A stretch of DNA of 59,503 nt from an uncultured Clostridia bacterium (GTDB lineage: Bacteria; Bacillota; Clostridia; Christensenellales; UBA1242), in NCBI GenBank assembly GCA_944381245.1, contig CALWKK010000003.1:1-59503 (forward strand), read 5' to 3'. The notes under the pieces were generated by a model, which saw only the letters and a program-made list of their open reading frames with translations, ran no database searches and was not told the DNA's origin. The translations under genes and the position numbers were made by a program. Position 1 is the first letter of the stretch; each line of letters begins with the position of its first letter. Below, piece after piece: positions 1 to 59,503 of the stretch.

Positions 1-876
1 GGAGTTTTTATTGCATTTTGTTTTTTTGTTGTTTCTTCAAATTATATTTGGAAAATTGATATTATCGGAAATAATGATGTAAAAACAAGTGAAAATGAAG
101 AAGATTTAAATGAAAATGGAATAAATTACCTTAATTCCTTGAATAAACATACGAACAATGAAATTGAAAAAATAATTTTAGATAATTTTGATGAAATTAG
201 CATGGTAAGTGTTATTCATAAAGGAACTAGTATAATAATTAATATAAAAGAAAAAGTAATAAATGATGAATATGAAAATTTAGACAATATTCAACCATTA
301 ATATCAAATCAAGACGGAGTGATAACAAAAATTGAATTAATACAAGGAACATTAATGGTTAAAGCTGGAGATATAATAAAAGCTGGAGATATATTAGTTG
401 CTCCTTATGTTATTGATTCTTCTGGGAATAAAATACCGATTAAACCAAAAGCAAATATTTTTGCTGATGTTTTCATTACTGGTCAATCATTTCATGAAAA
501 CGAAAAAGAAGTAACAATAAGAACAGGTAATGTTATTATAGAAAGAAAAATGAGTTTTCTAAATAAAGAATTTTTTTCAAAAAAAGAAGAAATATCGTTT
601 GTTTATTATGATTTAGTTATTTATGAGGAATATTTATCTGATGCAATTTTACCTATTAAATATGAGACTTTATATTATTATGAATTAGAAATAAAAAAAG
701 AAACTCAAGATTTTGAATTGGTCGAAAAAGAAAAGATTGAAGAAGCAAAAAATAATGCTATAGCAAGATTAAATAATACTGATGAAATTGTTTCAGAAAA
801 TTATGTTATAACAGAAAATGATAATAGAACAATTGTTGACTATATTATTACTGTAAATAGAAAAATTACTTTATAA
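1..876 (+). CDS. yqfD: Sporulation protein YqfD (5'-truncated by window edge)
   Basis: Frame is open from base 1 (GVFIAFCFFVVSSNYIWKIDIIGN...). It shows the YqfD-like IWxIxIxGN motif and the GxxxVKxGDxIKxGDILV hairpin, and lies upstream of ybeY-era as usual. Confidence 0.8.
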   Translation, partial: GVFIAFCFFVVSSNYIWKIDIIGNNDVKTSENEEDLNENGINYLNSLNKHTNNEIEKIILDNFDEISMVSVIHKGTSIIINIKEKVINDEYENLDNIQPLISNQDGVITKIELIQGTLMVKAGDIIKAGDILVAPYVIDSSGNKIPIKPKANIFADVFITGQSFHENEKEVTIRTGNVIIERKMSFLNKEFFSKKEEISFVYYDLVIYEEYLSDAILPIKYETLYYYELEIKKETQDFELVEKEKIEEAKNNAIARLNNTDEIVSENYVITENDNRTIVDYIITVNRKITL

Positions 877-913
877 TATTTTAAAATTTTTATTTTTATG
901 ATATAATAATTTT

Positions 914-1375
914 ATGGTAAAAGTTAATTTTATTAAAGTCTTTTCATTTAGATATAAGAAAAAAATTAAAGAAATATTTTTATTAGCTATTAAGAAAAAA
1001 TTTGGAAATATAAAAAATAATTTTTATTTAAATATTAAATTTGTTTCAAAAAAAGAAATAAAAAATTTAAACAATAAATTTAGAAATATTAATAAAGAAA
1101 CAGATGTTTTATCTTTTCCTAATTTTGAAAAAAATGATTTAAATATAGTTATAAATGAAACAGATAATATATTTTTAGGTGATATAGCCATTTGTAAAAA
1201 TATAGCTATTTGTCAAGCAAAAAATTTCAAACATTCAGTTGAGCGAGAATTACTATTTTTAAGTACGCATGGTATTTTACATTTGTTGGGCTATGATCAC
1301 ATAGACAAACAAGAGGAAAAAGAAATGATGAGATTAACAGAAGAAATATTGTTTGAAGTTGGAGTAAAAAAATGA
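914..1375 (+). CDS. ybeY: rRNA maturation endoribonuclease YbeY
   Basis: LNxxFR..TDVLSF, LGDIxI and HGILHLLGYDH motifs. Confidence 0.95.
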   Translation: MVKVNFIKVFSFRYKKKIKEIFLLAIKKKFGNIKNNFYLNIKFVSKKEIKNLNNKFRNINKETDVLSFPNFEKNDLNIVINETDNIFLGDIAICKNIAICQAKNFKHSVERELLFLSTHGILHLLGYDHIDKQEEKEMMRLTEEILFEVGVKK

Positions 1376-2238
1376 AAGTTGGATATGTTGCTGTTATAGG
1401 TAAAACAAATGCTGGGAAAAGTACACTTATTAATAAATTATTGAATTATAAATTAAATATAGTTTCATCAAAAAAACAAACAACAAGAAATAATATATTG
1501 GGAATATTAACTGAAAATGATATTCAAATTATTTTTATTGATACACCAGGTATACATAAGAGTAAAAATCAATTAGATAGATATATGAATAAAAGCGTTA
1601 GGAGCGCAAGTGAAGGAGCCGATGTTATTGTTTATTTAATTGATGGCTCAAAAAAAATAGATGATGAAGAATTGAAAAATGTTATAAATTTATATAAAAA
1701 AAATAACAATTTAATATTAGTATTAAATAAAATAGACATGCTTACCAAAGAGAGTTTATATCAAATTTTGTATGAAATTAATAAAACAAAAATAAAAAAT
1801 GTAGTTCCTATTTCTTCTAAGAAAAAAATAAACTTAAACGAATTAAAATATATGATAATAGATTTTTTGCCAGAAAAAAATAGTTTAATATTTGATCAAG
1901 ACGAAATAACAGATAAATCAATAAAATTTTTATGTTCAGAAATAGTAAGAGAAAAAATTTTAAACTTCACTAATCAAGAAATTCCTCATGGAGTTAAATG
2001 TGAGGTTATTAATTATGATGAAAATAAAAAATTGGTAAATATTAGTATTGATATTATTTGTGAAAAAGAATCACATAAATCTATAATAATTGGAAAAAAT
2101 GGAATTTCTTTAAAAAGGATTGGCAGTAGTGCGCGAATAGAAATAGAAAAACTAGTAAATAAAAAAGTTATGTTAAATTTATTTGTTAAAGTTGAAAAAG
2201 ATTGGAGAAATAAACCAATTAAAGAAATTTTTGTATAA
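1372..2238 (+). CDS. era: GTPase Era
   Basis: GKTNAGKS, QTTR, DTPG, NKID, C-terminal KH domain (IIIGKNG), VKVEKDWR. Confidence 0.97.
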   Translation: MKVGYVAVIGKTNAGKSTLINKLLNYKLNIVSSKKQTTRNNILGILTENDIQIIFIDTPGIHKSKNQLDRYMNKSVRSASEGADVIVYLIDGSKKIDDEELKNVINLYKKNNNLILVLNKIDMLTKESLYQILYEINKTKIKNVVPISSKKKINLNELKYMIIDFLPEKNSLIFDQDEITDKSIKFLCSEIVREKILNFTNQEIPHGVKCEVINYDENKKLVNISIDIICEKESHKSIIIGKNGISLKRIGSSARIEIEKLVNKKVMLNLFVKVEKDWRNKPIKEIFV

Positions 2239-2321
2239 TTTAATTGTTAAAATTATTTAATTGATTTTTAATAAAATTTGTGATAAATATATATAATGAA
2301 TAAAATAAACAGGAGATAAGA

Positions 2322-5300
2322 ATGAAAAAAGAAAGTACGGTTCCAAACTTAGTAAAAAACGAAGAAGAAATATTAAAATTTTGGGAAAGCAACAAAATAT
2401 TTGAAAAATTAAAAAATAAAAACAAAAAAACAGGTAAATATTATGCCTTTTTAGATGGTCCTATAACAGCAAATAATGAAATGAAATTGCATCACTGTTG
2501 GAATAGATCGTTAAAAGATATAATGTTAAGATATAAAGCATTAAATGGTTTTGATGCCCACTATCAAAATGGTTTTGATGCTCAAGGATTATGGGTTGAA
2601 GTTGGAGTTGAAAAAGAACTTGGCTTAAAAGACAAAAGAGATATCATAAAATTTGGGATGGATAAATTTACAGAGACTTGCATTGAAAGAGTAAATAAGT
2701 ATGCAACAATTATAACTCAACAATCTAAAAGATTGGGACAATGGATGGATTGGGATAATTCTTATTTCACTAATTCTGATAAAAATATAACAACTATTTG
2801 GTATTTTTTAAAAAAATGTCATGAAAAAGGTTGGTTAATAGAAAAATATAGACCTATGCCTTGGTGTTCACACTGTGGAACTTCTTTATCTGAACATGAA
2901 CTTGCTGATAGTTATCAAGATATGGAACATAGAGCAGTTTTCTTTAAATTACCTATTATAGATTCAAATTTGGATATTTTAGTTTGGACAACAACTCCTT
3001 GGACTTTATCTTCAAATGTTGCTTTAGCAGTCAATCCAAATTTAGATTATTGTGTTTGTAAAGTAAAGTCTAGTGATAGGAAAATTATTGTTGGGAAGCA
3101 ATCTGTTAATGTACTCAAAAATGATTTAATAGAAATAGAAAAAGAAATAAAAGGACAAGAGTTAGTTGATAAGAAATATCAAACTTGTTTTGAAGAGTTA
3201 AGCCAACAAAATTTTGAACATAAAATTGTTGCTTGGGAAGATGTTGATTCTGTTGAAGGCTCTGGAGTTGTTCATATTGCACCAGGATGTGGAGCAGAAG
3301 ATTTTGAGTTAGGACAAAAATTAGGGTTGCCAAATATTTGTCCTGTTGATGAAAATGGAGTGTTTTATTCAGATTTCGGATTTTTAGCTAATAAAGAAGC
3401 AGATTCTGTATCAGATCTAGTTTTTAGTGAATTAGAAAAAAGAAATAAATTATATTACACTCATTTGTATAAACATAGATATCCTATTTGTTGGAGATGT
3501 AAAAAGCCTCTTATTTTCAGATTAACTAAAGAATGGTATATAAGTGCTGAAGAAATAAGACCAAAATTAATTGAAGCAATAAAAACAGTAAAATGGCAAC
3601 CAAGTTATTTGGAAAAAAGAATGTTAGATTGGTTGAATAATATGGGAGATTGGAATATATCTCGTAAAAGATTTTATGGACTACCTTTGCCATTTTATAA
3701 ATGTGAAGAATGTGGAAAATTGACAGTTGTTGGTAGTTTGGAAGATTTAAAAGAATATTCATCTTCAAAAGAAGTTGAAAGTATACCTCATCTTCATAGA
3801 CCATATATTGATAATATTATCATAACATGCCCTAAATGTGGGGCAAAAGTAAAAAGAGTTGCCGAAGTTGGTGACTGTTGGTTAGATGCAGGTATAACTC
3901 CTTTTAGCACAAAAAAATATTTTGAAGATAAAGAATTTTGGAATAAAAATTTTCCTGCTGAGTGTGTTATTGAAATGAAAGAACAAATAAGATTGTGGTT
4001 CTATTCATTATTATTTATGGCAGTTACATTAGAAAATAAAGCTCCATACAAAAAAGTCATTGGATTTGCTATGTTAGTTGCAGAAGATGGATCTAAATTT
4101 TCAAAATCTGGTCCAAATAATATTAACTTTAATGATTTAGTTAACAAGACTGGTGCAGATGTAATTAGGTATATATTTGCATCAAACAATATGTTAAATG
4201 ATACAAGGTTTGGATTTGGAATAACAGATGATGTAAAAAGAAAATTATTGGGATTTTGGAACGCATATGTCTTTTTCAATACTTATGCAAACATTGACAA
4301 TCCAGATATAGCTCATTATATACCAAATATTGAAGAATTAGATATAACAGATAAATGGTTGATTGAAGAATGTAATAAATTTATTGAAAATTCAACTGAA
4401 TATTATGAAACAAACAAATATTACTTGATAGTAAAAGATTTTGAAAACTTTATAGAAAATTTGACTAATTGGTATATTAGAGTAAATAGACGAAGATTTT
4501 GGAAATCTGATGACACTGAAGATAAGATGAATGCTTATTGGAGTTTGTACAATGCATTAAAAATCATAACTCAAGTTATGAGTCCTATCATTCCATTCTT
4601 ATCAGAATACATTTGGCAGAATATGATTAGAGATATAGAAAAAGAATCAGAAGAGAGTGTTTTTTTAGCAGGATTTCCTAATGTAAATGAAATTCGTTTT
4701 ACTAATTTAGATAATGAAACAAAATATGTTAGAGATATTATTGCAATTGCACAGAGATTAAGGAATGAAAATCAAATTAAGATAAAACAACCATTAAAAA
4801 CTATGTTTTTAAATGTAAGTGATGAAGTGTTTAATGCAGTTACTAAATTTGAAAATATTATTAAAGACGAATTAAATATAAAACAAATAGTTCGAGAGAA
4901 TGATAATACAAAATTTAATGAAGAATATTTAAGCGTTAATTTTAAGACAGCAGGGATAGTTTTAAAAGGAGATGTACAAAAATTAAAAAATGAGTTGCTT
5001 GAATTAACAAATGAAGAAATGAAAGATGTTGTTAATCAATATAAAAAAGGTAAAATTTCATTTAAGTCTTTTAATCAATTGGATAGTGAATTGTTTGTTT
5101 TGTGTTTTAAAGCAAAAGAAGAATATGTAATTTCAACTGAAAATGATATAACAGTTGTTTTAGATATTACTATTGATAAAGATTTAATGTTAGAGGGACT
5201 TCTAAGAGAGTTGATAAGGTCTATTCAAGTTTTAAGAAAAGAAGCAGGATTCAAAGTTGAAGATAGAATAATTGTTGGCTTAAAAAATTCAAGCGAATTA

Positions 5301-5456
5301 TTAAATGAAGTTATAAAAAAATATTTAGAAACAATTAAATCTGAAGTTTTAGCAATAGATATATATAAAGAAATTAATAATGCTATTTTTGAAAAAGAAA
5401 TAGAAATTTCCGAAGAAAAAATAGTTATACAATTAAAAAACAGTTGTGAGGAATAA
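2322..5456 (+). CDS. ileS: Isoleucine--tRNA ligase, type 2, with non-canonical signature motifs
   Basis: 1044 aa. DGPITAN, WTTTPWTL editing motif, GSGVVHIAPG, DWNISR and NWYIRVNRRRFW. HIGH position reads KLHH and KMSKS position reads KFSKS. Confidence 0.95.
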   Translation: MKKESTVPNLVKNEEEILKFWESNKIFEKLKNKNKKTGKYYAFLDGPITANNEMKLHHCWNRSLKDIMLRYKALNGFDAHYQNGFDAQGLWVEVGVEKELGLKDKRDIIKFGMDKFTETCIERVNKYATIITQQSKRLGQWMDWDNSYFTNSDKNITTIWYFLKKCHEKGWLIEKYRPMPWCSHCGTSLSEHELADSYQDMEHRAVFFKLPIIDSNLDILVWTTTPWTLSSNVALAVNPNLDYCVCKVKSSDRKIIVGKQSVNVLKNDLIEIEKEIKGQELVDKKYQTCFEELSQQNFEHKIVAWEDVDSVEGSGVVHIAPGCGAEDFELGQKLGLPNICPVDENGVFYSDFGFLANKEADSVSDLVFSELEKRNKLYYTHLYKHRYPICWRCKKPLIFRLTKEWYISAEEIRPKLIEAIKTVKWQPSYLEKRMLDWLNNMGDWNISRKRFYGLPLPFYKCEECGKLTVVGSLEDLKEYSSSKEVESIPHLHRPYIDNIIITCPKCGAKVKRVAEVGDCWLDAGITPFSTKKYFEDKEFWNKNFPAECVIEMKEQIRLWFYSLLFMAVTLENKAPYKKVIGFAMLVAEDGSKFSKSGPNNINFNDLVNKTGADVIRYIFASNNMLNDTRFGFGITDDVKRKLLGFWNAYVFFNTYANIDNPDIAHYIPNIEELDITDKWLIEECNKFIENSTEYYETNKYYLIVKDFENFIENLTNWYIRVNRRRFWKSDDTEDKMNAYWSLYNALKIITQVMSPIIPFLSEYIWQNMIRDIEKESEESVFLAGFPNVNEIRFTNLDNETKYVRDIIAIAQRLRNENQIKIKQPLKTMFLNVSDEVFNAVTKFENIIKDELNIKQIVRENDNTKFNEEYLSVNFKTAGIVLKGDVQKLKNELLELTNEEMKDVVNQYKKGKISFKSFNQLDSELFVLCFKAKEEYVISTENDITVVLDITIDKDLMLEGLLRELIRSIQVLRKEAGFKVEDRIIVGLKNSSELLNEVIKKYLETIKSEVLAIDIYKEINNAIFEKEIEISEEKIVIQLKNSCEE

Positions 5457-6331
5457 TGAAATATTGCACAAGTTGGGAAGATTATGAAATTATATCAACA
5501 GGGAATGGTGAGAAGCTTGAAAGATGGGGAAATATTAAACTTTTAAGACCTGATCCACAAGTTATTTGGCCTTCACAAACAGTTTTGGCAAATGCAAAAG
5601 ATTTAAATGCTAGATATATTCGCGAATCTACGGGTGGTGGACATTGGGAATATTTAAAAAAAACTCCCGAACAGTGGGAAATAAGATGGAAAAATCTAAA
5701 ATTTTTAATAAAACCTATGGGCTTTAAACACACTGGATTATTTCCAGAACAAGCTTATAATTGGGAAAAAATGATTGATTTGATAAAAAAATCTAATAGG
5801 GATATTAAAATATTAAATCTTTTTGCTTATACTGGAGGTGCAACAGTTGCATGCATAAGTGCTGGGGCAAGCGTTGTTCATGTTGATTCAAGCAAAGGAA
5901 TGGTTGAAAGAGCCAAACAAAATTTGAAGCTATCGGGACTTGAAAATAAAAATGTTAGATTTATTATTGATGATTGCAAAAAATTTATCGAAAGAGAAAT
6001 AAGACGAGGAAATAAATATGATGCAATAATAATGGACCCTCCTTCTTATGGAAGAGGTCCAAATGGTGAAATTTGGAAAATAGAAAATAATTTATTTGAA
6101 TTTGTTAATTTGTGTTTTAGACTTTTGAGTGATAATCCTTTGTTCGTTTTAATTAATTCTTATACAACAGGATTACAACCACAAGTTTTAAAAAATATTT
6201 TGTTATTAAATTTAAAGCAAACTAAATATTTAGAGAAAAGTGTTTGTGAAGCATATGAAATAGGATTGCCGACAAATGAAAATATAATTTTACCATGTGG
6301 GGCAAGTGGAATTTTGATATTTAAAGAGTAG
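5456..6331 (+). CDS. Class I SAM-dependent methyltransferase (RlmI/RlmK-related)
   Basis: HTGLFPEQ, LNLFAYTGG, VHVD and DPPSYG motifs. Confidence 0.85.
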   Translation: MKYCTSWEDYEIISTGNGEKLERWGNIKLLRPDPQVIWPSQTVLANAKDLNARYIRESTGGGHWEYLKKTPEQWEIRWKNLKFLIKPMGFKHTGLFPEQAYNWEKMIDLIKKSNRDIKILNLFAYTGGATVACISAGASVVHVDSSKGMVERAKQNLKLSGLENKNVRFIIDDCKKFIEREIRRGNKYDAIIMDPPSYGRGPNGEIWKIENNLFEFVNLCFRLLSDNPLFVLINSYTTGLQPQVLKNILLLNLKQTKYLEKSVCEAYEIGLPTNENIILPCGASGILIFKE

Positions 6332-6334
6332 AGT

Positions 6335-7102
6335 ATGAAAAATTTTGAATTAAATGTAATTTATGAAGATAATCATGTTATTGTTGTTATAAAGCCTGAA
6401 AATGTTCCTTCTCAAGAAGATGAAACAGGTGATTTTGATATGCTATCGGCAGTTAAAAAATTTTTAAAAGAAAAATATAATAAAATGGGTAATGCTTACG
6501 CTGGATTAATACATAGATTAGATCGACCAACAGGTGGAATTATGGTTTTTGCTAAAACTTCAAAAGCTTCGGCAAGATTATGTGAACAAATAAAAACTGG
6601 GATATTTAATAAAGAATATTTAACAGTTGTGGAAGGGCAATTAAATCAAAAAACTAAAAAGGTTATTAATTATTTAAAAAAAGATGAACAGAATAATATA
6701 GTAAAAGTTGTGCCTATGAGTGAAGTTGGAGCAAAAAAAGCTGAATTAATTTACGATGTTTTAGAAGTTTTAAATATAAAATTTCAAGAAAATAAAAATC
6801 AAACTAGAACTATTGATAATGAAAAAGAACAAAATAAAGGAATTCAAAAAAAGTTGTCTTTAGTTAAAATTAATCTTTTAACAGGAAGATCTCATCAAAT
6901 ACGAGTTCAAATGGCTAATTTAAAAACTCCAGTTTTTGGTGATGGTAAGTATGGTGCGAAATATACAAAAACAAAAGAACTGGCGTTATGGGCTTATAAA
7001 GTTGAATTTGTTCATCCAACAACTAAGCAAAAGATGAGTTTTAAAGTTTTACCTAACACAAATAAAATGCCTTGGAAATTTTTTAATTTGTCAAAAATAT
7101 AG
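6335..7102 (+). CDS. RluA-family pseudouridine synthase
   Basis: IYED..VVIKP, HRLDRPTGG catalytic motif, TGRSHQIR, GDGKYG. Confidence 0.93.
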   Translation: MKNFELNVIYEDNHVIVVIKPENVPSQEDETGDFDMLSAVKKFLKEKYNKMGNAYAGLIHRLDRPTGGIMVFAKTSKASARLCEQIKTGIFNKEYLTVVEGQLNQKTKKVINYLKKDEQNNIVKVVPMSEVGAKKAELIYDVLEVLNIKFQENKNQTRTIDNEKEQNKGIQKKLSLVKINLLTGRSHQIRVQMANLKTPVFGDGKYGAKYTKTKELALWAYKVEFVHPTTKQKMSFKVLPNTNKMPWKFFNLSKI

Positions 7103-7110
7103 GAGAATAT

Positions 7111-8871
7111 ATGATTAAAGAACGACAAGAAATTGCGGAATGTGATAAATGGGATTTAAATGATTATTTTAAAAATGACGATATTTTTAAAGAAGAATTC
7201 GAAGATTTAAAAAACGAAATTAATTCTTTAGAAATTTTTAAAGGTAAATTAAATAATCAAGAATTAATAATAAATTGTCTTTCATTGCAAGAAAATTTAA
7301 ACAAGAGATTAGAGAATTTATATGTTTATGCAAATTTAAAAACAAAAGAAGATTCAATAAATTCATTTTATCAAGAGCGATTAACTCAAGTTGAATCATT
7401 GTTGAGCAAATTTTCAGCTTCAACTTCATTTATTGATGTTGAAATGAAGAAAAACAAAAATGAACTTTTAATAAATTTACAAAATACGACTGATTATTCA
7501 AATTATTTTAAAAATATTTTAAGACAAAAGAAACATATTTTATCAGAAAAAGAAGAAAAAATTTTAGCATTAACTGGAGAAGTGATAAATGGATTTTCTA
7601 ATAATTTTTTCTTATTTGATAATGCTGACATTAAATTTCCAGATGTTCTTGATGCAAATGGAGAAAAGCATAATTTAAACCATTCAACTTATTTAGAATT
7701 AATGGAAAGTAATGATAGAAAATTAAGAGAAAATACTTTAAAAGCATTTAATGGCGAATATGGAAAATATAATAATTTTTTGGCATCTAATTATATTTCA
7801 AATATAAAAGCAGATTCTTTTTACGCGAAGGTGTCTAAGTATAAAAGTTGCATAGATAAAGCTTTATATTTGGAAGAAGTTGATAAAAATGTTTATAAAA
7901 AATTAATAGAATATGTAAATAAAAATTTAAAAGAATTCTATGGATATTTTGAATTAAAACGAAAATCTCAAGGATTTGAAAATTTTGCGATTTATGATCA
8001 ATATATTAAAGAAAAAAATATTAACAAAAAGTATACATTTGATGAAGCTATAGAAATAATAAAATCAGCAACAAAAGTTTTAGGCGAAGAATATATAAAT
8101 TTAATTGATAAAGCTGTTAAAGAAAGGTGGATTGATAAATATCCTAATAAAAATAAAGAAAATGGTGCTTTTTCTTGGGGCGCGTATAGAAAAAAACCTG
8201 TTTTATTAATGAATTTCATTGGTGATACTCACAGTTTGTTCACTTTAGCACATGAATTAGGACATAGTATTCACTCATATTATTCAAATCAAAATCAAAA
8301 ATATTGTCAAGCTGGATACACAATTTTTATTGCAGAAATTGCAAGTACAGTTAATGAAATGTTACTTATTAAATATTTATTGAATAAAACTGAAGATAGA
8401 AATGAAAAGATATTTTATATAGATTATTTTTTAAGCAATTTTAAAGCAACAATTTTAAGACAAACAATGTTTAGCGAATTTGAATATTTTGCGCATGATA
8501 CCTTTGAAAAAGGAGAGCCAATATCAGCAGAAGTATTAAATAACTTTTATTACAATTTAAATAAAAAATATTTTGGTGATGATGTTGTATTAATTGATGA
8601 AATCAAATTTGAATGGTCTAGAATACCTCATTTTTATAACGATTTTTATGTTTACAAATATGCAACAGGGATGATTAGCGCAATATATTTTGTTGATAAT
8701 ATAATACCTAATAATTATGTAAACTATATTAATTTGTTAAAATCTGGTAGCACAAAAGATCCAATATCTTTATTATTGGATGCAGGCGTTAATTTAAAAG
8801 ATAAAAAAACTTTTGATTATGCTTTTAATAAAGCAAAAACAATGATAGAATTATGGAATAGTTTGTTATAA
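7111..8871 (+). CDS. pepF: Oligoendopeptidase F (M3B)
   Basis: N-terminal KWDL, RWID, GAFS, HELGH zinc motif, AEIAS, WSRIPHFY, YVYKYATG. Confidence 0.93.
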   Translation: MIKERQEIAECDKWDLNDYFKNDDIFKEEFEDLKNEINSLEIFKGKLNNQELIINCLSLQENLNKRLENLYVYANLKTKEDSINSFYQERLTQVESLLSKFSASTSFIDVEMKKNKNELLINLQNTTDYSNYFKNILRQKKHILSEKEEKILALTGEVINGFSNNFFLFDNADIKFPDVLDANGEKHNLNHSTYLELMESNDRKLRENTLKAFNGEYGKYNNFLASNYISNIKADSFYAKVSKYKSCIDKALYLEEVDKNVYKKLIEYVNKNLKEFYGYFELKRKSQGFENFAIYDQYIKEKNINKKYTFDEAIEIIKSATKVLGEEYINLIDKAVKERWIDKYPNKNKENGAFSWGAYRKKPVLLMNFIGDTHSLFTLAHELGHSIHSYYSNQNQKYCQAGYTIFIAEIASTVNEMLLIKYLLNKTEDRNEKIFYIDYFLSNFKATILRQTMFSEFEYFAHDTFEKGEPISAEVLNNFYYNLNKKYFGDDVVLIDEIKFEWSRIPHFYNDFYVYKYATGMISAIYFVDNIIPNNYVNYINLLKSGSTKDPISLLLDAGVNLKDKKTFDYAFNKAKTMIELWNSLL

Positions 8872-8885
8872 ACAAAGGAGAAAAT

Positions 8886-10088
8886 ATGGAACTTCTTGCT
8901 CCTGCAGGTAATATGGAAAAACTAAAAACAGCTTTATATTTCGGAGCTGATGCAGTTTATTTAGCTGGAAAAAAATTTGGTTTGAGAGCTTTCGCAGATA
9001 ATTTTAATGAAGAAGAATTAAAAGAGGCTGTTGAACTTGTTCATTCATACAATAGAAAGATTTATGTTACTGTTAATATAGTGGCACATAATAAAGATTT
9101 TGATGGTCTTGAAGTATATTTAAAATACTTAAAACAAATAGGAGTTGATGCTGTTATTGTTAGTGATTTAGGAATCATAAATTTAATAAAACAATCTATT
9201 CCTAATTTAGAGTTTCATATAAGCACACAAGCTAACGTTACTAATAAATACACAGCAAAATTTTTTGCTGATTTAGGAGCAAAAAGAATAGTTCTTGCAC
9301 GAGAGTTAAATATAGATGAAATAAAAGAAATAATAAATTATTTACCTAAAGAAGTTGAAATTGAATGTTTTATTCACGGAGCAATGTGCATTAGCTATTC
9401 AGGAAGGTGTTTACTTTCTAATTATTTAACTAAAAGAGATGGAAATAGGGGAGAATGTGTTCAGGCTTGTAGATGGGAATATACTATATGTGAGAAATCT
9501 CGAGTTGGGAACAAATATGAAATTAAAGAAGATGATCGAGGAACTTATATTTTAAACTCAAAAGATTTATGTTTAATTAATTATTTAGATAAATTGAATG
9601 AAATAGGTGTTAAAAGTTTAAAAATTGAAGGGCGTATGAAGTCTTTGTATTATGTTGCAAATATCGTTAATGCTTATAGAAGAGCTTTAGATTTAAATAC
9701 AAAGGGAGAGCAATTAACAAAAGAAATATGTAATGAAGTTTTTAAATCTAGCAATAGAGGATATACAACAGGATTTTATTTTAGCGATAAAGAAGAAAGA
9801 GAATGCCTTAACTCTTCAATGCCAACTCAAACACATGAATTTGTTGCAATTGTATTAGAAGATCAGCATGATGGACAAGTCAAAATCCAACAAAGAAATA
9901 GATTTAAGGTTGGTGATGAATTGGAAGTTTTGTCTCCTTACGACACTTTTAATAAAAAGTTTGTTGTCGAAGAAATAAAAAACATGAAGGATGAAATTAT
10001 TAATGATGCAAAAAACGTGCAAGAAATATTATTTTTAAAAACTGAAATAAAATTAAAAAAGGGTGATATATTAAGGATAAAATTATAA
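8886..10088 (+). CDS. U32-family protein (TrhP-like tRNA hydroxylation protein)
   Basis: ELLAPAG, GADAVY, HGAMCISYSGRC, NRGECVQACR, SLKIEGR and a C-terminal beta-barrel. Confidence 0.9.
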   Translation: MELLAPAGNMEKLKTALYFGADAVYLAGKKFGLRAFADNFNEEELKEAVELVHSYNRKIYVTVNIVAHNKDFDGLEVYLKYLKQIGVDAVIVSDLGIINLIKQSIPNLEFHISTQANVTNKYTAKFFADLGAKRIVLARELNIDEIKEIINYLPKEVEIECFIHGAMCISYSGRCLLSNYLTKRDGNRGECVQACRWEYTICEKSRVGNKYEIKEDDRGTYILNSKDLCLINYLDKLNEIGVKSLKIEGRMKSLYYVANIVNAYRRALDLNTKGEQLTKEICNEVFKSSNRGYTTGFYFSDKEERECLNSSMPTQTHEFVAIVLEDQHDGQVKIQQRNRFKVGDELEVLSPYDTFNKKFVVEEIKNMKDEIINDAKNVQEILFLKTEIKLKKGDILRIKL

Positions 10089-10094
10089 TTTCGC

Positions 10095-10122
10095 TTGACT
10101 AAAAAGAAAAATTGTGTATAAT
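10095..10122 (+). promoter_or_regulatory. sigmaA promoter of tRNA-Leu(AAG)
   Basis: TTGACT-16bp-TATAAT just upstream of the tRNA. Confidence 0.7.
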
Positions 10123-10137
10123 GAAAAATGCACAAAT

Positions 10138-10222
10138 GCGGTCGTGGCGGAAATGGTAGACGCGCAAGACTAAGGATCTTGTGGGGCAACCTGTCCGGGT
10201 TCAAGTCCCGGCGTCCGCACCA
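10138..10222 (+). tRNA. tRNA-Leu, anticodon AAG
   Basis: Cloverleaf with acceptor GCGGTCG/CGTCCGC. Anticodon stem CAAGA/TCTTG, loop CT-AAG-GA (10172-10174). Long variable arm, GGTTCAAGTCC T arm, A73 and encoded CCA. Confidence 0.93.
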
Positions 10223-10302
10223 AAAAATAATATTTTAGTATTTTTTGATTAAAAATTTAATAATTAAATTATAAAAAAATTGTAATATTTAAAAAAATAA
10301 AT

Positions 10303-10337
10303 AAAATAAGGAAATTAAATAATTTCCTTATTTTTTT
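10303..10337. terminator. Bidirectional intrinsic terminator
   Basis: AAAATAAGGAAATTA/TAATTTCCTTATTTT inverted repeat between the convergent tRNA and HicB-like gene. Confidence 0.7.
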
Positions 10338-10373
10338 GTAAATAAAATTTAAACATTATAATTTTTTCTTTAT

Positions 10374-10643
10374 CTATTTAACAAAAGCATCAACAAGCAT
10401 AACAATTTTTGATTGATTTTGTTCTGCAATTTTTTCATATTTTGTTGGAATTAATGATTCTTCTTCTCCGTTTTTTGTAGCATAAGAACAATAAATTGAA
10501 ATAAATTCTTGTATAAATAAAAACGCTTCCTCGATTGTATCTCCATCAATTGAAATATTCAGATCTGGTGAATGTGCTAAGAATGTATTATCTTCATTTT
10601 TTATAAAAATAACTGGGAAAACATATTGACGCATATAAGACAT
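10374..10643 (-). CDS. HicB-family antitoxin-like protein
   Basis: YVFPVIF...xxxPDL...GDTIEEA pattern of the HicB N-terminal domain. AGGAG RBS. Confidence 0.75.
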   Translation of the reverse strand: MSYMRQYVFPVIFIKNEDNTFLAHSPDLNISIDGDTIEEAFLFIQEFISIYCSYATKNGEEESLIPTKYEKIAEQNQSKIVMLVDAFVK

Positions 10644-10720
10644 AACTCCTTAATTTTATTATATTTTATCATATTATTTATTATAATCAAAATAATTATG
10701 CAACATTCAATTTTATTTTA

Positions 10721-10749
10721 TTGACTTAAAAATATTAGTCTGTTATAAT
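10721..10749 (+). promoter_or_regulatory. sigmaA promoter of lysS
   Basis: TTGACT-17bp-TGnTATAAT (extended -10). Confidence 0.75.
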
Positions 10750-10773
10750 ACTTTGTAATATTTAGGAGAGAAA

Positions 10774-12258
10774 ATGGATTTAACAAAATTAAACGAAAAA
10801 ATATCAAAATTATCAACTGAAATTGAAATAAGAAAAGCTAAAATTGAATTTTTAAAAGAAAATAATATAATACCATTTGTTGAAAAATTTGAAAAAGACA
10901 CAAGTTTATTAGAAGCTAAAAATTTACCTGAAGGTTCAAAAGTTAAGGTTGCTGGTAGAATAATTTTTAGAAGAATTATGGGAAAATTTGGTTTTATGAA
11001 AATTCAAGATATTGAAGCATCTATTCAAGTTAGCGTTGGGAGAAATGAAATAGATGAAGAAGATTATGAATTTTATAAAAAATTAATTGATATAGGAGAT
11101 TTTGTTGGAATTATAGGCGAAATATACAAAACACAAACAGGGGAAGTAACCATAAGAGCTTTTAAAGTTGAGTTATTAAGTAAAGCTATAAGACCATTAC
11201 CTGAAAAGTTTCATGGACTAACTGATATAGAACAAAAATACAGACAAAGATATTTAGATTTAATTTCTAACGAAGAAAGCAGGAAAGTTATGCTCGGCAG
11301 AAGTAAAACAATATCTTTTATTAGGAATTTTCTTGAAAAAAATGGGTTTATTGAAGTAGAAACGCCAATATTGCAAAATGCCGTTTGTGGAGCAAGTGCA
11401 AAGCCGTTTTTTACGAAACATAATGCACTAAATAAAGTTCTAAACTTAAGAATAGCGCCAGAAATTGCATTAAAAGAAGTTATATGTGCTGGTTTTGATA
11501 AAGTATTTGAACTTGGTAAAGTTTTTAGAAATGAAGGAATGGATCAGCAACATCTTCAAGAATTTACAGTTTGCGAGTGGTATGCTTCATATTGGAATTT
11601 TGAAGATAACATAAAATTTTTTCAAAAGTTTATAAGAGAATTGCTTACAGAGGTTTTAGGAACTACAAAAATTGAATATGAAGGCCACACTTTAGATTTT
11701 GGACAAGAATGGCAAAGAATTAATTATACTGATAAGATGAGAGAAGTCTTAGGTTTTGATTTTTTAAATATAGAAAGTCGAGAAAATTTGATTAATGAAA
11801 TAATTAATAAAAATTTATTTTCAGAAGAAGACTTTAAAGATATAAAAACAGTTGGTGGAGTAATAGATTTTGTTTATAAAAGAAAAATTAGACCTGAGTT
11901 GATTCAACCAACAATATTATACAATTATCCTTCTTGTTTAGTTCCTTTGGCAAGAAGAAACGATAAAGACAATCGTGTTATTGATATGTTTCAAGTTTTA
12001 GCAATAGGAAGTGAACTTTGCAAAGCTTATTCAGAGTTAGTTGATCCTGTTATCCAAAGAAGCACATTTGAAGAACAAATGAAAGCAAAAAAAGCAGGTG
12101 ATGAAGAAGCTATGGATTTAGATGAAGATTTTCTACTTGCAATGGAACATGGAATGCCACCAATTAGTGGGCTTGGATTTGGAATTGATAGATTAATGGT
12201 TGTCATGTTTAATCAACCTTCTGTGAGAGATGTTGTATTATTTCCATTGATGAAATAA
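10774..12258 (+). CDS. lysS: Lysine--tRNA ligase (class II)
   Basis: VAGRI..RIMGK OB fold, PLPEKFHGL, YRQRYLDL, FRNEG, GMPPISGLGFGIDRL. Confidence 0.97.
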   Translation: MDLTKLNEKISKLSTEIEIRKAKIEFLKENNIIPFVEKFEKDTSLLEAKNLPEGSKVKVAGRIIFRRIMGKFGFMKIQDIEASIQVSVGRNEIDEEDYEFYKKLIDIGDFVGIIGEIYKTQTGEVTIRAFKVELLSKAIRPLPEKFHGLTDIEQKYRQRYLDLISNEESRKVMLGRSKTISFIRNFLEKNGFIEVETPILQNAVCGASAKPFFTKHNALNKVLNLRIAPEIALKEVICAGFDKVFELGKVFRNEGMDQQHLQEFTVCEWYASYWNFEDNIKFFQKFIRELLTEVLGTTKIEYEGHTLDFGQEWQRINYTDKMREVLGFDFLNIESRENLINEIINKNLFSEEDFKDIKTVGGVIDFVYKRKIRPELIQPTILYNYPSCLVPLARRNDKDNRVIDMFQVLAIGSELCKAYSELVDPVIQRSTFEEQMKAKKAGDEEAMDLDEDFLLAMEHGMPPISGLGFGIDRLMVVMFNQPSVRDVVLFPLMK

Positions 12259-12276
12259 AAAAATAAATTAGCTAAA

Positions 12277-13050
12277 CTAATTTATTTTTTTTCTTATATT
12301 TTCTAAAGCATTTTTTTCTAATCGGCTTACTTGTGCCTGAGAAATTCCTATTTCTTCGCTAACTTCCATTTGTGTTTTACCTATATAATATCTCAACATT
12401 ATAATTTCTTTTTCCCTTTCAGATAAATTAAATAATGCGTCTTTTAATGCAAATTGTTCAATTAATGAGTCTGCATCGTTTTTTATATCAGCAACTTGAT
12501 CCATTATTCTTATATTTTCACCTTTGTTTGTATAAACTGGATCAGAAAGTGACACTGTGTCAGATATTGCATCTAAAGCCATTGTAACCAATTTAACATT
12601 TTCATTCATATCTTTAGCTATTTCGTCAATTGTTGGATCAGAACTTTGAATAGCTGTTAATTTTTCTCTTGATTGTAATGCTTTATATGCTATGTCTCTT
12701 AAACTTCTAGTAACTCTAACTGGAGTGTTATCTCTTAAAAATCTTCTAATTTCCCCAATTATCATTGGTACAGCATAAGTAGAAAATTTCACATTCAAAT
12801 CTAAATTAAAATTATCCATGGCTTTAATTAATCCAACACATCCAACTTGAAACATATCGTCAGCTTTACCTTTTTTTCCTCCAAATCTTTGAACAACGCT
12901 TAATACAAGTCTTAAATTTGCAATAATAAATTCATCTCTGGCAAAATCATCGCCATTTTTAACTCTTTTTAATAATTCTATTAAATCATTATTCTTAAGT
13001 TTAGGGAGTTGTGAAGTGTTAACTCCTGTTAATGCAACTATGTTAGACAT
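12277..13050 (-). CDS. sigG: Forespore sigma factor SigG
   Basis: GVNTSQLP N-terminus, NLRLVLSVVQRF, FSTYAVPMIIGEIRRFLRDN, GISQAQVSRLEK. Confidence 0.92.
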   Translation of the reverse strand: MSNIVALTGVNTSQLPKLKNNDLIELLKRVKNGDDFARDEFIIANLRLVLSVVQRFGGKKGKADDMFQVGCVGLIKAMDNFNLDLNVKFSTYAVPMIIGEIRRFLRDNTPVRVTRSLRDIAYKALQSREKLTAIQSSDPTIDEIAKDMNENVKLVTMALDAISDTVSLSDPVYTNKGENIRIMDQVADIKNDADSLIEQFALKDALFNLSEREKEIIMLRYYIGKTQMEVSEEIGISQAQVSRLEKNALENIRKKIN

Positions 13051-13079
13051 TTAATACCTCAACTTTCTTAATCTTCAAG

Positions 13080-13109
13080 GTATTTTTTCCTAAATATTTT
13101 TTTTTATTC
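13080..13109 (-). promoter_or_regulatory. sigmaF-type promoter of sigG
   Basis: Minus strand GAATA-14bp-GGAAAAAATAC resembles the sigmaF consensus GYWTA-N15-GGnnAnAnT. Confidence 0.6.
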
Positions 13110-13182
13110 TAAAATATAAAAATTTATATAAAAAATATTAATTAATATTGATTTTTTATTTTATTTATTGTAATATAAAAAT

Positions 13183-13968
13183 ATGTTAAAAAAAGAATTT
13201 GGAAGTGGATGCTTAAAGAAAAATTATCATTTTAAAATAACTATGGCAAAACTAAAAAGCACAGATAAGTTTTTGTGTTCTAAAATAGTTAAAGTTGATG
13301 ATGCAACTGTTGAAAGAATTATAAAAAGCAAAAAATATTTAGTCAAAGGTATGATTATTGGGAAAGATAATGTTGAGAATTTATCTTTAAGTTTTGACGA
13401 GCAAAATGGTTTTAAATATAATGATGTTAATTTTTATGAAAATAAATCAACTGCAATTTTTGCTATAAAAAACATTCTCAATGGAAAAGAAATAGTCGAA
13501 ATGTGTATGGTTAAAACTTTTAGAATAAAAGATTCGATATCTGTTTCATTATATTATTTGCCAAATGGATCAGTTTTTAATAGTTGTTTAATTGCTAGAT
13601 ATTGTATGCATAAAACAAACGAACATAAAAACTCAGACGGAAAAGTTATTGAAAAAGGTGTTTGTCATATGCATAAAGCATCTGAAAAATATTTTGAATA
13701 TGCGTTTAAAAAATATAGAAAAAATGAAAAAGAATTTGTTACTAAGCTTCAATCTCCAGATGCAATTGAAAAGCCAAATATAAAAAGCGAGGAACAACTT
13801 GTTCAGGAAGCTATGAAAGAATTTAATATAAAATGTGGTAGAGAAATTGAGGCTTATTCAGAAGTTAAACAAAAGAAAAGATCTTACTGGATTAATGGTA
13901 AAGAATATAAAGGGCAGAGCGATAAAACAATAGTAGAAAACATGGGTGAAGCAATGGAACAATGTTAA
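13183..13968 (+). CDS. Hypothetical basic protein with a His-rich motif
   Basis: 261-aa ORF with a promoter-like TTGATT-17-TAATAT upstream and a terminator downstream. Contains RYCMHKTNEHKNSDG...CHMH. Confidence 0.7.
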   Translation: MLKKEFGSGCLKKNYHFKITMAKLKSTDKFLCSKIVKVDDATVERIIKSKKYLVKGMIIGKDNVENLSLSFDEQNGFKYNDVNFYENKSTAIFAIKNILNGKEIVEMCMVKTFRIKDSISVSLYYLPNGSVFNSCLIARYCMHKTNEHKNSDGKVIEKGVCHMHKASEKYFEYAFKKYRKNEKEFVTKLQSPDAIEKPNIKSEEQLVQEAMKEFNIKCGREIEAYSEVKQKKRSYWINGKEYKGQSDKTIVENMGEAMEQC

Positions 13969-13969
13969 C

Positions 13970-14001
13970 AAAAAAAAACGTCAGATATTTGACGTTTTTT
14001 T
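13970..14001. terminator. Bidirectional intrinsic terminator
   Basis: AAAAAAAACGTCA-gatatt-TGACGTTTTTTTT. Confidence 0.8.
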
Positions 14002-14076
14002 TGGTGATCCCGACGGGATTCGAACCCATGATACCGCCGTGAAAGGGCGGTGTCTTAACCACTTGACCACGGGACC
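14002..14076 (-). tRNA. tRNA-Glu(TTC)
   Basis: Reverse complement GGTCCCGTGGTCAAGTGGTTAAGAC...CCGCC-CTTTCAC-GGCGG...GGTTCGAATCC...ACCA. Confidence 0.97.
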
Positions 14077-14080
14077 ATAA

Positions 14081-14157
14081 TGGTAGCGACGGAAAGATTT
14101 GAACCTTCGACCTCACGGGTATGAACCGTGCGCTCTAGCCAACTGAGCTACGTCGCC
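14081..14157 (-). tRNA. tRNA-Met(CAT), elongator type
   Basis: GGCGACGTAGCTCAG...CACGG-TTCATAC-CCGTG...CGTCGCTACCA. G1:T72 paired, typical Firmicute elongator Met body. Confidence 0.92.
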
Positions 14158-14191
14158 ATAATTTTATTATTTTTTAAATAAAATTATATAA

Positions 14192-14268
<77 letters not shown>

Positions 14269-14393
14269 ACAACATTAAAATAATAATATAAATGTTTATC
14301 ATTTGTCAAGTGTTTTATAAAAAAAAATTAAAATTTTTAATTTAACTTGTTAATTATTTCTTTTTATAGTAAAATCAAAAAATAAGAGGTGAT

Positions 14394-15386
14394 ATGAATC
14401 AATTAAGAGATATTTTAAATCAAATAGATAAATCTAATAAAATTGCATTATACACTCATTTTAATTGTGATTGTGATGGAGTGGGATCAATGCTTGCGCT
14501 TTATAATTTTTTAATTGATAGGGGTAAATCATGCGATATGTTTGTTGATGGTGAAATACCAACAAAATTTCAGTTTTTAAAAAATGTTGATAAAATAAAT
14601 ATGGTAAATAAAGATTTTACACAATCAAAAATTAATTTAAATAGTTACGATTTGTTAATTTCTTTAGATACTTCAAATTTAACAAGGTTAGGAATCTTTG
14701 AAGAAGATTTTAAAAACTTTAAAAATACTGTTAATATAGATCATCATGTTTCTAATTCACTTTATGGTAAATATAATTATATAAAGGCATATTCTTCATG
14801 TGGAGAAGTTTTGTTTGAAGTAATGAAAGAAATGAGCAAAAAATTATCACCAGAAGTTGCAACTTGTTTGTTTGCAGCAATTTCATCTGATACTAACAGA
14901 TTTTCAAATCCAAATATAACAAGCAAAACATTTATTTTTGCTGGCGAGTTAGTAAATTTTGGTGCAGATCACAATTTAGTAAATTTATGTTTGTTTAAGA
15001 ATAAGTCCAAAGAAGAATTAAATATAATTTCATTTATGACAAAAAAAATTAAATTTTACAAAGATATTTCATATGTTTATATTAGATTAAAAGATCTAAA
15101 AAAATTTAATGTTAAGTCAAGTGATGTTTCTAATTATATGTATTTAATTTCTAATATTGAAAATTCTAAAATTAATATCTTAATTAAAGAAAGAGGTAAT
15201 GGAGAATACAGATTTTCTTTAAGGTCAATTAACGGGTTTGATGTTAATAAAATTGCAAACAAATTTGGTGGAGGAGGGCATATTAATGCTTCTGCTTGTA
15301 GCGTGCATGGTAAACTAAAAAAAGTGTTAAAAAAAGTATTAATTGAATGTGAAGAAGAAATATATAAAAAGGTTAATAAATTATGA
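14394..15386 (+). CDS. nrnA: DHH/DHHA1 phosphoesterase (NrnA-like oligoribonuclease/pAp phosphatase)
   Basis: H..DCDGVGS, LDTS, IDHH, SDT, SLRS, GGGGH. Confidence 0.88.
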   Translation: MNQLRDILNQIDKSNKIALYTHFNCDCDGVGSMLALYNFLIDRGKSCDMFVDGEIPTKFQFLKNVDKINMVNKDFTQSKINLNSYDLLISLDTSNLTRLGIFEEDFKNFKNTVNIDHHVSNSLYGKYNYIKAYSSCGEVLFEVMKEMSKKLSPEVATCLFAAISSDTNRFSNPNITSKTFIFAGELVNFGADHNLVNLCLFKNKSKEELNIISFMTKKIKFYKDISYVYIRLKDLKKFNVKSSDVSNYMYLISNIENSKINILIKERGNGEYRFSLRSINGFDVNKIANKFGGGGHINASACSVHGKLKKVLKKVLIECEEEIYKKVNKL

Positions 15387-16330
15387 ATGGTATAATTAAT
15401 GTTTATAAAAATTATGGTGTGAGTTCAAATACTTTAGTTAATAAAGTCAAAAAAATTGTTGGGGCAGAAAAAGCAGGGCATTTAGGAACAATAGATGTTT
15501 TGGGAGAAGGTGTTTTGCCTATAACAATTGGAAAGGGAACTAAGCTATTTAATTATTTTTTAAATAAAGATAAAGTTTACAGAGCAATATTTATTTTTGG
15601 AATTGAAACAGATACATTAGATAGTGAAGGAAAAATAATTAATTATAAATACAAAAATATTTCCAAAGAAAATATTGAAAATGTCTTAAAAAAATTTATT
15701 GGACGAATTAAACAAACACCTCCTCAATTTTCTGCACTAAAAATTAATGGCAAGAAAGCTTATGAATTAGCAAGGCAAGGGAAAACAGCAAATCTTAAAG
15801 AAAGAGAAGTGAATATTTATGAATTTAAAATTTTAAAAATTGTTTCTGATATTGATAAGGTTGATTTAAAGAATAGATTTTATAAATTTAGAAACGATAA
15901 TGAGTTAAAAACCTTCGATATTGAAAAAATATTTGATAGTGAAATATATGAATTTGAAATAAATTGTTCATCAGGAACTTATATAAGAAGTTTATGTAAA
16001 GATTTAGCAAGTGCATTATCAACATATGGTACTATGTTAAAAATAGTACGCACTAGATGTGGAAATTTTAAAATAGAAGACTCATATTCGCTTGATGATT
16101 TAAAAAATGGTAAATACAATATAATAACTCCTTATCAAGCTGTTGATTTGCAAGAAATCCAAATTAATGATGGGCAAGCAAAAGATATTCTTGATGGTAA
16201 AAATATTAAATTGAAAAAAATTTATGACAAAAGTTTTAAACTTTGTTACAATAATATATTCTTAGGTATTGCTAACAATAGTAATGATGGAAATGTTAAA
16301 ATAGAGACATTAATGATGGTGGAAAAATGA
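15383..16330 (+). CDS. truB: tRNA pseudouridine(55) synthase
   Basis: GHLGTID, TDTLDSEG, QTPPQFSALKINGKKAYELAR, CSSGTYIRSL. Confidence 0.95.
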   Translation: MNGIINVYKNYGVSSNTLVNKVKKIVGAEKAGHLGTIDVLGEGVLPITIGKGTKLFNYFLNKDKVYRAIFIFGIETDTLDSEGKIINYKYKNISKENIENVLKKFIGRIKQTPPQFSALKINGKKAYELARQGKTANLKEREVNIYEFKILKIVSDIDKVDLKNRFYKFRNDNELKTFDIEKIFDSEIYEFEINCSSGTYIRSLCKDLASALSTYGTMLKIVRTRCGNFKIEDSYSLDDLKNGKYNIITPYQAVDLQEIQINDGQAKDILDGKNIKLKKIYDKSFKLCYNNIFLGIANNSNDGNVKIETLMMVEK

Positions 16331-17199
16331 TTAATAATATAAAATTTGGACCTTCTGGAAATGGAAATTTGTTTTATGAATTGGGGTATAAACATTCTTA
16401 TCAAGCTCCAAGTTGGTTGAGGCAATTAGGACTTAATGCATATGAATACTCTTTTGGTAGGGGATATACTATGAGTGAACAAACAGCAAAAAAATTGGGA
16501 GAGGAAGCTGAAATTAACAATGTATTGGTAAGTGTTCATGCTCCTTATTATATAAATTTTGCAAATGAAAGTGAAGAAATGGCAGAAAAATCTTATAATT
16601 ATATAATAAAAGGACTTGAAATTTTAAAAAATATGAAAGGCAAACATTTAGTGTTTCATATTGGTTCTCAGGGTAAATTAAATAGAAGTGATGCTATATT
16701 ATTAATAAAAAAAAGACTTAAATATTTATTAAAATTAATTTATGAAAAAGAATTAAATGATATGTATATTTGTCCTGAAACGATGGGAAAAACATTACAA
16801 ATTGGAACATATAAAGAAATTATAGATTTTTGTACTATGGATAAAATTCTTGTTCCAACATTTGATTTTGGCCATATTTATTCATTAAATTTAGGCAATT
16901 TTGGAAGTTATAATGATTATAAAGAAATTTTTTTATATGCAATAGAAAAGTTGGGTTTTGAAAGAATTGATAATTGTCACATACATTTTTCCAAAATTCA
17001 ATTTGGACAAAAAGGTGAAATAAGACATTTGGATTTTGATAATATAGATTTCGGTCCAAATTTTGAACCTTTGGCAAAAGTTTTAAGCGAATTGAATTTG
17101 CACCCAACTATAATTTGTGAGTCTCACAGTAAAATGGTTGAAGATTCTTTGGAAATGAAAAAAATTTATGAACAAATAAATAATTCTTTACAGAAATAA
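16327..17199 (+). CDS. nfo: Endonuclease IV-family TIM-barrel protein
   Basis: SVHAPYYIN, VFH, PETMGK, DFGH, HIHFS and ICES metal-ligand motifs. Confidence 0.82.
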   Translation: MINNIKFGPSGNGNLFYELGYKHSYQAPSWLRQLGLNAYEYSFGRGYTMSEQTAKKLGEEAEINNVLVSVHAPYYINFANESEEMAEKSYNYIIKGLEILKNMKGKHLVFHIGSQGKLNRSDAILLIKKRLKYLLKLIYEKELNDMYICPETMGKTLQIGTYKEIIDFCTMDKILVPTFDFGHIYSLNLGNFGSYNDYKEIFLYAIEKLGFERIDNCHIHFSKIQFGQKGEIRHLDFDNIDFGPNFEPLAKVLSELNLHPTIICESHSKMVEDSLEMKKIYEQINNSLQK

Positions 17200-17279
17200 A
17201 TTTATGTGATATAATGAAAAATAATATATTCAAATTTATAACGTTTTAAATTTGTTTAAAATTAAATTAAGGAGTTTTT

Positions 17280-17840
17280 ATGATAACAGCAGGTGATTTT
17301 AGAAAAGGTGTAACGTTTGAAATGGACGGCAATATATATTTGGTTGTTGATTTTTTGCATGTTAAACCAGGAAAAGGCTCTCCATTTGTTAGAGCTAAAA
17401 TAAAAAATATTGTAACCGGACAAGTCCAAGAAAGAACTTTTAACCCATCGGACAAATTCCAAGTTGCAGTTATTGAAAGAAAAGAAATGCAATATCTTTA
17501 TAATGAAGGTGAAATTTATTATTTTATGGATATGGAAACTTATGATCAAATACCATTAAATAAAAGTCAAGTTGAAGATGCATTAAATTTTATAACTGAA
17601 AATATGATGGCAAACATACAATTTTATAAAGGATCAGCTTTCTCAGTTGAACCTCCTAATTTTGTTGAATTAACAATAACAGATTGTGAACCAGGTATTC
17701 AGGGAGACACATCAAAAGCTGGTTATAAACCGGCAACTCTAGAAACAGGATACACATTAAATGTCCCACTTTTTGTTAATCAAGGAGATAGAATAAGAGT
17801 TGACACAAGAACAGGAACATATATGGAAAGATTAAAATAA
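17280..17840 (+). CDS. efp: Elongation factor P
   Basis: HVKPGKG loop, [19 protein letters not shown]. Confidence 0.98.
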
Positions 17841-17853
17841 TTATTTATAAAAC

Positions 17854-17893
17854 AAAATCTTGCGAAATAAAACAATTTTCGCAAGATTTTTTT
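17854..17893 (+). terminator. Intrinsic terminator after efp
   Basis: AAAATCTTGCGAAA/TTTCGCAAGATTTT followed by a T tract. Confidence 0.8.
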
Positions 17894-17917
17894 TAACTCA
17901 AAAAAATATTTTACTAT

Positions 17918-18880
17918 ATGAGTGAAAAAGAAAATATAAATTCTATTTTTATGAAAATATTACCTGAAAAAATTTTTAATGCAGCAATAAAAAATATTAA
18001 TTATAAACAGTTAAATGAATTAAGATTAAGAGCTGGAAAACCGATTGTTGTTATTTTAGGTAATCAGTATTATTTTGTTTCAGAAAAAGGTATAACCCAA
18101 AATATTGATGAATCGATAATTTGCACTCAATGTGACATTGATAATATAATTTTTAGGGCAAGTGAATGTTCAATATATGCAGTAAATGAACAAATTAAGC
18201 AAGGATTTATTACTATTAACTCTGGTATTAGAATTGGAATTGCAGGAACAGGAGTTTGTGAAGGGGAGCAAATTAAAACGATAAAAAATTTTACATCTTT
18301 AGTTATAAGAATTCCTCATAACATTAAGAATTGTAGTTTATTAGCTTTAAAATATTTATTTGAAAAAGGAGAATTTAAAAACACTTTAATTGTTTCACCA
18401 CCAGGTTCTGGTAAAACAACTTTTATAAGAGATTTTATTAATCAATTATCTGAAAGAAACATATCTTTAAATATTTTATTATTAGATGAAAGGGGAGAAA
18501 TTTCTCCATTTTGTGATGGCGAAAACAATTTAGTTGTAAGTAATTTTTGTGATGTTCTTTCATTTATAAATAAACCACAAGGATTTTTAATTGGAATAAG
18601 ATCATTATCTCCATCAATAATAGTGTGTGATGAAATAGGAGCTAATGATGATATTTTAGCTATCGAATATGCTGGATATTGTGGAGTTGGAGTTATGGCA
18701 ACAGCTCATGCCGGATCAATTAATGAACTTAAAAACAAACCTAACTTTAAATCTTTATTTGATAAAAAATTATTTAAAAGATTTATTGTTTTATCTTCAA
18801 GATTAGGTCCTGGAACATTTGAGGGAATATATGATGAAAATTTCGTTCCTATAAAATTAGCAGACATTGATTATAGTTGA
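17918..18880 (+). CDS. spoIIIAA: Stage III sporulation protein AA (ATPase)
   Basis: ELRLR, SPPGSGKTT, DERGEI, RSLSP..DEIG, TAH. First gene of an eight-gene operon. Confidence 0.93.
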   Translation: MSEKENINSIFMKILPEKIFNAAIKNINYKQLNELRLRAGKPIVVILGNQYYFVSEKGITQNIDESIICTQCDIDNIIFRASECSIYAVNEQIKQGFITINSGIRIGIAGTGVCEGEQIKTIKNFTSLVIRIPHNIKNCSLLALKYLFEKGEFKNTLIVSPPGSGKTTFIRDFINQLSERNISLNILLLDERGEISPFCDGENNLVVSNFCDVLSFINKPQGFLIGIRSLSPSIIVCDEIGANDDILAIEYAGYCGVGVMATAHAGSINELKNKPNFKSLFDKKLFKRFIVLSSRLGPGTFEGIYDENFVPIKLADIDYS

Positions 18881-18887
18881 GGTTGTT

Positions 18888-19385
18888 ATGAAAATTATAT
18901 TAATTTTAATTGTCGTTATTAGTATGACTTATATTGGATTTGGAATTTTACAATATTATATAAAAAGAAAAAAAATTTTTGAAGATATAATTTTGCTTTG
19001 CGAGAAATTGTGTGTTGAAATTAGTTTTTCTAAAAATACTTTATCTTCAATAATTTCTTCAAATGTAAATTTATTTTCGAAAGATTTTAAAAACATAATT
19101 AGCACTTATTTAAATTATTTAAAAAATAATAATGAAGTTTTAACCAAAGATTTTCTTTTTAAAAAAAACACGTTGTTAAATGACGATGAAAAAGAATTAA
19201 TATTAAATTTTTTTTACAACTTAGGAAGATTAGATGCTAGCAATCAAATTAGTCAAATTAATGATTATAAAAATAAATTTATAGAACTAAAACAAAAAAC
19301 AAACGAAGAAAATTCAAAATTCGGTTCTTTGTCTTTAAAGCTTTTAATATTAATGGGGTTATTAATTGGAATTATTTTAATTTAA
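18888..19385 (+). CDS. spoIIIAB: Stage III sporulation protein AB
   Basis: N- and C-terminal TM helices, LGRLD..Q, operon position. Start moved to ATG 18888 after GAGG. Confidence 0.85.
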   Translation: MKIILILIVVISMTYIGFGILQYYIKRKKIFEDIILLCEKLCVEISFSKNTLSSIISSNVNLFSKDFKNIISTYLNYLKNNNEVLTKDFLFKKNTLLNDDEKELILNFFYNLGRLDASNQISQINDYKNKFIELKQKTNEENSKFGSLSLKLLILMGLLIGIILI

Positions 19386-19396
19386 AGGAGGATTTG

Positions 19397-19591
19397 ATGG
19401 GAGTTGAAATTATTTTTAAAATAGCCGCAGTTGGAATTATAACAGCTGTTGTTAATCAAGTTTTAAAACATTCTAATAAAGAAGAAATCGCAACTTTAAC
19501 AACGCTAGCAGGTCTTATCGTTGTTCTTTTAATGGTTTTAAATTTAATTAATACATTGTTTGATACAGTTAGAACAATGTTTAATCTTTGA
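19397..19591 (+). CDS. spoIIIAC: Stage III sporulation protein AC
   Basis: IFKIAAVGI..VL..EE.A.LTTLAG. AGGAGG RBS. Confidence 0.93.
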   Translation: MGVEIIFKIAAVGIITAVVNQVLKHSNKEEIATLTTLAGLIVVLLMVLNLINTLFDTVRTMFNL

Positions 19592-19603
19592 TGGAGTTAT
19601 AAA

Positions 19604-19987
19604 TTGGATATTTTTAAAATAATTGGAGTTGGTGTTATAACTGCTATTACTGCATTAATAGTCCGACAAATAAAGCCGGAAGTTTCTATTATTATTACAA
19701 TAACAGGAGGCGTTTTAATACTATTAATGCTTGTTGAATCATTGACAAGTATATTTTCAGTTTTTAATCAAATTATTGAAAAAAGTGGTTTAGAATCGGG
19801 ATTATTTACAACTATTTTAAAAATAGTTGGGATTGGATATATAACAGAATTTTCCGCAAATCTTTGTAATGATGCTGGAGTTAGTTCGATTGCAGATAAA
19901 ATTCTTCTTGGAGGTAAGATTATTATACTTGCTTTAGCTTTACCAATAGTAACTAATATATTGAACATAATTTCGGAGTTATTATGA
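19604..19987 (+). CDS. spoIIIAD: Stage III sporulation protein AD
   Basis: KIVGIGYITEF..LC.DAG..SIA.KI..GGK. Confidence 0.93.
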   Translation: MDIFKIIGVGVITAITALIVRQIKPEVSIIITITGGVLILLMLVESLTSIFSVFNQIIEKSGLESGLFTTILKIVGIGYITEFSANLCNDAGVSSIADKILLGGKIIILALALPIVTNILNIISELL

Positions 19988-21228
19988 TTAAAAGCAAAGA
20001 TATATTTTTAAAATTTAATAAAAATTCTATAATAAAACTAATATTAATTTTTGCAGTCATATTGATCGTTGTATTATATCAGTTTTATCCTATTAGTATT
20101 TTAGTTATAGCAGAAGAAAACAATGAAATTTCTGAAATTGAGATAGAATTAAATGATCAAATAGAAACTCAACTAAATAAACTTAATTTTGGAGATATTG
20201 AAAAAATATTAAATAATTTAGATAATTATGAATATGAAATTTTTGGAAACAATTCTTTTTCAGGGAAAATTCAAAATATAATATCAGGCAAATTTGCTGA
20301 TGGGCAAACTTCCATATTTAGCGCTATTATTAATTTAATATTCGATGATATTTTAAAATATATTCCGATACTCGCATCAATTATAATTATATCAATAATT
20401 TGTGGATTGATTTCTAATATAAGAAGCGAAACTAATTCAAAATCAGTTGGAGATATTATACATTTTGTTTGTTATGGAGTGATAATAGTTCTAGTAATGT
20501 CTGGAGTCACAAATTTGATAAAAGAATCTTCTGGAGCTATTCAATTAATAAAATCACAAATGGAAATTATTTTTCCAATATTGTTAACATTAATGACAGC
20601 AATAGGAAGCACAGCTTCTGTTTCAGTATATCAACCTGCTGTTGCATTTTTATCAAGCTTTATAACTCAAGTATTTACTTCTGTGTTAATGCCTATATTT
20701 ATTTTTATATTAGTTTTTACAATTGTTTCAAATTTAACATCAACAGTAAAGCTTGATAAATTTACTAAATTTTTTAGCTCAGCATATAAATGGATTCTTG
20801 GAGTTGTTTTTACAATATTTATGGCTTTTTTATCTATACAAGGAATAACTGCAAGTAGTTATGATGGTGTGTCAATAAGGACAGCAAAATATGCAATAAA
20901 ATCTTATATTCCATTATTAGGTGGATATTTATCAGAAGGATTTGATGTTATAATGGCTTCTAGCGTACTTATAAAAAATGCTGTTGGTGCAAGTGGATTA
21001 ATTTTAATGTTTGCAAGTATAGCTTCACCTATTATTCAAATAGCTGTATTTTCATTAATATTAAAATTAGCATCCGCAATATTGGAGCCTTTAACAGACA
21101 GTAGAATATCAGAATTTATATATACAACAGGTAAAACGTTAACGCTGTTAGTAACAATGATAATAGGAATAGCTTTTATGTATTTGATAACGGTTGGACT
21201 TATAATGTGTACAGCAAATTATTTATAA
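19984..21228 (+). CDS. spoIIIAE: Stage III sporulation protein AE
   Basis: Polytopic membrane protein with RTAKY..IPLLG, LIKNAVG, EPLTD.RI. Confidence 0.92.
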   Translation: MIKSKDIFLKFNKNSIIKLILIFAVILIVVLYQFYPISILVIAEENNEISEIEIELNDQIETQLNKLNFGDIEKILNNLDNYEYEIFGNNSFSGKIQNIISGKFADGQTSIFSAIINLIFDDILKYIPILASIIIISIICGLISNIRSETNSKSVGDIIHFVCYGVIIVLVMSGVTNLIKESSGAIQLIKSQMEIIFPILLTLMTAIGSTASVSVYQPAVAFLSSFITQVFTSVLMPIFIFILVFTIVSNLTSTVKLDKFTKFFSSAYKWILGVVFTIFMAFLSIQGITASSYDGVSIRTAKYAIKSYIPLLGGYLSEGFDVIMASSVLIKNAVGASGLILMFASIASPIIQIAVFSLILKLASAILEPLTDSRISEFIYTTGKTLTLLVTMIIGIAFMYLITVGLIMCTANYL

Positions 21229-21236
21229 GGAGTTTT

Positions 21237-21722
21237 ATGTCAAACATATCAAGTTGGATTTTAGCAGTTGCAGGAATTTGTATTTTGGGAGTTTTAATAG
21301 ATTTAATAATGCCTAATGGACAAACTAAAAAATATATTAAAGGTGTATTTGCCTTTTTTGTTGTTTTAATCATTATTTCTCCTTTACCTAATTTACTAAA
21401 AAAAGAATTTTCAATTAATGATATATTTGAAGAAGATGCTATTATTATACAAGAAGATTTTATATTCCAAATAAACAGAGATAGATTAGAAACAATTGAA
21501 AATATGATAAAAGCAGATTTACATGAGCAAGGAATTGATAATGTTGGCATAATTATTAATGCAAATGTGTTTGTTGAAAAAATGAAAATAGAAACTGTTT
21601 TTGTCGATTTATCTGAGGTAGTAATTAATCAAGATTTAGAGCATATAGATATTAATGAACTTGTTTTGAAAAGCATTTTAAAATATGTTGTTATTGAGGA
21701 GAAAAATATAATTTTCAATTAA
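21237..21722 (+). CDS. spoIIIAF: Stage III sporulation protein AF
   Basis: W...LIMPNG..KKYIK..IISP. Start at ATG 21237 after AAGGAG. Confidence 0.88.
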   Translation: MSNISSWILAVAGICILGVLIDLIMPNGQTKKYIKGVFAFFVVLIIISPLPNLLKKEFSINDIFEEDAIIIQEDFIFQINRDRLETIENMIKADLHEQGIDNVGIIINANVFVEKMKIETVFVDLSEVVINQDLEHIDINELVLKSILKYVVIEEKNIIFN

Positions 21723-21723
21723 A

Positions 21724-22302
21724 ATGTTAAACAAGGATGACGTGGAGGAAAGGGTGGAAGAAAAAAAGCAAAAGAAAGGACTTTTTGAAAATCTAAAATT
21801 ATTTCAAAAACTAAAAAGCATAAAACATATTGAAATAATAATTGCTGTTATTTTCGGAGCTATAATACTTTTAATTTATCTTTCAACCTTAAATAAAAAT
21901 GATTCACAATTATCCTATCAAACAACCTCAGTTTCAGAATATGCAACAATGCTTGAAACAAAACTTGAAAAAGTTATCAAACAAATAGATGGAGTGGGAA
22001 ATGTTTCAGTTATGATAACTATAATAAGCGGACCAGAATATGTTTATGCAACTAATGATGAAGAAAAAATTAATGTAAATGAAGGAAATGGATCTACAAC
22101 AACATCGACTACGATAACAAAAGAACCGATAATAATTTCAAATGATATGGTTGTCATACAAGAAATTATGCCCAAAATAGGTGGAGTGGTTGTTGTTGCT
22201 GGAGGAGCAGAGGATACAAAAGTTAAACTTGAAATCATCAAAACGGTGCAAGCGTTATTAGATGTTCCTCAAGGAAATATTGAAGTTATAATTGGAAAAT
22301 AA
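21724..22302 (+). CDS. spoIIIAG: Stage III sporulation protein AG
   Basis: LE.KL..I.QIDGVGNVSVMIT, PKIGGVVVVAGGA. Confidence 0.9.
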   Translation: MLNKDDVEERVEEKKQKKGLFENLKLFQKLKSIKHIEIIIAVIFGAIILLIYLSTLNKNDSQLSYQTTSVSEYATMLETKLEKVIKQIDGVGNVSVMITIISGPEYVYATNDEEKINVNEGNGSTTTSTTITKEPIIISNDMVVIQEIMPKIGGVVVVAGGAEDTKVKLEIIKTVQALLDVPQGNIEVIIGK

Positions 22303-22315
22303 AAGGAGATTAAAC

Positions 22316-22792
22316 ATGTTTAGTAAAAGAAAAAAAATAATAATTTTATCAGTTATGGTTGCTCTTTTAGTTGTCACTGGATATCTTAACATTGCATTAA
22401 ATAACAATGTTTCTCAACCCGTTTCAACAATTGCAAATTTAAATTTTTATGAATCTTATAGAGCAGATAGAGAAACTTCAAGAGAAAGTGCGATACTTTA
22501 TTATGAGGGTATTATAAATGATTCAACTAGTAGTCAAGAAGCAAAAGATATGGCAGAAGCAAGCAGGCAAGAATTAATTGACGCTCTCGAAAAAGAATTA
22601 ATAATTGAAGGATTAATTAGAGGAATAGGTTTCGAAGATGCTGTTTTAACAACAACAAGTGATAATATAAATGTAATAGTTAAAGCTAAAGCTGAAGAAA
22701 TAACTGAAGCCCAACTTGCTCAAATTTCTACTATCGTTCAAGAGCAAACTCAAAAGTCATTAGATAATATTAGAGTTATTTGTTCAGATTAA
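22316..22792 (+). CDS. spoIIIAH: Stage III sporulation protein AH
   Basis: N-terminal TM with GYLN, R.DRE..R, EGLI..GFEDAV. Start at ATG 22316 after AAGGAG. Confidence 0.88.
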   Translation: MFSKRKKIIILSVMVALLVVTGYLNIALNNNVSQPVSTIANLNFYESYRADRETSRESAILYYEGIINDSTSSQEAKDMAEASRQELIDALEKELIIEGLIRGIGFEDAVLTTTSDNINVIVKAKAEEITEAQLAQISTIVQEQTQKSLDNIRVICSD

Positions 22793-22824
22793 TAAAAGTT
22801 CCACTATTAGTGGACTTTTATTTT
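22791..22824 (+). terminator. Intrinsic terminator after spoIIIAH
   Basis: AATAAAAGT(T)CCACT-att-AGTGGACTTTTATT plus T tract. Confidence 0.75.
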
Positions 22825-22887
22825 AATAAATAACTATTGATTTATTTAGAAAACAATGATATAATAAAACACATTCGGAGGATATTA

Positions 22888-23613
22888 ATGATAAAAAATA
22901 AAAATATATTAGAAAAAGTAACAGATAGTGATTTAGCTTTATTAAAAAACAATCCAGAAGAATTTTGGAAGGATGTTGAAATTATTGGGCCAACAGCATT
23001 TGCATTTACAAATATAGAAGAATTAAACATTCCTGATAATGTGAGAGAAATACAAATAGGTGCATTTTATAATTGCAGTAAATTAAAAATATTAAAATTA
23101 CCAAAAAATCTTGAGATATTAGAAAAAAATACAATTTATAAATGTCCGATTGAAAATTTAGAAATACCAAAAAATGTTAATCTTGAATCTCGAGCAATCG
23201 AATCATGCAATTGTTTAAAATATATAAAATTTGAAAAAGGTTTTAAAAATTTAAAACCAATAGTATGTTTAAATTGTGAAAATTTAAAAACAATCGATTT
23301 ACCTGATTCAATAGAAAATATAGATAAATCAGCATTTCATCTTTGCAATGTAACTTCAGTTGTATTATCGGGAAAAATGAATACACAAATTAAAAATTTT
23401 ATAATAAAAAATAATATAAAAGATATAATAGTGTCTTCAGTTAAAGATATAGATAAAAATTTTAAAGATATTGAGTTTGATAATATACAAAAAATTAAAA
23501 ACAACAAATTAACTAACGTAAATCACGGATATCATATTATAAAAAATTTAATAAAAAGCGCAGTTGTTTCACAAAAAGAAAAAAATAGAAAAGAAATAAA
23601 TAATGAAAAATAA
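22888..23613 (+). CDS. BspA/TpLRR-type leucine-rich-repeat protein
   Basis: Repeats such as LNIPDNVREIQIGAFYNCSKL and IDLPDSIENIDKSAFHLC. Start at ATG 22888 after GGAGG. Confidence 0.85.
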   Translation: MIKNKNILEKVTDSDLALLKNNPEEFWKDVEIIGPTAFAFTNIEELNIPDNVREIQIGAFYNCSKLKILKLPKNLEILEKNTIYKCPIENLEIPKNVNLESRAIESCNCLKYIKFEKGFKNLKPIVCLNCENLKTIDLPDSIENIDKSAFHLCNVTSVVLSGKMNTQIKNFIIKNNIKDIIVSSVKDIDKNFKDIEFDNIQKIKNNKLTNVNHGYHIIKNLIKSAVVSQKEKNRKEINNEK

Positions 23614-23644
23614 AAAAAAGATATCACTTAGTGATATCTTTTTT

Positions 23645-23646
<2 letters not shown>
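23612..23646. terminator. Bidirectional intrinsic terminator
   Basis: AAAAAAAGATATCAC-tta-GTGATATCTTTTTTT. Confidence 0.85.
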
Positions 23647-24937
<1,291 letters not shown>

Positions 24938-24948
24938 TTACTATTTCC

Positions 24949-24976
24949 ATAATATGAATAAAAAAATTTTAATGTT
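24949..24976 (-). promoter_or_regulatory. sigmaK-type promoter of the collagen-like gene
   Basis: Minus strand AACA-16bp-CATATTAT. Confidence 0.55.
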
Positions 24977-25106
24977 AATTAATATTTATCATTGTATTTG
25001 ACAAAAAATTATATATTTTTGTTTGCTTTATTTTCATAAAATGATATTATATGCTAATATGTTTTTAAAAATTAATTTAATATTAAAGTAGTATTTTGGA
25101 GTTAAA

Positions 25107-26867
25107 ATGTTTAAAATTTTAAAATATACTAAAACAAAAGAATGGTTCTTTGTTTTTTTTAGTCTTATATTAATAATTGGTCAAGTTTATTTAGATTTGA
25201 CAATCCCAGACTATATGAATGAAATCACCATATTATTACAAACAAATGGTGGAGTTGATCAAATTTTGATCAATGGATTATTTATGTTGTTATGTGCGCT
25301 TGGAAGTGGTGTTTTGGCTGTTGCTGTTGGGTTTATTTCAGCAAAAATTGGAGCTGAATTTGCTAAAAGATTGCGCAATAATTTATATAATAAAGTTTCA
25401 ACTTTCTCAACTTTAGAAATGAATAAATTTAGTGTTGCTAGTTTAATAACAAGATCTACAAATGATGTTACTCAGGTTCAACAAATGGTAACAATGTCCA
25501 TTCAAATATTAATAAAGGTTCCTATAATGTTTGTTTGGGCTATTATTAAAATTGTTAATAAAAATTGGCAATGGTCTGTTGCAACAGCTGTTGCAGTTTC
25601 ATTATTGCTTTTAAGTGTTACAATAATTAGCATCTTGTGTGTACCAAAATTTAAAAAGTTGCAAAAACAAACAGATGAAATTAACAATATTACGCGTGAA
25701 AATTTGAATGGATTAAGGGTTATAAAGGCATTTAATGCTGAAGAATATGTTGAAAATAAATTTGATAAAACAAATAAAAATTTAACAAAAACAAATTTAT
25801 TTACTGGATATACATTATCTTTTATCAATCCTATTATACAATTAGTTATGAATGGATTATCTTTATCTATATATGTTATCGGTGCTTTTATTATTAATTC
25901 TGCAACTCAACTTAATAATAAAGTTTCATTATTTGGAGATATGATTGTGTTTTTTTCATACGCTATGCAAATAATTGCAGCATTTATGATGTTGATAATA
26001 TTGTTTATGATTTTACCTAGGGCGCAAGTTAGTTGCAAAAGAATAAATGAAGTATTAGCCACAAAATCATCAATAATTGATGGTATTGGTGTCAATCCTA
26101 AACAAAAAGGAACTATTATATTTGAAAATGTTTATTTTAAATATCAAGATGCTGAAGAACCTATTTTAAAAAATATTAACTTTGAAATAAATCAAGGTGA
26201 AGTCGTTGCAATAATTGGATCAACTGGAAGTGGAAAATCCACAGTTATAAATTTAATTCCAAGGTTATACGATACAACAAGTGGAAATGTATTAATTGAT
26301 GGTGAAAATGTTAAAAATTATAAGTTAAGTGAATTATACGATAGAATAGGATATGTTTCACAAAAATCTGTTATATTTTCAGGAACAGTTGAAAGCAATG
26401 TTTCTATGGGAACGAAAAATAATAAAAAGATATCACAAAGTGAAGTTGAAGAAGCTATTAATAATTCTCAATCACAAATTTTTGTTCAAAATATGAATGG
26501 TTCATATCAAGCTGAAATACATAGAGATGGAGCAAATATTAGTGGTGGACAAAAACAAAGATTATCTATTGCAAGGGCACTTGCTAGAAAACCTGAAATA
26601 TTAATTTTTGATGATTCTTTTTCTGCACTTGATTTTGAAACTGATAAAAAATTAAGACAAGTTTTATCTAAAGAGTTTAATGGTACAACATGTGTTATTG
26701 TGGCGCAAAGAATTGGTACTATTAAAAATTGTGATAAAATAATTGTTATGGACAATGGACAAATTGTTGGAATAGGTAAACATAAACAATTGTTAAAAAA
26801 TTGTAATGTATATCGTGAAATTGCTCTTTCTCAGCTTTCAAAGGAGGAATTGGGATATGATGCATAA
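25107..26867 (+). CDS. Heterodimeric ABC exporter, subunit 1 (degenerate site)
   Basis: Six-TM domain plus NBD: GSTGSGKS, ISGGQKQR, Walker B IFDD and VAQR (non-canonical residues). Confidence 0.92.
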   Translation: MFKILKYTKTKEWFFVFFSLILIIGQVYLDLTIPDYMNEITILLQTNGGVDQILINGLFMLLCALGSGVLAVAVGFISAKIGAEFAKRLRNNLYNKVSTFSTLEMNKFSVASLITRSTNDVTQVQQMVTMSIQILIKVPIMFVWAIIKIVNKNWQWSVATAVAVSLLLLSVTIISILCVPKFKKLQKQTDEINNITRENLNGLRVIKAFNAEEYVENKFDKTNKNLTKTNLFTGYTLSFINPIIQLVMNGLSLSIYVIGAFIINSATQLNNKVSLFGDMIVFFSYAMQIIAAFMMLIILFMILPRAQVSCKRINEVLATKSSIIDGIGVNPKQKGTIIFENVYFKYQDAEEPILKNINFEINQGEVVAIIGSTGSGKSTVINLIPRLYDTTSGNVLIDGENVKNYKLSELYDRIGYVSQKSVIFSGTVESNVSMGTKNNKKISQSEVEEAINNSQSQIFVQNMNGSYQAEIHRDGANISGGQKQRLSIARALARKPEILIFDDSFSALDFETDKKLRQVLSKEFNGTTCVIVAQRIGTIKNCDKIIVMDNGQIVGIGKHKQLLKNCNVYREIALSQLSKEELGYDA

Positions 26868-28644
26868 AAATATTCATATTAATAAAAAGGTTGATTTTAA
26901 AAATTTAAAAAAAGCTTTATTTAATTTGTTTGTTTATTGTAAAAAACATATATGGTTAATAATAATATCATTATTATTAGCAGTTATTGCTTCTATATTA
27001 TCAGTTTTAGGTCCAAATAAATTGAAAGAGTTAACAAACTTAATTTCAAATGGATTAACAACTCAAATAGATATTAAATTGGTTATAGAAATTACATTAA
27101 TTTTAATTATAATTTATTTATCTAGCAGTTTGTGCGTATTATTTCAAAATATTTTTATGACGAAAGTTTCACAAAGTGTTTCTAAAAATTTAAGAAATAA
27201 TATTAGTAAGAAAATAAATAAAGTTCCTTTTAAATACATTGATAAAAACTCACATGGAAATTTATTGAGTTGCGTTACAAATGATGTGGATACAATATCT
27301 CAAGGCTTAAATAATAGCGTTCCAACAATTGTTCATTCAATATCACTTTTAATTGCAAGTATGGTTATGATGTTTGTTTCAAATTGGATTTTGGCTTTTA
27401 CTGCAATTGCTTGTAGCTTATTAGGATTTATAATTATTGCTTTAGTTATGAAATACTCTCAAAAATATTTTGTTGCTCAACAAAATCAATTAGGAGAGGT
27501 TAATGGTCATATAGAAGAGATATATTCAGGACAGAATATTATAAAAATATATAATGCTACAGATGAACAAAAAGAAAAATTTTTTAAATTAAATAATGTA
27601 TTATATAAAAGTGCATGGAAGTCTCAATTTTTGAGTGGACTTATGGTACCTATTGTGTTATTTATTGGAAACTTTAGTTATGTTGCAATATGTGTTGTTG
27701 GAGCTATTTTATTTACAAATGGGCAAACTGATATTGGAACGATTGTCGCTTTTATAATGTATGCAAGAATGTTCACAAATCCATTGACTCAACTTGCCCA
27801 ATCTTTTGCTTATTTACAGTCTACGGCAGCTTCAAGTGAAAGAGTTTTTAAATTTTTGGGAACAAAAGAAATATCTGATGAAACAAAAATAAACAAATAT
27901 TTGGATCCTAATACTATTAAAGGTAATGTAAAATTTGATAATGTTTGTTTTGGTTATGATAAAGATAAAATAATAATAGATAATTTGTCTTGTCATGTTA
28001 AAGCAGGTCAAAAAGTTGCGATTGTAGGGCCAACTGGAGCAGGGAAAACAACTATTGTTAATTTGCTTATGAGATTTTATGAAATTAATGATGGTAAAAT
28101 TTCTATTGATGGGGTAGATACAAAATCTATAACTCGAAAAAATTTACATGAGTTATTTGGAATGGTTCTTCAAGACACATGGCTTTTCAAGGGAACGTTA
28201 AGAGAAAATTTAATTTTTAATAATGAAAATGTTTCTGTTGAAGAATTAGATAAAGTTTGTAGTGAATGTGGATTAAATTATTTTGTTAAAACTTTGCCCA
28301 AAGGTTATGAAACAATATTAGACGAAAATACTAATGTTTCAATAGGACAAAAACAACTTATAACAATAGCGCGCGCAATGATTCAAAATAGTCCTATGAT
28401 TATTTTAGATGAAGCAACAAGCAATGTTGATACTCGAACAGAAATTTTAATTCAAAATTCTATGGATAAACTTTCAAAAAATAGAACATCATTTGTTATT
28501 GCTCACAGACTTTCAACAATAAAAAATGCTGATTTAATTTTATTTATAAATGAAGGCAAAATTGTCGAAAAAGGAAAGCATAAAGATTTACTTAAAAAAA
28601 ATGGAGTATATGCAAAACTTTATAACAGTCAATTTGAAAATTAA
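26857..28644 (+). CDS. Heterodimeric ABC exporter, subunit 2 (consensus site)
   Basis: GPTGAGKT, SIGQKQL, ILDEAT, IAHRL. Start at ATG 26857 after AGGAGG. Confidence 0.92.
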   Translation: MMHKNIHINKKVDFKNLKKALFNLFVYCKKHIWLIIISLLLAVIASILSVLGPNKLKELTNLISNGLTTQIDIKLVIEITLILIIIYLSSSLCVLFQNIFMTKVSQSVSKNLRNNISKKINKVPFKYIDKNSHGNLLSCVTNDVDTISQGLNNSVPTIVHSISLLIASMVMMFVSNWILAFTAIACSLLGFIIIALVMKYSQKYFVAQQNQLGEVNGHIEEIYSGQNIIKIYNATDEQKEKFFKLNNVLYKSAWKSQFLSGLMVPIVLFIGNFSYVAICVVGAILFTNGQTDIGTIVAFIMYARMFTNPLTQLAQSFAYLQSTAASSERVFKFLGTKEISDETKINKYLDPNTIKGNVKFDNVCFGYDKDKIIIDNLSCHVKAGQKVAIVGPTGAGKTTIVNLLMRFYEINDGKISIDGVDTKSITRKNLHELFGMVLQDTWLFKGTLRENLIFNNENVSVEELDKVCSECGLNYFVKTLPKGYETILDENTNVSIGQKQLITIARAMIQNSPMIILDEATSNVDTRTEILIQNSMDKLSKNRTSFVIAHRLSTIKNADLILFINEGKIVEKGKHKDLLKKNGVYAKLYNSQFEN

Positions 28645-28690
28645 ATAAAAAATGCTTGCAAATATTTTTTTAATATGTTATACTCGTAAA

Positions 28691-28957
28691 GTGAAAAAGC
28701 TTTACAATGATGAAATTGAAAAAACAATATATTTTATTGATTTATTAAATTTGTATGGGAAATTATTAAGTCATAAACAAGAAAAAGTAATGAGAGATTA
28801 TTTTGAAAATGATTTAACAATAACTGAAATAGGTGAAAATAATAATATTTCAAGGCAAGCTGTTTATGATGCGATAACCAAAGGACAAAATAAATTATTA
28901 GAATATGAAAAAAAAGTTGGTGCATATTCTGAAATAAAAAAATTAAAAGGAAAATAA
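28691..28957 (+). CDS. ylxM: YlxM-family HTH protein
   Basis: LL.LYG.LL..KQ..Y..DLTI.EIG...ISRQAVYD..LL.YE.K. Directly upstream of ffh. Start uncertain (GTG 28691 lies just after a sigmaA promoter). Confidence 0.85.
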   Translation: MKKLYNDEIEKTIYFIDLLNLYGKLLSHKQEKVMRDYFENDLTITEIGENNNISRQAVYDAITKGQNKLLEYEKKVGAYSEIKKLKGK

Positions 28958-30268
28958 ATGGCTATATTTGAAAATTTGACTGAAAAAATTAATCATGCTT
29001 TTAATAAAATAGTAAATAGAGGTAAATTAACTTCTTTGGAGATAAAAGATGCTATGAGAGAAGTCAAATTAGCATTATTGGAAGCTGATGTTAATTATAT
29101 GGTTGTAAAAAAATTTATTGCACAGGTTTCAGAAAAAGCTTTGGGAGATGAAGTTTTAAAAAGTTTAACTCCAGCTCAACAAGTAATAAAGATTGTTAAA
29201 GATGAATTAGTTGAATTGATGGGAGGTGCTAATCAAAAATTACAAACAAGTTCGACACCACCAACAATAATAATGATGTGTGGATTGCAAGGTGCCGGTA
29301 AAACAACAATGTGTGGAAAACTTGCGACTTATTTAAAAAAAAGTGGTAAAAAAATTTTATTAGTAGCTTGCGATATATATAGACCAGCAGCTATTGAACA
29401 ATTAAAAGTTTTAAGTAAACAAGCAGGAGTTGCAATTTTTGAAAAGGGAAAATCAAATCCAGTCAATATAGCTAAAGAATCGGTTGAATATGCAAAAAAG
29501 CAAGGATACGATACTGTTATTATAGACACAGCAGGTAGGCTTCATATTGATGAAGAATTAATGAAAGAATTACAAGAAATTAAGAAAAGTGTTAAACCTA
29601 ATGAAATATTGTTAACAGTTGATTCAATGATAGGGCAAGATTCAGTGACAATTGCCGAGGAATTTAATAATCAATTAGATATAACGGGTGTTGTCTTAAC
29701 AAAATTAGATGGAGATACTAGAGGAGGAGCGGCTTTATCAATAAAAGAAATAACAGGTAAGCCAATAAAATTTTCAGGAATAGGTGAGAAGTTAGGAGAT
29801 TTAGAGCCTTTTTATCCTGATAGGATTGCAAATAGAATATTAGGTATGGGAGATGTCCTAACTTTAATAGAAAAAGCTCAAGAAGCAATAACTGAAGAGC
29901 AAGCAAAAGAAATGGAAAAAAAGTTTCGTCAGAATAAATTTGATTTTGAAGATTATTTGGTTCAGATGGAAAACTTAAAGAAGATGGGTAATATTAATGA
30001 TATTATAAGCATGATACCGGGATTAAAATCAAAGATAAAAAATATTCCACAAGTTGATGAAAAACAATTGTTAAAACAAAAGGCGATTATTCAATCAATG
30101 ACGCCTTATGAAAGAAAAAATCCTGAAGTTATAAAATCAAGTCAGCGTAAAAGAATTGCGCAAGGAAGTGGGACAGGTATTCAAGACGTGAATCAATTAT
30201 TAAAACAAATGGAAAAAAGCAAGGAAATGATGAAACAAATAAAAAATAAAAAAGGATTTGGTTTTTAA
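28958..30268 (+). CDS. ffh: Signal recognition particle protein Ffh
   Basis: ALLEADV, GLQGAGKTT, DTAGR, TKLDGDTRGG, RILGMGD, M domain. Confidence 0.98.
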   Translation: MAIFENLTEKINHAFNKIVNRGKLTSLEIKDAMREVKLALLEADVNYMVVKKFIAQVSEKALGDEVLKSLTPAQQVIKIVKDELVELMGGANQKLQTSSTPPTIIMMCGLQGAGKTTMCGKLATYLKKSGKKILLVACDIYRPAAIEQLKVLSKQAGVAIFEKGKSNPVNIAKESVEYAKKQGYDTVIIDTAGRLHIDEELMKELQEIKKSVKPNEILLTVDSMIGQDSVTIAEEFNNQLDITGVVLTKLDGDTRGGAALSIKEITGKPIKFSGIGEKLGDLEPFYPDRIANRILGMGDVLTLIEKAQEAITEEQAKEMEKKFRQNKFDFEDYLVQMENLKKMGNINDIISMIPGLKSKIKNIPQVDEKQLLKQKAIIQSMTPYERKNPEVIKSSQRKRIAQGSGTGIQDVNQLLKQMEKSKEMMKQIKNKKGFGF

Positions 30269-30323
30269 AAGGTATTACATTCTGAAAAGAATTTAATATA
30301 AATATAAAGATAGGAGGAATAAG

Positions 30324-30575
30324 ATGGCAGTAAAAATAAGATTAACAAGATTAGGAGATAAAAAATCACCTTTTTATAGAGTTATAGTTGCAGATTCAAG
30401 ATCTCCAAGAGATGGTAAATTTATTGATATTATCGGAACATACAATCCACTTGTTGACCCTGCTGAAATCAAAATTGATGCTGAAAAAGCAAAAAAATGG
30501 ATTTCTAATGGTGCTCAACCAACAGAAACTGCAAAAGTTTTACTTATTAAATCTGGTATAATTGATAAAAAATAA
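30324..30575 (+). CDS. rpsP: 30S ribosomal protein S16
   Basis: [25 protein letters not shown]. Confidence 0.98.
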
Positions 30576-30593
30576 TAAAGCAAAGGAGTTAAT

Positions 30594-30830
30594 ATGAAAG
30601 AATTAATTGAATTTATTGTTAAATCATTATGTGATAAGCCAGATGAAGTTGTTGTAACATCAGAAAAAGATGGAAACTCAGAAATAATAAAAATTTTTGT
30701 TGAAAAAAATGATATGGGAAAAGTTATTGGTCGGAATGGAAAAATTGCTTCTAGCATAAGGACAATTGCTAAATCACTATCAAATAAAAAACAAAAAAAA
30801 ATAATTAAAAAGAAAAAAGAAAAAATATGA
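30594..30830 (+). CDS. khpA: KH-domain RNA-binding protein KhpA
   Basis: DMGKVIGRNG..A.SIRT, between rpsP and rimM. Confidence 0.9.
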   Translation: MKELIEFIVKSLCDKPDEVVVTSEKDGNSEIIKIFVEKNDMGKVIGRNGKIASSIRTIAKSLSNKKQKKIIKKKKEKI

Positions 30831-31315
30831 TTGAAATAGGTAAAATAGTCAAACCTCAAAGAATAAAAGGAGAAATTAAAATAATATTAAATTGTAATAC
30901 TGATAGAATTAATAATATTGAACAAATCATAATTTCTGGGGAAAAATTCAATATTGAAGAAAAAAGAATTATTGATAATAATTTCATAATAAAATTAAAA
31001 GATATTAATTCTAGAAATGATGCAGAAAAACTTAGAAATTTAAGTGTCTTTGCATTAAGAGAAGAATTAAAATGTTTGGAAGAAAATGAATATTATTATG
31101 ATGATTTAATTGGATTAAAAGTATATAATGAAAATAATGAAGAAATAGGTATTATTGAAGATATAGATCAATTTGGATCAGCGGATATTATATATATAAG
31201 AGAAAGAAATATATTATTTTCTGTGCCTTTTATTGATACAATATTTAAAAGTATTTCTGAAAATAGTGTTATTGTTTTTCAAGAAGAATATGATAACTTT
31301 AAAATAAACGACTGA
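30827..31315 (+). CDS. rimM: 16S rRNA processing protein RimM
   Basis: IGKIVKP..IKGE, SRNDAEKL, YYYDDLIGLKV, PRC barrel with VPFI. Confidence 0.92.
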   Translation: MIEIGKIVKPQRIKGEIKIILNCNTDRINNIEQIIISGEKFNIEEKRIIDNNFIIKLKDINSRNDAEKLRNLSVFALREELKCLEENEYYYDDLIGLKVYNENNEEIGIIEDIDQFGSADIIYIRERNILFSVPFIDTIFKSISENSVIVFQEEYDNFKIND

Positions 31316-31328
31316 TGTCGTTTTTTTT
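31303..31328 (+). terminator. Intrinsic terminator overlapping the rimM stop codon
   Basis: AAACGAC-tgat-GTCGTTT plus T tract. Confidence 0.7.
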
Positions 31329-31397
31329 ATTTATTTTTATAAAAAGATTGATATAAAAAAAAATATATGATAAACTCAAACATGGGAGGATATTGAT

Positions 31398-32855
31398 TTG
31401 AGCTTTTGCAAATTTTCATCACAAACTATAATTAATAATAAAACTGAAATAGATAATATTTTTATAAATGATTATCTTCCTTATGCAACTGATAATGCAG
31501 TTAAAGTTTATCTTTATGGCTTATATAAATGCTATAATTCAAGTTCATATGATAATAATATTGAATCCTTTTCTAAAATTTTACAATTAACAGAAGAAGA
31601 AATTATGAATTGTTTTAAATATTGGGAAAGTGAAGGACTAATACAAATATTAAATACAATTCCTGTTGAAATTAAATATCTTCCTTTAAAAAATATTATC
31701 AATAATACGAAAAAGTTTAAATTGTCAAAGTACGGAGATTTTTCAGCGAAAGCGCAAGAAATTATTGAAGGGAGAATGATAAGTCCAAATGAATATAACG
31801 AATATTTTGATACAATAGAAACTTTTCATATTGAACCAGAAGCATTTTTAATGATAATGAAATATTGTGTTAACACTAAAGGGGTTAATATAGGATATCC
31901 ATATATAGTAACTGTTGCAAAAAATTGGGCATATGATAATGTAAGAACAGTTGCTGAAGTTGAAGAAAGATTAATTTCTTATGAAAAAATTTCAGAAGAT
32001 TTAAAATTAATCATGAAAGCATTGGCAATAAAAAAAATTCCAACAATTGAGCAAAAAGAAATGTTTATAAAATGGACTAAAGAGCTTGATTTTAAAACTA
32101 ATGTTATTTTAAATATTATAAAAATAAATAAAAAACCATCCTATAATTTAAATTTTGAACAATTAGATTCTCTTATTTTAAAATATTATGAAATGAAACT
32201 TTTTACTATAAATGATATTGAAGAATATGAAAAAAATAAGATAAATTTATATAATTTAGCAAAAAAAGTTACAAAAGAATTGGGTCTATATTATGAAAGC
32301 CTTGACAGTATTGTTGAAAAATATATTACGAAATGGATAAATATGGGCTTTGAGGAAAATGCTATTATTAAAATTGCTCAATATTGTTTTTTAAATTCAA
32401 TTAGAAAATTTGAAGGAATGAATTCAATTGTGCAAAAATTCTATAAATTAGGATTATTAACTTTAATTAGTTTAGAAAAATATATTAATCAAATTTTAGA
32501 AGAAGAAGAAAAATTGAAAGATATATTATCAATAATTGATAGCAACAAAGTTATAACATCATTTGATAGAGAATTTTATAAAAATTGGAAATATAATTGG
32601 AATATGTCAAATGATTTAATAAAATATGCTGCAAGCTTATCTGTTGATAAGATTCAGCCTGTTAAATATATGAATGGAATTTTAGCTAAGTGGCATGAAC
32701 AAGGAATTATAAATATTGATCAAGCTTCAAATGTGTTAAAAAACAATAACAATATTAAAGAAGAAGATGATAATAAAAAACAATATATATCAAGAACATA
32801 TACAAAAGAAAATTTAAACGCATTATTTGATAGTTTAGAAGAAGTTGAAATTTAG
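31398..32855 (+). CDS. DnaD/DnaB-domain primosomal protein
   Basis: N-terminal NIFINDYLP..VKVYLYGL winged helix and repeated DnaD C-terminal motifs (YIVTVAKNW, YMNGILAKW). TTG start after GGGAGG. Confidence 0.85.
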   Translation: MSFCKFSSQTIINNKTEIDNIFINDYLPYATDNAVKVYLYGLYKCYNSSSYDNNIESFSKILQLTEEEIMNCFKYWESEGLIQILNTIPVEIKYLPLKNIINNTKKFKLSKYGDFSAKAQEIIEGRMISPNEYNEYFDTIETFHIEPEAFLMIMKYCVNTKGVNIGYPYIVTVAKNWAYDNVRTVAEVEERLISYEKISEDLKLIMKALAIKKIPTIEQKEMFIKWTKELDFKTNVILNIIKINKKPSYNLNFEQLDSLILKYYEMKLFTINDIEEYEKNKINLYNLAKKVTKELGLYYESLDSIVEKYITKWINMGFEENAIIKIAQYCFLNSIRKFEGMNSIVQKFYKLGLLTLISLEKYINQILEEEEKLKDILSIIDSNKVITSFDREFYKNWKYNWNMSNDLIKYAASLSVDKIQPVKYMNGILAKWHEQGIINIDQASNVLKNNNNIKEEDDNKKQYISRTYTKENLNALFDSLEEVEI

Positions 32856-32872
32856 GATAATTTGGTATAAAT

Positions 32873-33784
32873 ATGAATTACGATATAAAAAGAAAAATTA
32901 ATAAAATATTAAATAATAGAAGAATAAGAGCAATTGCTGTTGCAGAACAAAATTTAAAAATTGCTAGGTCTTTTGATATATATAGATTAATAGAAAAAAA
33001 AGAAGCAGAATTAAAAATTAAATTAGCTAATATTTTAGTTGAAAGCCCCAAGGTTGATATAACAAAAATTAATGCTGAATTAAAAAAATTAAATGAAATA
33101 AAAATAAAATTTTTAAAAAAAATTGGCTTAACTTTAAATGATATAGAACCAAACTATGTTTGTAAATTATGTAATGATACGGGTAAAGATAATTGTAAAT
33201 GTATTAATAAAATAAAAAGTGAAATTTTACAAGAAAGTTTAGGCATAAAATTAACAGAAGATAGTTTTGAAAAAGCAAAATATATAAATAAAGACTTGGA
33301 TAATGCATTAAAATTTATGGCAAAATGGTGTGAAAATTATCCAAATATAAATAAAAAAACTATTTTTATTTCTGGTGGAACTGGTGTTGGTAAAACATTC
33401 TTATCAAATTGCGTTGTAAATTCTCTTGTTTCTAATAATATATTTGTTTATTATGTTACAGCATTTAAATTAAATCAAATTTTTCAAGATAAATATTACT
33501 TAAAAAATATTTATGATGATAATTTTAACACTTTAATTGATTGCGATGTTTTAATTATTGATGACTTGGGAACAGAGCAATTGATAAAAAATGTTACAAT
33601 TAATTATCTTTATTTGATTTTAAATGAGAGAAATATTAATGAGAAAGCAACAATAATAAATTCTAATTTAGATGCAGATAATATGATAGACAGATATGGA
33701 GAAAGAATTTTTTCAAGAATTTTTGATAAAAAACAAGGGGTTGCGTTTAAGTTACTAGGTGATGACGTTAGATTAAAAAAATAA
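32873..33784 (+). CDS. DnaI/DnaC-like helicase-loader AAA+ ATPase
   Basis: CKLCNDTG..CKC zinc motif, GGTGVGKT, LIIDDLGTE, TIINSN, YGERIFSRI. Confidence 0.85.
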   Translation: MNYDIKRKINKILNNRRIRAIAVAEQNLKIARSFDIYRLIEKKEAELKIKLANILVESPKVDITKINAELKKLNEIKIKFLKKIGLTLNDIEPNYVCKLCNDTGKDNCKCINKIKSEILQESLGIKLTEDSFEKAKYINKDLDNALKFMAKWCENYPNINKKTIFISGGTGVGKTFLSNCVVNSLVSNNIFVYYVTAFKLNQIFQDKYYLKNIYDDNFNTLIDCDVLIIDDLGTEQLIKNVTINYLYLILNERNINEKATIINSNLDADNMIDRYGERIFSRIFDKKQGVAFKLLGDDVRLKK

Positions 33785-33812
33785 ATATAAAGAAATAAAA
33801 TTGGAGGGTTGT

Positions 33813-34733
33813 ATGATTTATGATGTTATAATAGTTGGTTCTGGGCCAGCAGGATTAACAGCAAGTATATATTCGAGAAGAGCTGGTAAAAGTGTTTTAA
33901 TAATAGAAAGAATGGTTCCAGGAGGACAGGTTTCGATAACTTCTATTGTTGAAAATTATCCTGGTATAAAAAAAACAGATGGCGCAACATTGGGATCAAT
34001 GATGTATGAACACGCAAATTCATTAGGTGTTGATTTTATTTTTTCTGAAGTGTTAAAATTTAAATTAAACGACAAAATAAAGAAAATTATAACGCATGAT
34101 GGAACATTTGAGGGAAAAAGTATCATATTATGTTTAGGAGCATCAGCAAAACAACTTAATTTAGAAAATGAAAAATTATTAACAGGTCATGGAGTTAGTT
34201 ATTGTGCAACATGCGATGGAAGTTTGTTTAAAGATAAGGTTGTAGCTGTTGTAGGAGGAGGAAATACATCTTTAGAAGATGCTTTGTATTTGTCTTCTTT
34301 AGCTCAGAAAGTTTATTTAATACATCGAAGAGATATATTTAAGGGAGATAATATTCTTGTTCAACAGGTTAAAGATAAACAAGATAAGGTCGAAATATTA
34401 TATAATTCTAAGATTATTAAATTAAATGGAGAAAAAAATCTTTCTTCAATAATAATAGAAGATTGTTTAACAAAAGAAAAACAACAAATTAATTGCGATG
34501 GATTGTTCGTTGCTATTGGAAGAAAGCCTGACACAGAAATTTTGGATAACATTGATTTAGATGAAAATGGTTATATAATTACGAATGAAAAAATGGAAAC
34601 TAATATTGAAGGTGTTTATGCTGCAGGAGATGTTAGGAAAAAACAAGTAAGACAAATTGTAACTGCTTGTAGTGACGGAGCTATAGCATCTGTTAACACT
34701 AACGAATATTTAATTAAAAATTTTGGGAGTTAA
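33813..34733 (+). CDS. trxB: Thioredoxin-disulfide reductase
   Basis: GSGPAG, ENYPG, CATCDG, VGGGNT, YAAGD. Confidence 0.95.
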   Translation: MIYDVIIVGSGPAGLTASIYSRRAGKSVLIIERMVPGGQVSITSIVENYPGIKKTDGATLGSMMYEHANSLGVDFIFSEVLKFKLNDKIKKIITHDGTFEGKSIILCLGASAKQLNLENEKLLTGHGVSYCATCDGSLFKDKVVAVVGGGNTSLEDALYLSSLAQKVYLIHRRDIFKGDNILVQQVKDKQDKVEILYNSKIIKLNGEKNLSSIIIEDCLTKEKQQINCDGLFVAIGRKPDTEILDNIDLDENGYIITNEKMETNIEGVYAAGDVRKKQVRQIVTACSDGAIASVNTNEYLIKNFGS

Positions 34734-36038
34734 ATGTTTAGGAAATTGTTTGGAACTGATGGTATTAGAGGTGAATGGGGAAATGATATTAACCCAGAAT
34801 TAGCATACGAATTAGGTAAAGCAATTTCTATATTATTCAATATTGATAACGATAATACAAATATAATAATTGGAAAAGATCCCAGGATATCAAGTGATAT
34901 TTTGGAATGTGCATTAATATCAGGAATAACTGCAATGGGAAGTAATGTTGTCAAATTAGGAGTTGTACCAACAGCAGTTGTTCCTTTTTCAATTAATGAG
35001 TATAAGGCAACTGCAGGCGTTATGATAACTGCTTCACATAACGAATCTAAATATAATGGATTTAAAATTTTTAATGGAAATGGGTTTAGAATATCAAAAG
35101 AACAAGAATCGCGTATTGAATACATTATTTCAAATAACTGTGATTATGTAATTAATAGATATAGCAAACTTGGTAAAATTAAAAATGGAATTAAATTTAA
35201 AAACAAATATATTAATTGTATAAAAAAAGAATTAGGTGAATTAAAAAATTTGAAAATTTTAGTAGACTGTGCTAATGGTTCTGCATGTAGTGTTGTCAAA
35301 AAAATATTTAACAAAAATTTTAGTTATATTTTTGATAATCCAAATGGATTAAATATAAATGAATACTGTGGTGCAAATCATATTGATAATCTTTGTAAAT
35401 ATATAAAAGATACAAATTATTATGATTTAGGTTTGGCTTATGATGGAGATGCAGACAGAGTTATATTTGTCGATAAATTTGGAGAAATTATACCCAGCGA
35501 ATATATAATATATAATTTATTAAAATTTTATAAATATAATTCTTTAGTAACAACAAAAATGTCAAATTCTGCATTAATTAATCAACTAGAAAAAGAAAAT
35601 ATTTTAACAAAAATAGTCGAAGTGGGGGAGAGTGCGATTATAACAGGATTATTAGAAAATAATGGTTACTTAGGGGTTGAAAATAATGGACATTATTTGT
35701 TTTTAAATAAAGGAAAAAGTAGCGATGGAATCTTATCTAGTATATTAATACTAAATATGTTAATTTGTATAAATAATTTTAAGACTCCCTTTAAGAATTA
35801 TTACAAAAGAGAAATTAATATATATTTAAATAATAAAGATAATATTTTATCTAATCAAAATTTGAAAAATAAAATAGAATTATGTGAAAGTTTATTAAAT
35901 GAAAATGGAAGAATATTAATTAGGCCTAGTGGTACTGAAAAAGCTTTAAGAGTATTAATAGAAGGAAATAATCAATTAATCATAAAAGAAATTGAAGATG
36001 TTTTAATAAAAGAAATTGAAAAATATAAAAATATATAG
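34734..36038 (+). CDS. glmM: Phosphoglucosamine mutase (alpha-phosphohexomutase family)
   Basis: FGTDGIRG, TASHN, DGDADR, RPSGTE. Confidence 0.85.
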   Translation: MFRKLFGTDGIRGEWGNDINPELAYELGKAISILFNIDNDNTNIIIGKDPRISSDILECALISGITAMGSNVVKLGVVPTAVVPFSINEYKATAGVMITASHNESKYNGFKIFNGNGFRISKEQESRIEYIISNNCDYVINRYSKLGKIKNGIKFKNKYINCIKKELGELKNLKILVDCANGSACSVVKKIFNKNFSYIFDNPNGLNINEYCGANHIDNLCKYIKDTNYYDLGLAYDGDADRVIFVDKFGEIIPSEYIIYNLLKFYKYNSLVTTKMSNSALINQLEKENILTKIVEVGESAIITGLLENNGYLGVENNGHYLFLNKGKSSDGILSSILILNMLICINNFKTPFKNYYKREINIYLNNKDNILSNQNLKNKIELCESLLNENGRILIRPSGTEKALRVLIEGNNQLIIKEIEDVLIKEIEKYKNI

Positions 36039-36165
36039 TGTGCTATGCTAAATACTACACTATATATTGTATTATTAATTTTTTATAAATATTAATAATA
36101 TATAAAATATAATTATTTGTTATTTTCTTGTTATATAGTTAATTTAATAAAAATATAAATATAAT

Positions 36166-36846
36166 ATGTTTTTAGTTTTAAAAAGAAAAATTTTAATCAT
36201 ATCTTTATGCATTCTAATATTACTTGTAAGTGTTATATCTGTAACGGCAGTTAAGGTGTCGTCAACGCCAAAAGCTAATTATACAATAGTCATCGATGCA
36301 GGACACGGTGGAATTGATCCGGGATGCGAAGGAAATTTAGAAAATAGTAATGAAAGAATTTTAAATTTAGAATACGCTAAAACATTAAAATCATATTTAA
36401 CTTTATATGGATTTCATGTTGTAATGACAAGAATAAATACAGATGGTTTATATTCAGCTTTAGCAACAAATAAGAAAAAAGATGATATGCAAAAAAGAAA
36501 AGAAATAATTGAAAAATCAAACGCAGATTTGGTTATAAGTATACATATGAATTCATATTCATTAAAGTCTGTTAGGGGGGCACAGGCGTTTTATAATCCT
36601 GAAAATGAAATTTCAAAAAATCTTGCTAATTCAATACAAGAACAATTTTTAAAAGATTTACCAAAAGCGAAAAAGACTTCAAGTGTTGGGGATTATTATA
36701 TTTTAAATTGTACAAATATCCCAGCTGTAATAATTGAATGTGGTTTTTTAAGTAATTACGAAGAAGAAAAACTGTTGCTATCATCAGAATATAAGGATAA
36801 AGTTTGTTATTCAATTTTATGTGGGGTTTTAAAATATTTAAATTAA
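36166..36846 (+). CDS. cwlD: N-acetylmuramoyl-L-alanine amidase (Amidase_3, CwlD-like)
   Basis: N-terminal TM, IDAGHGGIDPG, KKKDD..R, SIHMN, GAQAFY, IECGFLSN. Confidence 0.8.
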   Translation: MFLVLKRKILIISLCILILLVSVISVTAVKVSSTPKANYTIVIDAGHGGIDPGCEGNLENSNERILNLEYAKTLKSYLTLYGFHVVMTRINTDGLYSALATNKKKDDMQKRKEIIEKSNADLVISIHMNSYSLKSVRGAQAFYNPENEISKNLANSIQEQFLKDLPKAKKTSSVGDYYILNCTNIPAVIIECGFLSNYEEEKLLLSSEYKDKVCYSILCGVLKYLN

Positions 36847-36916
36847 AATTGTTTTAATTTTATAAATTTTATGATATAACTATAAAGCAAATTTATAAAC
36901 AAATAAAGGAGAAACG

Positions 36917-37159
36917 ATGGATAAAAATAATGAAGAAATGGTAAGGAACACATGTGATAATCAAAATAAACAAATGAAATATAGTAAAGAAACAACAATA
37001 GGCGAAGTGTTAAACGACAGTCCAGAAAACAAAGCTATTTTGGAAGGATTCGGCTTACATTGCTTTGGTTGTCCAATGAGTCAAATGGAAACATTGGAAG
37101 AAGCAAGTATTAATCATGATATAGATTTAGATTATATGCTAGAAAAATTAAACAAATAG
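36917..37159 (+). CDS. DUF1858-like small Cys protein
   Basis: TTIGEVL..GLHCFGCP.SQ.ETLEEA...H.ID. Confidence 0.85.
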   Translation: MDKNNEEMVRNTCDNQNKQMKYSKETTIGEVLNDSPENKAILEGFGLHCFGCPMSQMETLEEASINHDIDLDYMLEKLNK

Positions 37160-37192
37160 AAAGGATGATGTCAATGACATTATCCTTTTTTT
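37160..37192. terminator. Intrinsic terminator between the DUF1858 gene and tRNA-Ser
   Basis: AAAGGATGATGTCA/TGACATTATCCTTT plus T tract. Confidence 0.75.
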
Positions 37193-37207
37193 AGTATTAA
37201 TTAACTT

Positions 37208-37296
37208 TGGCGGAAAGGGCGGGATTTGAACCCGCGGTGGCTTTCAACCACACCGGTTTTCGAGACCAGCACATTCGACCTCTCTGACACCTTTCC
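37208..37296 (-). tRNA. tRNA-Ser(CGA)
   Basis: GGAAAGG/CCTTTCC acceptor, loop CT-CGA-AA, long variable arm, G73 and CCA. Confidence 0.95.
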
Positions 37297-37370
37297 TTAT
37301 ACAATTTATATTATATATTTTTTTATTATATTAATCAAGTATTTTAAATTCAATATTCTTTTATATCATA

Positions 37371-37399
37371 TTGCATTTTTTTCTGTTATATAATATAAT
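37371..37399 (+). promoter_or_regulatory. sigmaA promoter of the OLE-like RNA
   Basis: TTGCAT-17bp-TATAAT. Predicted start ~37405-37406 coincides with the 5' strand of the closing stem. Confidence 0.7.
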
Positions 37400-37405
37400 A
37401 TTAAT

Positions 37406-37968
37406 GGAGACGCAGTATTCTAGTCAAATAGATTTACCCGGAAGACGTTAAAGGCGTTAAATGGCATATCTGTGAAGTTTCTGGTGTTGGCTTTGGTTGC
37501 CCAAACTGGGGCTTATGCTGGAAGTTAAGAATTATGGGAGTGTTATAATGGCATATAATATCAACCCATTTTTCGTGGAGACCTAAACTTGGTGAATTTA
37601 TTGAAATTTACTATTTAGGTAGAACCTGCATTGCGGTAAAAAAAATTGCTGTGTGCAGTGTAGCCAGCCTTGAGTGAAACTGTTGGGATAAAACTAATAT
37701 TATATTTGAAATGGCCAACAAATTTAATATGTTAAAGTTTTTGAAATTCATTTTGCAAAATAGGATAAGGGTAAAAATCATTTGTTTGAGAAATTCTCTA
37801 GACTGTTCACTTTTGTAGTGTTTTGTTTCGGGGATTATAGTGTGGTCTTAGTGGCGATTCGGTGATGTCTGTTTAGTAAATGGAAACAGCTTGTTCGGCG
37901 ACGACAAGTTAAACAGCGGGAAATCCAACCGAACCTATGCTGCAAGGTTTACTCGAAGCATTGTCTCT
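37406..37968 (+). ncRNA. ole: OLE (ornate, large, extremophilic) RNA, divergent copy
   Basis: ORF-free and more GC-rich than flanks. Carries segments I recognise as OLE-conserved: CAGTATTCTAGTCA, TGAAGTTtCTGGTG, GTTAAGA, CGTGGAGAC, GTGCAGTGTAGCCaGCCTTGAGTG, TTTGCAAAA, CTAGACTG, GGGATTATAGTGTGGTCT. Nested long-range stems are visible and an oapA-like gene follows. Confidence 0.88.
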
Positions 37969-37975
37969 AATTAAA

Positions 37976-38016
37976 GAAGAAGAGTATTATCATTACATAT
38001 ATATCTCTTCTTTTTT
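37976..38016 (+). terminator. Intrinsic terminator between the OLE RNA and oapA
   Basis: AAGAAGAG...CTCTTCTT followed by a T tract. Confidence 0.6.
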
Positions 38017-38055
38017 ATTTGTGATAAATTAAAAAAAATGCTATAAATATATATT

Positions 38056-38724
38056 ATGAAAGATAATGAAAAAGAAAACGAAATTTATTCTTCTTTAGAA
38101 GAATCTAATCTTGAAAATTTAAATTTAAAAAAAAATGATTTAAAGAAAAATGATTTAAAAAATATAACAAACAAAGCAACAAAAAAGAAAACTCAAAAAT
38201 GGTGGATTTGGCCAATTAAAATTTTAGTTATAACTTTGTTTTTATCTCTTTCATTCAGTGTTTTAAGTGAGTTGTTATTAACTAATGTTGGAATCATAGT
38301 TTCAATATTTATTATTTTGTTTTTATTAATTATAGGTATAATTACTGATATGATAGGGGTTGCGACAACAGCTTGTCAAATTGAACCTTTTGCAGCAATG
38401 AGATCAAGAAAAGTCAAAGGAGCAAAGTTTGCAATGATTTTAGTTAAAAATGCAGAAAAAGTTTCAAGTATTTGTAATGATGTTGTAGGTGATATTTGTG
38501 GTATTTTATCTGGAGCAGCTGGTGCGTCTATAACTTTAAAATTTATTTCGGAAAATATGGGAGATTCTGTAAAAATTTTAATTGCTGGTGCAGTTAGTGC
38601 GCTTATTGCTGGCTTAACAATTTTTGGTAAAGCAATATGCAAAAAATATGCAATAGATAATTGTACTAAAATTGTTTTAGGTGTTGGAAAATGTTTCAGT
38701 ATATTTAACAAAAAGGATAAATAA
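38056..38724 (+). CDS. oapA: OLE-associated membrane protein OapA (DUF21/CNNM-like TM domain)
   Basis: About four TM helices, DMIGVA, PF.AM.SRKV.GA, and CNDVVGDICGILSGAAG (DxxxD plus GxxxG). Immediately downstream of the OLE-like RNA. Confidence 0.85.
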   Translation: MKDNEKENEIYSSLEESNLENLNLKKNDLKKNDLKNITNKATKKKTQKWWIWPIKILVITLFLSLSFSVLSELLLTNVGIIVSIFIILFLLIIGIITDMIGVATTACQIEPFAAMRSRKVKGAKFAMILVKNAEKVSSICNDVVGDICGILSGAAGASITLKFISENMGDSVKILIAGAVSALIAGLTIFGKAICKKYAIDNCTKIVLGVGKCFSIFNKKDK

Positions 38725-38749
38725 AAATTTATTTATTATCTTATTATAT

Positions 38750-38780
38750 AAAAATCTACTAAACAGAGTAGATTTTTTTT
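38750..38780 (+). terminator. Intrinsic terminator after oapA
   Basis: AAAAATCTACT/AGTAGATTTTT plus T tract. Confidence 0.75.
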
Positions 38781-38856
38781 ATAAAAAAATTTTTTAAGTA
38801 TAATTATAATTTATTTATGAATTTTAATAATTTTTTAATATTTTTATAAAAAATAG

Positions 38857-38962
38857 CATGAATAAATATGCAAAAAACACTTGCATAATTATAAATTATA
38901 TTGTATAATCATTAAAAATTAAAAAAAAATTATGAATTTTTATAAATTTATAATTATTCAAA
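38857..38962 (+). promoter_or_regulatory. argR promoter with overlapping ARG boxes
   Basis: TTGCAT(38881)-17bp-TATAAT(38904). ARG-box-like 18-mers CATGAATAAATATGCAAA, CTTGCATAATTATAAATT and TATGAATTTTTATAAATT. Confidence 0.7.
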
Positions 38963-39020
38963 ACAAAAAAAATACCCTAAAATAAAGGGAAATAGCGATA
39001 TTTAATAAGGAAGGAATAAA

Positions 39021-39479
39021 ATGGCTCGTTCTGTTAGACAATCTAAAATTTTAGAATTAATATCAACTAAAGAGATAGAAACTCAAGATGAATTGGTTGA
39101 ATGTTTGCGTAATTCAAATTTTGAAATAACGCAAGCAACTATATCTAGAGATATTAAAGAGTTGGGATTAATAAAAATTTTAAGCGCCGAAACAGGTAAA
39201 TATAAATATTCTATTGTAGATTCTGGAGAGCAAGCCGTTTCAAATAAATACATATCAATTTTTAAAGAAGCTGTAATATCAATTAAATCAGCTCAGAATT
39301 TAGTTGTTTTAAAAACAATAAAATCAATGGCCAATTCTATATGTTCTTTAATAGATAAATTAAATTTAGATTCAGTATTAGGCGCTGTTGCAGGTGATGA
39401 CACAATAATGATAATATTACCAACAAATGATCAAGCTAATAAAGTGGCCCATACAATTGAAGATTTAATAAGAAAATAA
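39021..39479 (+). CDS. argR: Arginine repressor
   Basis: RQ.KI..I..IETQ.EL, TQATISRDIKEL, VLKT, AGDDTI. Confidence 0.96.
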   Translation: MARSVRQSKILELISTKEIETQDELVECLRNSNFEITQATISRDIKELGLIKILSAETGKYKYSIVDSGEQAVSNKYISIFKEAVISIKSAQNLVVLKTIKSMANSICSLIDKLNLDSVLGAVAGDDTIMIILPTNDQANKVAHTIEDLIRK

Positions 39480-39503
39480 ACACGAATTATTTCGTGTTTT
39501 ATT
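39474..39503. terminator. Bidirectional terminator between argR and the recombinase
   Basis: AAACACGAA/TTCGTGTTT. Confidence 0.65.
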
Positions 39504-39540
39504 ATTGTATATTTCTTAAATATTATATTACCAATTATAG

Positions 39541-40572
39541 TTATCTTAATTTTACTTTGGTTGAAGCTTTTCTTCTAATATCTTCATCTATTGCAGCATA
39601 ATGTTTTTTTGTTGTGTTAACGTCTTTATGACCAAGAACATCTGCAACAATATAAATATCTTGTGTTTCTCTATATAACGAAGTGCCGTATGTGCTTCTC
39701 AATTTATGTGGCGATATTTTCTTTAATGGTGTTACAACTTGACTATATTTTTTTACTAAATTTTCAACAGCTCTTGGAGTTATTCTTTTCCTTTGTAATG
39801 ATAGAAAAAGGGCATTATCATCTTTTTCTTTAGTTTCTATATTTTCTCTTATCTCTAAATATTTTATTAATGCCTGCTTAACTTCATCAGAGAAATATAA
39901 AACAACTTCATTGCCTCCTTTTCTGGTTACTTTAAAACTATTATCTTCTAAATTAATATCCTTAATATTTAATCCAACACATTCACTTATTCTTATCCCA
40001 GTCCCAAGAAATAGTGTTAACATAGCAATATCTCTTTCCTTAGTTAAAATATTATATTTAATTTCTCGATTCGTTAATTTTTCTGGGAATTCGACTTCAT
40101 CTAATAAATTAGCAACTTCATCTGGCTCTAATCTTATAATTTCTTTTTCATGTATTTTAGGAGTTGTTATTTTACTTAATATATTTGCATTGATTAAATC
40201 TGAGTTATATAGATATTTAAATAAGCTCCTTATAGCTGATAATTTTCTTGCTTTACCTTTTTCTTTATTTATATGAATTTTACCGTCTTTTTCAAAAAAT
40301 GATAAATAACTTAAAAATCTTTCAATATCTTTAGATATTAAATTATTAATAATATTAAGATCAATATTTTTTTCAGAAATTTTATTGTTTTCTGACAAAT
40401 AATTAAAAAACAATTTTAAATCAAATAAATAATTTAATCTTGTTAAACTTGATGTGGTGTTTTCTATTGATATTATAAAATCATTTACGAAGGAGGGGAA
40501 ATGTTTTAATTCCTCTTTGATTTTTTTTTGATTTATTAAATCTCTTTCTGAGTGATAGCTCGATTTTCCCAT
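39541..40572 (-). CDS. XerC/XerD-family tyrosine recombinase
   Basis: Complete catalytic set GIRISE, RKGG, HKLR, LGH, HYA plus an N-terminal SAM-like domain. Core-gene context. Confidence 0.9.
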   Translation of the reverse strand: MGKSSYHSERDLINQKKIKEELKHFPSFVNDFIISIENTTSSLTRLNYLFDLKLFFNYLSENNKISEKNIDLNIINNLISKDIERFLSYLSFFEKDGKIHINKEKGKARKLSAIRSLFKYLYNSDLINANILSKITTPKIHEKEIIRLEPDEVANLLDEVEFPEKLTNREIKYNILTKERDIAMLTLFLGTGIRISECVGLNIKDINLEDNSFKVTRKGGNEVVLYFSDEVKQALIKYLEIRENIETKEKDDNALFLSLQRKRITPRAVENLVKKYSQVVTPLKKISPHKLRSTYGTSLYRETQDIYIVADVLGHKDVNTTKKHYAAIDEDIRRKASTKVKLR

Positions 40573-40719
40573 AAAATATATTATCTACATTATCCAATTT
40601 ATGTCAATCTTTTTTTATTTAAATTAATAATTAAAGCTTTAAAATACAATATTTTGTGTATATTATTTTTATAATACACAATTTTATTATAAAAATTCTA
40701 AAAAAAATATTATAAAAAC

Positions 40720-40748
40720 TTGCATAAGATATATAATTGTTTTATAAT
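40720..40748 (+). promoter_or_regulatory. sigmaA promoter of serS
   Basis: TTGCAT-17bp-TATAAT about 25 nt upstream of the ATG. Confidence 0.65.
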
Positions 40749-40772
40749 TCATTTAGTAAAGGAGTTTAATAA

Positions 40773-42065
40773 ATGATTTCATTAGATTTAATAAAAAATA
40801 ATCCAGAAAAGGTTGTTACAGCATTAAAAAAAAGAGCAATTGAATTTGATTTGTCTAAATTTTATGATTTAGATAAAAAAAGAAAAGAATTATTATATCA
40901 AGCAGATGAATTAAAAAAAATAAGGAATGAAGAAAGCTCAAAGGTCCCGCAGTTAAAAAAACAAGGAATAGACTGCTCAGAAATAATAAATAATATGAAA
41001 GAAATTGGTGATAAAATTTCACAACTAGATAAAGAAATTGAAATTATAGAAAAAAATATTTTTGACTTGATTTCTCCTTTACCAAATTTGGTTGATGAAG
41101 ATATTGTTGCAGGAGGGAAAGAAGCTAATACCGAAATAAGAAAGTTTGGTGAAAAACCGAATTTTAATTTTACTCCTTTATCACATATAGATTTATGTAA
41201 GATTAATAATTTTATTGATTATGAACGTGGTGCAAAAATATCAGGAAATGGAAGTTGGATTTACACGGGAGAAGGTGCAGAGTTGGAATGGGCTTTATTA
41301 AATTTTTTTATTTCAGAACATTTGGCAGATGGTTATAATTTTATATTACCTCCACATATGTTAGGGTATGAATGTGGATTTGTTGCTGGACAATTTCCAA
41401 AATTTGATGATGAAGTTTATTGGTTAGATGAAAAATCGCAAACTAGCAAATTCTTATTACCAACAGCAGAAACACCACTTGCGAATATTTATAGGAATGA
41501 AATCCTTTCTGAAGAAATTTTGCCAATAAAAATGTTTGCTTACACACCTTGCTATAGAAGAGAGGCAGGAAGTTATAGATCAGAAGAAAGGGGAATGATT
41601 AGAGGACATCAATTTAACAAAGTTGAAATGTTTCAAATAACAAAACCAGAAGATTCTGATAAGGCTTTTGAAGAATTAGTTAATAAAGCAGAAAATTTAG
41701 TCAAAAAATTAGGATTGCATTTTAGAACAACGAAACTTGCGGCACAAGATGTTAGCGCAACAATGGCAAGAACTTATGATGTTGAAATTTGGATTCCAAG
41801 TATGGAAATTTATAAAGAAATTAGCTCAGCTTCAAATGCAAGAGATTATCAAGCAAGAAGGGGAAACATAAAATATAGAGATAGTAAAACCAAAAAAGCT
41901 GAATATGTTAATACTTTAAATGCTTCAGGATTAGCAACAAGTAGGTTATTCCCAGCATTATTAGAACAATATCAAAATGAAGATGGAACAATAAATGTTC
42001 CTGAAGTTTTACAACCATTTATGAGAGGTAAAACTATAATAGGTAAAGGTAAAAATGTCAGATAA
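40773..42065 (+). CDS. serS: Serine--tRNA ligase
   Basis: N-terminal coiled coil, LPTAE, CYRREAG, RGHQFNKVE, EISSASN, LNASGLATSR. Confidence 0.97.
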   Translation: MISLDLIKNNPEKVVTALKKRAIEFDLSKFYDLDKKRKELLYQADELKKIRNEESSKVPQLKKQGIDCSEIINNMKEIGDKISQLDKEIEIIEKNIFDLISPLPNLVDEDIVAGGKEANTEIRKFGEKPNFNFTPLSHIDLCKINNFIDYERGAKISGNGSWIYTGEGAELEWALLNFFISEHLADGYNFILPPHMLGYECGFVAGQFPKFDDEVYWLDEKSQTSKFLLPTAETPLANIYRNEILSEEILPIKMFAYTPCYRREAGSYRSEERGMIRGHQFNKVEMFQITKPEDSDKAFEELVNKAENLVKKLGLHFRTTKLAAQDVSATMARTYDVEIWIPSMEIYKEISSASNARDYQARRGNIKYRDSKTKKAEYVNTLNASGLATSRLFPALLEQYQNEDGTINVPEVLQPFMRGKTIIGKGKNVR

Positions 42066-43083
42066 ACATAAAGTATTTGATAAAGAAATTATAAAAGATT
42101 TTGCTGAAGATGTTAATAATGATATGGTCCGAAGAGCATATTATTATGTTAATGAAAGCATAGACCAAGCAATTCAAAAAATTTCATTAAATAATATATA
42201 TATTAAAGAGCAAAATATTGAATTAATTCCAGTTGGAGATTTAATGACAAATACTTTTACCAACGTGTCAGAAATAGATTTATTATTAACAATTCGATCA
42301 GCGCAACTAGAATTAAATTCAATTAAAAAATTTGATAATAAGTTTTTATCTTACATTAATAAATTTAAAAGAGCATGGAAAATAAATAAAAATAATAAAA
42401 AAAAGAATAAATTAAAAAATAAATTATTTAATTTCAAAAAAAACAAAAATATTATAACAAAGCAAACTTTATATCAAAAAAAAAAAAAACTTTATAATAT
42501 TTTTGATATTAAAAATAATTTATTTGAAGAAATGACCAATTATTTTACAAATCTTACAATACTTTACAACGAAGATAATAAAATTTCAATTCTATCAAAA
42601 GATGAAATAGGGTATAAGGTCAATATTTATCCTGTTTTTAAACATGAAAATTATTTAAGAATATTTAATAAAAATGATTACAAATATAAAGAAATAAAGA
42701 TTAAAGAAGCCCTTCAAAATATAAAAAATAAAGCAAATGAAATTTATAATATTAATAAATTAATAATTGATGATGAATTTATTTTCAATAAAATTATAAA
42801 GATTTTTAAAAATTTATATTTTAATATAAAACATGAAAATAATTTTATATTTGTTGAAAGTTTAATATATTCTTGCCCGACATCATTATTTAAAATTGAA
42901 AAAAATGATGAAAATAATTACATTTATAATATTTTTATTAAAGTATTAAATTATATAAATTCAATTAATTTGTCTAAAATAAAATCAATATATAATGATG
43001 AGAAGACAATATATCAACAAGATGAAATTTCATTATACAATATCAACAGTTTTATAAAACTCTTAAGTGAAATGATTTTATAA
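42055..43083 (+). CDS. Hypothetical protein, degenerate SMODS/CD-NTase-like nucleotidyltransferase fold
   Basis: VGDLMTNTFTNVSEIDLLL, VNIYPVF, FNKIIKIFKNL and FVESLIYSCPTSLF occur in the order of CD-NTase motifs. Overlaps the serS stop by 11 nt. Confidence 0.55.
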   Translation: MSDKHKVFDKEIIKDFAEDVNNDMVRRAYYYVNESIDQAIQKISLNNIYIKEQNIELIPVGDLMTNTFTNVSEIDLLLTIRSAQLELNSIKKFDNKFLSYINKFKRAWKINKNNKKKNKLKNKLFNFKKNKNIITKQTLYQKKKKLYNIFDIKNNLFEEMTNYFTNLTILYNEDNKISILSKDEIGYKVNIYPVFKHENYLRIFNKNDYKYKEIKIKEALQNIKNKANEIYNINKLIIDDEFIFNKIIKIFKNLYFNIKHENNFIFVESLIYSCPTSLFKIEKNDENNYIYNIFIKVLNYINSINLSKIKSIYNDEKTIYQQDEISLYNINSFIKLLSEMIL

Positions 43084-43085
43084 TT

Positions 43086-43173
43086 TGGTGCGGAAGACAG
43101 GATTTGAACCTGCAATGAAATAAATTTCGCTAGAATCTGAATCTAGTGCGTTTACCTATTTCGCCACTTCCGC
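43086..43173 (-). tRNA. tRNA-Leu(CAG)
   Basis: GCGGAAG/CTTCCGC acceptor, stem CTAGA/TCTAG, loop TT-CAG-AT, long variable arm, A73 and CCA. Confidence 0.92.
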
Positions 43174-43187
43174 TTATTATATTTTTA

Positions 43188-43631
43188 TTATTCTTTTTCT
43201 ACAAATAATTTAAATGTTGCTGAAATTTCAGGATAAACTTTAACATTTATTTTATATTCTCCAACTGTTTTAATAGGTGAGGAGAGAATAATCTTTTTTT
43301 TATCAATTATAATTCCTTCTTTTTTTAGAGCTTCAGCTAATTCTAATGAAGTTATTGAGCCAAAAATCTTTCCATTTTCCCCACATTTAATTTTTAAATA
43401 TATTGTTTTATTATTTATCTCTTTTGCTATATTTTTAGCATTTAAAATTTCGTTATTTTTATGAAAATTTTTAGCTTCAAGCTTTTGCTTGCTTTCGTTT
43501 AATGTTGATTTGGAAACCTCTTTTGCTAATCCTTGTTTTAATAAATAATTTCTTGCATATCCATCTGAAACATTAACAATTTGATCTTTTTTACCACTTC
43601 CTTTAACATCTTTTAATAAAATAACTTGCAT
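43188..43631 (-). CDS. rplI: 50S ribosomal protein L9
   Basis: [33 protein letters not shown]. Confidence 0.97.
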
Positions 43632-43708
43632 TAACAATTTCTCCTTATCATTATATTTTAATTATATTTCTTCTAAAAGTCAACTATATTAATTCAATAA
43701 CTATTTTA

Positions 43709-43737
43709 GAATATTTAAATTTTAGTTGGGAAAAATA
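43709..43737 (+). promoter_or_regulatory. sigmaF-type promoter
   Basis: GAATA-15bp-GGAAAAATA. Confidence 0.55.
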
Positions 43738-43757
43738 AAATAGGAGAGTTTAATTTT

Positions 43758-44141
43758 ATGGATATTAGATGTAGGAAAACGACTTGTCATTATAATAATA
43801 ATTATACTTGTTGTGCTAAAGAAATTAATATAAATAATAACATTTTATGCAAAACATTTAAAGTTTCTAACTCTTTAACAAATAATGATAAAAACAATTC
43901 AGACTTACTTAAAATAATTAATAATGCTTTTAATAATGAAAAAACTCCAAAGAAACAAGATTCATCAAAAAAAATGTTTAAAAAACCTGTAAAAATTGCA
44001 CCAGTTAGGAGCAGAAAAAAAATTTCGATTACATGTAAATCTGGTTGCTTATTTAATTGTGATGGAATTTGTAAGGCAAATGGAATAACTATTAATGATA
44101 TTCATGATAAGCCCATATGTATGGGGTATTTGCCAAGATAA
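43758..44141 (+). CDS. Cys-rich protein with two DUF1540-like repeats
   Basis: Two Cx3-4C.[YF]N...C.A..I.I...C units. Confidence 0.7.
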   Translation: MDIRCRKTTCHYNNNYTCCAKEININNNILCKTFKVSNSLTNNDKNNSDLLKIINNAFNNEKTPKKQDSSKKMFKKPVKIAPVRSRKKISITCKSGCLFNCDGICKANGITINDIHDKPICMGYLPR

Positions 44142-44148
44142 ACTTAAT

Positions 44149-44196
44149 TATATATAATTATTCGTAAAAGACACATTTTACGAATAATTATATATA
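44149..44196. repeat. Perfect 21-bp inverted repeat (probable bidirectional terminator)
   Basis: TATATATAATTATTCGTAAAA-gacaca-TTTTACGAATAATTATATATA between convergent genes. Confidence 0.8.
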
Positions 44197-44235
44197 TATT
44201 ATTACAAATTTTAATAAAAAAACTAAATTTTTTAT

Positions 44236-44778
44236 TTAGTTTTCTTTTTTATTTATTAAATTTTCAATTATAGATAATGTTTTATCTAAATTATCATTTT
44301 GAATAATTAAATTATAATTTGGTCTATGAGCAGATTCAAAATCAAATCTCTCCATTCTTTTTTCTATATTTTTTTCACCTCTTAATTTTAATCGTTTAAT
44401 TAATTCAGTTTTAGGAACATCTAAAAAAATAGATAAAATTTTAACTTTATTTCCTAAACGTTCAACCATATTTTTTTGACCTAAAACACCAATATCCTTT
44501 ATAAAGTTTTTACCATTTAGTAAATCATTAATAGAATCATTTAAAATACCATAATAATTACCATGAATTTCTTCATATTCAAACAATTCATTATTGTTTA
44601 TTTTATCTTCAAATTCTTCTCTTGTTAAATAAATATATGGAGATTTTAATTCATCTCTATTTTCTTTTGGCCTAGAAGTGCAAGATTTTAAATAATATAA
44701 ATTACTGTTTCTTTCTATTAATTTATCGATAACCGTGTTTTTACCAGCTCCTGAACAACCGGATAATAATATTAACAT
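44236..44778 (-). CDS. gmk: Guanylate kinase
   Basis: LSGCSGAGKNT, SCTSRP, EYEEIHGNYYG, RLKLRG. Start at ATG 44778 after AAGGAG. Confidence 0.88.
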   Translation of the reverse strand: MLILLSGCSGAGKNTVIDKLIERNSNLYYLKSCTSRPKENRDELKSPYIYLTREEFEDKINNNELFEYEEIHGNYYGILNDSINDLLNGKNFIKDIGVLGQKNMVERLGNKVKILSIFLDVPKTELIKRLKLRGEKNIEKRMERFDFESAHRPNYNLIIQNDNLDKTLSIIENLINKKEN

Positions 44779-44837
44779 AAAAAAACTCCTTTCTTTGTAT
44801 ATATTAATATACATGTAAGGAGTTTGTCAATGTTTTT

Positions 44838-46004
44838 TTACCAATTAGAAATAATTTCATTTAAACTATCTTTGTATGATATAGCATCAATATTTCTTGC
44901 AGTGACTAAATCAATTTTTTTAACGACAACACCGTTTTTACTTATTATTATTGTTCCAGTTTTTGAGTTCGATTTTAAAGGAGCTTTAATTTTATCATCA
45001 ACATTTATAGATATTTCATAATCTATTTTGCTACCTTTTTTGTTTATAACATAATAATTTTCTTTTGCATATAAGTCGCATTTTTTATCTTTACTTTTTA
45101 AGATTTCAACATTTGTTATAGGTGTTTTTGTTGATATTAATTGAGTTTTTTCAAAATTAACAAATCCATAATTTAAAAGTTTCGACGTTTCATTAAATCT
45201 TTCAGTTGCTGTTTTTGCACCTAAAACAACACCAATTAATCTCATATCTCCTCTCATTGCACTTGCTGATAAACAATAACCAGCTTCATCGGTTGACCCT
45301 GTTTTCCCAGCATCACAGCCTTTAAAATATCTTATTAATTTATTAGTATTAACAATATCAGTTTTTCTTCCTGATTCATGCACTAATTCATCCATCCATA
45401 TTGTGCTATAATTAAAATATAATTTATTTTTTAATACTTCTTTTGTTAATTTTGCAACATCTCTTGCCGTTGAATATTGTCCAGGTTCTGGTAAGCCACT
45501 TGCATTAACATAAATTGTATTATTTAATCCCAGCTCTTTAGCTTTATCATTCATTTTCTTAACAAAAACATCTTCAGTTCCAGATATTTTTTCAGCTAAA
45601 GCAACGCTCGCATCATTCGCAGAAGCAACTATAACGCTCTTTAACATATCTTCAACAGTATATTTAGAATATGGATCTATAAAAACTTGGCTACCCCCCA
45701 TTGATGATGCATTTTCTGATGTATATATTTCATCTTCTAACTTTAAATTACCTTTTTCTATTTCATCTAAAGTTATATAAATTGTCATTAATTTAACAAT
45801 ACTTGCTATTGGATATTTTGTGTCAGCATTATTTTCATATAAAACTTCATTCGTGTCAAAATCAATCAATATTGATGCTTTTGAATTAATGTTTAAATCA
45901 TCCTTATTATTTGTTTCAGCATAAACATTTTGCATAAATCCACTATATATAGTTGATATTATAAGCATAACACAACAAAATAAGCTAAAATAAAATTTTT
46001 TCAT
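44838..46004 (-). CDS. dacF: D-alanyl-D-alanine carboxypeptidase DacF-like
   Basis: SIVK, SAN, KTG, MGGSQVF, NTNKLIR and signal peptide. Forespore-type promoter. Confidence 0.85.
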   Translation of the reverse strand: MKKFYFSLFCCVMLIISTIYSGFMQNVYAETNNKDDLNINSKASILIDFDTNEVLYENNADTKYPIASIVKLMTIYITLDEIEKGNLKLEDEIYTSENASSMGGSQVFIDPYSKYTVEDMLKSVIVASANDASVALAEKISGTEDVFVKKMNDKAKELGLNNTIYVNASGLPEPGQYSTARDVAKLTKEVLKNKLYFNYSTIWMDELVHESGRKTDIVNTNKLIRYFKGCDAGKTGSTDEAGYCLSASAMRGDMRLIGVVLGAKTATERFNETSKLLNYGFVNFEKTQLISTKTPITNVEILKSKDKKCDLYAKENYYVINKKGSKIDYEISINVDDKIKAPLKSNSKTGTIIISKNGVVVKKIDLVTARNIDAISYKDSLNEIISNW

Positions 46005-46027
46005 AGTATATTCTCCTTTAAATAATA

Positions 46028-46056
46028 TTAGTTTGAGAATTACTAGGAAAATTATT
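46028..46056 (-). promoter_or_regulatory. sigmaG/F-type promoter of dacF
   Basis: Minus strand GAATA-17bp-CAAACTA. Confidence 0.55.
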
Positions 46057-46058
46057 CA

Positions 46059-46676
46059 TTAAATAATTAGTATTATATTACTAGAAAACAAATACAGCAA
46101 TAATGTTTCTATTCCATTTAATAATAATAATAACAAGAATGTTAAAAGCAAAATTTTATAAGACTTACATTTTGTTCCATATTTTTTCCTTATATAAGCA
46201 GTTTTAAAAGCATAAGAACAGTATAAAGATAAAATAATTAAACTTAAAATTTGACAAGGAATAATTATTAATAAACATGATAAAATTCCACCCAGACCAT
46301 TTAAAACGATAATAAGCGTACAATTTAAACTTAATAAATATCCCCTGTAAGTTAATAGTATCAAATTTATTGGAGTTAAGTAAATACAAAAAGTAGAAAA
46401 AGAAATAATGATTAATATTATACTAGAAGATAACAATCTCGAAAAAAATAAATCTTGCGATCCAAGCTCTCCTGATAAATATTGGCTTAACGAAAAATCA
46501 TTAAAAGAAATTAAAGATGCGCCATTTAAATATTTTATTCCAGTAAAAATTCCTGTTAAAATTCCTATTAAACAAAATAATATTATAAATAAAGTTAATT
46601 TTTTATGTTCTCTAACATTATCAAAAAACTTGTATTTTACAATTCCAATTTTTCTTGAAATATTTATATTTTTCAT
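46059..46676 (-). CDS. spoIIM: Stage II sporulation protein M-like membrane protein
   Basis: About five TM helices, G..TGI, P...L..RG, IIP.Q, E near the C-terminus. Sporulation context. Confidence 0.7.
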   Translation of the reverse strand: MKNINISRKIGIVKYKFFDNVREHKKLTLFIILFCLIGILTGIFTGIKYLNGASLISFNDFSLSQYLSGELGSQDLFFSRLLSSSIILIIISFSTFCIYLTPINLILLTYRGYLLSLNCTLIIVLNGLGGILSCLLIIIPCQILSLIILSLYCSYAFKTAYIRKKYGTKCKSYKILLLTFLLLLLLNGIETLLLYLFSSNIILII

Positions 46677-46720
46677 GTTTTATTATATTCTTATTTTCGA
46701 CAAAAAATTACCTTTTTTAA

Positions 46721-47944
46721 TTATGCAGCAATCATCCAATCAATATAAATTCCATAACCTTTTGTTGGATCAGAAACAAAGACATGTGTTACAGCGCCAA
46801 TAACTTTATCATTTTGCATAATTGGACTTCCACTCATTCCTTGTATTATACCACCAGTTAATTTTAAAAGTCTTTTGTCAGTTACCCTAAAAACAAAACT
46901 TTTTTCACTTGAAGTTGGTTGATAATTCGTTTTTATAATCTCTATTTCATATTCTTCGCTAACTCCACTAATTGAACTTATTAATGTTGCTTTTCCTGGT
47001 TTAATTGTTAAACGACTTGCAACATCTGCAATCTTGTTAGGATCAATTATTTTATCTTTATTAAAAATTGTTCCATAAACTCCAAATCTTGTGTTTCGAT
47101 CAATTTCACCTTTTTGATTTTTTCCTTGCATGAATACTCCTTTAATTTCTCCTGGCATTCCCACTTCACCTTTGTTTAATCCAACAACACTACATGAAAA
47201 AATTTTTCCCCCTTTTGCTGGGACAACAACACCTGTTTCATAATCTGTTATGGGATGTCCAAGAGCTCCAAATTCCATTGTTTCAGCATCAACAAATGTT
47301 ATTGTGCCAACTCCAGCTGCATCATTTCTTACCCATAATCCTATTTTATATTCACCTTCTTCATTTTTCAATGGTTTAAGCTTTATTGTTTCTTCTTTTC
47401 CTTTTCTTAAAAGATTTATAGTTAATTCTTCTCCGTTATAATTTTCGGAATTAATTATTGTTTTTATATCATCTATTTCTGAAACTTTAATGCCATTAAC
47501 TTTTGTTATTATATCACCAATTTTTAATTTTGAATCAACAAAATTTGATTTTAACCCTTCTTCTGTATTAATCGAATTACTTCCTAAAACAATTAATCCA
47601 TCAACATCTATTGTTAATCCGATTGGACTTCCACCCAAATAAACTTGTTTATCCTCAATTATATTAGCTTTTATTGTTTTTATTGGTATAAATCCAAATA
47701 ATTTAAATATTAAATTTTTTATGCTAAATTTTTCTCCGCCTACATTAACACTTTCTTCAACAATTTCAGCTGTAATGTTTTTACCAAATATTTTATCAGA
47801 ATTAATGTTTTTGATATCATTATAGCTAATAGGAACTTCATTTGGCAAACTTAAAACATTAATGAACTCAGCATTAAAATATATTAACAAAATTGATAAA
47901 GAAGCAATTCCTAAAAATATTATGTAATTTAACCTTTTTTTCAT
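46721..47944 (-). CDS. spoIVB: SpoIVB peptidase (S55)
   Basis: GG.PIG, PDZ domain, GLWVRN.AAGVGT.TF, ALGHPI.D, GGIIQGMSGSP, GAVTHVFV.DP. Confidence 0.95.
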   Translation of the reverse strand: MKKRLNYIIFLGIASLSILLIYFNAEFINVLSLPNEVPISYNDIKNINSDKIFGKNITAEIVEESVNVGGEKFSIKNLIFKLFGFIPIKTIKANIIEDKQVYLGGSPIGLTIDVDGLIVLGSNSINTEEGLKSNFVDSKLKIGDIITKVNGIKVSEIDDIKTIINSENYNGEELTINLLRKGKEETIKLKPLKNEEGEYKIGLWVRNDAAGVGTITFVDAETMEFGALGHPITDYETGVVVPAKGGKIFSCSVVGLNKGEVGMPGEIKGVFMQGKNQKGEIDRNTRFGVYGTIFNKDKIIDPNKIADVASRLTIKPGKATLISSISGVSEEYEIEIIKTNYQPTSSEKSFVFRVTDKRLLKLTGGIIQGMSGSPIMQNDKVIGAVTHVFVSDPTKGYGIYIDWMIAA

Positions 47945-47964
47945 TTTTCCCCACGCAACGATAT

Positions 47965-47994
47965 TAGTTTGCGTAGAATTTAAATTGATTATTC
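47965..47994 (-). promoter_or_regulatory. sigmaG/F-type promoter of spoIVB
   Basis: Minus strand GAATA-18bp-CAAACTA. The CAAACTAATAT core is identical to that upstream of dacF. Confidence 0.6.
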
Positions 47995-49692
47995 TAATAA
48001 CATTTTATAATTTTTATTATTCTCTAACAATTCTTTTGTCATTGCAAATTTTTTATCATCGACATTCCCGTAGGTTAAAATTGCAAGACGTTCTATTATT
48101 TCATCATTTTGTAAAGATTTTATTGATGTTTCAGTTCTATTATTTAAACTATATTTTTCAACAAAATAGAAATAATCACCCATAGAAACGACTTGAGACA
48201 AGTGAGAGATACATAATATCTGATAATTTTTTGCTAATTTTGCAATTTTTTTGGAAACTTCAATAGCTATGTTTCCACTTATTCCTGAATCAATTTCATC
48301 AAAAATTATTGTATGTGAAAAATTATTATCTGCAACAATATTTTTATATACAAGCATAAAACGATTCATTTCCCCACCAGAAATTGTTTTTGACAGAGGT
48401 TTTAATTCTTCACCTAAATTTGCAGAAAACAAAAATTCGACATCTTCATATGAATTTATATCATAATAATCTAATTCTTCTAAAGAACTAACTTTTTTAT
48501 TAAATTTAACTTTAAATTTAGAATTTGTCATTCCTAATTCTCTTAATCCATTTTCAATTCTTTCTTCCAATTCTAAGGCAATTTTTTGTCTTGCTTGACT
48601 TAAATTTTCATATTTTTTTTTCAATTCAATCATTAAAAGTGACTTTTGTTTAAAATACGATTGCATTAATTCGTCAGCATTTTCTAATTTTTCAAGCTCA
48701 ACTTTAGAATTTTGTAAAAATTCATTAATTGAATTTAAATTTTTACCGTATTTTCGTTTTAAATTGTCAATCAAATCTTTTCTTTCTATTAACTTGTTTA
48801 TATCTTGTTCTTTGTAATCAAAATCACCTAAAACTTTATTTATTTCTGATATATTATCTTCAACATTTAACAAACTTTCTTGAAAAATTTTTAATATATT
48901 AGTTATTCTATTATCATACGATTCTATATTTATTAAATTTGATATAGCTTTTCTTAATAAATTTAATGAACCAATATCTTCATTTTCTAACAAATTTATA
49001 ACTTCATTTAAAGAATTTACAATTTTTTCCGAATTAGCTATTTTAGTTAATTTATTATCTAATTCTTCATCTTCTTTTTCTTTAATATTTGCAATTTCAA
49101 TTTCATTAATTTGATATTTAAGTAAATCTATTTGTCTTTCTCTGTTATCTTTTGATCCACCTATATCTTTTAATTTTTGGTTTATTACATTTATCGTTGA
49201 AGCGATTTCTTCAATTTCTAATTTAATTTTACTAATATCTTGTGATTTATATTCATCTAAAATATTTAAATGATTTTTTTGTTTTAGAAGTGACACACTT
49301 TCATTTTGTCCGTATATATTAACTAAACTATCACCTATTGCTTTTAGCATAGATATTGATATTAATTCTCCATTTGCTCTAGCTTCTCCTTTGCCATTTT
49401 GATAATACGTACGTTGCAAAACCACATCATCATAACATTCTATATCAAAGTTTTTTAAAATTTTTTTTGTATTTTCAGAAATTGAAGAATAATATAGTGA
49501 AACTTTCATAAATTCTTCACCACTTCTTATTAAATTCTTGTCAGCTTTATCTCCTAAAACAAAATTTAATGAATCAAATATTATACTTTTACCTGCTCCT
49601 GTTTCGCCAAGTATAACATTAAAACCTTCATTAAATTTAATTTCTAATGATTTTATTAAAGCAACATTATTTATCTTTAGTGTTTCAAGCAT
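47989..49692 (-). CDS. recN: DNA repair protein RecN
   Basis: GETGAGKS, coiled coil, SGGEMNRFML, IFDEIDSG, CISH. Confidence 0.96.
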   Translation of the reverse strand: MLETLKINNVALIKSLEIKFNEGFNVILGETGAGKSIIFDSLNFVLGDKADKNLIRSGEEFMKVSLYYSSISENTKKILKNFDIECYDDVVLQRTYYQNGKGEARANGELISISMLKAIGDSLVNIYGQNESVSLLKQKNHLNILDEYKSQDISKIKLEIEEIASTINVINQKLKDIGGSKDNRERQIDLLKYQINEIEIANIKEKEDEELDNKLTKIANSEKIVNSLNEVINLLENEDIGSLNLLRKAISNLINIESYDNRITNILKIFQESLLNVEDNISEINKVLGDFDYKEQDINKLIERKDLIDNLKRKYGKNLNSINEFLQNSKVELEKLENADELMQSYFKQKSLLMIELKKKYENLSQARQKIALELEERIENGLRELGMTNSKFKVKFNKKVSSLEELDYYDINSYEDVEFLFSANLGEELKPLSKTISGGEMNRFMLVYKNIVADNNFSHTIIFDEIDSGISGNIAIEVSKKIAKLAKNYQILCISHLSQVVSMGDYFYFVEKYSLNNRTETSIKSLQNDEIIERLAILTYGNVDDKKFAMTKELLENNKNYKMLLE

Positions 49693-49706
49693 TAATTTAA
49701 CCTCTT

Positions 49707-51350
49707 TTAAACATAATTATCTGGCAAGTCATTTTCAAACAGTATTATATCATTTTTTCTTGCAATTTCTTTTATTTTTAATTTTGCTTCTATTATTGAA
49801 GATACTGCTATTATATTATTTGTATTAAAATTTTCAGATATTAAACCGTTATATATCTGTTCATAATTTGTGTTATTTACAATAATAACATAATCTGCAA
49901 CTTTTGCAAGATTTTTCCCAAAATTATAATTTTCTTCGTTTTCTTTATTTCCTAATTCAACTAATCCAGGTGTTACAATAATTTTTTTGCCACCTTTAAA
50001 TAGTTTAATAACTTCAAGTGCTGATTTATATCCATCAACATTTGAATTGTAAGAATCATCTAATATCGTTAATCCATTTTCTTTTTTTAATTCTAGTCTG
50101 TGATTAATAGGTTCAAGTTTTGCTATTCCAAGTTTAATTTCTTCTAAAGTTAAACCTAATTTATATGACAGTGCAGAACATAACAATATGTTTTGCAAAT
50201 TATGCTTACCTAATAATTTTGTTTTACATTCAACTTCATTTTTGTCTATAACTAAAATAAACTCTATACCTCTGTTTGTTATTTTTATATTTTTTGCATA
50301 CGCATAAGCTTTATCATCTTTATCAATTTTTATAAATATTTTATTAATTGTGCACTTTTCATATAATTCTTTGCATTTTTCATTTTCTCCATTAAAAACA
50401 GCTAATCCATTTTCTTTTGGCAACGAAAGAATTAATTCATTTTTTGTTTTGACTATATTTTCTAATGTTCCAAAAGTTGCAAGATGTTGATTACCAATTG
50501 AAGTTAATATACCATATTGTGGTTTTACTATATCACATAGATATTTTATATCACCAATTTGTTTTGCTCCCATTTCTGTTATTAAAACATTGTGACTTGG
50601 CTTTAAATAATCCAATATAACTTTAGTAATACCCATAGGGGTATTATAACTATGTGGAGATACACAAACATTAAATTTTTTCGATAAGATTGTGTTTAAA
50701 ATATATTTTGTACTAGTTTTTCCATAACTTCCTGTAATGGCAATTTTAATTAAATTATTGAATTTTTTTAATTTTTTTCTAGCAAAAAATATATATCTTA
50801 ATGAGTTTAAATTTTCAAATGGAACTAAAATACCATGTGCAATCGGAACAGTTATAGGTAATAATAATGGCGTTATAGCTATACTTGAAAATCTCACAAA
50901 AGGTATAAATTCAGTCGTAACATAAATCAAAATGAAAGTTAATCCTGCCATAATTAATCCTAACATTATGCATAATCGGGTCATTCTATGAGTTTGAACT
51001 AATGGTGTTTTTTTAGGAGCATTGTACATATTAACTATAAATACTATCATAAAAATTAAGTAAAAAATTAAACCTAAATAAGCCAAATAGGACTGTTCGC
51101 TAATATATGAATCAAATAAAGCTACTGTCACCAACATACATATTAAACTCATTAAACTTAACATTGCTATTCTTAAAATATACTTTGCGTGCGTGTCTTT
51201 TAACCAAATTTTATATCCTTGAATTTTATAACCTGATAATTGTAACATGTGTAAAAATTTATATCCACAAAAACAAAGCATTACTCCATTTATAATTGAT
51301 AATGCTATTGATATATATAAATTAGGATTTTCAGGATCAAAAAAATACAT
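49707..51350 (-). CDS. MurF-like Mur ligase with an N-terminal multi-TM domain
   Basis: About five TM helices, then ITGSYGKTSTK, SYNTPMG, EMGA, HRLE, DDSYNSN, TPGLVELG, FENDLPDNY. Confidence 0.85.
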   Translation of the reverse strand: MYFFDPENPNLYISIALSIINGVMLCFCGYKFLHMLQLSGYKIQGYKIWLKDTHAKYILRIAMLSLMSLICMLVTVALFDSYISEQSYLAYLGLIFYLIFMIVFIVNMYNAPKKTPLVQTHRMTRLCIMLGLIMAGLTFILIYVTTEFIPFVRFSSIAITPLLLPITVPIAHGILVPFENLNSLRYIFFARKKLKKFNNLIKIAITGSYGKTSTKYILNTILSKKFNVCVSPHSYNTPMGITKVILDYLKPSHNVLITEMGAKQIGDIKYLCDIVKPQYGILTSIGNQHLATFGTLENIVKTKNELILSLPKENGLAVFNGENEKCKELYEKCTINKIFIKIDKDDKAYAYAKNIKITNRGIEFILVIDKNEVECKTKLLGKHNLQNILLCSALSYKLGLTLEEIKLGIAKLEPINHRLELKKENGLTILDDSYNSNVDGYKSALEVIKLFKGGKKIIVTPGLVELGNKENEENYNFGKNLAKVADYVIIVNNTNYEQIYNGLISENFNTNNIIAVSSIIEAKLKIKEIARKNDIILFENDLPDNYV

Positions 51351-51410
51351 AAATTTTCCTTTTAATATTAAAATTAGTATACAATAAATAATTTTTTTTT
51401 AAAAGTAATT

Positions 51411-52160
51411 TTACAAATTTAAAAAATACATTATATTAGTTAATACTTCTTGCATATTAAAAATATAGTTGAAATGTCCACCGTTTTTTATAACAATTAA
51501 TTTGCTATTTTTTATATATTTATTTAATTTTTTCCCCATATATAAAGGAGTATCTTTATCTAATTTACCAAATATTATTAATGTTTCAACTTGAATAGTT
51601 TTACAGATATTAGATAAATCTTCATTTATTATATTTCTAAATGTATATTTTAACTTATCATCTAATTCCTTATAATCTTTTGAGCCTAGGTTTTCTGCTT
51701 TTTTTATTTTTAATCTTTTGTAAATTTTATATTTTAATATTTTATATTTAGTTACAACAGAAAATTTTGGTTTTATACCAGCTGAAGATAGTAAGATTAA
51801 CTTGTTTATTTTTAATTTAGTTTGACACAATTTAATTGCTACTCTGCCACCAAATGAATGCCCTATAACAATTATTGAATTAATTTTTATTCCTTCTTTT
51901 TGTAATATTTTTTTTGCATTTAAAATAATTTTTTCTGTTAAATTACTATAATCATCTAAATTCCAAGATTCTTTGGGTTTCTCGCTCTGTCCAAATGGTG
52001 GAAAATCAATATATAAGTATGTAAAATCTCCAATAATATTTTTTCCTAATTCTTCCATTAATGATATATTTGCACCCCAGCCATGCAATAAAACAATTAA
52101 GTTTTTCCCATTTCCAAATAATTTGTAATTTACTTTAGTTTTTTTATAATAGGTTTTCAT
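51411..52160 (-). CDS. Alpha/beta hydrolase
   Basis: LHGWG, DFPPFG.S, GHSFGG nucleophile elbow, D..TP, GGHF. Confidence 0.9.
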   Translation of the reverse strand: MKTYYKKTKVNYKLFGNGKNLIVLLHGWGANISLMEELGKNIIGDFTYLYIDFPPFGQSEKPKESWNLDDYSNLTEKIILNAKKILQKEGIKINSIIVIGHSFGGRVAIKLCQTKLKINKLILLSSAGIKPKFSVVTKYKILKYKIYKRLKIKKAENLGSKDYKELDDKLKYTFRNIINEDLSNICKTIQVETLIIFGKLDKDTPLYMGKKLNKYIKNSKLIVIKNGGHFNYIFNMQEVLTNIMYFLNL

Positions 52161-52175
52161 ATTAATTAAAATATG

Positions 52176-52201
52176 AAAAAAAGCACAATTTTTGTGCTTT
52201 T
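52176..52201 (-). terminator. Intrinsic terminator after recA
   Basis: Minus strand AAAAGCACAA/TTGTGCTTTT plus T tract. Confidence 0.75.
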
Positions 52202-52202
52202 G

Positions 52203-53210
52203 TTAATTTAGCGATAAAACTTCTCTTAATTTTTCTTCTATTTCTTTATAAATTTCTTGATTAGTTATCAAATAATTTTTTGCACTTTCACGACCTTGTG
52301 CGATTTTATTTCCTTGATAGGAATACCATGATCCTGTTTTTTGAATAATATCATTTTCAACAGCTAAATCTAGGACATTTCCTTCTTTTGATATACCTTT
52401 ACCAAAAACAATTTCAAAATCAGCAACTTTAAAAGGTGGCGCAAGTTTATTTTTAACAACTTTAACTCTTGTTTTGCTTGCATAAACTTGATTCGATGAA
52501 TCTTTTAAAGATTCAATTTTTCTAACATCTAATCTTAGACTAGCATAAAATTTTAGTGCTTTACCCCCAGTTGTTGTTTCTGGTGTCCCACCAAAACCCA
52601 TTGTATTTAATTTTTCTCTTAATTGATTAATAAAAATTATACAAGTATTACTTTTACTCGTCATTGCTGTTATTTTTCTTAATGCTTGACTCATTAATCT
52701 TGCCTGTAAACCCATATGACTGTCTCCCATTTCGCCATTTATCTCAGCCTTAGGTGTTAATGCGGCAACAGAATCTATTACAATTAAATCAACTGCCCCA
52801 CTTTTTACTAATTCTTCACAGATTTCTAAGGCTTGTTCTCCATTATCTGGTTGAGAAACATATAATTCAGATATATTAACTCCTAATTTTTCAGCATAAA
52901 TTGGATCTAAAGCATGTTCTGCATCAATAAAAGCTGCTATCCCTCCAGCTTTTTGACATTCTGCAAGTATATGCAAAGACACCGTTGTTTTACCTGATGA
53001 TTCAGGACCAAATATTTCAATAATTCTTCCCTTTGGGACCCCTCCAATTCCTAATGCTAAATCTAATGAAAGACAACCTGTTGGAATAACTTCAACTTTT
53101 TGTATTGGAGCTTCACCCAGCTTCATTATTGCACCTTTCCCAAATTGCTTTTCAATTTGACTAATTGCTAAATCTAAATTAGATATTTTATCTGTTGTTT
53201 TTTCTGCCAT
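52203..53210 (-). CDS. recA: Recombinase A
   Basis: [42 protein letters not shown]. Confidence 0.99.
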
Positions 53211-53235
53211 ATTAAACTCCTTTTTTTAGTATATA

Positions 53236-53946
53236 TTATTTAACTAAATTTTTAAAATTATTTTGACGTATTTTTTTTATAAAATAAAACATTGCGGCTT
53301 TTGATGCTAACTCTATAACTTCATTTCTATTTCCTTCAAATTTATTTTTATAAACATCAATACTATGTTTATTTCCCACTGCAATGTAAATTTCACCAGA
53401 AACTAAATTGTTTGTATCATCTATATTACCAGATGTAACTATAACATGATCGCAATCTCTAAATTTGAATATTTCTTCTGCGATATCATAACACATTTTT
53501 ATTTCATTTACAATCCTATCATTTTTTATATAATCTTTAATACAAATATTTTCTACCATACAATTTTTTTCAACTGGAACTTTTGTCTCAATAATGCATT
53601 TACTATAATCTTTACTTGCTTTTGCAAGTAAACTAATTATATTTCCACCAGTAACGCATTCAATAATTATAATTTTTATATTATTAATTTTTGATAATTC
53701 AATTAAAGTTTCTTCAATTGTCATATCACTTTCAGCATAAACATAAGGTGAAATTATTTCAAATATTTTTTTTGACACATCATAAAAATTATTATTAGTT
53801 TGAGATGCCTTCAATTTAATTTCACTCAATAAATTAAATTCATTTATCTCTATATATACACCATGACTATCATTAAAAAGATCTTCTAATAATATTAATA
53901 AATCATTTCTAGTTATTCCAAAGCACTTAAAAATACATTCTTTCAT
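53236..53946 (-). CDS. cinA: Divergent, N-terminally reduced CinA (KH-like plus PncC-like domain)
   Basis: FKCFGI linker, IECVTGG (cf. AESCTGG), SG..G.IYIAVG, F.GNR..I. Sits between pgsA and recA. Confidence 0.65.
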   Translation of the reverse strand: MKECIFKCFGITRNDLLILLEDLFNDSHGVYIEINEFNLLSEIKLKASQTNNNFYDVSKKIFEIISPYVYAESDMTIEETLIELSKINNIKIIIIECVTGGNIISLLAKASKDYSKCIIETKVPVEKNCMVENICIKDYIKNDRIVNEIKMCYDIAEEIFKFRDCDHVIVTSGNIDDTNNLVSGEIYIAVGNKHSIDVYKNKFEGNRNEVIELASKAAMFYFIKKIRQNNFKNLVK

Positions 53947-54542
53947 TATTTTCCTTCGTTTGATTTTAATATTTTCCTATTTTTTACAACATAATTAATT
54001 CCTGAAACAATAGTCAATAATGTTGCCATTCCTATCAAAATCCAATTAATTATTTCAAAAATAAAAAGAGCTTGTCCATCTAAAATATTAGTAGTATAAA
54101 AATATGACAACAAAAACAAGAATGGTAAAGAAATGTCTTGTACTATTGTTTTAATCTTGCCAAACCAATCGGCTGCCATAACATAATTTTTTGTTGCTGC
54201 TATTTGTCTGAATGCACTTATTATCAATTCTCTGCCAATTATAATTATTGCTATAAAGAAGCCATATGGAACTGGTATTGTTTGATCGCAAACAACTAAT
54301 AATAATGCGCTTGTAGTTAATAATTTATCTGCTATAGGATCTAAAAATTTTCCTAAATCTGTTATTAAATTATTTTTTCTTGCAATATATCCGTCTAACA
54401 TATCCGTTATTGACGCAAAAATAAATATTATTAATGCGACAATTTTTCCAATAGAATTTGGTAAAAAACTTGCGAAATAAAAAAATATCATAAATGGAAT
54501 TAGTATTATTCTTATTATTGAAATTTTATTTGGTAAATTCAT
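53946..54542 (-). CDS. pgsA: CDP-diacylglycerol--glycerol-3-phosphate 3-phosphatidyltransferase
   Basis: MNLPN, TDMLDGYIAR..T.LGKFLDP.ADK. Start at ATG 54542 after AAGGAG. Confidence 0.95.
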   Translation of the reverse strand: MNLPNKISIIRIILIPFMIFFYFASFLPNSIGKIVALIIFIFASITDMLDGYIARKNNLITDLGKFLDPIADKLLTTSALLLVVCDQTIPVPYGFFIAIIIIGRELIISAFRQIAATKNYVMAADWFGKIKTIVQDISLPFLFLLSYFYTTNILDGQALFIFEIINWILIGMATLLTIVSGINYVVKNRKILKSNEGK

Positions 54543-54564
54543 TTTTTCTCCTTTATGTATAATT

Positions 54565-55878
54565 CTAGTTTTCATCTAATTGCCCAATGTAACAAAAATC
54601 TTTGAAATCTATTAACCTAACATTGTATATATACCCTATATTAATTTTGTTGTCAAACATTATTTCAACATAAAAATCGATATCAGGAGACATATTTTTT
54701 GTTCTTCCAATAAAACAATTTTTCTCTGCATTATAAGAATCAATAACAACTTTTTCTTTTGTTCCTATTTTATTTATATTTTTTTCATGAGCAATGTCGT
54801 ATTGAATTTTTTGAATCTTTTTTAATCTTAGTTTTTTTATAAATTCTGGGATTTGTTTTTTCATATAAAAAGCTTTTGTTGATTCTTCTCTTGAATAAGC
54901 AAAAAATCCAACGTTATCTAATTTATACTCTTTTAAAAATCTACATAATTTATTAAATTGTTTTCTTGTTTCTCCTGGAAATCCTATTATAAAAGTTGAT
55001 CTAATAGTAATTTCTGGGTAATTTAATTTAATTTTTTTTATAAGATTTAGACAATCATCTTCAGAAGTTCTTCTATTCATAGCTTTTAAAATTTTATTGT
55101 CTATATGTTGAAGAGGTATGTCTAAATACTTGCACATTTTTTCATTATTTTTAATAAATTCTAACAATTCATCCGATACCAATTCTGGATAACAATAATG
55201 TAGTCTAATCCATTTTAAATTGTTTATTTTTGTTAAATTTTCTAATAGCTCTACTATTTTATATTCGTTATATAAGTCAAAACCATATCTTGTTACATCT
55301 TGCGCAACAACAATTAATTCTTTTGCACCTGAATCCACCAGTTGTTTTGCTCTATTTACAACATCTTGTATTGTTATTGATTTATATCTACCTCTAATTC
55401 TAGGTATTGTGCAATAAGCGCAAGCATTATTACAGCCGTCTGCAATCTTTAAATAAGCAAAATGTTTTGATCCTGTTATCATTTGTCTATTTTCATAATT
55501 ATATTTTATTTCATTTCCATAAAGTCGTCCTAAAATTTGTACTATATTTTTATTTTCTTGTATTGGCACAAATTCATCAACTTCTGGTAAATATTTTTTT
55601 AATTCATCGATATATCTTTGACATAAACAACCAGTTACAATAATTTTTTCAATTTTACCTTGTTTTTTTAGCTCAATCATTTCTATAATGTTATTTATAG
55701 ATTCTTGTCTACTTGATAATATAAATGCACAAGTATTTATCAATACAATATTTGCACTATCAATATCTGTTATTTCCAATCCAAAGGAAGAAATATTATA
55801 TATCATTTCTTCTAAATCTACTTTATTCTTATCGCATCCCAAAGATATAAATGCTATTTTCTTTTGTTTTATTTCCAT
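54565..55878 (-). CDS. rimO: Ribosomal protein S12 methylthiotransferase
   Basis: SLGCDKN.VD.E, INTCAFI, CNNACAYC radical-SAM motif, C-terminal TRAM with PDID. Confidence 0.93.
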   Translation of the reverse strand: MEIKQKKIAFISLGCDKNKVDLEEMIYNISSFGLEITDIDSANIVLINTCAFILSSRQESINNIIEMIELKKQGKIEKIIVTGCLCQRYIDELKKYLPEVDEFVPIQENKNIVQILGRLYGNEIKYNYENRQMITGSKHFAYLKIADGCNNACAYCTIPRIRGRYKSITIQDVVNRAKQLVDSGAKELIVVAQDVTRYGFDLYNEYKIVELLENLTKINNLKWIRLHYCYPELVSDELLEFIKNNEKMCKYLDIPLQHIDNKILKAMNRRTSEDDCLNLIKKIKLNYPEITIRSTFIIGFPGETRKQFNKLCRFLKEYKLDNVGFFAYSREESTKAFYMKKQIPEFIKKLRLKKIQKIQYDIAHEKNINKIGTKEKVVIDSYNAEKNCFIGRTKNMSPDIDFYVEIMFDNKINIGYIYNVRLIDFKDFCYIGQLDEN

Positions 55879-58640
55879 TAATCAATTTCTCCGAATATTT
55901 CTTTAAATTCTTCCATTGTTAAAAATACTTGCCTTTGTTTTGATCCTTCAGCAGGTCCAACATATCCTTTTTGTTCCATTTCATCAACTAAGTTAGCTGC
56001 TCTAGAAAACCCTATTCTAAATCTTCTTTGTAACATTGTTATTGAAGCTTGTCCATTTTCTATAAATAATTTTAATGCGTAAGGTAAAAGTTCATCACTT
56101 TGTTCTGGGTTATGCCCAAATGGATTGCCTGCATATCCTTTTGGACTTGTAACAACTTCTTTTGCAACATCTAAATCAAAATCATAATTATTGTTTTCTT
56201 TTATAAAATTTACAACATTCTCAACTTCTTTACCATCAATATAACAACCTTGAATTCTTGTTGGCTCTGCTTGATCACTTGGCGCATATAACATATCACC
56301 TTTACCTAACAATTTTTCTGCTCCAGCCGAATCTAATATGGTTTTTGAATCTACATAACTAGTAACTGCAAAAGCTATTCTTGATGGAAAATTTGCTTTA
56401 ATTGTTCCAGTTATAACATTAACAGATGGTCTTTGTGTTGCTAATATTAAATGTATTCCAGCTGCTCTGGCTTTTTGAGCTAAACGCATAATTTTTTCTT
56501 CAATATCTTTTTTGGCAAGCATCATAAGATCGGCCAACTCATCAATTATTATAACTATTAATGGCAATTTTTCTGATTCACCAGATAACACATCTTGTGT
56601 GTTATTATATTCATCTAAATTTCTTGCCTTCTTTTCTTGAAAAATACTAAACCTTCTTTCCATTTCATTTATTGCCCATGTTAATGCATTAACGGCCTTG
56701 TCTGTTTCAGTTATAACATTTGGCAACATCAAATGTGGTAATCCATTATACATTGAAAATTCAACTCTTTTAGGATCAATTAAGATTAATTTAATATCTT
56801 CTGGCGATGCTTTATACAACATTGAAATTATAATAGTATTCAAACAAACACTTTTTCCTGACCCAGTTGCTCCTGCAATTAATAAATGTGGCATTTTTGC
56901 TAAATTGCAAATTCTAATTTCTCCACTTATTTCCTTGCCTAAAGCAAATGATAAAGGGCTTTTTGCATCTTGAAATTCTTTGCTCATCAAAATCTCTTTA
57001 ATACCTATTGTTGAAATTTTATCGTTTGGTACTTCTATTCCAACAGCACTTCTTCCAGGAATTGGAGCTTCTATTCTTATATCTCCATTTGAAGCTAAGT
57101 TAAGAGCTATATCGTCTTGGTGTGATAATATCTTTTTTATAGGAACTCCAACTGGCATTTCTAATTCATATCTAGTAACTGAAGGACCAACTACTATTCG
57201 AATTACTTTTGCATTTATATTGAATGTTTCAAGCGCATTTTCTAAAATTACTGCTTTTTTCTGAACACTTTCTTGTAATTCAATATCATTATTGATTATA
57301 TCGTTTAATAAATCAAAAGTTGGATAGATATATTTTTTATTTTTATTTATTTTTTTATGGTCAACTGCTGGTTTAAGTTTCTCAGCACTGATGTTAATAT
57401 TTGGTTCATCTTTCAACATTTTTTCAATTATATCACCAGCTACCGCTTTACTTTCAGCATTATTAAAATTACTTTCTTCCTCAAAATCAACAAAATTAGA
57501 TGAATTAGAAATATTATTATTATCTGAATCATAATTTTTATTTGCATTATCTATATTTATATTGCTATCATTTTTTTGCAAATCCTCTATATGTTCTTTA
57601 TTTTGATCAATATTTGTTTGTGTAGAAAGTATATATTTTTGACTATTTTTTAAAGACTCTATATTTTGCTGTATTTCATCATAAAAAGATTCTTCACTAA
57701 TTTTTTTATTATTAGTTTTATTATTAAATATAGCCATTTCTGTTAACTTGGGTGGGGTTAATAGATATTCTTTTTTTGTCAATTCATTTCTTTCAAATCT
57801 TTCCCTTAATGTTGGTTCTTTTTTTATATTATCGGATTGTTCTATTATACCATTTTTATACAATCCTAACTTTTGTTTTGCTGTTATATTTTTATTATTT
57901 TCTTCTTGCTCTTCTATTTTTGCATCTAATGTTATCTTAGGTTTTTCATTTTTTTGTTTGTTACCTTTTTCTTTTTTTGATTCGCTTACAAATATTTCTC
58001 CATCTTTTCCAATTAAATTTCCTTCTTTATCAATTATCCATTTATCAGATATATTTGTTTTTATTTTATTTTCAATTTTTTCTTGATTCTTTTTTTCAAG
58101 CAATATTTCTTTTTGTTTTTGAATTCTAATTGGCATATTTTCTTTTGCTTTTCTTTTTACATATAATAAATAATCAATTATTAAACAAACAAATATAACA
58201 AGCAAAATTGCAAATATGGCATAAACTCCAGCCGATCCTAAAGAAAATTTTACTGGTGAAATAATTATACCTATGATAATACCACCAGGCGTTAGCTGTT
58301 TTGTATAATTATATCCTAAAAATTCAAAAAATCCACCATTAAAATCTCCCACTACAATATTTTGTATTATTGCTAAAATTGATAAAATAGCACACACAAT
58401 ATAAGCTAAATATCTAATTGGAAGATAATATCTCCTTTTATTTATTAATGCTAATCCAACAAAAAAAATTGTAATAAACAATGGATAAGCAAAAAGCCCA
58501 AATGTTCCTAATAAAAAATATTTTAATGGTTTAATTAAAGAAGTAAACAATATTAAAAACACAAAGGAACATAAAATTAAAATTGATATTCCAATCCACA
58601 TTTTTATTTTTTTTATTTTTTGGTAAGTCAAATTTTTCAT
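55878..58640 (-). CDS. ftsK: DNA translocase FtsK/SpoIIIE
   Basis: N-terminal TMs, long linker, GPSVTRYE, PHLLIAGATGSGKS, IDELADL, ATQRPS, gamma domain LQRRFRIGFSRA. Confidence 0.95.
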   Translation of the reverse strand: MKNLTYQKIKKIKMWIGISILILCSFVFLILFTSLIKPLKYFLLGTFGLFAYPLFITIFFVGLALINKRRYYLPIRYLAYIVCAILSILAIIQNIVVGDFNGGFFEFLGYNYTKQLTPGGIIIGIIISPVKFSLGSAGVYAIFAILLVIFVCLIIDYLLYVKRKAKENMPIRIQKQKEILLEKKNQEKIENKIKTNISDKWIIDKEGNLIGKDGEIFVSESKKEKGNKQKNEKPKITLDAKIEEQEENNKNITAKQKLGLYKNGIIEQSDNIKKEPTLRERFERNELTKKEYLLTPPKLTEMAIFNNKTNNKKISEESFYDEIQQNIESLKNSQKYILSTQTNIDQNKEHIEDLQKNDSNINIDNANKNYDSDNNNISNSSNFVDFEEESNFNNAESKAVAGDIIEKMLKDEPNINISAEKLKPAVDHKKINKNKKYIYPTFDLLNDIINNDIELQESVQKKAVILENALETFNINAKVIRIVVGPSVTRYELEMPVGVPIKKILSHQDDIALNLASNGDIRIEAPIPGRSAVGIEVPNDKISTIGIKEILMSKEFQDAKSPLSFALGKEISGEIRICNLAKMPHLLIAGATGSGKSVCLNTIIISMLYKASPEDIKLILIDPKRVEFSMYNGLPHLMLPNVITETDKAVNALTWAINEMERRFSIFQEKKARNLDEYNNTQDVLSGESEKLPLIVIIIDELADLMMLAKKDIEEKIMRLAQKARAAGIHLILATQRPSVNVITGTIKANFPSRIAFAVTSYVDSKTILDSAGAEKLLGKGDMLYAPSDQAEPTRIQGCYIDGKEVENVVNFIKENNNYDFDLDVAKEVVTSPKGYAGNPFGHNPEQSDELLPYALKLFIENGQASITMLQRRFRIGFSRAANLVDEMEQKGYVGPAEGSKQRQVFLTMEEFKEIFGEID

Positions 58641-58750
58641 ATTAGTGTGATTATACCACAAAATAAATAAAGATAAAATAGATATTTTATAATTTTATGT
58701 TTTTTTTAAAAAAAATGTATATTATTTTTTTTTCTACATAATATATTAAT

Positions 58751-58830
58751 GTAAAGAAAATCTCCTTAATCTTGGAAAGATTTCTTTACCTGAACAACAC
58801 CGTGCGTATCAATTGCACGGTGTTTGTTTT
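58751..58830 (+). ncRNA. Candidate two-hairpin small RNA
   Basis: sigmaE-like promoter upstream, hairpin GTAAAGAAA(A)TCT/AGATTTCTTTAC carrying TCTCCTT, then a terminator hairpin. Confidence 0.4.
58793..58830. terminator. Intrinsic terminator (tkt on -, also usable on +)
   Basis: ACACCGTGC/GCACGGTGT GC-rich stem. The + side has the better T tract (TTTGTTTT). Confidence 0.8.
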
Positions 58831-59503
58831 ATTTTAAAATTTTTAAAATTTCCTTTTTTATATTAACAACTGAAAAACCATATTTCTTATATAATTCAAT
58901 TCCTTTGCCACTTTTACCAAATTTATTAATGTTAATTATTTTTCCATTCTCCCCGATATATTTATACCAGATATTATCTGAAGAGGCTTCAATAGCAACT
59001 CTAACTTTAACATTTTTTAATAAAACAGAATTTTTGTATTGTTCAGATTGATTTTCAAACATCTCTATACATGGAAAAGAAACAACAGCAACCTTTATTC
59101 CCATTTTATTTAATTCTCTTTTTGTGCTCATTGCTAATTCAACTTCACTACCAGTTGCATAAATGACAACTTCTATTTTTCCGCTATCCTTTTGTAATAT
59201 ATAACCACCTTTTTCAGCTAATTCTACACTACTATTTTGAATAGGTAAATCTTGTTTTGATAAAATAAAACAAGTTGGACATTGACTGTTCAAAGCTATG
59301 TTATACGATGCTATTAATTCATTAATATCACAAGGCCTACATACGTTTATATCGGGAATTTGTCTTAAAGTGCCCAGTTGTTCTATAGGTTGATGAGTCT
59401 CACCATCTTCTCCAACTATAATTGAATCGTGAGTAAAAAAATACATTATTGGTTGCTTCATGATAGCACTCATTCTTAAAGCTGGTAATAAGTAGTTTGA
59501 AAA
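58829..59503 (-). CDS. tkt: Transketolase, C-terminal part (truncated by window edge)
   Basis: Frame is open to the window end (FSNYLLPALRMSA...). THDSI.VGEDG.THQPIEQ, ATGSEV, FG.SG. Confidence 0.95.
   Translation of the reverse strand, partial: FSNYLLPALRMSAIMKQPIMYFFTHDSIIVGEDGETHQPIEQLGTLRQIPDINVCRPCDINELIASYNIALNSQCPTCFILSKQDLPIQNSSVELAEKGGYILQKDSGKIEVVIYATGSEVELAMSTKRELNKMGIKVAVVSFPCIEMFENQSEQYKNSVLLKNVKVRVAIEASSDNIWYKYIGENGKIININKFGKSGKGIELYKKYGFSVVNIKKEILKILK

What the first reader, a model, noticed from the sequence alone, without database searches (positions are those of the whole stretch)
37371..38780. Divergent OLE RNA plus OapA arranged as apparently stand-alone transcription units
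Seen: about 563 ORF-free nt with nested pairings. GGAGAC(37406) pairs with GTCTCT(37963). CAGT-att-CTAG(37412) pairs with CTAGACTG(37798). TCAAATAGA(37424) pairs with TTTGTTTGA(37781). TTTACCC(37433) pairs with GGGTAAA(37769). Local hairpins include CTGCATTGCGGTAA/TTGCTGTGTGCAG and CTTGT/ACAAG. A four-TM protein with NDVVGDICGILSG follows. Known: OLE RNAs (~600 nt, Firmicutes) form a membrane-bound RNP with OapA, their biochemical function is unresolved, and in Halalkalibacterium (Bacillus) halodurans ole-oapA lies inside a long operon. Inference: this copy has its own sigmaA promoter (TTGCAT-17-TATAAT), a terminator hairpin right after its 3' end and a separate promoter for oapA. The RNA would therefore be made as a discrete primary transcript, uncoupled from its protein partner.
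Basis: partly seen in the sequence, partly recalled or inferred. Interest (0 to 1): 0.8.

Follow-up and report, generated by a model that had tools for sequence, protein, structure and literature searches.

The report
Slightly reduced OLE RNA beside oapA
This is a real, slightly pared-down copy of the known OLE RNA next to the gene for its membrane partner OapA, in a bacterium with a very small genome; each gene seems to have its own promoter and terminator, which is a modest variation on a known system.

Summary
Rfam's OLE model matches window 37391-37983 over its full length (345.4 bits, E 7.5e-98).

The ORF at 38056-38724 is OapA. It carries the DxxxD motif, lies directly after ole, and has orthologues in 26 of 26 OLE-positive relatives.

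The host genome is 0.94 Mb with 26% GC. Its OLE lacks the P13 hairpin that binds OapB. No L7Ae/OapC gene was found. This fits the reduced "variant 1" already published (PMC11332333).

The proposed architecture is supported by comparison only:
- The promoter at P1 is kept in 12 of 13 genus genomes.
- A hairpin plus U-tract follows ole in 10 of 13.
- An extended -10 promoter sits 8-9 nt before the oapA ATG, with no Shine-Dalgarno, in 10 of 13.
- In two relatives oapA is inverted relative to ole.

No transcript ends were mapped.

The arrangement is not special. An own ole promoter is known in H. halodurans. Promoter-like sites lie upstream of 45 of 52 OLE loci examined, and terminator-like hairpins follow ole in 9 of 40 loci outside the genus. 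Verdict: an ordinary new member of a known kind, low interest.

The parts
37158..37190 (+). Terminator-like hairpin ending the upstream DUF1858 gene (36917-37159). It marks the left boundary, so no + strand transcript is expected to run into ole.
   Evidence: 15-pair stem followed by a T-run; Pfam DUF1858 hit.
37208..37296 (-). tRNA-Ser (anticodon CGA) on the opposite strand, between the upstream gene and ole.
   Evidence: ARAGORN; Rfam tRNA hit, 50.2 bits.
37371..37399 (+). Putative sigma-A promoter of ole: TTGCAT (37371-76), 17-nt spacer, TATAAT (37394-99). The predicted start is about 37405-37407, the first base of P1.
   Evidence: Sequence. The same arrangement, with the -10 ending 13-15 nt before the conserved CAGTAT, is found in 12 of 13 genus, 2 of 3 family and 3 of 8 order loci. 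Not tested experimentally.
37406..37968 (+). OLE RNA core from the 5' strand of P1 to the 3' strand of P1 (563 nt). The Rfam match spans 37391-37983. The P13 hairpin is missing: 3 nt stand where the model has 21.
37973..38020 (+). Intrinsic-terminator-like hairpin after ole. Arms are 37973-84 and 38005-16, the loop is 20 nt, and a U-run follows with UUUAUUU.
   Evidence: Fold at -11.7 kcal/mol, z -3.8. Equivalent hairpins with different upper-stem sequences occur in 9 other genus genomes. The consensus scanner missed it because of the long loop.
38019..38047 (+). Putative oapA promoter: TTGTGA (38019-24), 17-nt spacer, extended -10 TGcTATAAA (38039-47) ending 8 nt before the ATG. There is no Shine-Dalgarno motif.
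   Evidence: Conserved as TTGT(G/T)A-17-TGnTATTAT in 10 of 13 genus genomes, including G009 where it travels with the inverted gene.
38056..38724 (+). oapA (222 aa): a membrane protein with DxxxD (D142...D146) and a further invariant D98. It is a weak CNNM-like match. About 45 N-terminal residues form a charged low-complexity extension.
38750..38780 (+). Terminator-like hairpin plus U-run after oapA.
   Evidence: Fold at -10.9 kcal/mol, z -3.0.
39021..39479 (+). argR, a context gene that follows oapA in this genus. argR also lies a few genes downstream of ole-oapA in two larger relatives (G026, G028).
   Evidence: Pfam and NCBIfam hits; locus maps.

Best explanation
The region encodes a functional, mildly reduced OLE RNA and its membrane partner OapA, in an uncultured Clostridia lineage with a genome of about 0.9 Mb.

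Proposed expression (inferred from sequence and conservation):
- ole is transcribed from a sigma-A promoter (TTGCAT-17-TATAAT) that places the start at the first base of P1, about 37406.
- Transcription stops at the hairpin plus U-tract at 37973-38020. This gives a primary transcript of about 610 nt that needs little or no processing.
- oapA is transcribed separately from an extended -10 promoter ending 8 nt before its ATG, probably as a leaderless or nearly leaderless mRNA.
- oapA transcription ends at its own hairpin at 38750-38780.

Separate units would let the cell make a very abundant stable RNA without over-producing a membrane protein.

Proposed function (by analogy with H. halodurans and C. 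acetobutylicum, not tested here): the RNA dimerises and docks on OapA dimers at the membrane as a stress and Mg2+-related ribonucleoprotein.

In this lineage the particle appears simplified. The P13/OapB site is gone and no L7Ae-type OapC gene was found.
For: Shown by tools:
- Full-length OLE match at 345.4 bits, a single copy in the assembly.
- P1, P2 and the 37433/37769 helix are kept with covariation in 51 sequences.
- OLE is present in 13 of 13 other genus genomes.
- OapA orthologues carry invariant D98, D142, G145 and D146 in 34 sequences. OapA is found in 26 of 26 OLE-positive relatives.
- The window ORF is 42% identical (E 2e-24) to the gene just downstream of a 513-bit OLE in a named Pseudogracilibacillus genome.
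- 23 of 34 OapA orthologues give weak CNNM hits, as described in PMC11332333 section 9.
- The P13 region is 7 nt in all 13 genus OLEs, against a median of 25 nt in the order and phylum samples.
- PF01248 (L7Ae) was found in 0 of 14 genus genomes but in 12 of 16 genomes from other families of the order.

Comparative support for the architecture:
- The ole promoter is kept in 12 of 13 genus genomes.
- A terminator hairpin is kept in 10 of 13. All 8 that I folded gave -9.8 to -13.9 kcal/mol and z -3.8 to -4.7, with upper-stem sequences that differ between genomes.
- The oapA promoter is kept in 10 of 13, with no SD-like motif in any of the 13.
- oapA is inverted relative to ole in G009, together with its promoter, and in G015.
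- Genes upstream of ole differ among genus members, while ole-oapA-argR is kept.

Support for a leaderless oapA mRNA:
- Across the genome, TGnTAnnnT ends exactly 6 nt before the ATG in 21 crude genes, 7 nt in 7 and 8 nt in 4. The other distances from 0 to 99 have 0-8 each.

Weak evidence:
- Three contigs of a gut metatranscriptome library match 37501-37644, 37706-37859 and 37830-37945 with 3, 1 and 0 differences. The tool warns that DNA can be present in such libraries.
Against: - No transcript start or end was observed. Everything about promoters and terminators is sequence inference in 26% GC DNA, where promoter-like hexamers are as frequent as chance (22 found, 19.8 expected).
- The window's terminator has an unusually long 20-nt loop and only 3 G-C pairs, so it may be leaky.
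- Three genus genomes (G006, G012, G013) have a hairpin without a U-tract and lack the oapA promoter motif. The arrangement is therefore not universal even within the genus.
- The window's -10 (TATAAA) lies 8 nt before the ATG. That is in the tail of the genome-wide peak at 6 nt, not at the peak.
- 46% of crude genes lack my SD core, so a missing SD is not diagnostic.
- An OapB homologue is retained, so 'simplified particle' rests on the lost P13 site alone for that partner.
- The assembly is 90% complete, so the absence of OapC is 'not found' and not proven.
- RNAalifold on a MAFFT alignment of the terminators returned no consensus structure.
Confidence: 0.72

Rival explanations
1. ole and oapA are still one operon. 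The promoter at 37371-99 drives both genes. The hairpin after ole is a leaky terminator, or a 3'-end protecting or processing stem. OapA is translated from read-through or processed transcripts. The 'oapA promoter' is conserved AT-rich spacer of recently diverged genomes.
For: - In most OLE loci outside the genus, oapA starts 8-50 nt after ole with an SD and no hairpin (31 of 40), so co-transcription is the common or ancestral state.
- In H. halodurans at least some OLE is co-transcribed with neighbouring genes (PMC3413148).
- The window hairpin has a 20-nt loop and a weak stem.
- G006, G012 and G013 have no U-tract.
- Promoter-like matches are at chance level in this DNA.
Against: - The -35, 17-nt spacer, TGn and -10 keep their spacing in 10 of 13 genomes, while the surrounding spacer varies from about 57 to 115 nt.
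- There is no SD before oapA, which a read-through mRNA would be expected to need, whereas 54% of crude genes have one.
- In G009 the gene and this promoter are inverted together and converge on a shared hairpin. G015 is also inverted.
Confidence: 0.2
2. The locus is a decaying relic. In a shrinking genome the OLE particle is being lost, and this low-scoring RNA without P13 and without OapC is no longer functional.
For: - The window's score (345 bits) is among the lowest full-length scores of 113 OLE-positive genomes in the phylum sample.
- P13 is lost and no L7Ae gene was found.
- Within the same family, OLE was not found in 7 of 24 genomes and is a 218-nt fragment in G015.
- Five relatives have oapA with no detectable OLE.
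Against: - OLE is kept in 13 of 13 other genus genomes (full length in 12; G010 is a partial hit), all with intact oapA ORFs where the contig allows.
- About 160 columns invariant across the 51 aligned OLE RNAs, this copy included.
- Helices are maintained by compensatory changes.
- The invariant OapA residues are intact.
- Near-identical OLE pieces are present in an RNA library (weak).
Confidence: 0.05

Closest known systems
OLE RNA, full-length type (Rfam RF01071; studied in Halalkalibacterium halodurans and Clostridium acetobutylicum)
   Same: - The model is matched end to end.
- P1, P2 and the internal conserved blocks are retained.
- The gene lies immediately upstream of oapA.
- A proximal sigma-A promoter is present, as shown experimentally for H. 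halodurans (PMC3413148).
   Different: - The P13 hairpin is absent: 7 nt against about 25.
- The P3 loop is 5 nt shorter, and the core is 563 nt against a median of 590.
- The RNA has 36% GC.
- It is not embedded in the xseA-xseB-ispA...dxs gene context seen in larger relatives of the order.
- A terminator-like hairpin separates it from oapA.
OLE 'variant 1' of Fernando and Breaker 2024 (PMC11332333, section 5 read)
   Same: - The host is an uncultured gut-type organism with a reduced genome.
- The OapB-binding P13 element is missing.
- No OapC was found.
   Different: - The paper ties variant 1 mostly to TANB77. The nearest named records here are Clostridia MAGs labelled Christensenella sp. 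UBA1242 and UBA5893.
- An OapB homologue is present here, whereas the paper says such organisms largely lack OapB.
- I did not map shortening of P7-P9 by stem name.
- The paper's supplementary alignments could not be seen, so whether this lineage was counted there is unknown.
OapA (OLE-associated protein A) and the CNNM/MpfA/CorB transmembrane domain
   Same: - It lies directly after ole.
- It carries the DxxxD motif.
- Hydropathy shows three runs of hydrophobic windows: a long one (windows starting at residues 49-91) wide enough for two helices, one isolated window starting at residue 143 (the DxxxD stretch), and one with windows starting at 169-177.
- It gives a sub-threshold PF01595 match, as described in PMC11332333 section 9.
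- No MpfA-type CNNM protein was found in the host genome, in line with the reported anticorrelation.
   Different: - It has about 45 extra N-terminal residues rich in K, N, E and D, shared within the genus.
- No sequence match to any PDB chain was found.

Membership tests
OLE RNA (RF01071) | Covariance-model score above the curated gathering threshold over the full model | tested here: met
   345.4 bits against a threshold of 50, model positions 1-616 of 616, E 7.5e-98.
OLE RNA (RF01071) | Long-range helices P1 and P2 and the inner helices are maintained, with covariation among homologues | tested here: met
   P1 96.4% paired with 5 of 6 covarying pairs; P2 100%; helix 37433/37769 88.2% with 7 of 7 covarying pairs. 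One helix (37424/37781) is only 52.1% paired.
OLE RNA (RF01071) | Genomic association with oapA | tested here: met
   oapA starts 72 nt after the Rfam match. OapA was found in 26 of 26 OLE-positive relatives.
OLE RNA, full-length type | P12.2/P13 hairpin with a GNRA loop that binds OapB | tested here: not met
   3 nt stand where the model has 21. The P13 region is 7 nt against a median of 25.
OLE RNA, full-length type | K-turn near P5 that binds OapC | not tested
   The invariant TGAA and GCTGG blocks around P5 are present in A1, but I did not model the k-turn. No L7Ae gene was found in the genome.
OLE variant 1 (PMC11332333) | Loss of the OapB site at P13; shorter P7-P9; reduced-genome host largely lacking OapB and OapC | tested here: inconclusive
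   P13 loss is met and OapC was not found. One hairpin is about 8 nt shorter than the phylum median, but the stems were not matched to the P7-P9 names. An OapB homologue is present.
OapA | DxxxD motif | tested here: met
   D142-V-V-G-D146 is invariant in 34 aligned orthologues. The motif is named as distinctive of OapA in PMC11332333 section 9.
OapA | Four transmembrane helices and a CNNM-like fold | tested here: inconclusive
   Hydropathy shows a long hydrophobic run (windows starting at 49-91, room for two helices), a weak single window starting at 143, and a run starting at 169-177. The PF01595 hit has E 0.0043, below the cut-off, and 23 of 34 orthologues hit it.
OapA | Binds OLE RNA and localises it to the membrane | not testable with these tools
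   Needs biochemistry.

The most novel reading that the evidence does not exclude
In this Clostridia lineage of about 0.9 Mb the OLE particle has been stripped to a minimal natural form. The RNA lacks the OapB-binding P13 hairpin, there is no L7Ae/OapC protein, and OapA is the only dedicated partner. The two genes have become fully independent units: ole is a promoter-to-terminator primary transcript, and oapA is a leaderless mRNA that can even be inverted in relatives. If so, this lineage would give the smallest natural OLE RNP for structural and reconstitution work. It would also show that co-transcription of ole and oapA is dispensable.
Probability: 0.4. Interest if true: 0.4.

Novelty: new member of a known kind. 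Interest (0 to 1): 0.22.

Why it matters
[quoted passage not shown] This copy adds no new class.

It does document three things:
- A reduced OLE (no P13, no OapC found) is stably kept in a genus with genomes of about 0.9 Mb.
- Proximal promoters are a general feature of OLE loci.
- A terminator between ole and oapA recurs in several lineages.

A lineage in which the RNA is defined by a promoter and a terminator, and in which oapA can be inverted, argues that the RNA and protein need not be made from one transcript. Such minimal versions could be convenient for reconstitution. These are incremental points for specialists.

Tried and rejected
- Transcript evidence. The one run search gave two runs with small shares, both kept only as contigs. 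Laying them showed many OLE pieces from other organisms and three near-identical pieces inside OLE. Nothing near-identical lay on 37000-37434 or 37957-39600.
- RNAalifold on a MAFFT alignment of ten terminator regions predicted no pairs. The short hairpins were aligned out of register, so I relied on single-sequence folds.
No fold comparison with CorB was possible.
- PDB sequence searches found no relative, neither with OapA alone (only a chance hit at E 0.45) nor with the A3 profile.
- NCBIfam has no OapA model. It returned only a chance-level hit. The Pfam DUF3671 hit (23.7 bits, below the cut-off of 34) falls on the low-complexity N-terminus, and I take it as spurious.
- My first anchor patterns failed on most phylum loci, and I replaced them with Rfam coordinates. 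In one search the rule 'first start with an SD' picked internal starts for genus genes. Genus starts were therefore taken from the conserved N-termini instead.
- Literature. Puerta-Fernandez 2006 and Block 2011 are not held, so their statements on operon structure are known only through later papers.
- I found no statement about an intrinsic terminator between ole and oapA. The search 'OLE RNA' plus 'terminator' gave 9 papers. I opened only the top hit, which concerns a ykoY riboswitch terminator; the other eight were not read for this. The word 'terminator' occurs 0 times in PMC3413148, PMC11332333, PMC12265935, PMC9723947 and PMC12054373. Supplements are closed and may hold relevant alignments.
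- The scan's notes had nothing for this genome.
- A recalled ARG-box consensus gave 3 matches in the window against 3.5 expected. Only the position of the best one, upstream of argR, is suggestive.
Full report
**What is there**

Rfam's OLE model (RF01071) matches window 37391-37983 on the + strand. The score is 345.4 bits against a gathering score of 50, E 7.5e-98, and all 616 model positions are covered. It is the only copy in the host assembly, which has 941,124 bases in 87 contigs and is 90% complete. The assembly has 26.3% GC.

No ORF of 60 aa or more lies on the + strand inside the RNA. The next + strand ORF, 38056-38724 (222 aa), contains ICNDVVGDICGILSG.

I aligned 51 OLE RNAs: the window, 12 genus relatives, 3 family relatives, 8 order relatives and 27 phylum relatives (A1).

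| Helix | Cells paired | Covariation |
|---|---|---|
| P1, 37406-11 with 37963-68 | 96.4% | 5 of 6 pairs change on both sides |
| P2, first half | 100% | nearly invariant |
| P2, second half | 100% | invariant |
| 37433-39 with 37769-75 | 88.2% | 7 of 7 pairs change on both sides |
| 37424-32 with 37781-89 | 52.1% | weak |

Overall 82.3% of cells pair, against 37.5-47.1% when the partners are slid by 1-3 columns, and 0 of 500 shuffles reach the observed value. The MFE fold of 37406-37968 recovers the same outer helices. CAGT starts at 37413, and one helix is not general across the family.

**OapA**

ORFs downstream of OLE in the relatives share the motif. In a 34-sequence alignment, D98, A103, D142, G145, D146, G153, T188, K192 and K196 are invariant (A3).

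DxxxD is named as the distinctive OapA feature, and OapA as the next-best match to the CNNM model, in PMC11332333 section 9. Here the window protein hits PF01595 at E 0.0043, below the cut-off, and 23 of 34 orthologues hit it.

A profile of A3 finds OapA in 31 of 41 relatives, including all 26 that have OLE. The window protein is 42% identical (E 2e-24) to the gene just after a 513-bit OLE in a named Pseudogracilibacillus genome.

Hydropathy shows a long hydrophobic run (windows starting at residues 49-91, room for two helices), a weak single window starting at 143 around DxxxD, and a run starting at 169-177. This is compatible with four helices but is not a test.

**Host and type of OLE**

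All 13 other genomes of the genus are about 0.5-0.9 Mb and have OLE. In the family, 17 of 24 have it. The nearest named records are Clostridia MAGs labelled Christensenella sp. UBA1242 and UBA5893, at 50-58% OapA identity.

Compared with the order and phylum samples, the genus OLEs differ as follows:

| Feature | Genus OLEs | Order and phylum samples |
|---|---|---|
| P13 region | 7 nt in all 13 | median 25 nt |
| P3 loop | 5 nt shorter | - |
| P1-to-P1 core | window 563 nt | phylum median 590 nt |

P13 is the OapB-binding hairpin (PMC7936274, passages).

No L7Ae-family (OapC/YbxF) gene was found in the host or in any of the 13 genus relatives. One of 24 family genomes and 12 of 16 genomes from other families of the order have one.

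An OapB homologue is present between map and infA. Its best PDB match is 7k9b, 'OLE-associated protein B', at E 1.9e-5. It occurs in 12 of 13 genus relatives, and also in relatives without OLE.

No MpfA-type CNNM protein was found in the host.

This matches the published 'variant 1' picture of reduced OLE RNAs in uncultured gut organisms with small genomes (PMC11332333 section 5). The exception is that OapB is retained here.

**Transcription architecture: the ole promoter**

TTGCAT-17-TATAAT ends 13 nt before the conserved CAGTAT, which places a start at the first base of P1. The same arrangement occurs in 12 of 13 genus loci, 2 of 3 family loci, 3 of 8 order loci and 0 of 29 phylum loci.

With a looser window (any TTGnnn-16/18-TAnnnT site with at least 9 of 12 matches within 120 nt upstream), the counts are 13 of 13, 3 of 3, 6 of 8 and 23 of 28. 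In control windows 300-412 nt upstream they are 1 of 13, 0 of 3, 0 of 8 and 3 of 26.

A proximal promoter is therefore a general property of OLE loci. This agrees with the experimentally verified promoter in H. halodurans (PMC3413148; PMC9723947).

**Transcription architecture: the terminator after ole**

The window hairpin (37973-38016 plus U-run) folds at -11.7 kcal/mol, z -3.8. Seven relatives that I folded give -9.8 to -13.9 kcal/mol with z -3.9 to -4.7. Ten of 13 genus loci have a hairpin plus U-tract, with different upper-stem sequences. G006, G012 and G013 have a hairpin without a U-tract.

Outside the genus, 9 of 40 loci have a hairpin of -8 kcal/mol or better followed by a T-rich tail between ole and oapA. 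The other 31 mostly have gaps of 8-50 nt with an SD. The phylum loci are the 30 best-scoring hits, not a random draw.

**Transcription architecture: the oapA promoter**

TTGTGA-17-TGcTATAAA ends 8 nt before the ATG. Nine same-strand genus loci have TTGT(G/T)A-17-TGnTATTAT 8-9 nt before the ATG, and G009 has it on its inverted gene. That makes 10 of 13. None of the 13 has an SD-like motif in -18 to -4.

Across the genome, 54% of 692 crude genes have an SD core there, against 4% in a control window. An extended -10 ends exactly 6 nt before the ATG in 21 genes, 7 nt in 7 and 8 nt in 4. The other distances have 0-8 each. This is the signature of leaderless mRNAs in this organism.

A hairpin plus U-run follows oapA.

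**Inversions in relatives**

In G009 (same genus) and G015 (same family) oapA lies on the strand opposite to ole. In G009 the two genes converge on one hairpin. This is the strongest comparative argument that the two genes do not need to share a transcript.

**What is not shown**

No transcript ends were seen. The only runs available were contigs. Three near-identical pieces inside OLE occur in a gut metatranscriptome library, which is weak support for expression. Promoter-like hexamers are at chance frequency in this DNA, so the case rests on conserved position and spacing.

**Comparison with what is known, and novelty**

The RNA and protein families, the reduced variant, the own promoter and the link to small-genome gut organisms are all in print. 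I found no printed statement on an intrinsic terminator between ole and oapA (searches and word counts). Two early papers and all supplements could not be read.

Notes from this scan on other genomes describe OLE genes with their own promoter and terminator, and one separated from oapA. I did not check those, but my own sample shows the same recurrence.

I rate this a new member of a known kind. Small points of interest are the probable leaderless oapA, the inversions in relatives, and the retention of OapB without its known site.

**Function**

By analogy only, OLE forms a dimer and binds OapA dimers at the membrane (PMC12286853 passages; PMC12265935 abstract). The particle aids growth under cold, alcohol, Mg2+ and carbon-source stress in H. 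halodurans (abstract of PMC10898510). None of this was tested here.

Noticed in passing
whole genome G000 (window = C3): Leaderless-mRNA signature. An extended -10 (TGnTAnnnT) ends exactly 6 nt before the first ATG of 21 crude genes, 7 nt in 7 and 8 nt in 4. The other distances from 0 to 99 have 0-8 each. 36 of the 37 genes with such a site 5-10 nt upstream have no SD core.
   Followed up: partly
L012 (G009) 1501-2854; L083 (G015) 1554-2312: In two relatives oapA lies on the strand opposite to ole. In G009 the two genes converge on one palindromic hairpin, and oapA keeps its own promoter motif. In G015 the OLE match is only a 218-nt fragment (model 279-595, 106.9 bits).
   Followed up: partly
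L078-L082 (G017, G022, G034, G036, G040): Five relatives have a clear OapA gene (E 4.6e-42 to 8.7e-60) but no OLE. None was detected genome-wide with the stricter filters, and none within about 1.7-2 kb of oapA at a permissive Rfam threshold. These may be orphan oapA genes, or the OLE may be too divergent to detect.
   Followed up: partly
G000:C9 (L035 1724-2002, - strand): A 92-aa KOW-type OapB/YbzG homologue lies between map and infA (best PDB match 7k9b, E 1.9e-5). It is retained although the OLE here lacks the P13 site that OapB binds. It is also present in relatives without OLE.
   Followed up: partly
window 38857-38874: CATGAATAAATATGCAAA lies about 150 nt upstream of argR and differs at 2 positions from an ARG-box consensus that I recalled from memory. 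Matches in the window as a whole are at chance level, 3 against 3.5 expected. Possible ArgR autoregulation.
   Followed up: partly
window 38056-38200: OapA in this genus has an extra N-terminal stretch of about 45 residues rich in K, N, E and D. It is absent from the 181-206-aa OapA proteins of larger relatives. It causes a spurious sub-threshold DUF3671 hit.
   Followed up: no
window 42055-43083: A 342-aa Lys/Asn-rich ORF between serS and a tRNA-Leu has no Pfam or NCBIfam match.
   Followed up: no
window 39478-39499: A perfect 9-bp palindromic hairpin with T-runs on both strands lies between the convergent argR and a XerD-like recombinase gene (39541-40572, - strand). It looks like a bidirectional terminator.
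   Followed up: no
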